DNA from: Escherichia coli | GTDB lineage: Bacteria; Pseudomonadota; Gammaproteobacteria; Enterobacterales; Enterobacteriaceae | Assembly: GCF_003334785.1 (NCBI RefSeq) | Contig: NZ_QOWV01000010.1 | Length of the DNA: 64,000 bases | Strand: one strand, 5' to 3' | In this document: positions 1-64,000 of the stretch, piece by piece | How the letters are laid out: every line of letters starts with the position of its first letter | Position numbering within the stretch: position 1 is the stretch's first letter | Notes under the pieces: generated by a model | Database searches by the model: none | Told to the model about the DNA's origin: nothing | The model's input: only the letters and a program-made list of their open reading frames with translations | Program-made: the position numbers and the translations under genes

Positions 1-607
<607 letters not shown>

Positions 608-609
608 AT

Positions 610-645
610 AAACGGGAGGCGAAGGTGCCTCCCGTTTTGCTTTCT
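610..645. terminator. Bidirectional rho-independent terminator between convergent envZ and pckA
   Basis: Hairpin aaacgggaggc-gaaggt-gcctcccgttt followed by a T-rich run, sitting between the two stop codons. Confidence 0.6.
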
Positions 646-682
646 ATAAGATACTGGATAGATATTCTCCAGCTTCAAATCA

Positions 683-2305
683 TTACAGTTTCGGACCAGC
701 CGCTACCAGCGCGGCACCCGCAGGGGTGTCGGTGTATTTATCGAAGTTGTCGATAAACAGTTTCGCCAGGGTTTCGGCTTTTTCCTGCCACTGTTCCGGA
801 GAAGCGTAGGTGTTACGCGGATCGAGAATCTTCGTGTCTACGCCCGGCAGTTCGGTTGGGATCGCCAGGTTAAACATCGGCAGAGTGAAGGTTTCTGCAT
901 TATCCAGCGAACCGTTGAGGATGGCGTCGATAATGGCGCGGGTATCTTTAATCGAGATACGTTTGCCAGTGCCGTTCCAGCCAGTGTTAACCAGATAAGC
1001 CTGCGCGCCCGCCGCCTGCATACGTTTCACCAGCACTTCTGCGTACTGAGTCGGGTGCAGCGACAGGAATGCCGCGCCGAAGCAAGCGGAGAAGGTTGGC
1101 GTCGGTTCGGTGATGCCACGCTCAGTACCGGCCAGTTTGGCGGTGAAGCCAGAGAGGAAGTGATACTGGGTTTGATCGGCAGTCAGGCGAGAAACCGGCG
1201 GCAACACGCCGAAAGCATCAGCAGTCAGGAAGATAACCTTAGTCGCGTGGCCCGCTTTGGAAACCGGCTTAACAATGTTATCGATGTGATAGATCGGATA
1301 AGAAACGCGGGTGTTCTCGGTTTTTGAACCATCATCAAAGTCGATAGTGCCATCTTCACGCACGGTGACGTTTTCCAGCAACGCATCACGACGGATAGCG
1401 TTGTAGATTTCAGGTTCCGCTTCTTTCGACAGCTTGATAGTTTTTGCGTAGCAGCCGCCTTCGAAGTTAAACACGCCGTCATCGTCCCAGCCGTGTTCGT
1501 CATCGCCAATCAGGCGACGTTTCGGGTCGGTGGAAAGGGTGGTTTTACCGGTGCCGGAAAGGCCGAAGAACACCGCAACATCGCCTTTCTCACCAACGTT
1601 GGCGGAGCAGTGCATAGAAGCGATACCTTTCAGCGGCAGCAGGTAGTTCATCATCGAGAACATCCCTTTCTTCATTTCGCCGCCGTACCAGGTGCCGCCA
1701 ATCAGCTGCATGCGCTCGGTCAGGTTAAACGCCACGAAGTTTTCGGAGTTGAGACCCTGTTCTTTCCACTGCGGGTTAGTGCACTTCGCGCCGTTCATAA
1801 CGATAAAGTCTGGTTTGAAACCTGCCAGTTCTTCATCGCTCGGGCGAATAAACATGTTTTTGACAAAATGCGCCTGCCAGGCCACTTCGGTGATGAAACG
1901 GACGGAAAGACGAGTATCCGGGTTCGCACCACAGAAAGCGTCGACAACGAACAGACGTTTGCCGGAAAGCTGCCTGGTCACCAGGCCTTTCAGATGCTGC
2001 CAGGTTTCCGGAGAGAGAGGTTTGTTGTCGTTCTTACCTTTGCCTTTGTCTGCCCACCAGAAAGTATCGCGAGTGGTATCGTCACGGACGATATACTTAT
2101 CTTTTGGTGAACGACCGGTGAAGATCCCGGTATCGACGGCAACGGCACCCAGATTAGTTAACACCCCGCGCTCATAACCTGTCAGGCTCGGATCGAGCTC
2201 TTCCTGATACAGCAGGTCGTAGCTTGGGTTGTAAACGATATCATGTACGTCACTGATACCATAAGCCTCGAGTTCTTGCGGGGTCAAACCATTGTTAACG
2301 CGCAT
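683..2305 (-). CDS. pckA: Phosphoenolpyruvate carboxykinase (ATP)
   Basis: Translation from [16 protein letters not shown] to [10 protein letters not shown] matches PckA, including the GLSGTGKTT kinase P-loop. The track ORF (to 2374) over-extends by 23 codons; start set at the ATG for MRVNNG, giving 540 aa. Confidence 0.95.
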
Positions 2306-2683
2306 TTCACTGCTCCTTAGCCAATATGTATTGCCTGAATAGTAAAGTCTTTTTGGGGGTGTTAACCGCGACAAGGCTCATAGATTTACGTATCTGGAGA
2401 AATTCATATTTGACAAAAAACTCCGTGATTCCTGTCACGAAACGGTTGCTATTATCGCAGAAATAGCATTTTAGGTGTGGAAAATGTTCTCAAAAGGTTA
2501 AATCTTGGTTTATATGGCGGGAATATTGTGAGTGGAATCGCATTCCTGAATGAAATTGATGCAAATTCAACCGGTAAAGTATCGATTCACCACGCTAACT
2601 TTTTTTGATTATTTTCTGAAAAAAGCAAAATACTACTGCCCGGATGCGATAATTAACCCACCTTTTGATTCTGGATAACCAAC

Positions 2684-4408
2684 ATGGATAACGTTGAACT
2701 TTCACCCGCAACACGCTGGGGGATGATTGCTACCGGATTACTTCAGGGTCTGGTTTGCTACCTGCTGATCGCCTGGCTTTCCGGAAAAAATCACAGTTGG
2801 ATTGTTTATGGCGTGCCTGCGACCGTCGCGTTTTCATCCGTTTTACTCTTCTCCGTGATCTCTTTTAAACAGAAGCGCCTTTGGGGATGGCTGGCGCTAG
2901 TGTTTATTGCCACGCTGGGGATGAGCGGCTGGCTGAAGTGGCAAACTGATGGCATGAACCCCTGGAGAGCTGAAAAGGCGCTTTGGGATTTTGGTTGCTA
3001 TCTGCTGTTGATGGCAATGTTGTTGCTACCGTGGATACAACAAAGCCTTCGCATCCGCAATGACAGTAGCCGCTATCGCTATTTTTACCAGTCAGTATGG
3101 CATAACGTACTTATATTACTGGTGATTTTTCTCGCCAATGGCTTGACGTGGCTGGTGCTTTTACTGTGGAGTGAGTTGTTTAAACTTGTTGGCATCACGT
3201 TTTTCAATACGCTCTTTTTTGCAACCGACTGGTTTATTTATCTCACGTTAGGTCTGGTTACCGCGCTGGCGGTGATCCTCGCGCGAACACAGTCACGTTT
3301 AATCGACTCTATTCAAAAGTTGTTCACGTTAATCGCCACGGGGTTGCTGCCGTTAGTATCATTGCTAACCCTGATGTTTATCATCACCCTGCCGTTTACG
3401 GGCCTGAGCGCGATTTCTCGCCACATCTCCGCCGCCGGGTTGCTGTTGACGCTGGCCTTTTTGCAATTGATCTTAATGGCTATTGTCCGCGATCCGCAAA
3501 AAGCGTCACTTCCCTGGACAGGGCCGTTGCGTTGCCTGATTAAAACCGCTTTGCTGGTTGCTCCGCTGTATGTGTTCGTCGCCGCCTGGGCGTTATGGCT
3601 GCGGGTCGCTCAGTACGGCTGGACTGTCGACCGCTTGCAGGGCGTGCTGGCGGTGCTGGTGTTACTGGTGTGGTCGCTGGGGTATTTTGTCAGCATCGTC
3701 TGGCGTAAAGGGCAAAATCCCGTTGTTCTTCAGGGCAAAGTGAACCTTGCGGTTTCGTTATTGGTGTTGGTGATACTGGTGCTTCTTAATTCGCCGGTGC
3801 TGGACAGTATGCGCATTAGCGTGAACAGCCATATGGCGCGTTATCAGAGCGGCAAAAACACGTCAGACCAGGTAACTATCTACATGCTCGAGCAGAGCGG
3901 TCGCTATGGACGTGCTGCGCTTGAGTCGCTGAAAAGCGATGCCGGGTTTATGAAAGACCCGAAACGCGCGCGGGATCTGCTGATGGCGTTAGATGGAGAG
4001 CAACATCTTCAGCAACAGGTATCGGAAAAAGTATTAGCCGATAATGTGTTAATTGCCCCTGGTTCTGTTAAACCTGATGCGACATTCTGGTCGGCCTTAA
4101 TCCAGGATCGCTATAACGTGATGACCTGTATTGAAAAAGACGCCTGCGTCCTGGTCGAGCAAGATCTGAATAGTGATGGTCAGGCGGAGCGGATCCTGTT
4201 TGCTTTTAATGATGACAGAGTCATTGTCTATGGCTTTGACTCAGACAGAAAAGAATGGGACGCGCTTGATATGAGTTTACTTCCGAACGAAATAACGAAA
4301 GAAAAATTACTCACAGCTGCGAAGGATGGAAAACTGGGGACGAAGCCTAAAGCGTGGCGCGATCTTGTAGTGGATGGTGAAAGGCTGAATGTGAATCTGA
4401 ATGAGTGA
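2684..4408 (+). CDS. yhgE: Conserved inner-membrane protein YhgE (multi-pass, function unknown)
   Basis: 574-aa ORF with many hydrophobic segments; position between pckA and hslO matches E. coli yhgE. Confidence 0.85.
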
Positions 4409-4440
4409 CAAAGCGCATCAGGTGTATTAGTCGTAAAATC

Positions 4441-4462
4441 CGGCAGAGCCCTCTCTGCCGGA
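4441..4462. terminator. Hairpin between convergent yhgE and hslO (putative terminator)
   Basis: Inverted repeat ccggcagag-ccct-ctctgccgg between the two stop codons. Confidence 0.35.
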
Positions 4463-4470
4463 CATACTCA

Positions 4471-5355
4471 TTAATGAACTTGCGGATCTGCCGGAGACGC
4501 GTTGTTGCGGATTTCAGCAATATCCATCGCATTGAACAGATAGTGGTTACCGCAGTAATCACAATGCATGTCAATTTCGCCATCTTCCGCCAGGATGCTA
4601 TCAACTTCTTCATCAGGCAGCGTTTTCAGCGCATCGGCGCAACGTTCACGCGAGCAGGTGCATTTGAACTCCACATCCTGCGGATCGTAAACCGTCACCT
4701 CTTCTTCGTGATACAAACGCCACAACACTTCGTTTGCCGGTAAGGTCAGCAGTTCTTCGGTTTTGATGGTTTCGGTTAGCGTCGCCAGGTGGTCAAAGTC
4801 GTCCTGCTGGGCATTTTGCGCAGGCATTACCTGCAACAACATACCGCCTGCAGCCGGTTTGCCGTCTACGTCGCCGGTGCGAATAAACAGGCGCGTCGGC
4901 AGCTGTTCAGAACGCATAAAGTAATCTTCCAGGCAGGCCGCCAGGGTATCACCTTCCAGACCAACTACGCCCTGATAGCGTTCGCCTTCGCTCGGGGTAA
5001 TGGTGATCACCACGTAACCATTGCCGACCAGCGTTTTCAGGTCGGCATTTTCTGGAATTTCGCCCTGCACGCGCGCCACACCGCGCATCTGCTGGTTATT
5101 GTTACCGTTAATAACCGCCAGATTCATCGGACCGTCGCCCTGCAGCTGTACGGTGATATCACCATCAAACTTCAGCGTAGCGGTTAACAGGCTGGTCGCA
5201 ACCAGCAGTTCTGCCAGCACGTTTTTAACGGGCTGCGGATAATCGTGGTTCTCAAGGATCTGTTGCAGGGTTTCCGAAACGGTTACCAGTTCGCCGCGCA
5301 CGGCAAAGTTTTCAAACAGATAGCGATGTAATTGGTCATGTTGCGGCATAATCAT
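4471..5355 (-). CDS. hslO: Redox-regulated chaperone Hsp33
   Basis: 294-aa translation with the C-terminal zinc centre CxC...CxxC (KCTCSRERC ... CDYCGNHY); the cysteines fall at positions 232, 234, 265 and 268. Confidence 0.95.
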
Positions 5356-5373
5356 CTCTCTTGCAGGTGACAG

Positions 5374-5775
5374 TTATTCACTGTCGCCGTGTTTAAATCG
5401 TAACAGGTCGCGGCGCTCTTTTTTGTCCGGGCGTCGGTCCGGGTGCGGCATGGTTAAGGCATTAAGTTTACGTGCCAGCGCCATTTTTTCGCGTTTCTCT
5501 ACACTTTCCGCAGTCTCTTCATACAGCAAGGCTGCCTCGCTGGCGGGGCGACGCTGTTCAGTAATCGCCTTTACAATCACCGTGCGTTCGTCATTTCCCT
5601 GGCGCAGAGTGAGCGTGGCATTCAGCTCGACGATTTTGCTCGGCTTGCTGCGCTGCCCGTTGTAATGCACCTTACCGCCTTCAATCATTTCACGGGCCAG
5701 CGCGCGGGTTTTATAAAAACGGGCAGCCCATAGCCATTTATCCAGTCGAACCTCAACAGCAGGTTTCTCTTTCAT
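5374..5775 (-). CDS. hslR: Ribosome-associated heat shock protein Hsp15 (S4-like RNA-binding domain)
   Basis: 133-aa basic protein immediately upstream of hslO in the same orientation; matches Hsp15. Confidence 0.93.
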   Translation of the reverse strand: MKEKPAVEVRLDKWLWAARFYKTRALAREMIEGGKVHYNGQRSKPSKIVELNATLTLRQGNDERTVIVKAITEQRRPASEAALLYEETAESVEKREKMALARKLNALTMPHPDRRPDKKERRDLLRFKHGDSE

Positions 5776-5785
5776 GGCGTCTCCT

Positions 5786-6454
5786 TCACATTAGCGAGGG
5801 GATCAGGCGGCGGTAGTCATTCAGTGACGGATGGCGTTGATACTGTTTCTCGGCAATCCCGGAATCAGGATTAGTCACGCCGAGGCAGTAACGAATACCA
5901 AATTGCGCGGCAGCATCGAGAATCGCTTCGCTGTCATCAATAAACAGCGTTCTTTCAGCTTTCAGACCCGTAGCTTCGGCCACCGCATGCCATAACCGCT
6001 GATCCTCTTTCGGATAACCAAATGTGTGGGTGGAAAGTAATAAATCAAGGTGTGCGTCCAGACCGGTATGCTCAAGTTTTACCGCCAGGTTGTGCGGATG
6101 CGCATTGGTGAGCAAAATTCGCTGCTTACCGCTGGCTTTCAGTGCCTCAAGAAACGGAATGGTATCTTCACGCAGTACGGCACGCGGTCCCATCTCGGTG
6201 GTCATCGCACAGATATCCAGACCCAGTTGCTCACTCCAGTAATCAAGACAGTACCAGTTTAGCGTATGCTGTACGTCGTGATATTGCTGGCGCATATATT
6301 CCATCGCTTCCTGTGGCGTAACCCCGTTTTTCGCGCCCCATGTTTCAGGCACCAGCTTTTGCCAGAAATAGTTATCGAAGGCGAGGTCGAGCAACGTGCC
6401 GTCCATATCCAGCAGAACGGTATCTACGTCCTGCCAGGCAATGTTGATATGCAT
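5786..6454 (-). CDS. yrfG: HAD-family GMP/IMP nucleotidase YrfG
   Basis: HAD motif I DMDGTLLD near the N-terminus. The track ORF over-extends; start set at MHINIAWQD, giving 222 aa. Confidence 0.85.
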   Translation of the reverse strand: MHINIAWQDVDTVLLDMDGTLLDLAFDNYFWQKLVPETWGAKNGVTPQEAMEYMRQQYHDVQHTLNWYCLDYWSEQLGLDICAMTTEMGPRAVLREDTIPFLEALKASGKQRILLTNAHPHNLAVKLEHTGLDAHLDLLLSTHTFGYPKEDQRLWHAVAEATGLKAERTLFIDDSEAILDAAAQFGIRYCLGVTNPDSGIAEKQYQRHPSLNDYRRLIPSLM

Positions 6455-6518
6455 GAGGGAAATCTCCAGAGTGAAGCAATTTGCGCGACAGGGTAGCATA
6501 ACCTGCCGCGCAAACGTG

Positions 6519-8654
6519 TTATTCGATAAGGCTTTCTGAAGGGGTGATCAGTTGCGGGTTCAGGCAGCTTTCATAATAGGCCTGAATCTCCATCATGCGA
6601 GTGCGATGACGCTGGTAACGACGCCAGGCCTGTACGCCATTGTAAATGGCGCTACCCAGCATCGTCAGTAGCAGCAATGTGGTGCTGAGATAGCGCCACA
6701 GGCCGGAACGATCCGGGATCGGATGAAGGCCAATATGCTGCGTACCATTGGCGTCAGTGAAGATTTTTGTGACGATACCCTCGGCGTTAAACGGCGTATG
6801 CATCAGCATTTGTGCCAGTTTCTGGAAAGCGTTCCACTGTTCTTGCGGCGGGTAGTCGTAAAGTGATGCCGAAGGCCAGGGCTGATCAACAAAATCGCTG
6901 CCTTCGTCGCTGACAATCAGGAATCCGCCGGGGGCCGGACTGTTTAGTGATTGTGCCGCTCGCGCCGTTTCATGCGTGATAAACGGCGCGGTGGAGGTTG
7001 CCACCAGGTTATCCAGCGATTCCGCACTCACCGGGCGTAATAACACATTCACGCCATCGAGCTTCCCGGCGTTGGCGCGTTTTACCAGCGCGTCCCAGTC
7101 TTTACTGTTGCCGAGATTGACCAGCGCATTTTTCAGTCGCACACAGTCATCTTTGGCAGAACATAAATCCGCTGTCTTCAGTACAATGTCGCCAAAATCA
7201 TCAAGCAATACCATGCCGGATTTTTGAATTGCTGAACGTAATGAGGCACTGACGCGAGATTCATCTTCCGGTTTAGGGTGCAGCTGGCGATTAACTGCTT
7301 CAGTCAATGCCGTCGCTTTGTTGACCAGTTCAGATTCTGGTAATGGCAATGAGCGGGCGTCGTTCCAGATGATCTGCGAGCAGTCAAACGGTAAAAAAGG
7401 TGAATTGGTTTTCGCGCTCCAGGTTCCGGAAGTTCGAATATTACACATTCCCGTACCGCTAATACGCAATGTATCGCCTACCCGCACGCCAGCGTCAGCC
7501 AGTTGTTTTACGCTGGTGGCTTCAATGGTCTGCGCGCCTTTCATCCATGAGAGAGTGAATTTCAGCGGCATATCCAGCGGGATCCAGAATAACAGCATAA
7601 ACAGCACCAGCAGCGAGCCCGCAGCGATAATCGTACTGCGCAGCCAGTGCTGTAACGGAAAGTTTTTTACTTCATCATGCAGCGAAAGATATCGTCCCTG
7701 ACGCACTACATGGCGGTCGAGATAGATATCGATATCGGTTTGTTGACCGAGATCCTGAGCAATGTATGGCTGCCAGTGTGCGGGATAGACCAGGTCGATA
7801 ATACCGAGTGAAATATTGTTGATCTGTTCCTGATCGTTTTCGCCAAACAATCCCCAACGACGGGGTGTACCGCGCAGACAATGAATTTCCCGCAGGGAGG
7901 ATTTTGCCGGGGGCGCGAATAGCCCCCACAGACCTGCGCCCAGCAGCAGTAACGCGCCGCCTGCCAGCCACGGAACAAATACATCCGGGGTAATCAGGCA
8001 GAAAAAGAACATCAGGAAGGAGGCGACGATCAGCAACGCTTCACGCAGCCCGCGCGGACGACTCAGCGCATATTCTTCATGCGTTTCTTTGCGAATATTG
8101 AGTAGCTCGATTTGCTCACTCTCTTCCCCGCGAATCGACGCCTGCGTTGACGGAACAGGTTGCAAGGCATAGCTGCGAGTTTCCTGCATGTACTCCTGCA
8201 GCGTATGACCGTTGAGTGAAATAACCAGCGGCAGCGAATCGGTATGAATCAGTTCAACGGTATTCTCATCGTTGATGTACTGTTCCCAGAAAGGGGGCAG
8301 GTGGACTTCTACCGAATCGAGGTAGTAACGCCATTTATTCGGATCGTCGGTAGAGATGCCGTAACGCGTGATAGCTTGTGTCAGCATCATGACGTTGTTG
8401 CTTTCGGCATTCAGCGCCAGAGAGATCGGTGCCGCGCTGGCTCCCGTTGGGCCAGGCACCTGTAATACCTGCGTCAGGCTCTCAAGATAATTTTCAACGG
8501 CGCTACGTTCTTCAGGTGTGAGTTTACGCGTTTGCGCATCCGCGAAGGCGTTGGTCCAGGGCAGCTGACGCCGTCTGGATCGCACTTTTATCAGCCATCC
8601 CGCAAGTAGTGAGCAGGCCAGCAAAGCAGCTAAAAAAATCACAATGGTGCTCAT
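6519..8654 (-). CDS. igaA: Inner-membrane negative regulator of the Rcs phosphorelay, IgaA (YrfF)
   Basis: 711-aa membrane protein; size, sequence and position upstream of yrfG-hslR-hslO match IgaA. Confidence 0.9.
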   Translation of the reverse strand: MSTIVIFLAALLACSLLAGWLIKVRSRRRQLPWTNAFADAQTRKLTPEERSAVENYLESLTQVLQVPGPTGASAAPISLALNAESNNVMMLTQAITRYGISTDDPNKWRYYLDSVEVHLPPFWEQYINDENTVELIHTDSLPLVISLNGHTLQEYMQETRSYALQPVPSTQASIRGEESEQIELLNIRKETHEEYALSRPRGLREALLIVASFLMFFFCLITPDVFVPWLAGGALLLLGAGLWGLFAPPAKSSLREIHCLRGTPRRWGLFGENDQEQINNISLGIIDLVYPAHWQPYIAQDLGQQTDIDIYLDRHVVRQGRYLSLHDEVKNFPLQHWLRSTIIAAGSLLVLFMLLFWIPLDMPLKFTLSWMKGAQTIEATSVKQLADAGVRVGDTLRISGTGMCNIRTSGTWSAKTNSPFLPFDCSQIIWNDARSLPLPESELVNKATALTEAVNRQLHPKPEDESRVSASLRSAIQKSGMVLLDDFGDIVLKTADLCSAKDDCVRLKNALVNLGNSKDWDALVKRANAGKLDGVNVLLRPVSAESLDNLVATSTAPFITHETARAAQSLNSPAPGGFLIVSDEGSDFVDQPWPSASLYDYPPQEQWNAFQKLAQMLMHTPFNAEGIVTKIFTDANGTQHIGLHPIPDRSGLWRYLSTTLLLLTMLGSAIYNGVQAWRRYQRHRTRMMEIQAYYESCLNPQLITPSESLIE

Positions 8655-8973
8655 GCTTTCCCCATCTTACTTAGTCTGTCAGGCGTGGTCAGTCGCACCG
8701 GACACAATACATGATTCTGCGGTTGGCTATCGGCAAGCGTGGAGTTTAACTTGAGCATCATTAAGCACATCACAGTAACCGCTGATCATAGCAAACCCTC
8801 TGAAGGCGGAATATCAGCAAATTCCTGGAGTTATTTCAACCTATTGACTTTTAATTTGATTTGAGGACGATTATTTATTAAGTTACATAAATGTAAATAA
8901 CATGCAATTCACATTGCCGAAAGCGTGTCCGATATCGCACAATAACCGCTGATTTCACAGCATAGATCCCACG

Positions 8974-9534
8974 ATGAGCAAATCATTACAAAAACCCACC
9001 ATTCTGAATGTTGAAACTGTAGCCCGTTCCCGACTGTTTACCGTCGAGAGCGTGGATCTGGAGTTCAGCAATGGCGTGCGGCGTGTTTATGAACGAATGC
9101 GTCCAACCAACCGGGAAGCAGTGATGATTGTGCCGATTGTGGACGATCACCTGATCCTGATCCGCGAATACGCAGTGGGAACTGAATCCTACGAATTAGG
9201 TTTTTCGAAAGGATTAATTGATCCGGGTGAAAGCGTCTACGAAGCCGCTAACCGCGAGCTAAAAGAAGAGGTTGGATTTGGAGCGAACGATCTGACTTTT
9301 TTGAAGAAGCTCAGCATGGCACCGTCTTACTTTTCCAGCAAAATGAATATCGTGGTAGCGCAAGATCTCTACCCGGAATCACTGGAAGGCGATGAGCCAG
9401 AGCCGCTACCACAGGTGCGCTGGCCGCTGGCGCATATGATGGATTTGCTGGAAGACCCTGACTTCAATGAAGCGCGCAATGTCAGTGCGCTGTTCCTCGT
9501 GCGCGAATGGTTGAAAGGGCAGGGGCGAGTGTAA
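8974..9534 (+). CDS. nudE: ADP-compound hydrolase NudE (Nudix)
   Basis: 186-aa ORF with a Nudix box (GLIDPGESVYEAANRELKEEVG). Confidence 0.9.
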   Translation: MSKSLQKPTILNVETVARSRLFTVESVDLEFSNGVRRVYERMRPTNREAVMIVPIVDDHLILIREYAVGTESYELGFSKGLIDPGESVYEAANRELKEEVGFGANDLTFLKKLSMAPSYFSSKMNIVVAQDLYPESLEGDEPEPLPQVRWPLAHMMDLLEDPDFNEARNVSALFLVREWLKGQGRV

Positions 9535-9549
9535 ATGCGTGAAGTTTGC

Positions 9550-9645
9550 CTGATGCACAATGTTTATCAGGCTTATGGGGTTTCTGCAATTTATTGAGTT
9601 TTCACGATTTTGTTAGCCGGATAACGCGTTCACGCCGTATCCGGC
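9550..9645. repeat. REP/BIME-like palindromic units in the nudE-mrcA intergenic region
   Basis: Two REP-type inverted repeats: gcctgatgcacaatgtttatcaggc and gccggataacgcgttcacgccgtatccggc. Confidence 0.5.
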
Positions 9646-9674
9646 ATAAACAAGTGCACTTTGTCAGCAAACTG

Positions 9675-9697
9675 AAAAGGCGCCGAAGCGCCTTTTT
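9675..9697. terminator. Rho-independent terminator just downstream of the mrcA stop (bidirectional in form)
   Basis: aaaaggcgcc-gaa-gcgccttttt hairpin flanked by A and T runs, abutting the mrcA stop codon. Confidence 0.6.
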
Positions 9698-9699
9698 AA

Positions 9700-12252
9700 T
9701 CAGAACAATTCCTGTGCCTCGCCATTATCGATAATGGTCGTTCCCACCTCGTGCACTGCCTGTTGTGTCGGCTGCGTACCTTCGATGAAATACTCTTCGC
9801 GGCTGTTGCCACCATTAGCTAACTGCCCGGTGCTGCGATCGATATTCACCGTCACAATACCCGGTGGCGGCGTCAGCGGCTGCTCCGGCACACCTTCAAG
9901 AACGGCTTTCATATAAGCGTCCCATGCAGGCTGGGCACTCTTGGCACCGCCTTCGTAACCTGAGATCTGATCTTTAATCGCTCCGGAAGCCGTTGTATGA
10001 CCGAGATTACGACGGTGATCATCAAAGCCAATCCAGACCGAGGTCACAACGCCCGGACCGTAACCCGAGAACCACGCATCTTTCGAACTGTTAGTGGTCC
10101 CGGTTTTCCCGCCGATATCGCGACGCTGCAAATCACGACCTGCACGCCAGCCAGTACCCTGCCAGCCTGGCTCACCAAAGATATTGGTGTTCAAAGCACT
10201 CTTAATCAGGAATGCCAGCGGAGTGTTGATGACGTGCGGTGCGTACTCCTGCGCGCCAGTCTTCGCCACTAACGCCTGATTTGCCTGCTCCAGCTGCGGC
10301 ATTGGTACAGAAACATTCTGCTGCTCGCGGGAGATAGCGACATCTTCAACATCGTTATTTTCCAGCACGTTCGATTTCTGCGTATCACCGTAAATCACCG
10401 GAATATCGCATTCCGGGCAGGCTACTTTCGGTTTCGCTTCGAAAATCACGCCGCCCTGATCGTTTTCAATTTTGCTGATAAACCACGGGTCCACCAGGAA
10501 GCCGCCGTTCGCCATGACCGCGTAGCCGCGCGCCACCTGCATTGGGGTGAAGGACGCTGAACCCAGCGCCAGCGATTCGGTGTGGACAATGTTTTGTGCC
10601 GGGAAGCCGAAGCGTTGCAGATATTCTGCAGCGTAGTCGACGCCCATCGCCCGCATTGCGCGTACCATCACCACGTTTTTCGACTGACCCAGCCCCTGAC
10701 GTAAGCGAATTGGACCAGCATACTGCGGTGGTGAGTTCTTCGGCTGCCAGTCAGAACCGGCACTTGCATCCCAGCGAGAAATTGGCACATCGTTCAACAT
10801 ACTTGCCAGCGTCAGACCTTTATCCATCGCCGCGGTGTAGAGGAACGGTTTGATGTTGGAACCCACCTGACGCAGTGCCTGGGTGGCGCGGTTAAACTTG
10901 CTCTGATTGAAATCAAAGCCACCGACCAGCGCCATAACGGCACCGTTTTGCGGATTGATCGACACCAGCGCCGAGTTCACTTCCGGCACTTGTGCCAGCC
11001 ACCATGCATCGCCAACCTGACGAACCCAGATTTGCTGACCCGTTTGCAGAACATCGGTCACTTTACGCGGCGTCGGTCCTTGCTGAGTATCCGAACGGTA
11101 AGGACGCGCCCAGCGAACGCCTTCCATACTCAATGCGACGGTCGACCCGTCCGCCAGCATCGCCGTCGCTTGCTGAGGATTGGCGCTGGTGACTGCGGCA
11201 GGCAGCAGCGGACCATAGGTTGGCAGCGCCTTCAGCGTATCGGTAATCTTGTTGTTATCCCACGCCGACTCGCCCACTTTCCACAGCACATTTGCCGGGC
11301 CGCGATAGCCGTGGCGCATGTCGTAGTCCAGCACGTTATTACGTACCGCCTGCTGCGCGGCCTGCTGCACTTTGCGGGTGATGGTGGTGTAAATGCGATA
11401 ACCGTCTTCATAGGCACTTTCGCCATAACGGTTATACATCTCCTGGCGCACCATTTCGCTCAGGTACGGCGCAGAGAAAGCAATCTCCGGCGCGTGATAG
11501 TTAGCGTTAATCGCCTCAGTGCGTGTCTGATCGAACTGTTGTTGGGTGATATACCCTTCATCCAGCATCCGCGACAGCACGACGTTACGCCGCGCGACGG
11601 CACGATCCATCGAGTAGAGCGGGTTGAAGGTGGAAGGCGCTTTCGGCAGCCCGGCTATCACCGCCATTTCGTTCAGCGTCAGTTGGTCGACCGTTTTTCC
11701 GAAATAGACTTGTGCCGCAGCACCGACACCATAGGCGCGGTAACCAAGGTAAATCTTGTTCAGATAAAGCTCGAGGATCTCGTCTTTCGTCAGCAGCTGT
11801 TCAATGCGAATCGCGAGGAAGACTTCCTTAATCTTACGCATCAGCGTGCGTTCTGGACTGAGGAAGAAGTTTCTCGCCAGCTGCTGGGTAATGGTACTTG
11901 CCCCTTGTGACGCGTGACCGGAGAACAGCGCCACGCTTGCTGCACGGAAGATCCCCACCGGGTCAACGCCGTGATGCTCGTAGAAGCGGCTGTCTTCTGT
12001 CGCGATAAAGGCTTTCACCATCTCCGGTGGGATTTGATCCAACGTAACCGGAATACGACGTTTCTCACCGTATTGAGCAATCAGCTCGCCATCGGCGCTG
12101 TAAATCTGCATCGGAATTTGCAGGCGAACATCTTTTAATGTCGCCACATCCGGCAGTTGTGGCTCGATGTAGCGGTATAGGCCATAAATCGAGCCTGCTC
12201 CCAGCAGAATGCAACAGACTGCAAGGATCAAAAAATACTTTACGAACTTCAC
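9700..12252 (-). CDS. mrcA: Penicillin-binding protein 1A (bifunctional transglycosylase/transpeptidase)
   Basis: Translation matches PBP1a, with the transpeptidase SxxK motif inside SNIKP. The product begins at the GTG encoding VKFVKYF (850 aa); the in-frame ATG at 12276 would add 8 residues. Confidence 0.9.
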   Translation of the reverse strand: MKFVKYFLILAVCCILLGAGSIYGLYRYIEPQLPDVATLKDVRLQIPMQIYSADGELIAQYGEKRRIPVTLDQIPPEMVKAFIATEDSRFYEHHGVDPVGIFRAASVALFSGHASQGASTITQQLARNFFLSPERTLMRKIKEVFLAIRIEQLLTKDEILELYLNKIYLGYRAYGVGAAAQVYFGKTVDQLTLNEMAVIAGLPKAPSTFNPLYSMDRAVARRNVVLSRMLDEGYITQQQFDQTRTEAINANYHAPEIAFSAPYLSEMVRQEMYNRYGESAYEDGYRIYTTITRKVQQAAQQAVRNNVLDYDMRHGYRGPANVLWKVGESAWDNNKITDTLKALPTYGPLLPAAVTSANPQQATAMLADGSTVALSMEGVRWARPYRSDTQQGPTPRKVTDVLQTGQQIWVRQVGDAWWLAQVPEVNSALVSINPQNGAVMALVGGFDFNQSKFNRATQALRQVGSNIKPFLYTAAMDKGLTLASMLNDVPISRWDASAGSDWQPKNSPPQYAGPIRLRQGLGQSKNVVMVRAMRAMGVDYAAEYLQRFGFPAQNIVHTESLALGSASFTPMQVARGYAVMANGGFLVDPWFISKIENDQGGVIFEAKPKVACPECDIPVIYGDTQKSNVLENNDVEDVAISREQQNVSVPMPQLEQANQALVAKTGAQEYAPHVINTPLAFLIKSALNTNIFGEPGWQGTGWRAGRDLQRRDIGGKTGTTNSSKDAWFSGYGPGVVTSVWIGFDDHRRNLGHTTASGAIKDQISGYEGGAKSAQPAWDAYMKAVLEGVPEQPLTPPPGIVTVNIDRSTGQLANGGNSREEYFIEGTQPTQQAVHEVGTTIIDNGEAQELF

Positions 12253-12371
12253 TGGAAATTTCCCATTTAGTTTCATTTGGGCAGTTTATAAACAAACGCG
12301 CGGTAGTATAAAGGCAAGCCAGACGCATTGATATACCCGTCAGAGTGACGGGTGATAAGGAGATCATCACA

Positions 12372-13151
12372 ATGGCATTTAAGATCTGGCAAATTGGTTT
12401 GCATTTACAACAGCAAGAAGCGGTAGCGGTTGCGATCGTGCGGGGCGCAAAAGAATGCTTTTTGCAACGCTGGTGGCGGTTGCCGCTGGAGAACGACATT
12501 ATCAAAGATGGGCGGATTGTTGATGCGCAGCAGCTGGCTAAAACGTTGTTACCGTGGAGTCGCGAACTGCCGCAGCGTCATCACATTATGTTGGCGTTTC
12601 CCGCCAGTCGCACATTACAGCGGTCATTTCCGCGCCCGTCGATGTCCCTTGGTGAGCGGGAGCAAACGGCCTGGCTGTCAGGGACGATGGCCCGCGAGCT
12701 GGATATGGATCCGGACTCCCTGCGCTTCGATTACAGCGAAGACTCACTCAGTCCCGCCTATAACGTGACTGCCGCGCAAAGCAAAGAGCTGGCAACGCTG
12801 CTTACTCTGGCAGAAAGGTTGCGTGTTCATGTGAGCGCGATCACCCCGGATGCCAGTGCATTACAGCGATTCCTGCCTTTTTTACCTTCTCATCAGCAAT
12901 GTCTGGCCTGGCGTGATAACGAACAGTGGCTGTGGGCGACGCGCTATAGCTGGGGGCGCAAACTGGCGGTGGGGATGACTAGCGCGAAGGAGCTGGCGGC
13001 AGCGTTATCCGTTGATCCCGAAAGCGTCGCGATATGTGGCGAAGGCGGATTTGATCCCTGGGAGGCCGTTTCTGTTCGTCAGCCGCCGCTACCGCCGCCA
13101 GGTGGAGACTTTGCCATCGCGCTGGGGCTGGCGCTTGGGAAGGCGTACTGA
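12372..13151 (+). CDS. hofM: Type IV pilus / DNA-uptake assembly protein HofM (PilM-like)
   Basis: Divergent from mrcA and first of five tightly linked genes. Start set at MAFKIWQIG (259 aa); the track ORF begins 9 codons earlier. Confidence 0.85.
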   Translation: MAFKIWQIGLHLQQQEAVAVAIVRGAKECFLQRWWRLPLENDIIKDGRIVDAQQLAKTLLPWSRELPQRHHIMLAFPASRTLQRSFPRPSMSLGEREQTAWLSGTMARELDMDPDSLRFDYSEDSLSPAYNVTAAQSKELATLLTLAERLRVHVSAITPDASALQRFLPFLPSHQQCLAWRDNEQWLWATRYSWGRKLAVGMTSAKELAAALSVDPESVAICGEGGFDPWEAVSVRQPPLPPPGGDFAIALGLALGKAY

Positions 13152-13690
13152 TGAACCCGCCAATTAATTTTTTGCCCTGGCGACAGCAACGCCGGACCGC
13201 TTTTCTGCGTTTCTGGTTGCTGATGTTCGTTGCGCCTCTGCTGCTGGCCGTCGGGATAACGCTAATACTGCGTCTGACAGGCAGCGCCGAAGCGCGCATA
13301 GACGCAGTTTTGCTTCAGGCGGAACAACAACTCGCCCGCAGCTTACAGATAACGAAGCCACGTTTGCTGGAGCAACAGCAGTTACGCGAACAGCGTTCGC
13401 AACGGCAGCGCCAGCGACAATTTACCCGCGACTGGCAATCTGCGCTGGAAGCACTGGCGGCGCTTTTACCCGAGCACGCCTGGCTGACAACGATAAGCTG
13501 GCAGCAGGGAACGCTGGAGATCAAGGGGCTGACAACAAGCATTACCGCGTTAAACGCACTAGAAACGTCACTCCGCCAGGATGCATCTTTTCATCTCAAT
13601 CAGCGGGGAGCCACGCAGCAGGATGCGCAGGGACGCTGGCAATTTGAGTATCAGTTAACAAGGAAGGTTAGCGATGAACATGTTCTTTGA
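13151..13690 (+). CDS. hofN: HofN (PilN-like)
   Basis: 179-aa ORF with an N-terminal transmembrane segment; start overlaps the hofM stop. Confidence 0.85.
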   Translation: MNPPINFLPWRQQRRTAFLRFWLLMFVAPLLLAVGITLILRLTGSAEARIDAVLLQAEQQLARSLQITKPRLLEQQQLREQRSQRQRQRQFTRDWQSALEALAALLPEHAWLTTISWQQGTLEIKGLTTSITALNALETSLRQDASFHLNQRGATQQDAQGRWQFEYQLTRKVSDEHVL

Positions 13691-14114
13691 CTGGTGGTTC
13701 GCCACATCACCCCGCCTCCGCCAGCTTTGCTGGGCATTCTGGTTGCTGATGTTAGTTACGCTCATTTTTCTGTCATCGACACACCATGAAGAGCGCGACG
13801 CATTAATTCGACTACGGGCAAGTCATCACCAGCAGTGGGCCGCACTGTATCGCCTGGTAGACACCACTCCCTTCAGCGAGGAAAAAACGCTGCCCTTTTC
13901 GCCACTGGATTTTCAGTTATCCGGCGCGCAACTGGTTTCCTGGCATCCATCCGCGCAGGGAGGCGAGTTGGCGTTGAAAACGCTGTGGGAAGCAGTGCCG
14001 TCGGCATTTACACGGCTGGCAGAGCGCAACGTCAGCGTGAGCCGTTTTTCGTTAAGCGTGGAAGGTGATGATCTTTTGTTCACGCTACAACTGGAGACGC
14101 CGCATGAGGGTTAA
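13674..14114 (+). CDS. hofO: HofO (PilO-like)
   Basis: 146-aa ORF with an N-terminal transmembrane segment; overlaps the hofN 3' end by 17 nt. Confidence 0.8.
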   Translation: MNMFFDWWFATSPRLRQLCWAFWLLMLVTLIFLSSTHHEERDALIRLRASHHQQWAALYRLVDTTPFSEEKTLPFSPLDFQLSGAQLVSWHPSAQGGELALKTLWEAVPSAFTRLAERNVSVSRFSLSVEGDDLLFTLQLETPHEG

Positions 14115-14508
14115 ACGCTGGTTGTTGGCAGGTATTGCATTGTGCCTTTTAACCGGTATGCGTGACCCTTTTAAACCGCCGGAAGATCTATGCCGGATTA
14201 GCGAACTTAGCCAGTGGCGCTATCAGGGGATGGTAGGGCGAGGCGAGCGCATCATCGGTGTAATAAAAGACGGGCAAAAGAAATGGCGACGGGTGCAGCA
14301 AAACGATGTGCTGGAAAACGGCTGGACAATTTTACAGCTGACGCCAGACGTACTAACGCTGGGTACCGGGACAAACTGCGAACCGCCACAATGGTTGTGG
14401 CAACGGCAAGGAGATACAAATGAAGCAATGGATAGCCGCACTACTGTTGATGCTGATACCCGGCGTACAGGCGGCAAAGCCGCAAAAAGTGACGCTGATG
14501 GTGGATGA
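14104..14508 (+). CDS. hofP: HofP (PilP-like lipoprotein)
   Basis: Start set at the ATG for MRVKRWLLAGIALCLLTG (signal peptide with lipobox-like LTGM), 134 aa; the track ORF starts at an upstream GTG. Confidence 0.8.
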   Translation: MRVKRWLLAGIALCLLTGMRDPFKPPEDLCRISELSQWRYQGMVGRGERIIGVIKDGQKKWRRVQQNDVLENGWTILQLTPDVLTLGTGTNCEPPQWLWQRQGDTNEAMDSRTTVDADTRRTGGKAAKSDADGG

Positions 14509-15658
14509 CGTTCCGGTAGCTCAGGTGTTGCAGGCGCTGGCTGAACAGGAGAAGTTGAACCTGGTCGTGTCGCCAGACGTCAGCGGTACGGTGTCGTTAC
14601 ATCTAACAGATGTTCCCTGGAAGCAGGCACTACAAACTGTAGTGAAAAGCGCCGGACTGATAACGCGGCAGGAAGGCAACATTCTCTCAGTGCATTCCAT
14701 TGCCTGGCAGAATAACAATATCGCCCGCCAGGAGGCGGAGCAGGCGCGGGCGCAGGCAAATCTGCCGCTGGAAAATCGCAGTATAACCCTGCAATACGCC
14801 GACGCGGGAGAACTGGCGAAAGCGGGGGAGAAGCTACTGAGTGCCAAAGGGAGTATGACCGTCGATAAACGCACCAATCGCCTTTTGCTACGAGATAACA
14901 AAACGGCGTTAAGCGCGCTTGAACAGTGGGTAGCGCAAATGGATCTGCCGGTCGGGCAGGTTGAGCTGTCGGCGCATATTGTCACCATTAATGAAAAAAG
15001 TTTGCGTGAGTTAGGCGTGAAATGGACGCTGGCCGATGCGCAACACGCTGGTGGCGTTGGGCAAGTCACCACGCTTGGTAGCGACCTCTCCGTAGCGACG
15101 GCGACAACGCATGTCGGTTTTAACATTGGGCGCATCAACGGACGCTTGCTGGATCTTGAGCTTTCCGCGCTCGAACAAAAACAGCAGCTGGATATTATCG
15201 CCAGTCCGCGTCTGCTGGCCTCACATCTTCAGCCTGCCAGCATTAAACAGGGGAGCGAAATTCCATATCAGGTTTCCAGCGGGGAAAGTGGCGCGACGTC
15301 GGTGGAATTTAAAGAGGCCGTCCTGGGGATGGAGGTCACGCCCACGGTGTTACAAAAAGGTCGCATCCGGCTGAAATTACACATCAGCCAGAACGTTCCG
15401 GGGCAGGTGCTACAGCAGGCCGATGGCGAAGTGCTGGCGATTGATAAGCAGGAGATCGAAACGCAGGTCGAGGTCAAAAGCGGAGAAACGTTGGCGCTGG
15501 GCGGCATTTTTACCCGTAAAAATAAATCGGGTCAGGATAGCGTACCGTTGCTTGGCGACATTCCCTGGTTCGGGCAATTATTTCGTCATGACGGAAAAGA
15601 AGATGAACGACGCGAGTTAGTGGTGTTTATCACGCCACGACTGGTTTCCAGTGAGTAA
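14420..15658 (+). CDS. hofQ: Secretin HofQ (PilQ/ComE-like outer-membrane channel)
   Basis: 412-aa ORF with a signal peptide (MKQWIAALLLMLIPGVQA) and secretin C-terminal domain; overlaps the hofP 3' end. Confidence 0.85.
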   Translation: MKQWIAALLLMLIPGVQAAKPQKVTLMVDDVPVAQVLQALAEQEKLNLVVSPDVSGTVSLHLTDVPWKQALQTVVKSAGLITRQEGNILSVHSIAWQNNNIARQEAEQARAQANLPLENRSITLQYADAGELAKAGEKLLSAKGSMTVDKRTNRLLLRDNKTALSALEQWVAQMDLPVGQVELSAHIVTINEKSLRELGVKWTLADAQHAGGVGQVTTLGSDLSVATATTHVGFNIGRINGRLLDLELSALEQKQQLDIIASPRLLASHLQPASIKQGSEIPYQVSSGESGATSVEFKEAVLGMEVTPTVLQKGRIRLKLHISQNVPGQVLQQADGEVLAIDKQEIETQVEVKSGETLALGGIFTRKNKSGQDSVPLLGDIPWFGQLFRHDGKEDERRELVVFITPRLVSSE

Positions 15659-16058
15659 ACAGCCGTAAAAGCGGTAATGTTTTTACGCTGAACGTGTTTC
15701 ATCTATTTGACGCGCGCAGGTATTTAGCATACAAGGAGTACCGATTTGAGAGTTGGTGCTCTTCGCTGCCTGCGTTCCATGATGATGATTTATCATTCAG
15801 GCGGCATTTTGCTGTCTTTTTTACGCTAATCTTACCCGGTGATTTATCGCCAGAGCGGTGGTAGCAAGGCAGCGCGCTTGCAGCGACCAGATATGCAGAG
15901 GGATGGGTGATTTATTCAGTTGCCAAACCCGCTGGAGTATTGAGATAATTTTCAGTCTGACTCTCGCAATATCTTATGAGGTTTCAGTTCATGTCCTGCG
16001 GCGCTCTCTGAGCGAAGCGGGTTTATCATTAACGAATAGTCTTAGTAGTACCGAAAAA

Positions 16059-16580
16059 ATGGCAGAGAAACGCAATATCTTTCTGGTTGGGCCTATGGGT
16101 GCCGGAAAAAGCACTATTGGGCGCCAGTTAGCTCAACAACTCAATATGGAATTTTACGATTCCGATCAAGAGATTGAGAAACGAACCGGAGCTGATGTGG
16201 GCTGGGTTTTCGATTTAGAAGGCGAAGAAGGCTTCCGCGATCGCGAAGAAAAGGTCATCAATGAGTTGACCGAGAAACAGGGTATTGTGCTGGCTACTGG
16301 CGGCGGCTCTGTGAAATCCCGTGAAACGCGTAACCGTCTTTCCGCTCGTGGCGTTGTCGTTTATCTTGAAACGACCATCGAAAAGCAACTTGCACGCACG
16401 CAGCGTGATAAAAAACGCCCGTTGCTGCACGTTGAAACACCGCCGCGTGAAGTTCTGGAAGCGTTGGCCAATGAACGCAATCCGCTGTATGAAGAGATTG
16501 CCGACGTGACCATTCGTACTGATGATCAAAGCGCTAAAGTGGTTGCAAACCAGATTATTCACATGCTGGAAAGCAACTAA
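16059..16580 (+). CDS. aroK: Shikimate kinase I
   Basis: 173-aa product from [19 protein letters not shown] (Walker A). The track ORF 15858..16580 is an in-frame upstream extension. Confidence 0.95.
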
Positions 16581-16636
16581 TTCTGGCTTTATATACACTC
16601 GTCTGCGGGTACAGTAATTAAGGTGGATGTCGCGTT

Positions 16637-17725
16637 ATGGAGAGGATTGTCGTTACTCTCGGGGAACGTAGTTACCCAATTACCATCGCATCTGGTTTGT
16701 TTAATGAACCAGCTTCATTCTTACCGCTGAAATCGGGCGAGCAGGTCATGTTGGTCACCAACGAAACCCTGGCTCCTCTGTATCTCGATAAGGTCCGCGG
16801 CGTACTTGAACAGGCGGGTGTTAACGTCGATAGCGTTATCCTCCCTGACGGCGAGCAGTATAAAAGCCTGGCTGTACTCGATACCGTCTTTACGGCGTTG
16901 TTACAAAAACCGCATGGTCGCGATACTACGCTGGTGGCGCTTGGCGGCGGCGTAGTGGGCGATCTGACCGGCTTCGCGGCGGCGAGTTATCAGCGCGGTG
17001 TCCGTTTCATTCAAGTCCCGACGACGTTACTGTCGCAGGTCGATTCCTCCGTTGGCGGCAAAACTGCGGTCAACCATCCCCTCGGTAAAAACATGATTGG
17101 CGCGTTCTACCAACCTGCTTCAGTGGTGGTGGATCTCGACTGTCTGAAAACGCTTCCCCCGCGTGAGTTAGCGTCGGGGCTGGCAGAAGTCATCAAATAC
17201 GGCATTATTCTTGACGGTGCGTTTTTTAACTGGCTGGAAGAGAATCTGGATGCGTTGTTGCGTCTGGACGGTCCGGCAATGGCGTACTGTATTCGCCGTT
17301 GTTGTGAACTGAAGGCAGAAGTTGTCGCCGCCGACGAGCGCGAAACCGGGTTACGTGCTTTACTGAATCTGGGACACACCTTTGGTCATGCCATTGAAGC
17401 TGAAATGGGGTATGGCAATTGGTTACATGGTGAAGCGGTCGCTGCGGGTATGGTGATGGCGGCGCGGACGTCGGAACGTCTCGGGCAGTTTAGTTCTGCC
17501 GAAACGCAGCGTATTATAACCCTGCTCAAGCGGGCTGGGTTACCGGTCAATGGGCCGCGCGAAATGTCCGCGCAGGCGTATTTACCGCATATGCTGCGTG
17601 ACAAGAAAGTCCTTGCGGGAGAGATGCGCTTAATTCTTCCGTTGGCAATTGGTAAGAGTGAAGTTCGCAGCGGCGTTTCGCACGAGCTTGTTCTTAACGC
17701 CATTGCCGATTGTCAATCAGCGTAA
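16637..17725 (+). CDS. aroB: 3-dehydroquinate synthase
   Basis: 362-aa translation matches AroB; immediately downstream of aroK. Confidence 0.95.
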
Positions 17726-17816
17726 CAACAAGAAAGGTCAGGCCGCTTATCAAGCGGTCTATTAGCTTCAGGTTAATTGCAACGTGGTAAGCATTAACCT
17801 TTTAGTGGGGTGTTAA

Positions 17817-19103
17817 ATGGATGAATTCAAACCAGAAGACGAGCTGAAACCCGATCCCAGCGATCGTCGTACTGGTCGTTCTCGTCAATCTTCTGAACGT
17901 TCTGAGCGTACTGAACGTGGCGAACCGCAGATCAATTTTGATGATATTGAACTTGATGACACTGACGATCGCCGTCCGACTCGTGCGCAAAAAGAGCGCA
18001 ATGAGGAACCGGAAATCGAAGAAGAAATTGACGAATCCGAAGATGAAACCGTGGATGAAGAGCGCGTAGAGCGTCGTCCGCGTAAGCGCAAAAAAGCAGC
18101 CAGTAAACCCGCTTCTCGTCAGTATATGATGATGGGCGTCGGCATTCTGGTTCTACTGCTGTTGATCATCGGTATCGGTTCTGCGCTAAAAGCCCCCTCG
18201 ACCACTTCCAGCGATCAAACCGCGTCTGGCGAGAAGAGTATTGATCTTGCTGGCAATGCGACCGATCAGGCGAATGGCGTGCAGCCAGCGCCGGGAACCA
18301 CGTCTGCGGAAAATACTCAGCAGGATGTTTCTCTGCCACCGATCTCTTCTACGCCGACTCAAGGGCAAACCCCGGTGGCAACGGATGGTCAACAACGTGT
18401 TGAAGTGCAGGGTGACCTGAACAATGCGCTGACCCAGCCACAAAATCAGCAACAGCTGAACAATGTGGCGGTCAATTCCACGTTGCCGACTGAACCCGCA
18501 ACGGTTGCGCCTGTTCGCAATGGCAATGCATCGCGTGACACGGCGAAAACGCAAACCGCTGAACGTCCGTCCACTACGCGCCCAGCTCGTCAGCAGGCGG
18601 TGATTGAACCGAAAAAACCGCAAGCAACCGTGAAAACGGAGCCGAAGCCGGTAGCACAGACGCCGAAGCGTACTGAACCAGCTGCCCCTGTGGCGAGCAC
18701 GAAGGCACCGGCTGCGACTTCTACGCCAGCACCAAAAGAGACGGCGACTACGGCTCCAGTACAGACGGCATCCCCGGCGCAAACCACGGCAACACCCGCT
18801 GCTGGGGCGAAGACCGCAGGTAATGTTGGTTCGTTGAAATCGGCACCGTCCAGCCATTACACTCTGCAGCTGAGCAGTTCCTCTAACTACGACAACCTGA
18901 ACGGTTGGGCGAAGAAAGAGAATCTGAAAAACTACGTTGTCTATGAAACGACGCGTAATGGTCAGCCGTGGTATGTCCTGGTTTCTGGCGTGTACGCTTC
19001 GAAAGAAGAGGCGAAAAAAGCGGTATCTACATTGCCAGCAGATGTCCAGGCCAAAAACCCGTGGGCGAAACCGCTGCGTCAGGTACAGGCCGATCTGAAG
19101 TAA
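17817..19103 (+). CDS. damX: Cell-division protein DamX (SPOR domain)
   Basis: 428 aa: acidic N-terminus, one transmembrane segment, a long Pro/Thr/Ala/Gln-rich linker and a C-terminal SPOR-like domain; upstream of dam. Confidence 0.9.
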
Positions 19104-19209
19104 TCAAGGTTATCTCCCGCAATGGTTTATCGTTGCGGGAGTTGCCTGAAGCGCTGGATGCTGTCGGAGCTTTCTCCACAGCCGGAGAAGGTGTAATTAG
19201 TTAGTCAGC

Positions 19210-20046
19210 ATGAAGAAAAATCGCGCTTTTTTGAAGTGGGCAGGGGGCAAGTATCCCCTGCTTGATGATATTAAACGGCATTTGCCCAAGGGCGAATGTC
19301 TGGTTGAGCCTTTTGTAGGTGCCGGGTCGGTGTTTCTCAACACCGACTTTTCTCGTTATATCCTTGCCGATATCAATAGCGACCTGATCAGTCTCTATAA
19401 CATTGTGAAGATGCGTACTGATGAGTACGTACAGGCCGCACGCGAGCTGTTTGTTCCCGAAACAAATTGCGCCGAGGTTTACTATCAGTTCCGCGAAGAG
19501 TTCAACAAAAGCCAGGATCCGTTCCGTCGGGCGGTACTGTTTTTATATTTGAACCGCTACGGTTACAACGGCCTGTGTCGTTACAATCTGCGCGGTGAGT
19601 TTAACGTGCCGTTCGGCCGCTACAAAAAACCCTATTTCCCGGAAGCAGAGTTGTATCACTTCGCTGAAAAAGCGCAGAATGCCTTTTTCTATTGTGAGTC
19701 TTACGCCGATAGCATGGCGCGCGCAGATGATGCATCCGTCGTCTATTGCGATCCGCCTTATGCACCGCTGTCTGCGACCGCCAACTTTACGGCGTATCAC
19801 ACAAACAGTTTTACGCTTGAACAACAAGCGCATCTGGCGGAGATCGCCGAAGGTCTGGTTGAGCGCCATATTCCAGTGCTGATCTCCAATCACGATACGA
19901 TGTTAACGCGTGAGTGGTATCAGCGCGCAAAATTGCATGTCGTCAAAGTTCGACGCAGTATAAGCAGCAACGGCGGCACACGTAAAAAGGTGGACGAACT
20001 GCTGGCTTTGTACAAACCAGGAGTCGTTTCACCCGCGAAAAAATAA
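19210..20046 (+). CDS. dam: DNA adenine methyltransferase (GATC-specific)
   Basis: 278 aa with the SAM-binding motif ([10 protein letters not shown]) and catalytic DPPY motif. Confidence 0.95.
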
Positions 20047-20063
20047 TTCTCAAGGAGAAGCGG

Positions 20064-20741
20064 ATGAAACAGTATTTGATTGCCCCCTCAATTCTGTCGG
20101 CTGATTTTGCCCGCCTGGGTGAAGATACCGCAAAAGCCCTGGCAGCTGGCGCTGATGTCGTGCATTTTGACGTCATGGATAACCACTATGTTCCCAATCT
20201 GACGATTGGGCCAATGGTGCTGAAATCCTTGCGTAACTATGGCATTACCGCCCCTATCGACGTACACCTGATGGTGAAACCCGTCGATCGCATTGTGCCT
20301 GATTTCGCTGCCGCTGGTGCCAGCATCATTACCTTTCATCCAGAAGCCTCCGAGCATGTTGACCGCACGCTGCAACTGATTAAAGAAAATGGCTGTAAAG
20401 CGGGTCTGGTATTTAACCCGGCGACACCTCTGAGCTATCTGGATTACGTGATGGATAAGCTGGATGTGATCCTGCTGATGTCCGTCAACCCTGGTTTCGG
20501 CGGTCAGTCTTTCATTCCTCAAACACTGGATAAACTGCGCGAAGTACGTCGCCGTATCGACGAGTCTGGCTTTGACATTCGACTAGAAGTGGACGGTGGC
20601 GTGAAGGTGAACAACATTGGCGAAATCGCTGCGGCGGGCGCGGATATGTTCGTCGCCGGTTCGGCAATCTTCGACCAGCCAGACTACAAAAAAGTCATTG
20701 ATGAAATGCGCAGTGAACTGGCAAAGGTAAGTCATGAATAA
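20064..20741 (+). CDS. rpe: Ribulose-phosphate 3-epimerase
   Basis: 225-aa translation matches Rpe; overlaps the gph start by 8 nt. Confidence 0.95.
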
Positions 20742-31951: not shown

Positions 31952-32778
31952 CTCTCATCCTCCGGCAGCAGCGCGCGAAAGCGTTCCAGCGCCTGGCGGG
32001 CATAGAGTCTGGGCTCGTTCATATACATCGTCACCAGCTCCACCGTACAGTAACCCTCATAGCCCCGCTCAATAATATCGCGCATCAGTTCCCGCAGCGG
32101 CATTTTGCCTTCTCCAGGAATGTAATGCGTGTCGCTGGCCCCGTCGCTGTCGACAATATGCAGATGACGTAATTTATCGCCCAGTTTGTCGAAATAACTC
32201 ATCACCGGTTCCGCCTGGACATACGGCGCGCAAATGTCGACCATGCTGAACAGGCGCGGCGAAGGCACCAGCGCCAGCGCATGAAGCACATCATTAGCAT
32301 TACACACGACGTTCGATTCATACGGCGTTAACGGTTCGAGGATTAGATCCATGCCGATGTTTTCCGCGTACTCACACAGTTCGCTTAGGTTCTCTGCCAG
32401 CCGTCCCCAGATAACATTAGGTGGCGTGAGATAGCCCGCGTGGGCCGCGGAAATCAGCGTATAACCCGCGTTCATCTCTTTTGCCATATCCATCGCCAGC
32501 TTGATCATGTCGAGGCTTTCGCGACGCATATGTTCATCGCCCAGCATCATGTTATACGGATAGCCGTTGGTTTCTGGCGTATAGCCGATAATCGGCATCT
32601 GATACGTCTGCGCCAGCGCCTTGATTTGTTTGATGCCGCCCGCTTTTAAGTCCGGCGCGAACGCGTGCGGGCGACCGCCCCAAATTTCGATGCCGTCGTA
32701 ACCCAGCTCGCTTGCATCACGAAATGCGTGTTCAATAGGCAGCCGCTGGTGGCCGCAGGTAAACATACCTGTTTTCAT
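31948..32778 (-). CDS. frlC: Fructoselysine 3-epimerase (xylose-isomerase-like TIM barrel)
   Basis: Start set at [11 protein letters not shown] (276 aa); the track ORF is longer upstream. Confidence 0.85.
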
Positions 32779-32827
32779 CGGGTAACTCCTTGCGTAAATC
32801 CGGCCCGTTGCCGGGCCGGGAGAGGGA

Positions 32828-33850
32828 TTAATATTCCACCAGACCACCGTAATAGCGGCGTTCATCCGGGTTGTGATCTTTGTAAATAGACAGGTAGTAG
32901 CAGAGCCACTCCATTGGCACGAACATCAGGAACGGTGCCAGCCACGGGTGCAGCCCTTGCGAAATTTCGGCGTAATCGATGACGATCACGTTGTCAGTAC
33001 GCTGTTTAACAAAGTTAATGGCGCGTTCGGTGGTGTGGCGACTTTCATCATTGCCGAGCAGGAACAGGAACGGAACGCCCGGTTCGACAATCTCCAGCGG
33101 GCCATGGCGGAACTCTCCGCTCTCAATCACGCAGCCGTGCGTCCAGGTAAATTCCATCAGCGTTACAATGCCTTCTTTGTAACCCAGCGGACGCAGCGGA
33201 CCCGCAGCAACGGTATAAATCATCGGCCACTGGCTGGCCAGTTCACCAAGCTGGCGGCCTTTTTCTTCCCAGGTGCGTACCAGATGACCGAGCGCATTCG
33301 GCAACTGCTTGAGATCGTTTTTGATCTTGCCGATTTCCGCGTTCGGCGCGAGGCGGGTGATCATCTCCAGCACCACGCTGTAGCAGAGCAGCAGGTGAAT
33401 TTCCCAGATACAGTCGGCCTGATAATCAATGCTAAATTCCGCCGCCGAGGTAATCGGGCTATCCGCGCGTTTGGTGAACGCCGCAGTGAGTGCGCCGCAG
33501 GCCCGGCCCAGCTCCAGCGCTTTGATTACCTCTTCGGTTTTACCGTAGTCAGAAACGCCAATTACTGCGCAACGATCGTCGAGGCGATACGGGGTGTTAT
33601 CGCAGAACTCCCAGCCGGAAATGGCGTAGACCTGAAGATCGGAAAAGCGATCCGCCAGATGTTTCGCCGTTTGCGCCGCGTTGAGTGGCGATCCGCAGGC
33701 AACGAAATAAATACGATCAATGTCGCGCTTCACCATCTCTTCCACGATGGCGTGCACCAGCGGAACGTCATGGCTGAGAACTTTTTCCACTTCCTGAACC
33801 ATATTTTCGGTGACCAGAAAGTCCACGGTGCTTTTATCAATATCCAACAT
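32828..33850 (-). CDS. frlB: Fructoselysine-6-phosphate deglycase (SIS domains)
   Basis: Start set at [13 protein letters not shown] (340 aa). Confidence 0.85.
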
Positions 33851-33870
33851 TTTATTTTCTCCAGATAACA

Positions 33871-35259
<1,389 letters not shown>

Positions 35260-35502
35260 TTAAAAGGTAACATGACAATGCATGATGAATATAACAACAT
35301 ATGATGTTATGTAATGTGGAGGAAGATCACAAAATTTCGCACAGGATCGCGCTGTGGCTAATGGATGTAGTTATCAAATTGAATTTAAAGTGAAAATATT
35401 TTTACGGGCGGGGGCAAGAAGGACATAGAAACAAATACGCCCTCGGAAAATCCAGAGGGCGTCGGGCAATTAAACCGGTGTTAGCCGATTTCTGTCAGAG
35501 AC

Positions 35503-35670
35503 TTACTGTGCAGTAGGACCGCAACCGCCAATGATTTTAGAAATAGAAATTGCCGGGTGCAGCAGGTAGTCGTAAGAGCAGTTCTTATCACGGTTTTCAA
35601 TATGACCAGTACATGCAGTTAACGTAGCCAGTACTGCACCTACCAGTGCAACTTTAATAAATTTGTTCAT
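35503..35670 (-). CDS. yhfL: Small lipoprotein YhfL
   Basis: 55-codon ORF MNKFIKVALVGAVLATLTACTGH... with signal peptide and lipobox (LTAC); below the 60-aa cut-off of the ORF track, read directly from the sequence. A hairpin plus T-run follows its stop. Confidence 0.7.
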   Translation of the reverse strand: MNKFIKVALVGAVLATLTACTGHIENRDKNCSYDYLLHPAISISKIIGGCGPTAQ

Positions 35671-35916
35671 TTACATTCCCTATGTATTATATATTAATTA
35701 ATATTCATTGATTATATGAATATAAGCAGACTGCTCGTTAAGAACGATACAGGAATATTTAATTGGCGTCAGTGAGCGAATGACTTAATTTTGTAAGTCG
35801 CTGTAACGGTGAATATAACCCATTAGCAGATAATATTTATTAAGGGGCTATGTTTTATTTGCTGAATATATAAAAAGAGTCATTAAGAAGGCCAGAATTC
35901 TCTGGCCCGGGTTAAA

Positions 35917-37290
35917 TTAATGGTTGGAGAACCAGTTCAGTTTATCGCGCAGGCCAACAACCCGACCAATAATAATTAGCGATGGACTGTTCATTTGCTG
36001 CGCCAGTTCTCCCAGCTGTGTGAGCGTACCGTCAATCACGCGCTGCGTGACTGCCGTACCGTTTTCGACAATTGCCACCGGCATTTCGCCTGGCATTCCG
36101 TGTTCAATCAGCTTTTGCTGAATAGTCGCGGCCTGATTCAACCCCATATAGAACACCAGCGTCTGTTTTTCTGCCGCCAGGTTTTCCCAGTCCAGCTCGC
36201 CACCGGTTTTTAAGTGTCCGGTAATTAAGCGTACGCTCTGGGCATAATCGCGATGCGTGAGTGGAATACCCGAATAGGCAGAGCAACCAGAAGCTGCGGT
36301 AATACCCGGAACCACCGAGAACGGAATACCCGCGTTGCACAGTGTTTCCAGCTCTTCGCCACCACGGCCAAAAATAAACGGATCGCCACCTTTCAGCCGC
36401 ACCACGCGTTTGCCTTTTTGCGCTTCCCGCAGCAGGATCTGGTTAATCTCTTCCTGGGGTACGCAGTGGTATCCCGCGCGTTTGCCGACGAAAACACGGT
36501 CCGCATCGCGGCGTACCAGATTCATAATATCGTCAGAAACCAGACGGTCGTAGACCACCACATCTGCCTGCTGAATTTGTTGCAGTCCTTTCAGTGTCAG
36601 CAGCCCGGCATCGCCCGGACCTGCACCAACCAGCACCACTTCACCGCGATGGTCGAGCGGTTCGTTGATTAACTGTTCGGTCGTTTCAGTAATGGCTTTC
36701 TGATCGTTGTTTGCCAGCGACTGCGCCAGGCGGTCGTTAACGAACAATTTCTCCCAGAAACGGCGACGCTCACCCATCGTGGCGAACTGTTGTTTCACTC
36801 GCCCGCGTAATTGCCCGGCGTATTTCGCTACCTGGCCCAGATGTAACGGCAGCAGTGATTCAAGTTTTTCGCGCAACAGGCGTGCCAGAACCGGAGAGGT
36901 GCCGCCAGAGGAGACCGCTACCATGAGCGGTGAGCGGTCAATAATCGACGGCATAATAAAGCTGGCGGCTTTCGGCGCATCGACCACGTTACAGAAGATG
37001 CGACGAGCTTCAGCGGCTTCGCTGACGCGCTGGTTAAGCGCGTCATCATCCGTCGCTGCAATCGCCAGCCAGCAGGTGTCGAGAAGGCTTTCATCAAATG
37101 GCCCTTCGACGAGGGTTAACATGCCTGCATCTGCCCATGCGGTGAACTGTGGAATAAACGCTAATGCATTCACCGTTAAGCGAGCGCCTGCGTCTAACAG
37201 CAACCTTGCTTTGCGTTCCGCGACATCACCACCGCCGACAATCAGACAGTCGCGATCGCGTAATTGGCAAAATATAGGCAAATGATCCAC
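35917..37290 (-). CDS. cysG: Siroheme synthase (multifunctional)
   Basis: 457 aa with an N-terminal NAD-binding domain ([16 protein letters not shown]) and a C-terminal methyltransferase domain. Confidence 0.95.
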
Positions 37291-37308
37291 GTAAAAACCC
37301 CTTAGTAA

Positions 37309-38115
37309 TTAACCGGCAGCCGTTTCAGTTTGATTAAATTTGTCCGCAACCGGACGATTCGCTTTCGGCGTAGCATACCAATAACCCAATCCCATGAATA
37401 CGGCACCTGATAAAGTATTACCCAGCGTCACCCACAGCAGGTTATGACCAATACCCGCCAGCGTGTAGGCTTCGCTGTGGTTGCCGAACCAGGAGAGCGC
37501 GAACAGCGTCATGTTAGCGATAGAGTGCTCGTAGCCGGACGCGATAAATGCCAGCAGACACCACCAGATAGCGATAAATTTCGCCGCCCCTTCAGTGCGC
37601 AGCGCCATCCAGATTGCCAGGCAAACCAGCCAGTTACACAATGCACCTTTGAAGAAGAGTACCATTGCCGGTGCAGTGGTTTTAGCCAGCGCGACGGAGT
37701 GAACGATGCTGGTATCTACCGGCAGCAGGCTACCGCCGCCCCAGCTATAGAGCATGGCAACGAAGACGGAACCGACCAGGTTACCCAGCCAGGTTTGCGG
37801 CAGGATTGCCCACATTTGCCCGTGGCTGATGCTGCCCGCTTTTACCCCAAAGGTGAGGAACATGGTGTGTCCGGTGAACAGTTCAGAACCGGCGATAATC
37901 ACCAGCGTTAAGGCGATACCAAAGGTCGCGCCCATCACCAAAGGGCGTACGGATGGATCGAGCAAATTACCGAGCGTGAAAATCAGGATGATCCCAAGAC
38001 CCACATACGCGCCCGCCATGGCGGAGCTGACCCAAAAGCCGAGCGGGTTATTTGCCGACAGGCGTGCAATGCGCGCAGCGTTAGCCGCACACTTATTAAT
38101 AGTGTCTGTAAACAT
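37309..38115 (-). CDS. nirC: Nitrite transporter NirC (formate/nitrite transporter family)
   Basis: 268-aa polytopic membrane protein. Confidence 0.95.
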   Translation of the reverse strand: MFTDTINKCAANAARIARLSANNPLGFWVSSAMAGAYVGLGIILIFTLGNLLDPSVRPLVMGATFGIALTLVIIAGSELFTGHTMFLTFGVKAGSISHGQMWAILPQTWLGNLVGSVFVAMLYSWGGGSLLPVDTSIVHSVALAKTTAPAMVLFFKGALCNWLVCLAIWMALRTEGAAKFIAIWWCLLAFIASGYEHSIANMTLFALSWFGNHSEAYTLAGIGHNLLWVTLGNTLSGAVFMGLGYWYATPKANRPVADKFNQTETAAG

Positions 38116-38212
38116 TTGATTATCCTTTAAAAAATAAAAACAAAAAATAAAACAAAAAGTTTAAAAAATGTCCTGCAATATACCGAAGATTATTACAGGA
38201 CCATGCAAAAAG

Positions 38213-38231
38213 GGGAGGCATTGCGCCTCCC
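38213..38231 (-). terminator. Intra-operon hairpin plus T-run just downstream of nirD (putative attenuator before nirC)
   Basis: On the coding (minus) strand, gggaggcgcaatgcctccc is followed by TTTTT, 10 nt after the nirD stop. Confidence 0.35.
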
Positions 38232-38240
38232 GTTAAAACA

Positions 38241-38567
38241 TTAACCGCGCAGCTGCACCACGCCGTCTTTCACTCGCGCTTCGTAATGTTTGACGGAAAA
38301 CTGTTCGTCTTCCATGCACAAGCCGTCGCTTAAGCGAAAACGCTGTTTTTTCAGCGGGCTGGCGACCCACAGCTCGCCCTGGTGTTCCGCAATCAGTCCG
38401 CGTGACAGCACGCTGGACTCGAAGAACGGGTCGATGTTGCTGATCGCAAACACCTGATCGCTGTGATACGGGCGGAAAATCGCGACCTGCTCGTCACCTA
38501 ACAGCGCGCAGACGCCGGTTTCAGGCAGGATGTCATCGATTTTGCAGATGTCTTTCCACTGGCTCAT
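38241..38567 (-). CDS. nirD: Nitrite reductase [NAD(P)H] small subunit
   Basis: 108 aa, Rieske-like; 4-nt overlap with nirB. Confidence 0.95.
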   Translation of the reverse strand: MSQWKDICKIDDILPETGVCALLGDEQVAIFRPYHSDQVFAISNIDPFFESSVLSRGLIAEHQGELWVASPLKKQRFRLSDGLCMEDEQFSVKHYEARVKDGVVQLRG

Positions 38568-41107
38568 GCGTTGTCCTCCACCAGAGTTACTGGGATACGT
38601 TCATACGGCGTTGCCGGACGGTGCTGTTCGCGCTCTGGCACCATCTGCACGTTCGGGTCACGCTTGTCGCTGTTGATGAAGTGTTTGAAGCGAGTCTGCG
38701 CAGACGGCGTATTGACCGTTTCAGTCCACTCACACAGTACCGCTTCACGCAGGCGCGCCATCTCTTCTTCCAGATGTGCGTTCAGCCCCAGTTTGTCGTC
38801 AATGATCACTGCTTTCAGGTAATCGATGCCGCCTTCGAGGTTTTCTAACCACGGTGCGGTACGCGTCAGTTTGTCGGCAGTACGGATGTAGAACATCATG
38901 AAGCGGTCGAGATATTTGATCAGCGTTTCGCGATCGATATCCGCCGCCAGCAGATCCGCATGACGCGGTTTCATGCCGCCGTTACCGCAAACATACAGGT
39001 TCCAGCCTTTTTCAGTGGCGATAATACCCACGTCTTTACCCTGAGCTTCTGAACATTCACGGGTACAGCCGGAGACACCGAACTTCATTTTGTGCGGCGT
39101 ACGGATGCCTTTGTAGCGGTTTTCCAGTTCCACGCCGAGGCCGACGCTGTCGCCAACGCCGTAGCGGCACCAGGTGCTACCCACGCAGGTTTTCGCCATA
39201 CGCAGTGCTTTCGCATAGGCATGACCGGTTTCGAAGCCGGCTTCAATCAGCTGACGCCAGATCTCCGGCAGATCGTCTTTCTGTGCGCCAAACATCGCCA
39301 GACGCTGGGAGCCAGTGATCTTGGTGTAGAGATTAAATTCACGCGCGATACGACCTACCGCCATCAGCCCTTCCGGGGTGATTTCACCGCCCGGAGAACG
39401 CGGGATCACCGAGTAGGTGCCGTCTTTCTGGATGTTAGCGAGGAAGTTGTCGTTAGAATCCTGCAGCGGAGTATGTTCCGGCTTCAGAATGTATTCGTTC
39501 CAGCAGGAGGCCAGCAGCGAACCGACGGTTGGTTTACAAACTTCACAACCGTAGCCTTTGCCGTGTTTCGCCAGCAGTTCTTCGAAGGTTTTAATGCCTT
39601 CAACGCGGATCAAATGGAACAGTTCCTGACGCGAATAAGCAAAGTGTTCGCACAGGTTGTTGTTAACTTCGATGCCCTGTTTCGCCAGTTCCGCGTTCAG
39701 TACCTGAGTGACCAGCGGGATACAGCCACCGCAGCCAGTACCCGCTTTGGTTTCAGCTTTCAGCGCCGCAACTGTGTGGCAGCCTTTGTTGATGGCAGCA
39801 ATCAGATCACCTTTGGTGACGTCGAAGCAGGAGCAGATTTGCGCGCTGTCCGGCAGTTTATCAACACCGATAGACGGCTTGCCGCTACCCGAGTGTGCTG
39901 GCAGGATCAGGGAATCCGGGTTTTCCGGCAGTTCGATAGCGTTCAGCACCAGTTGCAGCAGGTTACCGTAGTCGCTGGTATCGCCCACCAGTACCGCACC
40001 GAGCAGGGTTTTGTTGTCTTCGCTGACAATCAGGCGTTTGTAGATCTCTTTACTTTCGTCGAGGTAAACGTAGCTACGTGCGCCAGGCGTGCGACCGTGC
40101 GCATCACCAATACCGCCTACGTCTACGCCCAGCAGTTTCAGCTTGGCGCTAAGGTCAGCACCTTCAAAGGCGTTTTCGCTACCGAGAATATGGTCAACGG
40201 CGACCTGCGCCATTTTGTAGCCAGGTGCTACCAGACCAAATACACGGTTGTTCCAGCTTGCGCATTCACCGATGGCGTAGATATCCGGATCGGAAGTCTG
40301 GCAGGAATCATTAATGACAATACCCCCACGCGGAGCAACGTCCAGACCACACTGGGTTGCCAGCTTATCGCGTGGACGGATACCGGTAGAGAAGACGATA
40401 AAGTCGACTTCCAGTTCGCTGCCGTCGGCAAAACGCATGGTTTTACGCGCTTCAACACCTTCCTGCACAATCTCAAGGGTGTTTTTGCTGGTGTGAACGC
40501 GCACGCCCATACTTTCGATTTTGCGACGCAGCTGCTCGCCGCCCATCTGATCAAGCTGTTCTGCCATCAGCATAGGGGCAAATTCGATAACGTGGGTTTC
40601 AATACCTAAGTTTTTCAGCGCGCCTGCGGCTTCCAGACCTAACAGGCCGCCACCAACAACGGCACCGCGTTTGCTGCGACGGGCGCAGGATTCAATGGCG
40701 TTGAGGTCTTCAATAGTGCGATAGACAAAGCAGTCCTGAGTATCAGAACCTTTGATTGGCGGGATCCACGGGTAGGAACCGGTTGCCATGATCAGCTTGT
40801 CATAAAAAACGGTACGTCCGGCGCTGGAGTGAATCACCTTCTCCTGACGGTTGATGGTGATAGCGCGTTCGCCGACCAGAACTTTGATGCCGTGTTTCTC
40901 GTAGAAGCCTTCGCGCACCAGCGACAGCTCTTCGGCGGTGTGGTGAGAGAAGTAAGACGAGAGGTGTACGCGGTCATAAGCGATGCGCGGTTCTTCACAG
41001 AAAACGGTAATATCAAAGTTGGCCGCATCAGATTTATCAAGAAGATCTTCGATAAAGCGATGGCCGACCATACCGTTACCGATAATTGCGAGTCTGACTT
41101 TGCTCAT
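38564..41107 (-). CDS. nirB: Nitrite reductase [NAD(P)H] large subunit
   Basis: 847 aa with an N-terminal FAD/NAD-binding fold (RLAIIGNGMVG) and siroheme/Fe-S domain. Confidence 0.95.
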   Translation of the reverse strand: MSKVRLAIIGNGMVGHRFIEDLLDKSDAANFDITVFCEEPRIAYDRVHLSSYFSHHTAEELSLVREGFYEKHGIKVLVGERAITINRQEKVIHSSAGRTVFYDKLIMATGSYPWIPPIKGSDTQDCFVYRTIEDLNAIESCARRSKRGAVVGGGLLGLEAAGALKNLGIETHVIEFAPMLMAEQLDQMGGEQLRRKIESMGVRVHTSKNTLEIVQEGVEARKTMRFADGSELEVDFIVFSTGIRPRDKLATQCGLDVAPRGGIVINDSCQTSDPDIYAIGECASWNNRVFGLVAPGYKMAQVAVDHILGSENAFEGADLSAKLKLLGVDVGGIGDAHGRTPGARSYVYLDESKEIYKRLIVSEDNKTLLGAVLVGDTSDYGNLLQLVLNAIELPENPDSLILPAHSGSGKPSIGVDKLPDSAQICSCFDVTKGDLIAAINKGCHTVAALKAETKAGTGCGGCIPLVTQVLNAELAKQGIEVNNNLCEHFAYSRQELFHLIRVEGIKTFEELLAKHGKGYGCEVCKPTVGSLLASCWNEYILKPEHTPLQDSNDNFLANIQKDGTYSVIPRSPGGEITPEGLMAVGRIAREFNLYTKITGSQRLAMFGAQKDDLPEIWRQLIEAGFETGHAYAKALRMAKTCVGSTWCRYGVGDSVGLGVELENRYKGIRTPHKMKFGVSGCTRECSEAQGKDVGIIATEKGWNLYVCGNGGMKPRHADLLAADIDRETLIKYLDRFMMFYIRTADKLTRTAPWLENLEGGIDYLKAVIIDDKLGLNAHLEEEMARLREAVLCEWTETVNTPSAQTRFKHFINSDKRDPNVQMVPEREQHRPATPYERIPVTLVEDNA

Positions 41108-41165
41108 TTTTGCCTCGATTTCTTTTCTATTACCGCCTACCTTAACGATTCAGCAACCCCGCTTA

Positions 41166-41179
41166 TTGATGTAAATCAA
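41166..41179 (-). promoter_or_regulatory. FNR binding site of the nirB promoter
   Basis: Near-perfect FNR box TTGATttacATCAA (plus strand ttgatgtaaatcaa) about 60 bp upstream of the nirB start; a TAAGGT -10-like hexamer lies at 41139..41144. Confidence 0.7.
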
Positions 41180-41192
41180 ATTCACCTTTATA

Positions 41193-41208
41193 TACTCCTT
41201 AATGGGTA
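41193..41208 (-). promoter_or_regulatory. NarL/NarP 7-2-7 heptamer pair upstream of the FNR site
   Basis: TACCCAT-TA-AGGAGTA on the minus strand, centred about 28 bp upstream of the FNR site centre. Confidence 0.5.
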
Positions 41209-41332
41209 TATTGCTGATTTGTATAAATTTTCTTAAGTCACGGAATTGTCTGATATTTCATGTTTGTGCAAAAAATAGACAAAATGAGCGGGTTTATAGA
41301 AATAGATGCACGTAGCGGGGGAAGAGAGGAAA

Positions 41333-41362
41333 AGGCCGGACGACGATAGTGCCGTCCGGCAT
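41333..41362 (-). terminator. Putative terminator downstream of tsgA
   Basis: gccggacg...cgtccggc hairpin followed by a T-rich stretch on the minus strand. Confidence 0.4.
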
Positions 41363-41368
41363 GAGCAA

Positions 41369-42550
41369 TTAATGAGAGGTCAGGGTGTTATGCTGACGGT
41401 GACGGCTGACGAAACCTAACAGGAAGCACATCACAAAGACGACAGCGTACAGACCGTTTGCTGTAAGCAGTGCCGCCTGCGGACCGCTATGTTCAACGAT
41501 CGGGCCGGTAACCACAAAGGTCAACATAGTACCGATGGTTCCGCAGGTCAGGACAAAGTTAACCAGTTTTGGCGACGGTACTTTGGTCTGCTGTGAACCC
41601 AGGGTGATGATGGTGGTATAGATCGCGCTGGAGAAGAAGCCCAGAGCGAGAATTGACCACGCCATATGTGCTGGTGTTCCGGTGTTAAAGACGTACATCA
41701 GAATCGCAGCCAGACCAGCCAGTACGGTCAGAATGCGTTGCAAATCAAAGAAGCGAAGAATAAAGCTGAACGCCCACATGCCGACCATGTATGACATCCA
41801 GAAGTTACTCACCAGCGTGCCCGCGTCGTTCAGGCTCATGCCCAGGCCTTTGGCATACTCAGGCACCCAGGAGATAAAACCTAACTGACCGAGGATGTAG
41901 CACAACGCCGCAACAGAGAGAAACAGTACGCCGATCCCCCACTTTTCTTTCTCTACCGGAGCATCCGTTTTTGGCGCATGTTTGCCCAGCGCCGGGAACT
42001 CACAGCCGAAGGTCAGAATAAAAATAGCGACATACACCAGCCCGATGCAGGCATAAACCCAGTACCACTCAATGCTGCGCGCCAGTAGAAACGCGGCGAT
42101 CATTGGGAAAATCATCCCAGCCATACTGAAGAAGGAGTCGGTAAATAACAGGCGGGAACCGCGCTGACGCCCTTCATACATTTGTGTTACCAGGAATGTA
42201 CCAATCGACATGGTGATGCCGCTGACCACCCCGAGAATGAACATCGCCGCCGAGAACAGCGCCAGGCTGTGGCTGAACATCAAACCGGCAACCGCCAGCA
42301 CCATCAGGAGAAAGCCAAAACGTAACTGCGTTTTCAACGGGACGATTTCCATCAGCCAGGCGTTGAGGAAGATAGAGATTAAAATGCCGGCGTTGAGGAA
42401 GGTGAAGGTATTACTCATACTGGAAACAGGCAGATTGAAATAATCGGCGATATTTCCCATCACCATCCCGGTGACAATAACCAACGCACCAGTCAGTGCG
42501 TAGGAGAGAAAGCTAATCCATGTGAGCTTGATGCGATTGCTGTTAGTCAT
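41369..42550 (-). CDS. tsgA: MFS-type transporter TsgA
   Basis: 393-aa polytopic membrane protein between nirB and ppiA. Confidence 0.9.
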
Positions 42551-42811
42551 GATTGGCCTGCGTTCAAAAATAAAATGGCATAGCGGGATATGCCGCGAGC
42601 GGGCGATTTTAGGTGATTTTGTGATCTGTTTAAATGTTTTATTGCAATCGGTTGCTAAATTGCATTTTAAGAGGTGATTTTGATCACGGAATAAAAAGTG
42701 ATCGTCAGGTTACATATATTTCAGATACGTAAAATTAGGTAAAGGGATGGCCTTGTTCTTGAAGGCTATTTAGAATCTCTTCACTTGCTTTTTTTCTGCT
42801 CTGTTTGTTAA

Positions 42812-43393
<582 letters not shown>

Positions 43394-43401
43394 TGATTTC
43401 T

Positions 43402-43432
43402 CGCGCGGGCAATCTTGCCCGCGCTTCTGCTC
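43402..43432 (+). terminator. Putative terminator downstream of ppiA
   Basis: gcgcgggcaa-tc-ttgcccgcgc hairpin followed by a T-rich tract. Confidence 0.45.
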
Positions 43433-43497
43433 TCCCGGCGTAACCCGGATTTGCCGCTTATACTTGTGGCAAATGGACACGTTCAGGGAGGCATCAA

Positions 43498-43665
43498 GTG
43501 AAGAAACTCACCGATAAGCAAAAGTCCCGTCTCTGGGAGCTTCAGCGTAATCGTAATTTTCAGGCCAGTCGCCGTCTTGAAGGCGTCGAGATGCCTTTAG
43601 TCACTCTTACTGCCGCAGAGGCTTTAGCGCGCCTTGAAGAGCTGAGGAGTCACTATGAGCGATAA
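43498..43665 (+). CDS. yhfG: Small protein YhfG (FicA-type antitoxin partner of Fic)
   Basis: 55-codon GTG-initiated ORF ([21 protein letters not shown]...SHYER) read directly from the sequence; overlaps the fic start by 11 nt. Confidence 0.7.
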
Positions 43666-44257
43666 ATTCGGCGAAGGGCGCGATCCGTATCTTTATCCAG
43701 GCCTTGATATCATGCGTAACCGGCTGAACATCCGCCAGCAGCAGCGGCTGGAACAGGCCGCTTACGAAATGACGGCGCTGCGTGCTGCGACCATTGAGCT
43801 TGGTCCGCTGGTGCGCGGTTTACCGCATTTGCGAACTATCCATCGCCAGCTGTATCAGGATATTTTCGACTGGGCAGGGCAACTGCGTGAAGTTGATATT
43901 TATCAGGGTGATACGCCGTTCTGCCACTTTGCTTATATCGAAAAAGAGGGCAATGCCCTGATGCAGGATCTGGAGGAAGAAGGTTATCTGGTTGGCCTGG
44001 AGAAAGCGAAGTTCGTCGAGCGGCTGGCGCATTACTATTGTGAAATCAACGTGCTGCATCCCTTCCGGGTGGGAAGTGGTCTGGCACAGCGGATCTTCTT
44101 CGAGCAACTGGCGATTCATGCCGGATATCAACTGAGCTGGCAGGGTATCGAAAAAGAGGCCTGGAATCAGGCAAATCAGAGTGGGGCAATGGGGGATCTC
44201 ACCGCACTGCAGATGATATTTAGCAAAGTGGTAAGCGAAGCCGGGGAATCTGAGTAA
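43655..44257 (+). CDS. fic: Fic-domain protein (FicT-type adenylyltransferase)
   Basis: 200 aa with a Fic fold; the active-site motif reads [12 protein letters not shown] at 44057..44092. Confidence 0.9.
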
Positions 44258-44288
44258 AATAGCGCGGTTCTTTTGTACCGGAGCCGCC

Positions 44289-44852
44289 ATGATCCTGCTT
44301 ATAGATAACTACGATTCTTTTACCTGGAACCTCTACCAGTACTTTTGTGAACTGGGGGCGGATGTGCTGGTTAAGCGCAACGATGCGTTGACGCTGGCGG
44401 ATATCGACGCCCTTAAACCACAAAAAATTGTCATCTCACCTGGCCCCTGTACGCCAGATGAAGCCGGGATCTCCCTTGACGTTATTCGCCACTATGCCGG
44501 GCGCTTGCCGATTCTTGGCGTCTGCCTCGGTCATCAGGCAATGGCGCAGGCATTTGGCGGTAAAGTTGTGCGCGCCGCAAAGGTCATGCACGGCAAAACC
44601 TCGCCGATTACACATAACGGTGAGGGCGTATTTCGGGGGCTGGCAAATCCACTTACCGTGACACGCTACCATTCGCTGGTGGTGGAACCTGACTCATTAC
44701 CAGCGTGCTTTGACGTGACGGCCTGGAGCGAAACCCGCGAGATTATGGGGATTCGCCATCGCCAGTGGGATCTGGAAGGTGTGCAGTTCCATCCAGAAAG
44801 TATTCTTAGCGAACAAGGACATCAACTGCTGGCTAATTTCCTGCATCGCTGA
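44289..44852 (+). CDS. pabA: Aminodeoxychorismate synthase component II (glutamine amidotransferase)
   Basis: 187 aa with the class I GATase catalytic Cys (GVCLGHQ). Confidence 0.95.
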
Positions 44853-44922
44853 TTTCTGATTGCCATTTAGTGATTTTTTATGCATATTTTGTGGTTATAA
44901 TTTCACATTTGTTTATGCGTAA

Positions 44923-46158
<1,236 letters not shown>

Positions 46159-46181
46159 ATACGAAGCATCAGGCAAAAGAT

Positions 46182-46210
46182 GTCGGATGCGGCGTGAATG
46201 CCTTATCCGA
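46182..46210. repeat. REP unit between argD and yhfK
   Basis: gtcggatgcggcgtgaatgccttatccga palindrome. Confidence 0.5.
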
Positions 46211-46224
46211 TGGTTTAGCCTGCA

Positions 46225-48327
46225 TTACGCCTTCGAATCCCGCAACTTGCGACTCAGCCAAATCCCGTGATGCGGTCGCTGACGCCATGCCATCGACGAA
46301 ATGGTGTGCATGGTGTTCAGATGACCAATAACCCGCTGTAAATGCTGCTCCAGCGTACCTGCCGCGCCTTCGTGCGGCTGCATCTCCGGCGCATCCATGA
46401 TATTGGCATCGCCAGAACTACCCGGTTCGTCATACTCCAGTCGCTGCTGACAACGCTGAATGGCGATTTCACAAGACTGTAAATACTCTTGTGCCAGTTC
46501 AGGTGGCAATGCCCGGTGTTCCCGCGCCAGCGTGGTCATGGCATTAATATGCTCAACAATAAACTGGCTGTGCGTTACCCACAGTTTCATATCTGCCAGA
46601 TAATGGCTGTTAAACGCCGGTTCCTGCATCGCCTGATTCAATGAGTTATACAGAGTGTTATGTGCCTGATTTACCCGCATTCGCTGCCAGGCCAGTGGCG
46701 TAGGTTGCGGATCCTCGCTAAGAATCAAGCGAATCGCTTCCTGATAGGCTTCTAAAGCATCATGGGCGTTTTTACGCAATAACCCGCTCTGCCACTGCGG
46801 CCACAGCCAGACAGTACCGCCGAAAGCAATTAAACAACCAATAATGGTATCGATAAGACGCGGAAGGATGTATTGCTCGCCGTTCAACCACAATAGTTGC
46901 AGGGTATACACTGCGGTAATAGTAAAACCGACCGTCGCCCAGCCGTAGTTTTTGCGCAATATCAGGTAGCTGGCGAGGGTGGTAATCAGCATCAACGTCA
47001 GGGTGTAACCTTCGGGAATTTTAAAGTGCAGCGCCACGCCCGCAATGATTAACCCGACCACGGTTCCCACGGAGCGATTCACAATCCTCAGACGGGTTGC
47101 GCCATAGCCATTTTGTGTCACCAGCAATACCGTCATCAGGATCCAGTACGACTTCGGCAGATGCAGCGCGGTGCCCATCAGGCTGGCAACGCTTAACATC
47201 ACACTGAGTCGTCCGGCATTGCGTAGCGCCGGAGACTTTAGTGACAGATAACTTTTCAGCGCCGGAAGTAATGGCATTCGCCGCTGTTTATCGGCCAGTA
47301 AGTCACGGGCATAGAGCGGTTTTTGGGTGCGCAGCACGCGGGCGATGCGGCTGAAATGCCAGTAGCAGAATTGCCCAACCGGATTATCCGGATGCTGGCG
47401 GGCGATTTTTTCCAGTGCGCCAATTTGCTTTTCCATCGTAAAACGCGTTGGCAGGCGATGGTAAAGAATGTCATCAGCCAGCACGCGCAGGCGAGCGGCG
47501 ACGGTTTGCGCATTCCAGCGGATAACTTCTTCCGCATGGCTACGCTCGACCAGCTTTTGCACCTCTTCCGGCTGATGCAAACTGACCGAAATATGTTCCT
47601 GTAAATCCAGCGCCTCCTGGAAAATACGCAGCATCCGCTTGTAGTCAGTATTATTTTGCGCGGAAAGCATATGCATTTGCTGATAGCACTGGGTAATTAG
47701 ATCGACCGCTTTTTGCTGGCGCACCAGCAGCGGCGGCAGCGCTTTTTCAGGGTCGGTGTGCTGGGTAAGCAGGCTGTATTTGGCTTCACAATAATCTGCC
47801 AGTTCACGGTACAGCAGACTTAGTGACTCGCGCAGCGGTTGTTCGCGCCAGATCCAGAACCAAAACCAGTTAAACAATCCGTACCAGAGAGTGCCCAACG
47901 CATAGATGAGCAACGGTTCCCAGACCGGCATGTATCCCGCCAAACTGAGGGTAAAAATGGCGGCGAGCAGCGATGCAGGAAGCAATTTTGCGTGCAATGG
48001 CCCCAGCTCAGCAGTGACGCCAAGTACCAGCGTTAATCCGGTCAGCAAAAAGGGCAGGGGAACATCTTTTGCCAGTAGTAGCTGTGTCAGCAAGCTACAG
48101 GTGGCAAACAGCGACGCACCAATGATTAAGCGTTTGAAAAAACGTTTATGAGGCGTATCAAGGCCCGCAATATTGCAACAGGCAGGAACGAGGGAGAAGA
48201 GCAGACCGAATCGTAATTCGCCAAGCATTAACCCAACGGCCACGGGCAAACATAGCACCAGCGTTTGTCGAAGTGCATAGTTGATATCGGGGTGATAAAT
48301 CAGTCTGCGCCACATCGGGGGAAACAA
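46225..48327 (-). CDS. yhfK: Large inner-membrane protein YhfK (FUSC-like putative efflux protein)
   Basis: 700-aa ORF with two hydrophobic blocks separated by a hydrophilic domain. Confidence 0.85.
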   Translation of the reverse strand: MFPPMWRRLIYHPDINYALRQTLVLCLPVAVGLMLGELRFGLLFSLVPACCNIAGLDTPHKRFFKRLIIGASLFATCSLLTQLLLAKDVPLPFLLTGLTLVLGVTAELGPLHAKLLPASLLAAIFTLSLAGYMPVWEPLLIYALGTLWYGLFNWFWFWIWREQPLRESLSLLYRELADYCEAKYSLLTQHTDPEKALPPLLVRQQKAVDLITQCYQQMHMLSAQNNTDYKRMLRIFQEALDLQEHISVSLHQPEEVQKLVERSHAEEVIRWNAQTVAARLRVLADDILYHRLPTRFTMEKQIGALEKIARQHPDNPVGQFCYWHFSRIARVLRTQKPLYARDLLADKQRRMPLLPALKSYLSLKSPALRNAGRLSVMLSVASLMGTALHLPKSYWILMTVLLVTQNGYGATRLRIVNRSVGTVVGLIIAGVALHFKIPEGYTLTLMLITTLASYLILRKNYGWATVGFTITAVYTLQLLWLNGEQYILPRLIDTIIGCLIAFGGTVWLWPQWQSGLLRKNAHDALEAYQEAIRLILSEDPQPTPLAWQRMRVNQAHNTLYNSLNQAMQEPAFNSHYLADMKLWVTHSQFIVEHINAMTTLAREHRALPPELAQEYLQSCEIAIQRCQQRLEYDEPGSSGDANIMDAPEMQPHEGAAGTLEQHLQRVIGHLNTMHTISSMAWRQRPHHGIWLSRKLRDSKA

Positions 48328-48365
48328 AATGGCGCGCTACCAGGTAACGCGCCACTCCGACGGGA

Positions 48366-48998
48366 TTAACGAGTGCCGTAAACGACGATGGTTTTACCGT
48401 GTGCGGAGATCAGGTTCTGATCTTCCAGCATCTTCAGAATGCGTCCCACGGTTTCACGAGAACAGCCGACAATCTGACCAATTTCCTGACGGGTAATTTT
48501 GATTTGCATACCGTCCGGGTGAGTCATAGCGTCTGGTTGTTTTGCCAGATTCAGCAGAGTCTGTGCAATGCGGCCCGTCACGTCGAGGAACGCCAGGTTG
48601 CCCACTTTCTCTGAAGTGACTTGCAGACGACGCGCCATCTGTGCAGACAAACGCATCAGAATGTCCGGGTTTACCTGAATCAATTGGCGAAATTTTTTGT
48701 ACGAAATTTCAGCCACTTCACAGGCGGTTTTCGCACGTACCCATGCGCTACGTTCCTGGCCCTCTTCAAACAGGCCCAGTTCGCCAATAAAATCACCCTG
48801 ATTCAGATAGGAGAGGATCATTTCTTTACCCTCTTCGTCTTTGATCAGCACTGCCACAGAGCCTTTAACGATGTAGTACAGCGTTTCCGCTTTTTCACCC
48901 TGGTGAATAAGCGTGCTCTTGGATGGGTACTTATGAATGTGGCAATGAGACAAGAACCATTCGAGAGTCGGGTCTGTTTGCGGTTTGCCAAGCACCAT
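48366..48998 (-). CDS. crp: cAMP receptor protein (CRP)
   Basis: 210-aa translation ([32 protein letters not shown] ... [17 protein letters not shown]) matches CRP from my recall of the sequence. Confidence 0.98.
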
Positions 48999-49113
48999 GC
49001 GCGGTTATCCTCTGTTATAAGCTTTCTCCAGAGCCAGATAACGCCGCTGTCTCTGGATTGCCGAAATATGCTTCCCGCTACCTGGGAAGGGGCTATCAAC
49101 TGTACTGCACGGT

Positions 49114-49135
49114 AATGTGACGTCCTTTGCATACA
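49114..49135. promoter_or_regulatory. Candidate CRP autoregulatory site in the crp leader region
   Basis: aaTGTGAcgtcctTTGCAtaca resembles the CRP half-site arrangement; lies in the crp 5' region where autoregulation is reported. Exact boundaries are uncertain. Confidence 0.35.
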
Positions 49136-49299
49136 TGCAGTACATCAATGTATTACTGTAGCATCCTGACTGTTTTAGCATAGCTTTCGCTTTGTGTCTC
49201 CTGGTGTCTCGCTTCAGCATGACCCAGGTCGCCTTCCGTTGCGCGATTTGGTTAGTACGCGTACTCTGTCAGGAAAATTGACGCAGTGGAGTAGCAAAA

Positions 49300-49704
49300 A
49301 TGCAAGCGCGAGTGAAGTGGGTCGAAGGGTTAACTTTTCTGGGCGAATCCGCCTCTGGTCATCAGATTTTAATGGACGGCAACTCAGGCGATAAAGCACC
49401 AAGTCCGATGGAAATGGTGTTGATGGCGGCGGGTGGTTGCAGTGCCATCGATGTGGTTTCGATCCTGCAAAAAGGGCGTCAGGATGTGGTCGATTGTGAA
49501 GTAAAATTGACCTCTGAACGCCGCGAAGAGGCACCACGCCTGTTTACGCACATTAATCTGCATTTTATCGTCACCGGTCGCGACCTGAAAGACGCAGCGG
49601 TTGCGCGTGCGGTTGATCTCTCTGCCGAGAAATATTGTTCAGTGGCGTTGATGCTGGAAAAAGCGGTGAATATTACTCACTCGTATGAAGTGGTTGCCGC
49701 GTGA
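49300..49704 (+). CDS. yhfA: OsmC-family protein YhfA
   Basis: 134-aa ORF divergent from crp. Confidence 0.85.
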   Translation: MQARVKWVEGLTFLGESASGHQILMDGNSGDKAPSPMEMVLMAAGGCSAIDVVSILQKGRQDVVDCEVKLTSERREEAPRLFTHINLHFIVTGRDLKDAAVARAVDLSAEKYCSVALMLEKAVNITHSYEVVAA

Positions 49705-49724
49705 CTTAACTATCCCGTTGTGAA

Positions 49725-49746
49725 GCCGGATAGTATTTTATCCGGC
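49725..49746. terminator. Hairpin between convergent yhfA and prkB
   Basis: gccggatagtattttatccggc inverted repeat. Confidence 0.4.
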
Positions 49747-49758
49747 GTAATAGCAGAG

Positions 49759-50628
49759 TTACTCGATTTTCTTTCCTTCCATCAATCGTTGCACCAGCGG
49801 CAGCATAATTAATTCCATTGCCAGACCCATTTTGCCGCCCGGTACCACTAACGTATTGATGTGGGAAATGAATGAGCCTTGCAACATCGCCAGCAGCCAG
49901 GGGAAATCGATCCCTTCCAGATTACGAAAATGGATCACCACAAAGCTTTCATCGAGCGACGGGATACCTTTTGCCGCGAACGGGTTTGAAGTGTCGACGG
50001 TGGGAACGCGCTGGAAGTTAAGATGGGTGCGGGAAAACTGCGGTGTGATGTAGTTGATATAGTCTTCCATTGAACGCACTACTGAGTCCATCACTGCTTC
50101 TCGTGAGTGCCCGCGCTCGCTGGTGTCGCGGATCAGTTTTTGAATCCACTCAAGGTTAACGATAGGCACCACGCCGACCAGTAAGTCCACATGCTGCGCA
50201 ACGTTATGCTGTGGCGTGACTACGCCGCCGTGTAAACCTTCATAAAACAGTACATCAGTGGGTTCCGGTAAAGGTTGCCAGGGGGTGAATGTCCCCGGTA
50301 CCTGATTCCACGGTACGGCTTCGTCGTAGGTATGCAGATATTTGCGAGATTTCCCTTTGCCGCTCTGACCGTATTCAATGAAGGTTTGTTCCAGCAGGCC
50401 GAAGTCGTTAGCCTCGGGGCCGAAGTAGCTGATATGCCGCCCGGCGTCGCGCGCTTTGCGGATCGCCATGTCCATTTCCGGGCGGGTGTAACGGTGAAAA
50501 CTGTCGCCTTCCACCTCAGCTGCATGCAGATTTAACTGCGCGAATATTTTACGAAACGCGAGGCTGGTGGTGGTGGTCCCCGCGCCGCTGGATCCTGTTA
50601 CCGCAATGACCGGATGTTTGGCAGACAT
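49759..50628 (-). CDS. prkB: Phosphoribulokinase homologue
   Basis: 289 aa with an N-terminal P-loop (VTGSSGAGTTT). Confidence 0.9.
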   Translation of the reverse strand: MSAKHPVIAVTGSSGAGTTTTSLAFRKIFAQLNLHAAEVEGDSFHRYTRPEMDMAIRKARDAGRHISYFGPEANDFGLLEQTFIEYGQSGKGKSRKYLHTYDEAVPWNQVPGTFTPWQPLPEPTDVLFYEGLHGGVVTPQHNVAQHVDLLVGVVPIVNLEWIQKLIRDTSERGHSREAVMDSVVRSMEDYINYITPQFSRTHLNFQRVPTVDTSNPFAAKGIPSLDESFVVIHFRNLEGIDFPWLLAMLQGSFISHINTLVVPGGKMGLAMELIMLPLVQRLMEGKKIE

Positions 50629-50681
50629 AGTAACTCCATGACTTAGCTATCATTATTATCTCGTCCGCCGACGGTTGCAGG

Positions 50682-50900
50682 TTATTCGCGAAACTGACTG
50701 CGCGGCATAATATTGACCGTTTCGTGCAGCTCCGACCATACCAGCACCGCTTCTCCGCACTGTAGCTGGCGTTTGACGTCGGCGACTTTCTGTTCAAGTG
50801 TACGCTCATGTTCACCATAATCGGTGCCTTCACGTAACACAAAGCTTTCAATTAAATTTTCCAGCGTTTCGGAGGAGAGGTCTTGCCACGGAATCAACAT
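50682..50900 (-). CDS. yheU: Small conserved protein YheU (UPF0270)
   Basis: 72-aa ORF; its 3' end sits 7 nt from the yheT start. Confidence 0.8.
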
Positions 50901-51916
50901 GATTTCGCCTCCAGATACGTTGTTAACCAGTCAGGAATGCGTGACTCCAGCCACATTTGCGGATGAAGTAATGTACCGCCAATAAAGCCAACATGACCGC
51001 CATGTTCAGTCAGTTGATACTCCACCTGCGGGGGGAGACTTTCCGGTTTCGGGATCACCTGATGATCCATAAACGGATCGTCTTTGGCGTGAATAATCAG
51101 CGTCGGTTTGGCGATCCGGTTCAGCATCGGCATGGCGCTACACTGACGATAATAGTCGATAGCGTCGGCGTAGCCGTGAATTCTGGCGGTGATGAGATCG
51201 TCAAATTCACGGATGCGACGTACCGATTTTAACTGCGCGAGATTAATCGGCAGCGTTCCGGGGTAGGCTGCCAGCTTGCGCGCGGCATTGGCTTTTAACA
51301 GGTTCAGCAAGTAACGCTGATAAACGCGGGAAAAGCCCTTTTCCATATGATAGCTACAGGCTTCCAGCATAAACGGCGCAGAGACAATCACCGCCGCATC
51401 AACCGGGAGATCATTGCCTTCCTTTGCCAGCAAACAGGCCAGCATATTACCGCCGAGCGAATAGCCGACGGCAGCCGTTGGCGCATGACCAAATTCGCGT
51501 TGCAGCCAGCGTAAAAACCAACTGGCGTCTTCGGTTTCGCCCGAATGGTAAATGCGGTGCATACGGTTTGGTTCACCGCTGCATCCGCGAAAATGCATCA
51601 CCACGCCCAGCCAGCCGCGCTTTTGCGCCGCCTCAACCAGACCGTGGGCGTAAGGGCTGTTGAGACTGCCTTCCAGCCCGTGAAACACCACCAGACGAGG
51701 TTTATGTTGCGCCTGTGCAGGGTTTTCACTCCACGCAAGATCGACAAAATCGCCGTCGGGCAACTCCAGCCGCTGCCAGTACGGGGTGAATTTCACCTGA
51801 CGACGAAACAGACGCGGCAGCATGGTTTGCAGATGACAATTGCTAAAGCCGCGCATGGGGATGAATTCAGCACTGCTGCTGAATTCATTGGCATCGGTCG
51901 TCGTTATCTGCGCCAT
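50894..51916 (-). CDS. yheT: Alpha/beta-hydrolase-fold protein YheT
   Basis: 340 aa with a nucleophile-elbow-like motif (GYSLGG). Confidence 0.85.
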
Positions 51917-53829
51917 CAGTTGCTTTGGCCTTCCAGCAGCATCTGCTCAAGCTGCTCCTGGGCTTCCAGCCATGCCATTTCGCACTCTTCCAGGCCGGAT
52001 TTGGCGCTGGCTTGCTGTTGCAGGCAGGCGGTCAACTCCGCTTTACGGCTCTGGTCATACAGTTCGCTGTCGCCGAGTTTCTCTTCCGCCTGCGCCAGTT
52101 GCGCGTTCAGCTTCTCCATCTCTTTTTCCAGACGGGCAATCTCTTTACGCAGTGGCTGGGTTTGCGCACGCAGCTCAGCTTCCCGACGCTTCTGATCTTT
52201 ACGTGCCTGGGCGCTGTTCGCATTCTCTTTTGGCGCTTCGTCGGTCTGGTTTTCCTGCTTTTGTACGTCGCTCAACCACTGTTGATAATCTTCCAGATCG
52301 CCGTCGAACGGTTCGACTTTACGATCGTGAACCAGGTAGAGATCGTCAGTGGTGGAACGCAGCAAATGACGGTCGTGCGAAACGACAACCAGCGCGCCTT
52401 CAAACTCGATTAATGCTTCGGTGAGTGCCTGACGCATGTCGAGGTCAAGGTGGTTAGTCGGTTCGTCGAGCAGCAGCAGATTCGGCCGCTGCCAGACAAT
52501 TAATGCCAGCACCAGGCGGGCTTTTTCCCCACCGGAGAAGCGGCGCGTTTCTTCGGTTACTTTATCGCCCTGGAAACCAAAGCCGCCGAGGTAGTCACGC
52601 AGTTTTTGTTCCAGCTCCTGCGGCGCTAAACGTGCCAGATGTTGAATAGGTGATTCGTCGGCGCGCAGGTATTCAAGTTGATGCTGGGCGAAGTAGCCGA
52701 GTTTGATCCCTTTCGCCAGACCAATTTCACCGCTGACTGGCGCAAGTTCACCGGCTAACAGTTTGATTAATGTCGATTTACCCGCGCCATTGCGGCCTAA
52801 CAGACCAATACGCGAGCCGGGCACCAGGTTCAGTTTAATCGAGTCGAGAATAATGCGATCGCCATAGCCCGCGCTGACTTTTTCCATCTTCAGTAACGGA
52901 TTTGGCAGGCTTTCCGGCGCGCGGAAGCTAAAGCGGAACGGGTTGTCGACGTGCGCGGGGGCAATTAGCTCCATACGCTCGAGCATCTTAATGCGGCTCT
53001 GGGCCTGCTTCGCTTTGGTGGCTTTGGCACGGAAACGGTCGATATAACTTTGCAGATGCGCTACGCGTTCCTGCTGGCTTTCGTACATCGCTTGTTGCTG
53101 CGCCAGACGGGTGGCGCGCTGTACTTCAAACGAACTGTAGTTGCCGGTGTACTCGAACATGCTTTGTTGTTCGATATGAATAATTTTATCGACGATCGGA
53201 TCGAGGAAGTCGCGGTCGTGAGAGATCAGGATCAGCGTGCCCTGATAGCTCTTCAGCCATTTTTCCAGCCAGATAACGGCATCGAGATCGAGGTGGTTAG
53301 TCGGTTCGTCGAGCAGCAGCAAGTCTGAACGGCAAATCAGCGCCTGGGCAAGGTTAAGACGCATACGCCAGCCCCCGGAAAAATCACTTACCGGGCGCTC
53401 CAGTTGTTCATTGCTGAAACCGAGGCCGTGCAGCAGGCTGGCAGCACGGGAGCGAATACTCCATGCGTCAATAGCATCCAGCTTGCCATGAATGGTCGCA
53501 ATGGCGTGCCCGTCGTTACGTTCGTTGGCGTCGTGTAGCTGCGCTTCTAGTTGACGATATTCACGGTCGCCGTCAATGACATATTCCAGCGCCGCTTGCG
53601 GTAATGCCGGCGTTTCCTGATTCACCCACGCCAGTTGCCAGCTTCCCGGAAAGGTGTAGCTGCCGCCGTCGGCGCTGATTTCATTTTTCAGCAATGCCAG
53701 CAGGGTAGATTTACCACAGCCGTTTTTACCCACCAGGCCGACTTTCTGCCCAGGGTTGATGGTGGCGGTGGCATTATCCAGCAGGACGCGCACGCCGCGA
53801 CGAATTTGTAACGAGGAGAAAACAATCAT
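51916..53829 (-). CDS. yheS: ABC-F family ATPase YheS (two ABC domains, no transmembrane domain)
   Basis: 637 aa with two Walker A motifs (GKNGCGKST, GRNGAGKST) and two LSGG-type signature regions. Confidence 0.9.
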   Translation of the reverse strand: MIVFSSLQIRRGVRVLLDNATATINPGQKVGLVGKNGCGKSTLLALLKNEISADGGSYTFPGSWQLAWVNQETPALPQAALEYVIDGDREYRQLEAQLHDANERNDGHAIATIHGKLDAIDAWSIRSRAASLLHGLGFSNEQLERPVSDFSGGWRMRLNLAQALICRSDLLLLDEPTNHLDLDAVIWLEKWLKSYQGTLILISHDRDFLDPIVDKIIHIEQQSMFEYTGNYSSFEVQRATRLAQQQAMYESQQERVAHLQSYIDRFRAKATKAKQAQSRIKMLERMELIAPAHVDNPFRFSFRAPESLPNPLLKMEKVSAGYGDRIILDSIKLNLVPGSRIGLLGRNGAGKSTLIKLLAGELAPVSGEIGLAKGIKLGYFAQHQLEYLRADESPIQHLARLAPQELEQKLRDYLGGFGFQGDKVTEETRRFSGGEKARLVLALIVWQRPNLLLLDEPTNHLDLDMRQALTEALIEFEGALVVVSHDRHLLRSTTDDLYLVHDRKVEPFDGDLEDYQQWLSDVQKQENQTDEAPKENANSAQARKDQKRREAELRAQTQPLRKEIARLEKEMEKLNAQLAQAEEKLGDSELYDQSRKAELTACLQQQASAKSGLEECEMAWLEAQEQLEQMLLEGQSN

Positions 53830-53956
53830 AAGGTGCCGTATGTTCAGACTATGTTAACTTATCATTATGATAATGTAATGTATGGGCGAGCTGCCGCACC
53901 GGGCGCAATGGTAGCCCAAAACAGCGACTATACACAAAAACCATACCGGGAGGGGG

Positions 53957-54511
53957 ATGATGTCTCAGCCAGCGAAAGTTTTGCTGCTGTATGCCCATCC
54001 GGAATCTCAGGACTCGGTGGCAAACCGGGTACTGCTTAAACCGGCCACGCAGCTCAGCAATGTTACCGTGCACGACCTTTACGCGCACTATCCCGATTTT
54101 TTTATTGATATCCCCCGTGAGCAGGCATTACTGCGCGAGCACGAGGTGATTGTCTTTCAGCATCCTCTTTATACCTATAGCTGCCCGGCGCTACTGAAAG
54201 AGTGGCTGGACCGGGTATTAAGTCGTGGTTTTGCCAGCGGGCCGGGAGGAAACCAACTGGCGGGAAAGTACTGGCGTAGCGTGATTACCACCGGCGAGCC
54301 GGAAAGTGCTTACCGTTATGACGCGCTGAATCGCTACCCGATGAGCGATGTGCTGCGCCCCTTTGAACTGGCGGCGGGCATGTGCCGGATGCATTGGTTA
54401 AGTCCCATCATTATTTACTGGGCGAGACGGCAAAGCGCACAGGAGCTGGCGAGCCACGCCAGAGCCTACGGTGACTGGCTGGCAAATCCGCTGTCTCCAG
54501 GAGGCCGCTGA
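53957..54511 (+). CDS. kefG: Glutathione-regulated K+ efflux system ancillary protein KefG
   Basis: 184-aa flavodoxin-like protein; stop overlaps the kefB start (TGATG). Confidence 0.9.
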
Positions 54512-56316
54512 TGGAAGGTTCCGATTTTTTACTCGCAGGAGTGCTGTTTCTCTTCGCGGCGGTGGCTGCGGTGCCGCTGGCATCGCGGCTGGGTATTGGC
54601 GCTGTGTTGGGATATTTGCTGGCAGGGATTGCAATTGGCCCGTGGGGGCTGGGGTTTATTAGCGACGTCGATGAGATCCTCCACTTTTCGGAACTCGGCG
54701 TGGTATTCCTGATGTTTATCATCGGCCTTGAGTTGAATCCCTCCAAACTTTGGCAACTGCGGCGTTCGATTTTTGGCGTAGGCGCGGCACAGGTGCTGTT
54801 AAGCGCGGCGTTGCTGGCGGGATTATTGATGCTGACGGATTTCGCCTGGCAGGCGGCGGTGGTCGGTGGCATTGGCCTTGCGATGTCTTCAACTGCAATG
54901 GCGTTGCAATTGATGCGTGAGAAAGGGATGAATCGCAGCGAATCCGGCCAGCTCGGGTTTTCGGTTCTGCTGTTTCAGGATCTGGCAGTAATCCCAGCAC
55001 TGGCGTTAGTGCCGTTGTTGGCGGGGTCGGCAGACGAACATTTCGACTGGATGAAGGTCGGCATGAAGGTGCTGGCGTTTGTCGGCATGCTGATTGGTGG
55101 GCGCTATTTACTGCGTCCGGTATTCCGCTTTATTGCAGCTTCTGGCGTGCGGGAAGTGTTCACCGCCGCGACGCTGCTGCTGGTGTTGGGTTCCGCATTG
55201 TTTATGGATGCGCTGGGGCTGTCGATGGCGCTCGGTACATTTATTGCGGGCGTGCTGCTGGCGGAAAGTGAATATCGCCATGAACTGGAAACGGCTATCG
55301 ATCCCTTCAAAGGCTTGCTGCTCGGTTTGTTCTTTATCTCTGTCGGCATGTCACTCAACCTCGGGGTGCTTTATACCCATCTGTTGTGGGTAGTGATAAG
55401 CGTGGTTGTGCTGGTGGCGGTGAAAATTCTCGTGCTGTATCTGCTGGCGCGATTGTATGGCGTGCGTAGCTCAGAGCGGATGCAGTTTGCTGGCGTGTTG
55501 AGTCAGGGTGGTGAGTTTGCCTTTGTCCTCTTTTCTACCGCTTCTTCACAACGCTTATTCCAGGGCGACCAGATGGCGTTGTTGCTGGTGACGGTGACGC
55601 TTTCCATGATGACCACGCCGTTGCTGATGAAGCTGGTGGATAAATGGCTATCCCGCCAGTTTAACGGACCGGAAGAAGAAGACGAAAAACCGTGGGTCAA
55701 CGATGATAAACCCCAGGTCATTGTCGTGGGCTTCGGGCGTTTTGGTCAGGTGATTGGTCGTTTGCTGATGGCAAATAAAATGCGCATTACCGTGCTGGAG
55801 CGGGATATCAGCGCCGTTAACCTGATGCGTAAATACGGCTACAAAGTTTATTACGGCGACGCCACGCAGGTCGATCTTTTACGTTCTGCGGGTGCAGAGG
55901 CCGCTGAGTCTATCGTCATTACCTGTAACGAGCCGGAAGACACCATGAAGCTGGTGGAAATATGCCAACAGCACTTTCCGCATTTGCATATTCTTGCGCG
56001 AGCGCGCGGACGTGTGGAAGCGCATGAGTTATTACAGGCAGGGGTGACGCAGTTTTCCCGTGAAACATTCTCCAGTGCGTTAGAGCTGGGGCGCAAGACG
56101 CTGGTCACGCTTGGCATGCATCCGCATCAGGCACAGCGAGCGCAACTGCATTTTCGCCGCCTGGATATGCGGATGCTGCGAGAGCTCATCCCAATGCATG
56201 CCGATACCGTACAAATTTCTCGCGCCAGGGAAGCCCGACGCGAACTGGAAGAGATTTTCCAGCGTGAAATGCAACAAGAACGACGCCAGCTGGACGGCTG
56301 GGATGAATTTGAGTAG
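54511..56316 (+). CDS. kefB: Glutathione-regulated potassium-efflux system protein KefB
   Basis: 601 aa: membrane antiporter domain plus a C-terminal KTN/Rossmann domain ([11 protein letters not shown]). Confidence 0.95.
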
Positions 56317-56325
56317 AGGGTAAAG

Positions 56326-56526
56326 ATGGCAATCCGAAAACGTTTTATTGCGGGCGCAAAATGCCCGGCCTGTCAGGCGCAGGATTCAATGGCGATGTGG
56401 CGCGAAAATAATATTGATATTGTTGAATGTGTTAAGTGCGGACATCAGATGCGAGAAGCAGACAAAGAAGCCCGCGATCACGTTCGCAAAGATGAGCAAG
56501 TGATCGGGATTTTTCATCCGGACTAG
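56326..56526 (+). CDS. yheV: Small zinc-ribbon protein YheV
   Basis: 66 aa with two CxxC pairs (CPACQ ... CVKCG). Confidence 0.8.
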   Translation: MAIRKRFIAGAKCPACQAQDSMAMWRENNIDIVECVKCGHQMREADKEARDHVRKDEQVIGIFHPD

Positions 56527-56620
56527 CGATATGCGCCGAGTTTTTTTAAGCTAGTGAGTACACGGCTGCAGAATTCCGCTACAATCTGCGCCACTATTCT
56601 TCCCATGCTCAGGAGATATC

Positions 56621-57211
56621 ATGAAAGTAGCAAAAGACCTGGTGGTCAGCCTGGCCTATCAGGTACGTACAGAAGACGGTGTGTTGGTTGATGAGTCTCC
56701 GGTGAGTGCGCCGCTGGACTACCTGCATGGTCACGGTTCCCTGATCTCTGGCCTGGAAACGGCGCTGGAAGGTCATGAAGTTGGCGACAAATTTGATGTC
56801 GCTGTTGGCGCGAACGACGCTTACGGTCAGTACGACGAAAACCTGGTGCAACGTGTTCCTAAAGACGTATTTATGGGCGTTGATGAACTGCAGGTAGGTA
56901 TGCGTTTCCTGGCTGAAACCGACCAGGGTCCGGTACCGGTTGAAATCACTGCGGTTGAAGACGATCACGTCGTGGTTGATGGTAACCACATGCTGGCCGG
57001 TCAGAACCTGAAATTCAACGTTGAAGTTGTGGCGATTCGCGAAGCGACTGAAGAAGAACTGGCTCATGGTCACGTTCACGGCGCGCACGATCACCACCAC
57101 GATCACGACCACGACGGTTGCTGCGGCGGTCATGGCCACGATCACGGTCATGAACACGGTGGCGAAGGCTGCTGTGGCGGTAAAGGCAACGGCGGTTGCG
57201 GTTGCCACTAA
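56621..57211 (+). CDS. slyD: FKBP-type peptidyl-prolyl isomerase SlyD with metal-binding tail
   Basis: 196 aa with an FKBP domain and a His/Cys/Gly-rich C-terminus (HGHVHGAHDHHHDHDHDGCCGG...). Confidence 0.95.
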   Translation: MKVAKDLVVSLAYQVRTEDGVLVDESPVSAPLDYLHGHGSLISGLETALEGHEVGDKFDVAVGANDAYGQYDENLVQRVPKDVFMGVDELQVGMRFLAETDQGPVPVEITAVEDDHVVVDGNHMLAGQNLKFNVEVVAIREATEEELAHGHVHGAHDHHHDHDHDGCCGGHGHDHGHEHGGEGCCGGKGNGGCGCH

Positions 57212-57226
57212 TACCGAAAAAGTGAC

Positions 57227-57254
57227 AAAAAAGCGGGGAATCCCCGCTTTTTTT
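57227..57254. terminator. Bidirectional rho-independent terminator between slyD and slyX
   Basis: aaaaaagcgggg-aa-tccccgcttttttt. Confidence 0.7.
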
Positions 57255-57259
57255 ACGCC

Positions 57260-57478
57260 TCAATAATGTGGCGGTGGCGTTTCTTCAGCCTGCGACGCGA
57301 TGTTCGACGGCTGGCTGGCTTTTAACTTCTCGGTCAGCAGACGCAGATGATCGCGCAGTTTCGCCATCTCCATTTCATGAGCGGTCACCGTGACGTTCAG
57401 TTCTTCAATGGTGATTTCCTGAAAAGCCAGTCGGCTCTCCAGCTCTGCCAGGCGTGCTTCCAATGATAAATCCTGCAT
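57260..57478 (-). CDS. slyX: Protein SlyX
   Basis: 72-aa coiled-coil-like ORF convergent with slyD. Confidence 0.85.
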
Positions 57479-57558
57479 GATTCACCTCTTTTGTCGAATG
57501 GTCGCCGCGGATTCTACTTAACTTTGCTGCCCGAGACAGCACTCATTTCGCGGTCATC

Positions 57559-57586
57559 GAAACTAATTTAAACAAAAAGAGTCTGA
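57559..57586 (+). promoter_or_regulatory. Candidate sigma-E-type promoter upstream of fkpA
   Basis: GAAACT (-35-like), a 16-nt spacer, then GTCTGA (-10-like), about 115 nt upstream of the fkpA start; fkpA is an envelope-stress regulon member. Confidence 0.35.
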
Positions 57587-57698
57587 AAATAGATGATAAT
57601 AGGGCGTGTCTGTATGTAGATTTGTTCGACAACGCTTTATAGTACCCTTCTGATAATAGTTAACCCTGGGGTGAGATGCCCCGATCCTGGAGATATGG

Positions 57699-58511
57699 AT
57701 GAAATCACTGTTTAAAGTAACACTGCTGGCGACCACAATGGCCGTTGCCCTGCATGCACCAATCACTTTTGCTGCTGAAGCTGCAAAACCTGCTACAGCT
57801 GCTGACAGCAAAGCAGCGTTCAAAAATGACGATCAGAAATCAGCTTATGCACTGGGTGCCTCGCTGGGTCGTTACATGGAAAACTCTCTAAAAGAACAAG
57901 AAAAACTGGGCATCAAACTGGATAAAGATCAGCTGATCGCTGGTGTTCAGGATGCATTTGCTGATAAGAGCAAACTCTCCGACCAAGAGATCGAACAGAC
58001 TCTACAAGCATTCGAAGCTCGCGTGAAGTCTTCTGCTCAGGCGAAGATGGAAAAAGACGCGGCTGATAACGAAGCAAAAGGTAAAGAGTACCGCGAGAAA
58101 TTTGCCAAAGAGAAAGGTGTGAAAACCTCTTCAACTGGTCTGGTTTATCAGGTAGTAGAAGCCGGTAAAGGCGAAGCACCGAAAGACAGCGATACTGTTG
58201 TAGTGAACTACAAAGGTACGCTGATCGACGGTAAAGAGTTCGACAACTCTTACACCCGTGGTGAACCGCTTTCTTTCCGTCTGGACGGTGTTATCCCGGG
58301 TTGGACAGAAGGTCTGAAGAACATCAAGAAAGGCGGTAAGATCAAACTGGTTATTCCACCAGAACTGGCTTACGGCAAAGCGGGTGTTCCGGGGATCCCA
58401 CCGAATTCTACCCTGGTGTTTGACGTAGAGCTGCTGGATGTGAAACCAGCGCCGAAGGCTGATGCAAAGCCGGAAGCTGATGCGAAAGCCGCAGATTCTG
58501 CTAAAAAATAA
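57699..58511 (+). CDS. fkpA: Periplasmic FKBP-type peptidyl-prolyl isomerase / chaperone FkpA
   Basis: 270 aa with a signal peptide, N-terminal dimerisation helices and a C-terminal FKBP domain. Confidence 0.95.
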   Translation: MKSLFKVTLLATTMAVALHAPITFAAEAAKPATAADSKAAFKNDDQKSAYALGASLGRYMENSLKEQEKLGIKLDKDQLIAGVQDAFADKSKLSDQEIEQTLQAFEARVKSSAQAKMEKDAADNEAKGKEYREKFAKEKGVKTSSTGLVYQVVEAGKGEAPKDSDTVVVNYKGTLIDGKEFDNSYTRGEPLSFRLDGVIPGWTEGLKNIKKGGKIKLVIPPELAYGKAGVPGIPPNSTLVFDVELLDVKPAPKADAKPEADAKAADSAKK

Positions 58512-58519
58512 GCATTAAG

Positions 58520-58550
58520 AACCGCCGCCTGACCAGGCGGCGGTTTTTTT
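58520..58550 (+). terminator. Rho-independent terminator downstream of fkpA
   Basis: aaccgccgcc-tgacc-aggcggcggttttttt. Confidence 0.7.
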
Positions 58551-58677
58551 ATTACAGGCCGGATATAATTAGTGCTGGAAAGCGGAACCTCCGCTGTATT
58601 AATTTAGTTACCCGCATCATTAATGAGCCTGCCCTGAAAAGTTAACGACAGGCTCCTGAAAAGGAGTGTTTTTTTTC

Positions 58678-59785
<1,108 letters not shown>

Positions 59786-59786
<1 letters not shown>

Positions 59787-60145
59787 TGAAACGAATTGCG
59801 TTTGTTTTTTCTACTGCACCTCATGGTACAGCCGCAGGCCGGGAAGGTTTAGATGCTTTACTGGCAACTTCCGCATTAACTGACGATCTGGCTGTCTTCT
59901 TTATAGCTGATGGCGTTTTTCAGCTGCTGCCAGGACAAAAGCCCGATGCAGTGCTGGCGCGTGATTACATTGCCACTTTTAAATTGTTGGGTCTGTACGA
60001 CATTGAACAGTGCTGGGTTTGTGCGGCTTCACTGCGCGAACGCGGGTTAGATCCGCAGACACCCTTTGTTGTCGAAGCCACGCCGCTCGAAGCAGATGCC
60101 TTACGCCGCGAACTCGCCAACTACGATGTTATTTTGAGGTTTTGA
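59786..60145 (+). CDS. tusC: Sulfur relay protein TusC
   Basis: 119-aa ORF; start overlaps the tusD stop. Confidence 0.9.
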
Positions 60146-60152
60146 GGCGTTT

Positions 60153-60440
60153 ATGCTGCACACATTACATCGCTCACCCTGGCTGACGGATTTTGCTGCG
60201 CTGCTGCGTCTGCTCAGTGAAGGAGACGAACTGCTATTATTGCAAGATGGCGTAACTGCCGCAGTTGACGGTAACCGCTACCTTGAAAGTCTGCGTAATG
60301 CCCCCATTAAGGTCTATGCCCTGAACGAAGACCTTATTGCCCGCGGTTTGACTGGTCAAATTTCGAACGACATCATTCTCATTGACTATACTGATTTCGT
60401 CAGACTTACGGTTAAGCACCCCAGCCAGATGGCCTGGTGA
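60153..60440 (+). CDS. tusB: Sulfur relay protein TusB
   Basis: 95-aa ORF directly upstream of the rpsL promoter. Confidence 0.9.
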
Positions 60441-60462
60441 TGGCGGGATCGTTGTATATTTC

Positions 60463-60940
<478 letters not shown>

Positions 60941-61021
60941 TGGTTCTCCGTTAAGTAAGGCCAAACGTTTTAACTTAAATGTCAAACTAAACTCGTAGAG
61001 TTTTGGACAATCCTGAATTAA

Positions 61022-61507
<486 letters not shown>

Positions 61508-61591
61508 TCCCTTCGGAGTTTTAGTCACCAGGCGGGCGCTTCCAGTAAGCAGCCCGCTTTGGGCTACTTAAATTGAACGCCTAAAAGATAA

Positions 61592-63718
<2,127 letters not shown>

Positions 63719-63731
63719 GCCTAAGGGTTAA

Positions 63732-64000
<269 letters not shown>

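Follow-up and report, generated by a model that had tools for sequence, protein, structure and literature searches.

Can the 3' end of one bacterial gene also encode, in another frame, the signal peptide of the next gene's product? This question is raised by the hofMNOPQ cluster of Escherichia coli K-12, found in the window analysed here, a contiguous stretch of 64,000 nt, in which the coding sequences of hofP and hofQ overlap by 89 nt.

Gene organization of the hofMNOPQ cluster

The cluster consists of five + strand ORFs in the order M-N-O-P-Q, whose coordinates were taken directly from the window sequence. They are hofM (12372-13151; 259 residues, with TAAGGAG upstream as its Shine-Dalgarno (SD) sequence), hofN (13151-13690; 179 residues), hofO (13674-14114; 146 residues), hofP (14104-14508; 134 residues) and hofQ (14420-15658; 412 residues). 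The overlaps amount to 1 nt between hofM and hofN (TGATG), 17 nt between hofN and hofO, 11 nt between hofO and hofP and 89 nt between hofP and hofQ. The RefSeq annotation of an MG1655-derived genome, 100% identical to the window, contains the same five CDSs with identical overlaps, which confirms the gene identities, order and overlap lengths given in an earlier note on this DNA. Each gene appears to have an SD sequence of its own, located within the end of the gene before it. No + strand terminator-like hairpin with a T-run was found inside hofMNOPQ, and the first one after the cluster is at 15662-15685 (+ strand); the counts of such hairpins are at chance level.

The M-N-O-P-Q order is the same in 80 species and in distant contigs. 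The hofN/hofO overlap is 17 nt in 48 of 80 Enterobacteriaceae species, and that of hofO and hofP is 11 nt in 68 of them (78-80 species compared). The overlaps cannot be put down to chance in a single strain. All three longer overlaps had been described as unusually large, which is true of the 89-nt overlap only, as overlaps of 17 and 11 nt are members of a common series of phases, -8/-11/-14... (PMC10666635). Textbooks or databases already cover the cluster together with its gene boundaries, overlaps, regulation and part in DNA uptake, and apart from the 89-nt overlap the locus is ordinary.

The Hof proteins and their type IVa pilus relatives

HofQ is an outer-membrane secretin of the PilQ type that has a signal peptide in addition to its N0/N1 and secretin domains. 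It matches NCBIfam NF007851 with 855 bits (cut-off 598) and TIGR02515 (PilQ) with 449 bits (cut-off 284), as well as the PDB structures 6w6m (E=2e-74, residues 23-409), 4av2 and 6ve2. HofN contains a PilN domain (Pfam PF05137, E=3.1e-9, residues 99-166). In contrast, HofM has weak profile matches (TIGR01175, E=0.004, 16 bits versus a cut-off of 133; Pfam PilM_2, E=0.047; T2SSL, E=0.0024), and HofO matches only its own family (Pfam HofO PF25319, E=2e-25).

HofP (Pfam HofP, E=4e-80) has a helix at its N-terminus, a beta domain resembling PilP at residues ~30-103 and, at residues 106-134, a disordered tail. In its AlphaFold2 (AF2) model, pLDDT is 85-92 over residues 30-101 and falls under 50 at residues 110-134. 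In a Foldseek comparison with the PDB, the top eight matches were all PilP proteins (including 3jc8_Pa, 2ivw, 2lc4 and 2y4x/y), with target-normalised TM-scores up to 0.70, whereas the sequence profile match to Myxococcus xanthus PilP reached only E=0.018. The model thus indicates that the beta domain of HofP has the PilP fold. PilP binds the N0 domain of PilQ, and HofP may bind HofQ N0 in a similar way; PDB 4av2, which contains both PilP and PilQ N0 chains, was recovered in the structure comparisons of both HofQ and HofP. The description of the cluster as PilMNOP-like is therefore well founded for HofN and HofP, and for HofQ as a PilQ secretin, while its sequence support is weak for HofM and HofO.

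In type IVa pili, the pilMNOPQ operon codes for the inner-membrane alignment subcomplex and the PilQ secretin. The hof cluster shares the M-N-O-P-Q gene order with those of Pseudomonas aeruginosa, Neisseria meningitidis, M. xanthus and Vibrio cholerae, but differs from them in several respects. HofQ is short (412 residues) and devoid of AMIN domains, its alignment starting at residues ~158-338 of the solved PilQ proteins, and HofM and HofO are very diverged. Unlike the lipoprotein PilP, HofP has no conserved lipobox cysteine: in the 78-sequence alignment no Cys is conserved before C30, and C14 of the E. coli protein is not conserved. Finally, HofP has an extra tail encoded inside hofQ. The best explanation as a whole, which we consider probable, is that hofMNOPQ is a tightly packed, co-oriented operon for a PilMNOP-like assembly platform and a PilQ-type secretin of a competence/DNA-uptake pilus.

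Frame relationship and conservation of the 89-nt overlap

The overlap (14420-14508, + strand) comprises hofQ codons 1-30 and hofP codons 106-134 plus the stop, the hofQ frame being +1 relative to that of hofP. On the hofQ side, it codes for the signal peptide and the start of the N0 domain. The hofP stop, TGA at 14506-14508 (+ strand), straddles two hofQ codons, taking the final base of Asp29 (GAT) and the first two of Asp30 (GAC). Because there is no hofP-frame stop before the hofQ start at 14420, ribosomes translating hofP would cross that start: they would continue over the hofQ ribosome-binding site, then through the signal-peptide codons in the -1 frame.

The relationship between the two frames suggests why such a long overlap might be tolerated. 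The third base of a hofP codon is the second base of a hofQ codon. Hydrophobic residues and Ala, Pro, Ser and Thr have codons with T or C at the second base, and stops need A or G there; therefore, the hofP frame stays open almost automatically along the signal peptide. It closes at the first suitable polar codon pair past it, the closing point in most species being the TGA inside the GAT-GAN of the conserved VVDD motif. This TGA is the hofP stop in 52 species, and where hofQ Asp29 is encoded by GAC, hofP reads on and the overlap reaches 122-140 nt. In synonymous randomisations with the HofQ protein fixed, the hofP frame was open with a mean probability of 0.63 (~0.89 for E. coli-like sequences). 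Open hofP frames were observed in 63 of 73 cases versus 45.9 expected.

The hofP/hofQ overlap is 77-140 nt long in 67 of 78 Enterobacteriaceae species (89 nt in 36 species, 92 nt in 10 and 86 nt in 7) and is shortened to 4-62 nt in several lineages. In otherwise intact operons, truncation to 38-77 nt has taken place independently six times or more, and the junction has once shifted to a 4-nt ATGA overlap. In five distant loci, whose HofQ and HofP are 47-59% and ~30% identical to those of E. coli, respectively, the frame relation is the same and the overlap is 56-98 nt. HofP is 130-138 residues long in most species and HofQ 409-415.

Selection on the HofP tail

The HofP tail comprises 29 residues, is rich in Gly, Ala, Arg and Asp, and is disordered in the AF2 model. 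It is poorly conserved and barely alignable between genera, and its only conserved positions are those that coincide with hofQ features. We compared hofP-covered and uncovered fourfold degenerate sites of hofQ (codons 14-30) in 20 independent sister pairs. Covered sites showed 26 differences in 200 sites versus 55.3 expected (ratio 0.47, p=5e-7), whereas 9 of the 18 uncovered sites in the same codon range, a small control set, differed versus 5.7 expected (ratio ~1.6). Column tests for individual genera gave p values of 0.056, 0.0096 and 0.0018, and of 0.80 for a short-overlap lineage.

The codon usage of hofQ in the overlap is also skewed. Third-position T is present in 4.4% of covered codons versus 20.1% elsewhere. 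T bases that would encode Cys in the HofP tail are absent (0 versus 85.7 expected), and those encoding Tyr or Trp are rare (6 versus 36.3 and 2 versus 8.1 expected, respectively). The depletion is graded according to the hofP-frame residue, with ratios of 0.00 for Cys, 0.17 for Tyr, 0.25 for Trp and 0.76 for Ser. Pooled counts overstate independence on account of species kinship, an effect limited by the use of sister pairs and of 37 representatives with less than 90% identity, in which Cys-type T bases are likewise absent (0 versus 36.4 expected). There is no depletion in uncovered hofQ codons (32 T versus 26.8 expected in a small set of ~110 T-eligible sites), nor in the N-terminal regions of hofM, hofN, hofO and hofP. 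In the rest of hofQ, used as a control, Cys-type T bases number 724 versus 838 expected.

These patterns indicate that the HofP tail is translated and under selection in the hofP frame. The sequence data thus provide evidence of selection in both frames and argue that hofP/hofQ is a genuine dual-coding overlap. Selection keeps stops, cysteine and aromatic residues out of the tail, and the choice of synonymous hofQ codons is thereby constrained. The avoidance of cysteine might protect the conserved C30/C92 pair of HofP in the periplasm. The sequence and exact length of the tail otherwise appear to be free, several lineages having lost it. As part of the best explanation as a whole, it is thus likely that the tail is mainly a tolerated passenger that is kept harmless, without a specific function.

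Alternatively, the overlap might be a functional device. The tail could have a specific role, such as an interaction with the cell wall or with HofQ N0, or hofP ribosomes, in passing over the hofQ initiation site, could gate secretin synthesis, HofQ being made only with, and in proportion to, its PilP-like partner. The known binding of PilP to PilQ N0 (PDB 4av2), the purifying selection seen in the frame of hofP, the surplus of open frames and the persistence of the frame relation and of a long overlap in relatives with 47-59% HofQ identity are in line with this idea. The last two features could mean that the tail or the overlap is positively useful. However, the tail is barely alignable, with conserved positions that are only those of hofQ features, and codon choice in hofQ determines where it ends. 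Selection acts against residues (Cys, aromatics and stops) rather than for a motif, and the truncations and the ATGA shift described above occurred in intact operons. In addition, the hofQ ribosome-binding site is predicted to be strong and unstructured, so no unmasking would be needed; hofQ probably initiates de novo rather than by termination-reinitiation. We thus regard the two forms of the device, taken jointly, as unlikely, although they retain some weight. Similarly, it is doubtful that the overlap represents an ancient, selected coupling, in which hofP ribosomes and a flexible, Cys-free tail make the production or assembly of a secretin that may be toxic dependent on its partner.

Another proposal is that the codon pattern does not reflect selection on the tail as a protein but RNA constraints on hofQ initiation or a gene-start effect. 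Fourfold-site divergence is indeed even more strongly suppressed in the first 29 codons of mrcA, aroK and aroB (ratios 0-0.4), and a general gene-start effect may add to the suppression in hofQ to some extent. However, this suppression tracks hofP coverage rather than distance from the hofQ start (0.47 versus ~1.6; Phytobacter/Kosakonia), and neither the grading of T depletion by hofP-frame amino acid nor the lack of depletion in uncovered codons, the remainder of hofQ and the starts of hofM, hofN, hofO and hofP fits such a cause. Our search for RNA structure near the hofQ ribosome-binding site found none that was significant or conserved. We therefore consider this proposal improbable, and the tail as a tolerated passenger remains the preferred explanation.

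The start of hofQ and the reality of long overlaps

The earlier note considered that the upstream ATG (MKQWIAALLL...) might be the true start of hofQ, and this view is borne out by the SD sequence, the signal peptide, the conserved start codon and structural alignments. No start codon precedes the ATG at 14420 in the ORF, and no other candidate has both an SD sequence and a hydrophobic N-terminus. The SD sequence AAGGAG (14408-14413, + strand) is located 6 nt before this ATG, inside hofP codons Q102-G103-D104; of these residues, G103 is nearly invariant, and an SD of at least 4 nt is found before the hofQ start in 77 of 78 species. Hydropathy and start-codon analyses predict the signal peptide MKQWIAALLLMLIPGVQA (14420-14473, + strand), with cleavage by signal peptidase I likely at VQA/A. 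In all species checked, HofQ retains a hydrophobic signal peptide, and solved PilQ structures align to HofQ only from residue 22-23 onward. A start codon is present at the homologous position in 78 of 78 Enterobacteriaceae species (ATG in 73, GTG in 5). These features indicate that hofQ starts at ATG 14420 and that the 3' end of hofP contains the codons for the HofQ signal peptide.

The possibility that the hofQ start is misannotated, with translation beginning downstream of the hofP stop and no true overlap, appears very remote. A secretin without a signal peptide cannot reach the outer membrane, and none of the downstream candidates (14525 GTG, 14528 TTG, 14555 TTG and others) has one: the comparison of alternative starts, suggested in the earlier note, found a signal peptide at 14420 only. 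Downstream starts would also remove the first N0 strand, and a strong SD sequence with proper spacing is found only at 14420. The start codon is retained at its homologous position even through ATG-to-GTG changes. Misannotation would agree with the study of Palleja et al., who judged none of 715 overlaps between co-directional genes, each of more than 60 bp, to be real and classed all of them as mispredictions, mostly 5' extensions of the downstream gene (PMC2478687). By the test of the same authors, however, hofP and hofQ are both sound, as the lengths of HofP and HofQ equal those of their orthologues. The idea that the overlap serves programmed frameshifting or recoding to yield a HofP-HofQ fusion can be all but discarded, since the 517-residue fusion ORF found among public sequences (P0075, with 29 members) can be accounted for by the loss of 1 nt from GCCGCA, the A-run CAAAAAG in the overlap (14483-14489) is not conserved across species, a stimulatory RNA structure was looked for but not found, and the product would be devoid of the HofQ signal peptide.

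The hofP/hofQ overlap thus appears to contradict the published claim that no real overlap between co-directional genes is above 60 bp in length; this gene pair is absent from the supplementary lists of Palleja et al. These authors described the holD-rimI overlap of Enterobacteria, which is likewise co-directional and conserved, with both genes of orthologue length. Compared with holD-rimI, the hofP/hofQ overlap is longer (89 nt, and 56-140 nt across relatives), above the 60-bp limit; what overlaps here is a signal peptide with a disordered tail, and both frames were directly tested for selection. Long same-strand overlaps are routinely flagged as annotation errors, and hofP/hofQ would be a counter-example in the best-studied bacterial genome. 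The reason for its tolerance may be that signal-peptide codons, when the frame is shifted by one base, yield no stops and a polar, disordered peptide. This logic could help annotation pipelines to separate real long overlaps from artefacts; a prediction from it is that 3' extensions of upstream genes run preferentially into genes whose products are exported. Should the overlap prove to be a coupling device, it would be a documented exception to the ~60-bp rule for real co-directional overlaps.

The mrcA-hofM intergenic region and regulation of the operon

The divergent neighbour of hofM is mrcA (PBP1a; 9700-12252, - strand, in both the ORF list and RefSeq), with an annotated GTG start at 12252. 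The distance from this GTG to the hofM ATG is 119 bp, in agreement with the ~120 bp reported earlier. The mrcA ORF can be extended to an ATG at 12276, which is not conserved between genera, whereas the CAC at 12250-12252 corresponding to the GTG start is invariant in 18 genera.

The hofMNOPQ genes are barely expressed in laboratory cultures, and to our knowledge E. coli, unlike Haemophilus influenzae, is not naturally transformable under known conditions. The term 'cryptic' applied to the cluster nevertheless needs qualifying: yrfD (hofM) is induced 16-fold by Sxy, this induction is abolished in a crp mutant (PMC1635313), and Sxy- and CRP-dependent induction was subsequently confirmed, together with a requirement for hofQ in Sxy-dependent DNA uptake (PMC3330819). 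The yrfD-hofQ genes are the enterobacterial counterparts of the orthologous comABCDE genes of H. influenzae, whose induction likewise depends on Sxy/TfoX and CRP through CRP-S sites; in E. coli, as for comABCDE, the CRP-S site overlaps the upstream ORF (PMC1635313).

By mapping the published primers onto the window, we located the fragment used in CRP band-shift assays of the hofM (yrfD) promoter at 12096-12221 (+ strand; PMC1635313). It lies wholly within the mrcA coding sequence (codons ~11-52). Its two ends harbour candidate CRP-S sites (12104-12125 and 12185-12206), each with 7 of 10 CRP-S core bases, and the second is in a block invariant between genera. A scan of the window for the TGCGA-N6-TCGCA type of pattern revealed no enrichment above chance (289 matches versus 337 expected), and the support for CRP sites thus comes from the published EMSA and qPCR. 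According to published work, CRP and Sxy switch the operon on via sites within the 5' part of the coding sequence of mrcA, the divergent gene.

Alignment of 18 genera also revealed a nearly invariant intergenic block (12277-12337). It contains a symmetric pair, TTTATA (12285-12290)-N16-TATAAA (12307-12312), that reads the same on both strands and was not reported by a simple sigma-70 scan because the second hexamer ends in A. This pair is possibly a shared or back-to-back core promoter, and it is plausible that the hofM and mrcA promoters overlap.

Gene identities and boundaries in the hof locus

The genes hofM (12372-13151), hofN (13151-13690), hofO (13674-14114), hofP (14104-14508) and hofQ (14420-15658) lie on the plus strand and are followed by aroK and then aroB, all according to the RefSeq annotation. 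On the minus strand, mrcA has a GTG start at 12252, and the gap between mrcA and hofM is 119 bp. The successive junctions from hofM to hofQ overlap by 1, 17, 11 and 89 nt. The cluster coordinates and overlaps reported in the earlier note are exactly those of RefSeq; these boundaries and overlaps are standard annotation and already known. The window is E. coli K-12 DNA. A 3.5-kb query of the locus matches MG1655-derived genomes at 100% identity, and all of the 5,426 complete genomes of E. coli contain it.

HofQ, a PilQ-type secretin, matches NF007851 (855 bits) and TIGR02515 (449 bits), in each case above cut-off. HofN contains a PilN domain, HofP belongs to the Pfam family HofP, and HofM and HofO gave only weak or family-specific matches. 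In an AlphaFold2 model of HofP based on 78 orthologues, residues 30-101 form a confident beta domain, and the best eight PDB matches to this model are all PilP proteins. The cluster corresponds, in enterobacteria, to pilMNOPQ/comABCDE and has been annotated and studied before. It differs from pilMNOPQ in that the lipobox cysteine of PilP has no conserved counterpart in HofP. Two cysteines of HofP, C30 (14191-14193) and C92 (14377-14379), are invariant in the 78 orthologues as well as in distant relatives and so point to a structural disulfide within the PilP-like domain. Between genera, HofQ is 67-86% identical and HofM, N, O and P are 28-68% identical (orthologous loci L003-L082); the secretin evolves far more slowly than the assembly partners of its operon.

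The start of hofQ

The ATG at 14420 is the first start codon past the upstream in-frame stop of the hofQ open reading frame. Among the candidate starts, only this one has a Shine-Dalgarno (SD) sequence before it (AAGGAG, spacing 6), and no other gives a hydrophobic signal peptide (MKQWIAALLLMLIPGVQA, followed by AKPQ). Solved PilQ structures align with HofQ only from residue 22-23 on. The homologous position is ATG in 73 and GTG in 5 of 78 Enterobacteriaceae species, with an SD sequence in 77 of them. This upstream ATG is the true start, as supported by the SD sequence, the signal peptide and a start codon kept in 78/78 species. Initiation 3' of the hofP stop, named in the earlier note as the finding that would speak against it, is unsupported, as each candidate there would lose the signal peptide together with the N0 domain's first strand.

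Conservation of the hofP/hofQ overlap

We surveyed one genome per species (80 loci) and counted hofP/hofQ overlaps over 78 Enterobacteriaceae species. In almost every species surveyed, the hofP frame runs beyond the hofQ start. The overlap measures 77-140 nt in 67 of the 78 species, the most frequent lengths being 89 nt (36 species), 92 nt (10) and 86 nt (7). Shortened overlaps were found in Phytobacter/Kosakonia (38 nt) and in five species (59-62 nt), and in two Leclercia-like genomes the genes share 4 nt (ATGA), with the other frame in use. A word-indexed profile search for HofP returned nothing outside Enterobacteriaceae; an exhaustive search of representatives reached further and retrieved distant relatives (19-31% identity), also with polar tails of 20-35 residues. 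In five contigs of these relatives, with a HofQ only 47-59% identical to that of E. coli, the frame relation is identical and the overlaps are 56-98 nt; two of them keep the mrcA-hofMNOPQ-aroK-aroB synteny. Judging from these comparisons, the long overlap is an old, family-wide arrangement.

Selection on the HofP tail

The 89-nt overlap (14420-14508) encodes residues 106-134 of HofP. This tail is predicted to be disordered (pLDDT < 50) and is barely alignable across genera, and its few conserved positions coincide with features of hofQ. Divergence at 4-fold degenerate sites is lowest in the overlap among 14 hofQ windows in all four genera. As proof of dual coding, this naive comparison with the rest of hofQ is confounded: mrcA, aroK and aroB behave alike at their starts, with strong synonymous conservation of the first 29 codons, which is absent from those of hofM, N, O and P. 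We replaced it with contrasts between hofQ codons within (covered) and beyond (uncovered) the hofP frame, and with a residue-specific test of T avoidance.

The hofP frame of Phytobacter/Kosakonia ends after 38 nt of overlap, and codons 14-30 of hofQ are unconstrained there (11/30 vs 0.33 gene-wide). The column test gave p values of 0.80 in this group, 0.056 in Escherichia, 0.0096 in Enterobacter and 0.0018 in Klebsiella. Twenty sister pairs that have long overlaps and are phylogenetically independent were compared at the 4-fold sites of hofQ codons 14-30. Covered sites showed 26 differences over 200 sites vs 55.3 expected (ratio 0.47, p=5e-7), and within this codon range 9 of 18 uncovered sites differed vs 5.7 expected.

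The third position of hofQ codons is T in 4.4% of cases under the HofP tail vs 20.1% elsewhere, and this depletion is graded by the residue that a T would specify for HofP. Cysteine was never observed (0 vs 85.7 expected at 412 sites; 0 vs 36.4 among 37 representatives below 90% identity), followed by tyrosine (6 vs 36.3), tryptophan (2 vs 8.1), phenylalanine (8 vs 15.4) and serine (59 vs 77.6). The tail is devoid of cysteine in every long-overlap species. No such depletion was seen in codons of the same region 3' of the hofP stop (32 observed vs 26.8 expected), in the rest of hofQ at matching dinucleotide context (Cys-type, 724 vs 838 expected) or in the N-terminal regions of hofM, N, O and P. 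When RNA of the hofQ initiation region was folded, z was -0.61 and no consensus structure proved conserved, which rules out an RNA element behind the synonymous constraint. Given the covered/uncovered contrasts, the T avoidance and the lack of RNA structure, the tail frame is therefore most likely translated and under selection at the protein level. This selection acts against harmful residues, not for a motif, and the avoidance of cysteine would protect the periplasmic C30-C92 pairing.

Why the hofP frame stays open

Relative to hofP, hofQ is read in the +1 frame, such that base 3 of a hofP codon coincides with base 2 of a hofQ codon. Stops in the hofP frame need A or G at this position, where the hydrophobic or small residues of the signal peptide have T or C, and hence they are few. 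Ahead of the real hofP stop, E. coli has only two codon junctions at which a synonymous change in hofQ could yield a stop. The hofP stop itself, shared by 52 species, is the TGA within GAT-GAC, which codes for the two Asp residues of the conserved VVDD motif of HofQ; in species with GAC as the first Asp codon, hofP extends and the overlap reaches 122-140 nt. When synonymous codons were resampled with the HofQ protein fixed, the hofP frame remained open with a mean probability of 0.63, and of about 0.89 for E. coli-like sequences. It is open in 63 of 73 species vs 45.9 expected. The overlap thus largely comes free, with a modest excess of open frames. The other off-frame was discarded as a control since it is trivially closed, ATG followed by A creating TGA.

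Palleja et al. (2008) examined 715 co-directional overlaps of more than 60 bp and judged none of them real, the longest real overlap being holD-rimI, with 32-56 bp (PMC2478687). The hofP/hofQ pair is absent from their overlap lists, and our literature search found no paper that discusses it. Because gene lengths are equal among orthologues, the criterion of Palleja et al., and because the selection tests bear on both frames, we regard hofP/hofQ as a real 89-nt co-directional overlap. The feature itself was already known; what is added is that the long overlap represents authentic dual coding, and a reason why it is tolerated. Overall, the analysis supports the earlier interpretation of the cluster.

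Translation and transcription of the cluster

Each hof gene has its own SD sequence, located in the preceding gene. The overlaps of 1, 11 and 17 nt are members of a common phase series and would allow local coupling of translation, an effect that fades within about 20-40 nt (PMC10666635). At an overlap of 89 nt, termination-reinitiation is implausible; hofQ would rather initiate de novo, with hofP ribosomes reading through its ribosome-binding site, which is predicted to be strong and unstructured. Unmasking of this site by unfolding is ruled out by the same folding result. A programmed frameshift generating a HofP-HofQ fusion was suggested by P0075, a public metagenome/ENA cluster of 29 member sequences, in which a 517-aa fusion links mature HofQ to the tail of HofP. 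This fusion stems from a 1-nt deletion in GCCGCA inside the overlap (~14480), and so the frameshift was rejected; P0075 may represent natural variation or an error in sequencing.

The five genes are probably transcribed as a single unit. Our scan detected no plus-strand terminator-like or promoter-like sites within hofMNOPQ, and hairpins only past the hofQ stop; in these simple searches for sigma-70 promoters and terminators, run over the divergent region as well as the cluster, the counts are at chance level. The literature treats yrfD (hofM)-hofQ as an operon (PMC1635313). The cluster is sporadically inactivated: a nonsense codon follows hofP residue 33 in E. albertii NBRC 107761, a rearrangement adjoining barA cuts hofQ after about 49 codons in E. 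coli CNR20180903, and in E. coli EC09 an IS1A insertion within the cluster is listed between hofM and hofN.

The mrcA-hofM region and the hofQ-aroK gap

The fragment used by Cameron and Redfield in CRP band-shift assays for yrfD (PMC1635313) corresponds to 12096-12221, inside mrcA codons ~11-52, and candidate CRP-S (Sxy-dependent CRP) sites are present at both its ends. Induction of yrfD by Sxy is 16-fold and depends on CRP (PMC1635313), and Sxy-dependent DNA uptake needs hofQ (PMC3330819). Scanned for CRP-S motifs, the window gave 289 matches vs 337 expected from shuffles, a result that is uninformative alone.

The segment 12186-12337 (mrcA codons 1-22 and 60 bp of intergenic DNA) is nearly invariant in nucleotide sequence over 18 Enterobacteriaceae genera, more so than the flanking coding DNA, and the 4-fold divergence of mrcA is 0-0.10 in its first 29 codons vs 0.25-0.44 in the rest. 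This block contains TTTATA (12285-12290) and TATAAA (12307-12312) separated by 16 nt, hexamers that read identically on both strands and may form a bidirectional core promoter. The simple sigma-70 scan misses this element because the last base of the second hexamer breaks the scan rule. Rfam gave no match in the entire 64-kb window, and a literature search for mrcA or hofM start sites found nothing relevant. The putative regulatory regions of the divergent mrcA and hof units clearly interpenetrate.

The first 29 codons of aroK (16059-16145) and aroB (16637-16723) also show hardly any synonymous divergence (0-0.08 vs 0.03-0.32 in the rest of each gene, within four genera), and this gene-start effect is far stronger there than in the hof genes. 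The non-coding gap between hofQ and aroK (15659-16058) is unusually long, with 400 bp, and harbours terminator-like hairpins at 15662-15675 and 15799-15817 as well as a promoter-like site with an extended TG at 15920-15949 (10/12 matches).

Follow-up and report, generated by a model that had tools for sequence, protein, structure and literature searches.

What does a short GC-rich hairpin do in the middle of the nirBDC-cysG operon of Escherichia coli, directly behind the nirD stop codon? A first-pass annotation of the 64,000-nucleotide stretch of DNA analysed here (the window) had read it as an intrinsic terminator or attenuator that would reduce read-through into nirC-cysG. The window is K-12-like. 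Its segment 37300..38600 is 100% identical to MG1655 and was found in all 5,426 of 5,426 complete E. coli genomes, the nirD-nirC junction region is present in 5,426/5,426 at an identity of at least 90%, and nirB, nirD, nirC and cysG were identified by 100% matches to E. coli K-12 MG1655. Window positions (w) convert to positions in K-12 NC_000913.3 (g) by g = 3,535,118 - w. The features discussed below are collected in Table 1.

Table 1. Features of the nirBDC-cysG locus around the nirD-nirC junction (window coordinates).
Feature	Position	Strand	Basis
nirB	41107..38564	-	K-12 match
nirD	38567..38241	-	ORF; annotated nirD in K-12
nirD stop codon TAA	38243..38241	-	ORF end
Linker UGUUUUAAC, 9 nt, nirD stop to hairpin	38232..38240	-	sequence
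Probable terminator hairpin GGGAGGC-GCAAT-GCCTCCC = GGGAGGCGCAATGCCTCCC	38213..38231	-	fold, covariation, Salmonella orthology
Hairpin 5' arm GGGAGGC	38231..38225	-	sequence
Hairpin loop GCAAT	38224..38220	-	sequence
Hairpin 3' arm GCCTCCC	38219..38213	-	sequence
Single C, then TTTTT (C + U5, U tract)	C 38212; T5 38211..38207	-	sequence
Spacer, U tract to nirC, 91 nt	38206..38116	-	sequence
Second stem-loop GGUCCUGUAAUA...UAUAUUGCAGGAC	38170..38201	-	MFE + centroid fold of spacer
AUUUUUU after second stem-loop	38169..38163	-	sequence
U-rich tract, (U4-6 R) repeated	38129..38169	-	composition
Predicted NarS pairing site UAAAGGAUAAUCAAAUGUU, covers nirC Shine-Dalgarno (AAGGA) + start codon	38111..38129	-	duplex computation
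nirC start codon ATG	38113..38115	-	ORF + K-12 annotation
nirC	38115..37309	-	K-12 match
cysG	37290..35917	-	K-12 match

The stem consists of seven Watson-Crick pairs, six of them G-C, and encloses a loop of 5 nt, exactly as the first-pass annotation had described it for the minus strand. Its remaining measurements need small corrections. It placed the hairpin ten nucleotides after the nirD stop; the hairpin does start at the tenth nucleotide, and the gap itself is 9 nt. The TTTTT it noted after the stem is present, preceded by a single C that it left unmentioned, and the spacer before nirC is A/T-rich as stated (76% A+T), with a length of 91 rather than 90 nt. With an optional G.U pair the loop shrinks to CAA, for a total of eight pairs and a 3-nt loop. 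The hairpin alone folds at -13.6 kcal/mol. Within a 51-nt context the folding energy is -17.4 kcal/mol (z = -2.87), and one of 200 shuffled sequences was equally stable.

Intrinsic terminators combine a G-C-rich stem of about 5-14 bp and a loop of 3-8 nt with a U-rich tract immediately 3' of the stem, on the transcribed strand and downstream of a coding region. The nirD hairpin has such a stem and loop, a tail CUUUUUGCA with five U in its first six nucleotides, and a position 9 nt past the nirD stop. A consensus terminator scan places it at rank 2 among the terminator-like sites in 33-43 kb; the same region yields 24 sites by loose criteria against 11.6 +/- 3.9 expected, so that scan rank alone is weak evidence. 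Strict criteria (at least seven perfect pairs, at least five of them G-C, and a T tract) leave just eight hairpins in the whole window, both strands included. Two features count against a terminator, namely the short U tract (5 U) with a C between it and the stem, and the distance of only 9 nt from the stop codon. The latter matters in the light of the E. coli terminator tR2, whose efficiency 5 bp after a stop codon fell from ~90% to <10% with a trailing ribosome (PMC4824070). Canonical U tracts measure 7-9 nt, and the shorter one here points to a leaky terminator. A scan of 37000..39000 against Rfam 15 returned nothing at gathering score; the only matches were sub-threshold, to sroE (22 bits, 51 required) and IsrM (19 bits, 376 required).

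An intra-operonic terminator downstream of nirD has been described in Salmonella enterica (Wang et al. 2020, Nucleic Acids Res 48:2126, PMC7038943). The Salmonella operon gives rise to a full-length RNA of 5.4 kb and to species of 2.8 kb (nirBD, detected by northern blot), 2.5 kb (nirC-cysG) and 1.4 kb (cysG). The 3' end of nirBD is marked by a stem-loop of -14.90 kcal/mol with a U track behind it, and the 5' ends of nirC RNA lie in the U-rich region and arise by RNase E-dependent processing. Deletion of stem-loop and U track lowered nirBD RNA, raised nirC-cysG RNA and reduced the repression of a nirDC reporter by NarS from ~30-fold to ~5-fold. Hairpin and U tract were removed together, and termination and 3'-end protection were not separated in this experiment (all PMC7038943).

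The Salmonella loci that we fetched (L032, L087-L092) read GGTTAATTAATTTTGGGAGGCGCAACGCCTCCCCTTTTTTG, matching the paper's "TTAATT stop codon region", and their hairpin GGGAGGCGCAACGCCTCCC has a computed energy of -14.8 kcal/mol compared with the published -14.90. The E. coli and Salmonella hairpins match at 18 of 19 nt. The single difference affects a loop-closing base, the pair being G.U in E. coli and G-C in Salmonella. In both organisms the hairpin follows directly after the nirD stop and is succeeded by a U tract and a U-rich spacer, and both retain the NarS site that covers the nirC ribosome-binding site. E. coli differs from Salmonella in having U5 instead of U6, in the distance from nirD stop to nirC start (125 nt compared with 80-81 nt in the fetched Salmonella loci), and in an extra, Escherichia-specific stem-loop that none of the Salmonella spacers contains. 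Judged by its sequence, the E. coli hairpin is the ortholog of the published, experimentally studied Salmonella element. The nirD terminator is already known, and no new principle follows from its E. coli copy; a literature search found no deletion or 3'-end experiment on the E. coli element. In a separate observation, ~45-60 nt separate the NarS site from the U tract in these Salmonella loci, compared with about 200 nt stated in the article (PMC7038943).

To follow the hairpin beyond these two genera we retrieved 80 nirC loci from enterobacteria and identified nirD and nirC in every one of them. The sequence behind the nirD stop was aligned for 38 species (alignment A1), and 77 loci were surveyed for hairpins, the K-12 duplicate being excluded. 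In A1, 95.1% of the cells of the 8-pair helix are paired, compared with 56-72% when the partners are slid by 1-3 columns. Compensatory double changes occur at three pairs: G-C is replaced by C-G in 10 sequences (columns 17/35), A-U by G-C in 14 (columns 20/32), and both sides have changed at columns 23/29 as well. Where the loop-closing position varies between T and C, the pair is G.U or G-C, respectively. Neither the pairing nor the covariation score was reached by any of 500 shuffles (0/500). On this comparative evidence, which is the strongest we have, a chance palindrome is excluded.

The survey found a hairpin with a T-rich tail 2-18 nt (mostly 5-9) past the nirD stop in 45 of 77 loci, among them non-homologous hairpins in Chimaeribacter and Enterobacillus. 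A T tract directly 3' of the hairpin is present in every Escherichia, Salmonella and Klebsiella locus surveyed. A hairpin lacking a strict T tail is present in 24/77, and eight of the 77, including three Serratia species with a 30-nt spacer, have no hairpin after the nirD stop. In the loop, GCAAY (A1 columns 24-28; window 38220..38224), conservation reaches at least 90% at each of the first three positions. Since it is conserved across genera in which three stem pairs have changed in a compensatory manner, the loop is more constrained than the stem sequence.

Several further observations concern the spacers of these relatives. The shortest of them measures 30 nt and the longest 432 nt. In Cedecea, Buttiauxella and several other genera the terminator site is taken up by one or more palindromes CCCTCACCC...CCCTCTCCC-loop-GGGAGAGGG, mostly without a T tract, and Citrobacter spacers contain TAGGCCTGATAAG units resembling REP elements. 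Such palindromes or units were seen in loci L023, L025, L026, L028, L030, L033, L034, L038, L040, L042, L044, L045, L054, L060, L064 and L067.

A second claim of the first-pass annotation was that the stem is the same as in the terminator between envZ and pckA. The 7-bp stem is indeed identical; the coordinates of the envZ/pckA hairpin are 614..633 and not 613..632. Common to both hairpins are the GGGAGGC/GCCTCCC stem, the 5' flank AAC, the loop-closing G...T and the tail TTTTGC, and their longest shared words are the 11-mer AACGGGAGGCG and the 8-mer TGCCTCCC. The loops differ (GAAGGT in envZ/pckA, GCAAT in nirD). The envZ/pckA stem is extended to 11 bp by AAAC/GTTT and is T-rich on both strands, hence bidirectional, whereas the nirD hairpin carries GTTAAAAC on the opposite strand and is unidirectional. 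No similarity was found between the two sites outside the hairpin. GGGAGGC is not over-represented in the window (7 occurrences, 6.3 expected). The complete GGGAGGC...GCCTCCC hairpin has two copies there and no further one in 150 kb of additional K-12 sequence, and of the 15 distinct strict terminators in 214 kb, no two besides the nirD and envZ/pckA hairpins have a 7-mer in common. Under a uniform model of G-C-rich 7-mers, the coincidence comes to ~1% for the nirD hairpin, as a rough estimate before allowing for post-hoc selection. We rejected a repeat family on the grounds that the 150 kb of K-12 sequence hold no extra copy and that only a single pair shares the 7-mer. A dispersed palindrome of the REP/BIME type was likewise rejected, as the 91-nt region occurs at one place per genome (median 1). 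The stem identity is probably an isolated coincidence, and we attach no functional claim to it.

The spacer between hairpin and nirC is 51% T, its A+T content comparing with a window average of 47.6%, and its last 54 nt reach 63% T in (T4-6 R) units. By analogy with Salmonella this U-rich tract is likely to be the region of RNase E cleavage and Hfq binding in E. coli; the Salmonella authors found no Hfq-CLIP peak (PMC7038943). The second stem-loop is conserved among seven Escherichia species, in which one pair has changed in a compensatory way (G-C to A-U) and the loop has diverged; the Klebsiella and Salmonella spacers lack it. It could serve as a tandem weak terminator or as a 5' protective hairpin for processed nirC RNA. 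The gene for the small RNA, narS (b4813), is annotated in E. coli K-12 at the 3' end of narK. For the NarS seed AUAUUUGAUUAUCCUUUG and its site at the nirC start, which is intact in E. coli, a duplex of 19 bp and -21.4 kcal/mol is predicted; this value comes from a seed-restricted calculation, used instead of a prediction with whole-length NarS and the spacer that was uninformative. According to the authors of the Salmonella study, E. coli RIL-seq supports the NarS-nirC pairing (PMC7038943).

Published data also document polarity at this junction in E. coli itself. Adams et al. 2021 (eLife, PMC7815308, supplementary file 2) report a Rho termination region that peaks at K-12 3,497,031 (+), i.e. 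window position 38087, 29 nt into nirC; its Rho score is 3.95 (p = 6e-12). In 800-nt windows, coverage falls from 586 upstream to 24 downstream when bicyclomycin is absent, and from 920 to 149 when it is present (PMC7815308). This amounts to a 24-fold drop across the nirD-nirC junction and a 6.2-fold drop with Rho inhibited, steady-state values that mix synthesis and decay. Part of the drop is Rho-dependent, a point against the terminator reading, and the overall pattern fits a Rho-independent step at the hairpin followed by a Rho-dependent step further on. The Term-seq tables of the same study, from aerobic cultures, list no E. coli 3' end for nirB, nirD, nirC, cysG or positions 3,49689x-3,49692x (PMC7815308). 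Because these cultures were aerobic the operon is barely expressed, and missing 3' ends are therefore expected. PMC10687069 likewise has no E. coli 3'-end entry for the nirD-nirC site. In these published coverage data, the polarity appears to have both a Rho-dependent and a Rho-independent component.

On the opposite strand the same dataset contains a Rho-terminated antisense transcript (window + strand, ~37463..38263; K-12 minus strand, peak 3,496,855) that faces the 5' part of nirC, the spacer and the 3' end of nirD. Its coverage falls from 262 (upstream) to 12 (downstream) in the absence of bicyclomycin, and from 405 to 66 in its presence (PMC7815308).

We conclude with good confidence that the hairpin acts within nirBDC-cysG as a leaky Rho-independent terminator and also caps the 3' end of the nirBD RNA. 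In E. coli this is based on the anatomy of the sequence, Salmonella orthology, covariation, an intact NarS site and the published coverage drop. The deletion effects and the dependence on RNase E were shown in Salmonella only and are carried over to E. coli by analogy, and how much of the effect in E. coli is due to termination and how much to stabilisation is a share that we infer. Polymerases coming from the nirB promoter would transcribe the hairpin and the following CUUUUU 9 nt past the nirD stop, where a fraction would be released to leave the nirBD transcript. The remaining polymerases would read through into nirC-cysG. RNase E would then cut the read-through RNA in the U-rich spacer, and the hairpin would shield the new nirBD 3' end from exonucleases. 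The liberated nirC-cysG RNA would be the target of the Hfq-dependent small RNA NarS, pairing over the nirC ribosome-binding site. As a net effect, the message for the NirBD reductase would far exceed that for the NirC transporter.

The original proposal of an intrinsic terminator or attenuator reducing read-through into nirC-cysG is thereby supported by the Salmonella ortholog, the covariation and the 24-fold and 6-fold coverage drops. Three points extend it. By analogy with Salmonella, the hairpin probably shields the nirBD 3' end once RNase E has cut; some of the nirD-nirC polarity is due to Rho; and the nirD element is part of the NarS/Hfq control of nirC.

A variant compatible with the leaky terminator is that translation sets its efficiency: a ribosome close behind the polymerase would block folding of the hairpin and permit read-through, and loose coupling would allow termination. 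The stop-to-hairpin distance, mostly 5-9 nt in loci with hairpin and T tract, would suit such an attenuator, and tR2 positioned 5 bp past a stop codon lost most of its efficiency and regained it once translation was uncoupled (PMC4824070). On the other hand, short spacing may merely reflect compact gene ends, and no conserved anti-terminator structure was found, a weak 5-bp helix over the stop codon being located in the genus-variable linker. We regard this attenuator as a tentative possibility, well short of an even chance. The same modest standing applies to the broader idea that the terminator is tuned rather than constitutive, with the ribosome finishing nirD deciding whether the hairpin folds and the GCAAY loop perhaps contacting a protein or RNA. 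Neither tuning nor loop contact appears in the parts of the Salmonella article consulted (PMC7038943). If tuning is real, read-through into nirC-cysG would track the tightness of transcription-translation coupling.

The hairpin might instead act on RNA stability only. No termination would occur in this case; RNase E would cut the spacer, the hairpin would block 3' exonucleases, and nirBD RNA would outlive nirC-cysG. Wang et al. themselves raised this explanation and showed RNase E-dependent processing (PMC7038943). The strong palindrome CCCTCTCCC...GGGAGAGGG of Cedecea, Buttiauxella and several other genera could, without a T tract, only stabilise, and with so short a distance between stop and hairpin a closely trailing ribosome should work against termination (PMC4824070). 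A pure exonuclease barrier, however, needs no T tract, and one directly follows the hairpin in 45/77 loci. Moreover, the rise of nirC-cysG RNA in the Salmonella deletion fits lost termination better than lost protection of nirBD (PMC7038943). We therefore consider stabilisation alone improbable.

Even less probable, and in our view a slim chance, is that polarity arises mainly from Rho acting on the long untranslated spacer and a poorly translated nirC start, with the hairpin being incidental. The Rho termination region 29 nt into nirC (score 3.95, p = 6e-12; PMC7815308) is what such an explanation would build on. It leaves the 6.2-fold fall in coverage from 920 to 149 that persists under Rho inhibition, and an incidental hairpin would lack compensatory changes. 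The spacer is also U-rich and C-poor, unlike typical Rho loading sites.

Finally, control of translation of a small ORF, or a palindrome due to chance, is barely credible: a 33-codon frame, MPPLFAWSCNNLRYIAGHFLNFLFYFLFLFFKG* (38221 to 38120, minus strand), has its ATG in the loop and a well-spaced, Shine-Dalgarno-like GGAGG in the 5' arm, but Salmonella, most Citrobacter and several Klebsiella lack the ATG (loop GCAAC) and the downstream frame is not kept even within Escherichia, so that we rejected it as an unlikely gene; this frame (38120..38221) is probably the historical 'nirE' frame.

The leaky terminator after nirD has functional counterparts in E. coli. The rplL-rpoB attenuator, T1 of rpsU-dnaG and the malE-malF REP hairpin are intercistronic hairpins that favour upstream genes by partial termination and/or 3'-end protection. 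They are unrelated to the nirD element in sequence and, unlike it, are not tied to small-RNA control of the downstream cistron. Beyond the Salmonella work, our comparison shows that compensatory changes have preserved the hairpin in many enterobacterial genera, and that in other lineages the corresponding position is occupied by a non-homologous terminator or by a palindrome lacking a T tract. Three aspects reach past the literature consulted: a possible tuning by the ribosome, the GCAAY loop with its unusual conservation, and the second hairpin, which is specific to Escherichia. For the cell, the nirD element explains how one promoter can provide much nitrite reductase (NirBD) and little nitrite importer (NirC). 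Low NirC probably limits cytoplasmic nitrite toxicity in anaerobic respiration.

Follow-up and report, generated by a model that had tools for sequence, protein, structure and literature searches.

A probably domesticated, non-toxic Fic protein encoded by the yhfG-fic locus of Escherichia coli

What does the Fic protein of Escherichia coli do? Genetic work of the early 1980s defined the fic gene, and the mechanism and biochemical function of its product are still called elusive in a paper of 2026 (PMC13327609). We have analyzed the yhfG-fic locus in a stretch of 64,000 nucleotides of E. coli DNA (the window), where fic lies immediately behind a small overlapping gene, in the arrangement of a toxin-antitoxin pair, and where the active-site motif of the encoded protein departs from the canonical one. 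The question raised by this locus is whether it encodes a toxin with its antitoxin, a protein that no longer catalyzes any reaction, or an enzyme whose chemistry has changed. The features on which the analysis is based are as follows.

42821..43393, + strand: ppiA, encoding periplasmic peptidyl-prolyl isomerase A, syntenic neighbour on the 5' side (190-aa ORF)
43403..43424, + strand: G+C-rich 9-bp hairpin directly past the ppiA stop (RNA fold)
43452..43471, + strand: conserved promoter block TGCCGCTTATACTTGTGGCA, with the -10 hexamer TATACT at 43459..43464
43486..43491, + strand: Shine-Dalgarno sequence of yhfG, GGGAGG
43498..43665, + strand: yhfG (EcFicA), GTG start, 55 codons plus stop, a FicA-type partner protein
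43567..43584, + strand: inhibition motif of YhfG, S24-R-R-L-E28-G29, which fits [S/T]xxxE[G/N]
43644..43649, + strand: Shine-Dalgarno sequence of fic, GAGGAG, within yhfG
43655..44257, + strand: fic (EcFicT), ATG start, 200 codons plus stop, a class I Fic-domain protein
43817..43819, + strand: codon for Fic Gly55 (position from translation), site of the classical fic-1 (G55R) allele
44057..44092, + strand: degenerate FIC signature motif, Fic residues 135-146 (translation)
44289..44852, + strand: pabA, aminodeoxychorismate synthase component 2, 31 nt 3' of fic

Both yhfG and fic are genuine genes and not chance ORFs. The window is E. coli K-12-like and, over yhfG-fic, identical (100%) to E. coli genomes in which RefSeq annotates these genes as yhfG and fic; the locus was found, in one place, in 5426/5426 complete E. 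coli genomes searched. YhfG scored 126.9 bits against the NCBIfam equivalog NF007573 (cutoff 77) and Fic scored 430.3 bits against NF007672 (cutoff 181). The Pfam Fic accession PF02661 matches Fic residues 58-152 with E=1.5e-13, placing the protein in the Fic/DOC domain family, and Pfam YhfG (PF10832) is recorded on orthologues of YhfG. The locus is the same as that of the crystallised pair EcFicT/EcFicA (UniProt P20605/P0ADX5): the window Fic is matched over all 200 residues by PDB 5JFZ and 5JFF (E = 3.6e-134 and 4.6e-133, respectively), the chains of which differ from it only by engineered mutations, S2G and R27H. The allele in the window thus has R27 where the crystallised EcFicT construct has H27, and otherwise nothing of substance differs. 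Two other leads were rejected. Fic (YhfG gave no match) falls in the PADLOC candidate-system family PDC-S04, a match that amounts to generic Fic homology and was not taken to indicate a role in defence, and the "YhfG" mentioned in the literature as an RNA-binding protein is apparently a typographical error for YhgF.

An earlier sequence-only reading of this DNA had described a 55-codon, GTG-initiated yhfG that overlaps the start of fic by 11 nt, and the coordinates (43655..43665) and the translation agree with it. An overlap of 11 nt is likewise present in the called genes of Salmonella, Klebsiella and Leclercia. Since fic starts within yhfG and its Shine-Dalgarno sequence also lies inside that gene, translational coupling of the two is expected. 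The gene order at the locus is ppiA, yhfG, fic, pabA, argD. That reading had also placed the module in a ppiA-yhfG-fic-pabA string, to which it was said to be fused; the order is as described, although the module is better said to lie within a syntenic string of genes that is conserved. The terminator scan predicted none in the 31-nt gap between fic and pabA, and pabA is found directly 3' of fic in most of the syntenic loci.

The arrangement is that of class I FicTA modules, namely an operonic pair with a small upstream partner gene that carries an inhibition motif. The class I layout had been recognized from the sequence, but the SRRLEG inhibition motif of YhfG had been omitted. Both this motif and the degenerate active site were described by Stanger, Harms, Dehio & Schirmer (PLoS One 2016; PMC5033356), who co-crystallised YhfG and Fic as a tight 1:1 complex (5JFF/5JFZ) with an interface of 1641 A2, in which S24 and E28 of YhfG contact R146, the last arginine of the Fic motif. 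The class I architecture and fold are shared with VbhT/VbhA of Bartonella schoenbuchensis (PDB 3SHG, 3ZC7, 3ZCB), where a glutamate of the antitoxin clamps R2 as in YhfG-Fic, although VbhA consists of three helices and YhfG of two helices and a loop (PMC5033356). Unlike EcFicT, VbhT carries the canonical motif, and its AMPylation of gyrase and topoisomerase IV is proven (PMC5033356).

Compared with the canonical Fic motif, HxFx(D/E)GNGRxxR, translation of 44057..44092 confirms that the catalytic His is kept and that the acidic residue, the Asn and the first Arg (R1) are replaced by V139, S141 and L143, respectively; F137, G140, G142 and R146 are kept as well. A canonical motif in another register, which would have changed this picture, was absent from all six frames of a regular-expression scan of 43400..44400, and the one loose H.F..G.G match found there is the site just described. 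The motif region is present in 5424/5426 complete E. coli genomes, and the most divergent copy that was translated (93.6% nucleotide identity over 78 nt) encodes the identical 12 residues. An IS21-family insertion interrupts fic in one complete E. coli genome, and published fic knock-outs are viable (PMC5033356); that fic can be lost in these ways counts against the reading, preferred below, of an enzyme under selection.

The E. coli protein therefore lacks the canonical signature of an AMPylation-competent Fic protein (acidic Mg2+ ligand, Asn and both arginines). The suggestion, made from the sequence, that it may have altered or no adenylyltransferase activity fits published negative results. 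Neither auto- nor target-adenylylation by EcFicT could be demonstrated, even with the E28G mutant of YhfG (PMC5033356), and Lu et al. 2020 do not list EcFic among the Fic proteins that AMPylate GyrB or ParE (PMC7479194); we found no report of normal adenylylation by this protein, and neither another activity nor a cellular target has been reported for it. The negative AMPylation and toxicity data originate in Harms et al. 2015 (Cell Rep), cited here via Stanger 2016 (PMC5033356). The degenerate motif, the structure and the lack of AMPylation of E. coli Fic were already published in 2016, so that the observation is correct and not new: for the specialist, a degenerate active site in the protein that founded the Fic family is a published fact and adds nothing.

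In a conventional FicTA toxin-antitoxin system, Fic would be a growth-arresting AMP-transferase that acts on gyrase or topoisomerase IV, with YhfG as its labile antitoxin. This explanation is highly improbable for the E. coli pair and can be regarded as largely refuted, although the pair has the class I FicTA gene layout, inhibition motif and fold. A prediction of 2009 (PMC2701414) made YhfG-Fic a toxin-antitoxin pair, it is still so listed in some papers and annotations, and the fic-1 allele (G55R) gives a filamentation that depends on cAMP and heat (PMC5033356). Gly55 itself is invariant in 72/72 unfused syntenic orthologues. FicT toxins, too, reportedly cause filamentation (Harms et al. 2015). 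The main objection lies in the Mg2+-ligand and R1 positions, both of them non-canonical in E. coli Fic, and is best seen by comparison with Fic-1/AntF. This class I pair, from Pseudomonas bijieensis 2P24 (Chen et al., mLife 2026; PDB 8WT0), is closer to EcFicT than any other canonical relative with a solved structure (E = 2.2e-49, 39% identity). The two pairs align without gaps and share the same numbering, for the partner residues S24 and E28 as well as for the Fic positions H135, 139, 143 and R146. [quoted passage not shown] The failure to demonstrate adenylylation with YhfG E28G and the absence of EcFic among GyrB and ParE AMPylators point in the same direction, as does the score of 138.4 bits against the NCBIfam accession for the VbhT adenylyltransferase toxin (NF045983), well below its cutoff of 800.

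The distribution of the pair also differs from that of mobile toxin-antitoxin modules, in that it is strictly chromosomal, syntenic and vertically inherited between ppiA and pabA (Stanger et al. 2016, PMC5033356). The patchy distribution, variable context and carriage by plasmids and phages that mark toxin-antitoxin mobility were not seen for the yhfG-fic locus. EcFicT-like copies are chromosomal, and the EcFicT-like matches in plasmid and phage collections are to chromosome-sized or small unannotated records; relatives at <=48% identity are often on plasmids. Of the 84 related loci that were fetched, 78 have homologues of PpiA and YhfG next to the Fic match, with PpiA on the upstream side of the module. 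In most of these tsgA, pabA and argD are also present in the E. coli order.

An alignment of homologues, proposed along with the sequence-only reading, finds the degenerate motif to be lineage-specific, both in a census of homologue motifs and at the syntenic loci. The motif is degenerate in 120/120 close homologues, while the clusters at <=48% identity are almost all canonical. At the syntenic locus there are 72 unfused orthologues, for which residue statistics were taken from tblastn-anchored gene coordinates. The motif is canonical in 12 of these (Erwiniaceae, Chimaeribacter and Acerihabitans); the acidic residue is lost and R1 is kept in 6, the state seen in basal Enterobacteriaceae; and R1 is lost as well in the remaining 54, from the core Enterobacteriaceae. 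The related loci show that the motif decayed stepwise, and in a lineage-specific manner, at one fixed chromosomal locus, with the acidic residue lost first and R1 later.

Within the 54 R1-lost loci the changes follow a narrow pattern. Position 139 is always V, L, I or A, position 141 is S or N, and position 143 is L, M or I, and H135, P136, F137, R138, G140, G142 and R146 are invariant (54/54). The glycine anion nest and Asn132 of the adenine pocket are also invariant across these species-level loci, as are S24, L27 and E28 of YhfG. The consensus of the flap is nearly unchanged between the canonical and the degenerate syntenic clades. The dN/dS values of fic (0.03-0.12) lie in the same range as those of pabA (0.05-0.09), those of yhfG being 0.08-0.20; these values are approximate, as inter-genus dS is saturated. 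This independent reconstruction of a stepwise loss, in which the catalytic His and the YhfG Glu remain unchanged, is a modest addition to the published picture.

These observations bear on the view that Fic is a pseudoenzyme. A non-catalytic YhfG-Fic complex might bind a partner in stationary phase, for example a topoisomerase subunit as its ancestral target, or the DNA might be retained for expression signals of pabA. Several lines of evidence agree with this: AMPylation was not found by Stanger et al., and EcFic is not among the GyrB/ParE AMPylators of Lu et al. (PMC5033356; PMC7479194); two residues essential for AMPylation in Fic-1 (PMC13327609) are replaced; knock-outs and one natural IS disruption are tolerated; and fic and pabA lie close together with no predicted terminator between them. 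We nevertheless judge it unlikely. The invariance of His135 and of YhfG E28 is not required by binding alone, the dN/dS of fic indicates selection on the protein sequence beyond any embedded DNA signals, and the motif region is all but universal in the complete E. coli genomes. The more extreme form of this view, in which a decaying fic survives solely for the sake of pabA expression signals, is rejected on the dN/dS values together with the invariant catalytic residues.

We consider it likely that yhfG-fic is a domesticated, non-toxic descendant of a class I FicTA module, chromosomally fixed and vertically inherited, which has lost AMPylation and still encodes a selected enzyme. This judgement applies jointly to the identity of the module, the loss of AMPylation and the core proposal of an enzyme under selection, and to no single chemistry. 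The acidic Mg2+ ligand (139) and the beta-phosphate-binding arginine R1 (143) of Fic have given way to aliphatic residues, and S24 and E28 of YhfG clamp R146 of Fic in the crystallised heterodimer. Fic would still be an enzyme, with changed chemistry, rather than a decaying relic, because His135, the anion nest, Asn132, R146 and YhfG S24/E28 are invariant in the 54 loci and dN/dS is as in pabA. It is this conservation by itself that suggests the status of EcFicT as an enzyme.

The chemistry that we list first, although only tentatively, is that of an eraser without a writer function, in which the YhfG-Fic heterodimer would hydrolytically remove an AMP-type modification. His135 of Fic and Glu28 of YhfG would serve deAMPylation, the ability to add the modification would have been lost, and constitutive YhfG-Fic would free GyrB, ParE or similar proteins of AMP or of a related nucleotidyl group. 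This reading is suggested because V139 and L143 coincide with the Fic-1 positions whose alanine mutants are writer-dead and eraser-competent in the antitoxin complex. Only H135A and AntF E28G abolish deAMPylation in Fic-1/AntF (PMC13327609), and the residues required for that activity (Fic H135 and partner E28, with R146 and S24 for the complex) are all present in the window and invariant in 54/54 loci. In the class II Fic proteins FICD/HYPE and EfFic the inhibitory glutamate is also needed for deAMPylation (PMC13327609). The E. coli module differs from these in being made of two polypeptides and in having no acidic residue in its motif; in class II enzymes this residue binds the metal. The nearly unchanged flap consensus of the canonical and degenerate clades would count in favour of an eraser, whereas the restriction of positions 139 and 143 to aliphatic residues would count against it, since this is easier to reconcile with a newly selected hydrophobic pocket, meaning a novel donor substrate, than with a mere loss of function. 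An eraser also presupposes a writer. As this analysis came upon no Fic AMPylase endogenous to E. coli K-12, exogenous or non-Fic AMPylators would be needed. If the proposal is true, YhfG-Fic could repair, or immunise against, AMPylation by non-Fic AMPylases or by incoming FicT toxins borne by plasmids, phages or secretion systems. The eraser-only idea is an addition of this analysis, derived from the conservation pattern and the 2026 mutagenesis of the homologue, and it is testable.

Second among the chemistries we place the proposal of Stanger et al. that EcFicT is a transferase for a novel substrate, which is possible but far from probable. His135 would move a phosphate-containing group from a donor other than ATP to a target, and would do so when EcFicT is freed from YhfG or re-arranged relative to it; the E28-R146 clamp would keep YhfG a true inhibitor, and the aliphatic residues at 139 and 143 would belong to a new ligand pocket. 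An extended pocket near the motif is indeed lined by subgroup-specific residues, with the anion nest and the adenine pocket kept (PMC5033356), and positions 139 and 143 are held to their few aliphatic residues in 54/54 loci with no drift. There are also precedents for an altered Fic motif that goes with a different reaction, as AnkX is a phosphocholinase with CDP-choline as its donor and Doc is a kinase (PMC5033356); AnkX, however, binds its donor via R1 (PMC5033356), which EcFicT lacks. On the other hand, the ten years since 2016 have brought no report of a ligand or target and the mechanism is still described as elusive (PMC13327609), neither toxicity nor a regulated release of YhfG is known, and the flap consensus, being close to that of orthologues with a canonical motif, argues against the new target range that Stanger et al. 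inferred from flap positions.

A variant of the locus in Buttiauxella and Cedecea is a further addition of this analysis. Here yhfG and fic form a single-chain fusion through a deletion of ~160 nt, which joins the inhibitory helix of YhfG to the Fic core, and the fused gene is under purifying selection. The inhibitory helix comes to lie N-terminal to the Fic core, as in class II proteins, and the fusion looks like a natural conversion from class I to a class II-like form. In an AlphaFold2 model of the fused Buttiauxella protein the Fic core is mostly confident and the YhfG-derived residues 1-35 have pLDDT values of 27-49, likely because the N-termini of unfused Fic proteins were aligned to a non-homologous segment, so that docking of the helix is not readable from this model. 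If the module is an eraser, the fusion would represent a natural tethered form of the enzyme.

The ppiA-yhfG spacer contains a hairpin and a conserved promoter element. Directly past ppiA, the RNA fold of 43392..43460 has an energy of -26.8 kcal/mol (z = -2.96), and the hairpin at 43403..43424 is likely the ppiA terminator or a structure at the end of its transcript; the terminator scan did not call this hairpin because its T tract is weak. Downstream of it, the hexamer TATACT is the -10 element that PMC5650638 tabulates, after Utsumi 1993 and Tanaka 1995, for the fic promoter, a sigma-S-dependent promoter reported to be functional without a -35 element (PMC5650638), and yhfG-fic is listed as RpoS-dependent in O157:H7 (PMC2907692). 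A sigma-70 scan upstream of yhfG, which excludes sigma-S-type promoters without a -35 element, gave no promoter, and this fits a promoter that acts without one. TATACT is found within the ppiA-yhfG spacer in 73/78 syntenic loci, mostly 40-50 nt ahead of the yhfG start.

The yhfG and fic genes lie in the ppiA-yhfG-fic-pabA string and share 11 nt, which each gene reads in its own frame. The features discussed here are as follows.

43403..43424, perfect 9-bp G+C-rich hairpin after the ppiA stop
43452..43471, promoter block TGC(C/T)GCTTATACTTGTGGCA, placed by its conservation and by the reported sigma-S -10 element TATACT within it
43498..43665, + strand, yhfG, GTG start, 55 codons, with GGGAGG upstream at 43486..43491
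43655..44257, + strand, fic, ATG start, 200 codons, with GAGGAG at 43644..43649, within yhfG
44057..44092, + strand, Fic signature motif, Fic residues 135-146

Both ORFs are real genes. YhfG matches NCBIfam equivalog NF007573 with 126.9 bits (cutoff 77) and Fic matches NF007672 with 430.3 bits (cutoff 181); the Pfam Fic domain covers Fic residues 58-152 (E = 1.5e-13). The gene overlap suggests that the two are probably translationally coupled. Coordinates and translation agree with the sequence-only reading, which had described this arrangement and a degenerate Fic motif. Scanned by regex in all six frames, 43400..44400 contains no canonical HxFx(D/E)GNGRxxR and no second loose match, so that there is no alternative register in which a canonical motif exists.

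A search of solved structures with Fic identified PDB 5JFZ (E = 3.6e-134) and 5JFF (E = 4.6e-133), whose chains differ from this protein solely by the engineered S2G and R27H. These structures were solved by Stanger, Harms, Dehio and Schirmer (PLoS One 2016; PMC5033356), who renamed the genes ecficA and ecficT. In that work the YhfG inhibition motif SRRLEG is canonical, with S24 and E28 contacting R146, while the EcFicT motif is termed "somewhat degenerated": the first motif arginine (R1, position 143) is leucine, the acidic Mg2+ ligand (position 139) is hydrophobic, and about half of close EcFicT homologues carry Ser for the motif Asn. Neither auto- nor target adenylylation by EcFicT could be shown, YhfG E28G included (PMC5033356), and in the incubations of Lu et al. 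(2020) with labelled ATP plus GyrB or ParE from E. coli, EcFic was not among the reported modifiers (PMC7479194). The suggestion, made from sequence, of altered or no adenylyltransferase activity fits these negative results. Since the degenerate motif, the complex, the inhibition motif and the negative adenylylation are all published, both the earlier observation and its interpretation are correct but were already known in detail. What retains interest is the unsolved function, still called "elusive" in a June 2026 paper (PMC13327609), together with a testable eraser hypothesis.

Several E. coli genomes, C600 among them, contain 43400..44300 (901 nt) at 100% identity. The stretch matches all 5426 complete E. 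coli genomes, in 5424 over at least 80% of its length; the matching stretch is annotated as yhfG, fic and pabA. A 78-nt motif probe was likewise found in 5424 of the 5426, and the most divergent copy translated (93.6% nucleotide identity) encodes the same 12 motif residues. In one complete genome, E. coli MS 21-1 (locus L086, NZ_CP146670.1), fic is broken about 80 codons in, near window position 43895, by the IS21-family element ISEc10 (istA/istB), which shows that natural strains can lose fic. E. coli assemblies also contain sporadic in-frame fusions of YhfG to Fic, 233-252 aa long (P0001, P0274, P0279, P0277, P0005). These are joined at differing points within or close to the 11-nt overlap (window 43640..43665), which points to a separate frameshift or deletion in each; the events may be genuine or sequencing artefacts.

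Close EcFicT homologues were reported to be confined to Enterobacteriaceae, vertically inherited and placed between ppiA/B and pabA (PMC5033356). All 120 best database homologues (at least 79% identity) have V/I/L/F as the fifth motif residue, S/N (C in one) as the seventh and L/M/I as the ninth; among 50%-identity cluster representatives, proteins of at most 48% identity are almost all HPFR[ED]GNGR. We analyzed 84 loci, 80 from a search in which each GTDB species was represented by one genome and 4 from an exact protein look-up. PpiA and YhfG homologues flank the Fic match in 78, most of which also have tsgA, pabA and argD in E. coli order. The other six, outside Enterobacterales (Vibrio, Photobacterium, Marithrix, Halothiobacillus; ~45% identity), have the canonical motif and no synteny. 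Within the syntenic set, motif state tracks taxonomy, which bears out the lineage specificity that the sequence-only reading had proposed checking by alignment.

Motif states at the syntenic locus
Canonical, HPFR[ED]GNGRAQR: 12 loci; Pantoea, Mixta, Erwinia, Winslowiella, Chimaeribacter, Acerihabitans
Acidic residue lost, R1 kept, HPFR[IY]G[STN]GR: Franconibacter, Dryocola, Entomohabitans, one Enterobacter sp., an Enterobacteriaceae MAG, Rouxiella
R1 also lost, HPFR[VLIA]G[SN]G[LMI]: 54 loci; Escherichia, Salmonella, Citrobacter, Klebsiella, Raoultella, Enterobacter, Kosakonia, Atlantibacter, others

This distribution shows a stepwise decay in which the acidic residue was lost before R1. The decay came after the module had already become fixed at its chromosomal site.

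In all 54 loci that have lost R1, Fic N132, H135, P136, F137, R138, G140, G142 and R146 and YhfG S24, L27 and E28 are invariant. Among E. coli, Salmonella, Klebsiella and Leclercia, fic has a dN/dS of 0.03-0.12 and yhfG one of 0.08-0.20 (Nei-Gojobori; values approximate, as dS is saturated), with 0.05-0.09 for the neighbouring pabA and 0.04-0.08 for argD. The flap (about residues 79-100) has a nearly identical consensus in canonical and degenerate syntenic clades, which differ consistently outside the motif at only six positions. The invariance of His135 and E28 makes a pure pseudoenzyme, a Fic with no remaining catalysis, a less likely reading.

The closest solved canonical relative of EcFicT is Fic-1 of the Fic-1/AntF pair, which aligns without gaps at 39% identity and shares its residue numbers. 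AMPylation and toxicity disappear in Fic-1 E139A and R143A, but both mutants, when bound to AntF, still deAMPylate GyrB (Chen et al., mLife 2026, PMC13327609); only Fic-1 H135A and AntF E28G abolish deAMPylation (PMC13327609). EcFicT is naturally substituted at exactly these two writer-dead positions, 139 and 143, and with YhfG keeps all residues needed for the eraser reaction of Fic-1/AntF. This connection is absent from the discussion in PMC13327609 and was not found elsewhere in the literature. YhfG and Fic form a tight complex in which the ligands for Mg2+ and the ATP beta-phosphate are gone and AMPylation is not found; catalysis in some form probably persists. The 139/143 substitutions with retained eraser residues place a holoenzyme that removes AMP but cannot add it about level, by analogy, with the novel donor substrate proposed by Stanger et al. 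In favour of the eraser are the conservation of the flap and the unvarying glutamate of YhfG; its main weakness is that no endogenous writer is known. In favour of the novel donor is that positions 139 and 143 admit aliphatic residues only. YhfG-Fic was predicted in 2009 to be a toxin-antitoxin (TA) pair (PMC2701414); a conventional toxin is essentially excluded.

The fic promoter is a classical sigma-S promoter with -10 TATACT, reported active without a -35 element (PMC5650638), and yhfG-fic is listed among the RpoS-dependent genes of O157:H7 (PMC2907692). Of 78 related loci, 73 have TATACT between ppiA and yhfG, canonical-motif clades included. The whole promoter block is kept across Enterobacteriaceae, with close variants in Erwiniaceae, where the Fic motif is canonical. 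EcFicT-like sequences in plasmid and phage collections lie in chromosome-sized or small unannotated records, and relatives of at most 48% identity occur in 888 plasmid records. Invariant residues, low dN/dS, the conserved promoter block and chromosomal location together mark the module as a domesticated, selected and non-mobile descendant of a FicTA pair. An 11.3-kb Klebsiella oxytoca "plasmid" (H46, NZ_CP069919.1) contains yhfG-fic, with a Fic that matches the one from E. coli at 100% identity, and four PLSDB "plasmid" records (H47-H49, H52) are chromosome-sized (4.8-5.4 Mb); these look like misassignment or contamination and not like genuine movement of the pair.

A single ORF of ~200 aa fills the syntenic ppiA-pabA slot in four Buttiauxella species, Cedecea sulfonylureivorans, one metagenome-derived contig and locus L076.

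Fused ORFs, in the local coordinates of each locus
L067:2483-3085
L072, L073 and L075:2504-3106
L074:2390-2992
L076:2390-2989
L001:1011-1613

The N-terminus corresponds to YhfG residues 1 to ~33 and the remainder to Fic from about residue 35; SSRLD[IV] or SCRLDV replaces SRRLEG, and the Fic motif is HPFFVGSGRAQR. Aligned to the unfused locus of Dryocola, the fused genes show one deletion of ~160 nt, which also cancels the frame offset between the genes. Judged by dN/dS (0.05-0.15, YhfG-derived part included), the fused genes are under purifying selection. In effect, a class I pair seems to have been naturally converted to a class II-like single-chain protein; neither "Buttiauxella" nor "fusion" occurs in the main text of Stanger 2016 (PMC5033356). 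An AlphaFold2 model of the Buttiauxella protein was uninformative for the N-terminal segment. L076 (CACSKA010000004.1) is labelled Chryseobacterium sp. 18061 and has enterobacterial gene order, with tsgA, ppiA, pabA and argD products 78-90% identical to E. coli proteins; probably the species label is wrong or the assembly contaminated.

The flanks show further variation. The hairpin after ppiA (fold of 43392..43460, -26.8 kcal/mol, z = -2.96) has a counterpart of different sequence at the equivalent place in Buttiauxella. A pabA/argD homologue is absent from the available flank downstream of fic in L045, L048, L054 and L060 (Dryocola, Entomohabitans, Acerihabitans and an uncultured Pseudocitrobacter contig whose end lies shortly beyond fic), which suggests that downstream synteny is less fixed than the ppiA side; in Dryocola, fic is followed by a 389-aa ORF with a signal-peptide-like N-terminus. 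In Pseudescherichia vulneris (L044) an insert of ~840 nt, inferred from spacing also in L040, L042 and L026, separates fic from pabA. It holds two small overlapping minus-strand ORFs of 128 and 117 aa (L044:3147-3834, - strand), which look like a putative toxin and HTH antitoxin, a candidate mobile TA pair.

Follow-up and report, generated by a model that had tools for sequence, protein, structure and literature searches.

The stretch of E. coli DNA analyzed here, 64,000 nucleotides long and referred to as the window, carries the genes of the str operon in the order rpsL-rpsG-fusA-tufA, with which the annotation of MG1655, REL606 and ML35 is colinear. Based on the ORF listing and its translation, rpsG occupies positions 61037..61507 of the plus strand and encodes an S7 protein of 156 amino acids with the C-terminus ...AFAHYRW, followed by a TAA stop at 61505..61507 with T as the next base (UAAU context). 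The NCBIfam profile TIGR01029 (rpsG_bact) matched the product with a score of 236.7 bits (cut-off 135.85), residues 3-156 being aligned to positions 1-154 of the 154 in the profile, so that residue 156 of the window protein is exactly where this equivalog profile of bacterial S7 ends. In all of the 5426 E. coli genomes (5426/5426) the matching locus carries an rpsG annotation in RefSeq. The gene has the features of the short 'B-type' S7 allele, i.e., a stop at codon 157 and 156 amino acids ending in HYRW, and not those of the long MG1655-type allele (TTA for Leu at codon 157, 179 amino acids), since the middle base of the stop, the polymorphic position 61506, is an A here and a T in MG1655-type K-12. 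Downstream, on the same strand, the rpsG-fusA intercistronic spacer measures 96 nt (61508..61603). Its first 22 codons in the rpsG frame (61508..61573), which correspond to residues 158-179 in MG1655-type K-12 and judging from translation and codon usage are probably untranslated here, are all sense codons; they are closed by a TGA at 61574..61576, the stop of the K-12 long allele, which has A as the next base and precedes the fusA ATG (61604) by 27 nt. Minimum-free-energy folds placed a GC-rich stem-loop at 61531..61558 (GGCGGGCGCTT, loop CCAGT, then AAGC-A-GCCCGCT), and the fusA Shine-Dalgarno sequence GAGGAA is found at 61594..61599, its GAGGA being kept in all aligned spacers. The sequence-only reading of this DNA had placed the end of rpsG after ...AFAHYRW, the 22 codons and the TGA behind them exactly where we find them. 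The length of the open stretch is statistically unremarkable, as 36% of the stop-to-stop intervals in the six frames of the window reach at least 22 codons and 31% of shuffled versions of the 96-nt spacer remain open for at least 22 codons; its meaning lies in the base-for-base identity with the K-12 extension and not in its length. A sigma-70 promoter-like site (TTGACA, 17 nt, TAAAAT; 11/12 matches) was also observed at 60463-60491, about 75 nt ahead of the rpsL start codon (ATG at 60566), a position consistent with the str operon promoter.

The window was compared with the K-12 and B alleles, and the sequence of each could be read directly. Between 61440 and 61620 the window and MG1655 showed one difference, at 61506 (MG1655 coordinate 3473612), which is A in the window and T in K-12. 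The T makes codon 157 a TTA, that is Leu157, and therefore gives K-12 an S7 of 179 amino acids from a 540-nt rpsG (b3341). The first 156 residues of the S7 of MG1655, W3110 and EMG2 (b3341, NP_417800.1, 179 aa) are identical to those of the window protein, and the 22 codons of the MG1655-type extension are base-for-base those of window 61508-61573; the difference is codon 157, TAA in the window, where the extension would stay untranslated, and TTA (Leu) in these three strains, which in EMG2 was seen directly in the sequence. Thus, the 22 codons are indeed the extension of the 179-aa K-12 S7, in which the first stop is replaced by a sense codon, as the sequence-only reading had proposed. E. coli B strain REL606 has a 471-nt rpsG with TAA (ECB_RS16890, WP_001138043.1), and its rpsG DNA (61037-61507), stop and spacer up to the fusA start are all identical to the window, in line with the predicted outcome of the 3'-end comparison (TTA in MG1655, TAA in B) and with the assignment of the window to the short allele. 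The surroundings of REL606 are about 0.45% divergent from the window over 34 kb, whereas the rpsG locus is without difference. In rpsL, codon 43 of REL606 is ACA (K43T), the known streptomycin-resistance change, while the window has the wild-type AAA (Lys43) at 60693. In a five-way alignment, the K-12 strains WG1 and NCM3722 also showed TAA at codon 157, a 471-nt rpsG, a spacer identical to that of the window and a 156-aa protein identical to that of strain B, and WP_001138043.1 is the RefSeq rpsG product in REL606, ML35, WG1 and NCM3722 alike. Among deposited E. coli ribosome structures, a 179-aa S7 chain is present in 319 entries and a 156-aa chain in 44, indicating that both forms assemble.

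From the short allele the sequence-only reading had concluded that the window represents a non-K-12 lineage. Browning et al. (2023; PMC9997739) reported that EMG2, MG1655 and W3110 have the S7-extending rpsG mutation in common, placed this mutation on their branch only, and described WG1 as a distinct K-12 lineage resembling NCM3722 and LS5218. For LS5218, Rand et al. (2017; PMC5699524, Table 2) listed the change 3473612 rpsG T->A, Leu157stop, relative to MG1655, the same as in NCM3722. Given that WG1, NCM3722 and LS5218, the last according to PMC5699524, also have TAA, the short S7 allele by itself does not exclude K-12, and the step from allele to lineage fails. The finding that the same reading had named as fatal to its account, a TAA in K-12 as well, is what the WG1/NCM3722/LS5218 branch displays and the EMG2/MG1655/W3110 branch does not. 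In favor of an origin of the window in the former branch, which would make it K-12 after all, are the TAA of WG1 and NCM3722 and the 99.97% identity of the window to K-12 across 64 kb. Both strains are among the near-best matches to 25-kb pieces of the window. Over these 64 kb, however, only 2 sites, pabA 44738 and rpsG 61506, distinguish NCM3722 from MG1655, while the window is separated from NCM3722 by 11 SNPs and a 5-bp indel; compared with MG1655 it shows 13 SNPs and the same 5-bp indel. The distance to the non-K-12 strain ML35 is 6 SNPs with no indel, and 7 of the 11 SNP states that separate the window from NCM3722, together with the indel state, are common to ML35 (positions 13866, 18788, 24118, 25453, 25970, 28725, 34240 and 57722). 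The indel is a deletion of AATTC at 24118, between yhfY and yhfX, relative to MG1655, NCM3722 and REL606; the presence of AATTC is the majority state (5005/5426 genomes) and is found in both K-12 branches, whereas the window and ML35 have the minority deletion. At SNPs 8376, 40373, 50873 and 53605 the window is unlike MG1655, NCM3722 and ML35. The markers of the EMG2/MG1655 branch are absent as well, as the window has TAA in place of TTA in rpsG and CGC in place of CGA at Arg150 of pabA, and it departs from K-12 at sites on which the two K-12 branches are in agreement. Of the complete E. coli genomes in the collection, none matched the window exactly, the best having 1 mismatch in 1-25000 and the best matches in 36001-61000 about 3 mismatches as judged from bit scores. 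A K-12 origin through the WG1/NCM3722/LS5218 branch is therefore very unlikely. The conclusion that the window is not K-12 thus stands on the 64-kb SNP and indel pattern rather than on the S7 allele, and its source is a phylogroup-A-like strain very close to K-12 and ML35 yet distinct from K-12.

We also considered the status of the 22 codons in strains with the short allele, that is, whether they are spacer or coding sequence. A true conserved extension, reached by low-level stop-codon read-through in wild E. coli and made constitutive in K-12, would fit the extreme conservation of the spacer, which E. whittamii has in identical form and Citrobacter amalonaticus with a one-base difference, as well as the fact that the frame is open for 22 codons. 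Against this, the in-frame open length past the rpsG stop ranges among Enterobacterales from 0 (TAATAA) to 45 codons, with tandem TAATAA stops in several lineages, and the differences in spacer length between genera are not multiples of three. In addition, a CAI-like index computed with the window rpsL, rpsG and fusA genes as reference was 0.215 for the 22 codons and 0.654 for rpsG, and the lowest value of any 22-codon window in rpsL, rpsG and fusA was 0.46; the chance of such an open run is, moreover, about 0.3. An RNA hairpin that shows compensatory changes, described below, and the fusA ribosome-binding region account for the conservation itself, and UAAU is the strongest termination context. 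Read-through of a genuine extension is accordingly a highly improbable account. The noncoding nature of the 22 codons is seen directly in a codon usage far outside the range of the neighboring genes, in the open lengths of 0-45 codons and in the non-triplet indels, and on these sequence features they are rpsG-fusA spacer and not a decayed ORF.

The distribution of the two alleles was determined in 5426 complete E. coli genomes with a 41-mer centered on codon 157, a design in which the central mismatch blocks megablast seeding. The TAA 41-mer was present in 5072 of the 5426 genomes (93.5%), E. coli B among them, and the TTA 41-mer in 348, while 6 had neither exact 41-mer. When TTA genomes were sampled across the ranking, 60 of 60 were named K-12 derivatives or genomes of K-12 size, the named derivatives including MG1655, BW25113, DH1, DH5alpha, AB1157, MC4100, HB101, TG1 and J53 transconjugants. 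A second position supplied a further count: codon 150 of pabA (Arg150, window 44738) shows a synonymous CGC->CGA change in MG1655, which is missing from NCM3722, ML35 and the window, and the MG1655 pabA allele occurs in 343 genomes, nearly equal to the 348 with rpsG TTA. The pabA position is thus a second marker of the EMG2/MG1655 branch of K-12, and the confinement of TTA to K-12 rests on this count and on the names or genome sizes of 60 of the 348 genomes rather than on a phylogeny of all 348. One record labeled as a plasmid among the E. coli genomes was observed to carry an rpsG 3' end of the TAA type. Related sequences likewise showed directly in which direction the base had changed. A search of species-representative genomes outside E. 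coli with the last 18 nt of the S7 CDS gave 120 loci, of which 118 were rpsG 3' ends, and in all of these 118 the stop directly follows TGG (...HYRW). Throughout the sampled Enterobacterales this stop is TAA, as in E. whittamii, Salmonella enterica subsp. arizonae, Citrobacter, Klebsiella, Enterobacter, Photorhabdus, Xenorhabdus and Morganella. Given the stop in 118/118 outgroup ends and the end of the family profile at residue 156, TAA is the ancestral wild-type state and TTA a mutation derived in one laboratory lineage. The converse, a long ancestral form with the TAA here as a derived nonsense mutation truncating S7, has in its favor only that the K-12 reference genome has the long form and can practically be discarded, as it is contradicted by the outgroup stops, by the profile end, by the presence of TAA across all E. 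coli backgrounds with TTA in a single laboratory lineage, and by the TAA of WG1, an early K-12 stock.

We therefore read the 3' end of the window rpsG as the ordinary and ancestral one of E. coli and the K-12 extension as a one-base read-through into the spacer, with a probability of about 0.96; none of the observations speaks against this. In the window strain, translation would end at UAA-U, directly behind Trp156, and yield the canonical 156-aa uS7 of about 17.6 kDa, and termination at UAAU is expected to be efficient and free of read-through. The spacer would remain untranslated and free to fold, and fusA would start from its own GAGGAA-N4-ATG. In EMG2, MG1655, W3110 and their many derivatives, a single A-to-T transversion turned the stop into TTA (Leu157), so that in MG1655-type K-12 the 22 additional codons are translated through the hairpin up to the stop UGA-A 27 nt before fusA, the product being the 179-aa S7 of about 20.0 kDa. 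That K-12 and other E. coli differ in the length of S7 has been known since the protein and the str operon were sequenced around 1980. Recent genome papers (PMC9997739, PMC5699524) restate it, and published work already covers the polymorphism, the direction of the change and its confinement to one K-12 branch; the review PMC10931766 contained nothing on the S7 extension. The K-12 release factor RF2 (Thr246) is weak at UGA, and the extended S7 becomes SsrA-tagged (PMC9997739 and papers cited there). This weak UGA termination and SsrA tagging of K-12 S7 should not apply to the window allele. The biological importance of the polymorphism is small. Base 61506 cleanly marks the EMG2/MG1655 branch but not K-12 as a whole, and annotators should expect rpsG to span 471 nt in wild strains and 540 nt in most K-12 strains. 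The long-allele rpsG of EMG2 (NZ_CP099588.1 409482-409949; locus L131, 4483-4950) is marked by RefSeq/PGAP as a pseudogene, 'incomplete; missing C-terminus'. This call is an annotation artifact of the read-through mutation that annotators should know of, the sequence being the normal MG1655-type TTA allele.

The spacer itself was examined in 65 distinct Enterobacterales sequences. The stem-loop at 61531-61558 was present in 65/65, and the center of the spacer folded much better than dinucleotide shuffles, with z = -3.56 for the window and a median z of -3.34 across the 65 spacers, 83% of which reached p <= 0.05. Since the arms are out of register between genera in the MAFFT alignment, pairs were counted with the arms anchored at the GGG/CCC core. 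The pairs flanking this core alternate between C-G and T-A, 36 versus 17 at one position and 38 versus 12 at another, counts that are suggestive and carry no formal test, as the anchored alignment had been adjusted to the structure itself and the spacers come from related organisms. A switch from G-C to A-T was seen in Enterobacillus and in one Providencia-like spacer, and in Photorhabdus both GGGT...ACCC and GGGC...GCCC occur. RNAalifold predicted no pairs from the unfitted MAFFT alignment of the 65 spacers. A scan of 60300-61800 on both strands with Rfam 15 (E <= 1) gave no match, and also missed the known S7-binding site between rpsL and rpsG. The hairpin was not reported by a terminator scan and has no T-run, its tail being TTGGGCTACTT; by this consensus scan it is not terminator-like, i.e., not an intrinsic (Rho-independent) terminator. 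Part of the spacer conservation is explained by the GC-rich stem-loop. A second feature is the block GAACGnC at 61575-61581, about 25 nt ahead of the fusA start codon, which is invariant in 65/65 aligned Enterobacterales spacers and is overlapped by the TGA of the K-12 extension (TTGAACG). A pairing of UCCCUUCG (61508-61515, just past the stop) with the fusA Shine-Dalgarno sequence, which appeared in many minimum-free-energy folds, was considered as a means of translational coupling and dropped as unsupported: the duplex scored -6.8 kcal/mol against -6.7 +/- 2.0 kcal/mol in shuffled sequences (p = 0.41), reached p <= 0.05 in only 11% of the 65 spacers, and was absent from Pantoea-like and Klebsiella-like spacers. 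A literature search for an rpsG-fusA hairpin found nothing relevant, and the conserved spacer hairpin is the only element here that has neither an Rfam entry nor a literature match. It is possible, though we consider it doubtful, that the stem-loop and the GAACG-C block act in cis as a functional RNA element in EF-G expression, one absent from Rfam; it might, for instance, bind a protein or determine processing or stability. In that case, the K-12 change from TAA to TTA, by sending ribosomes through the element, would be a natural perturbation of it and not just the source of a harmless S7 tail. At three Vibrio loci, no fusA start was seen in the approximately 110 nt past the rpsG stop. There, TAATAG or TAATAA closes rpsG, and a canonical hairpin with a T-run comes next, in contrast to the Enterobacterales spacer hairpin, which is without one.
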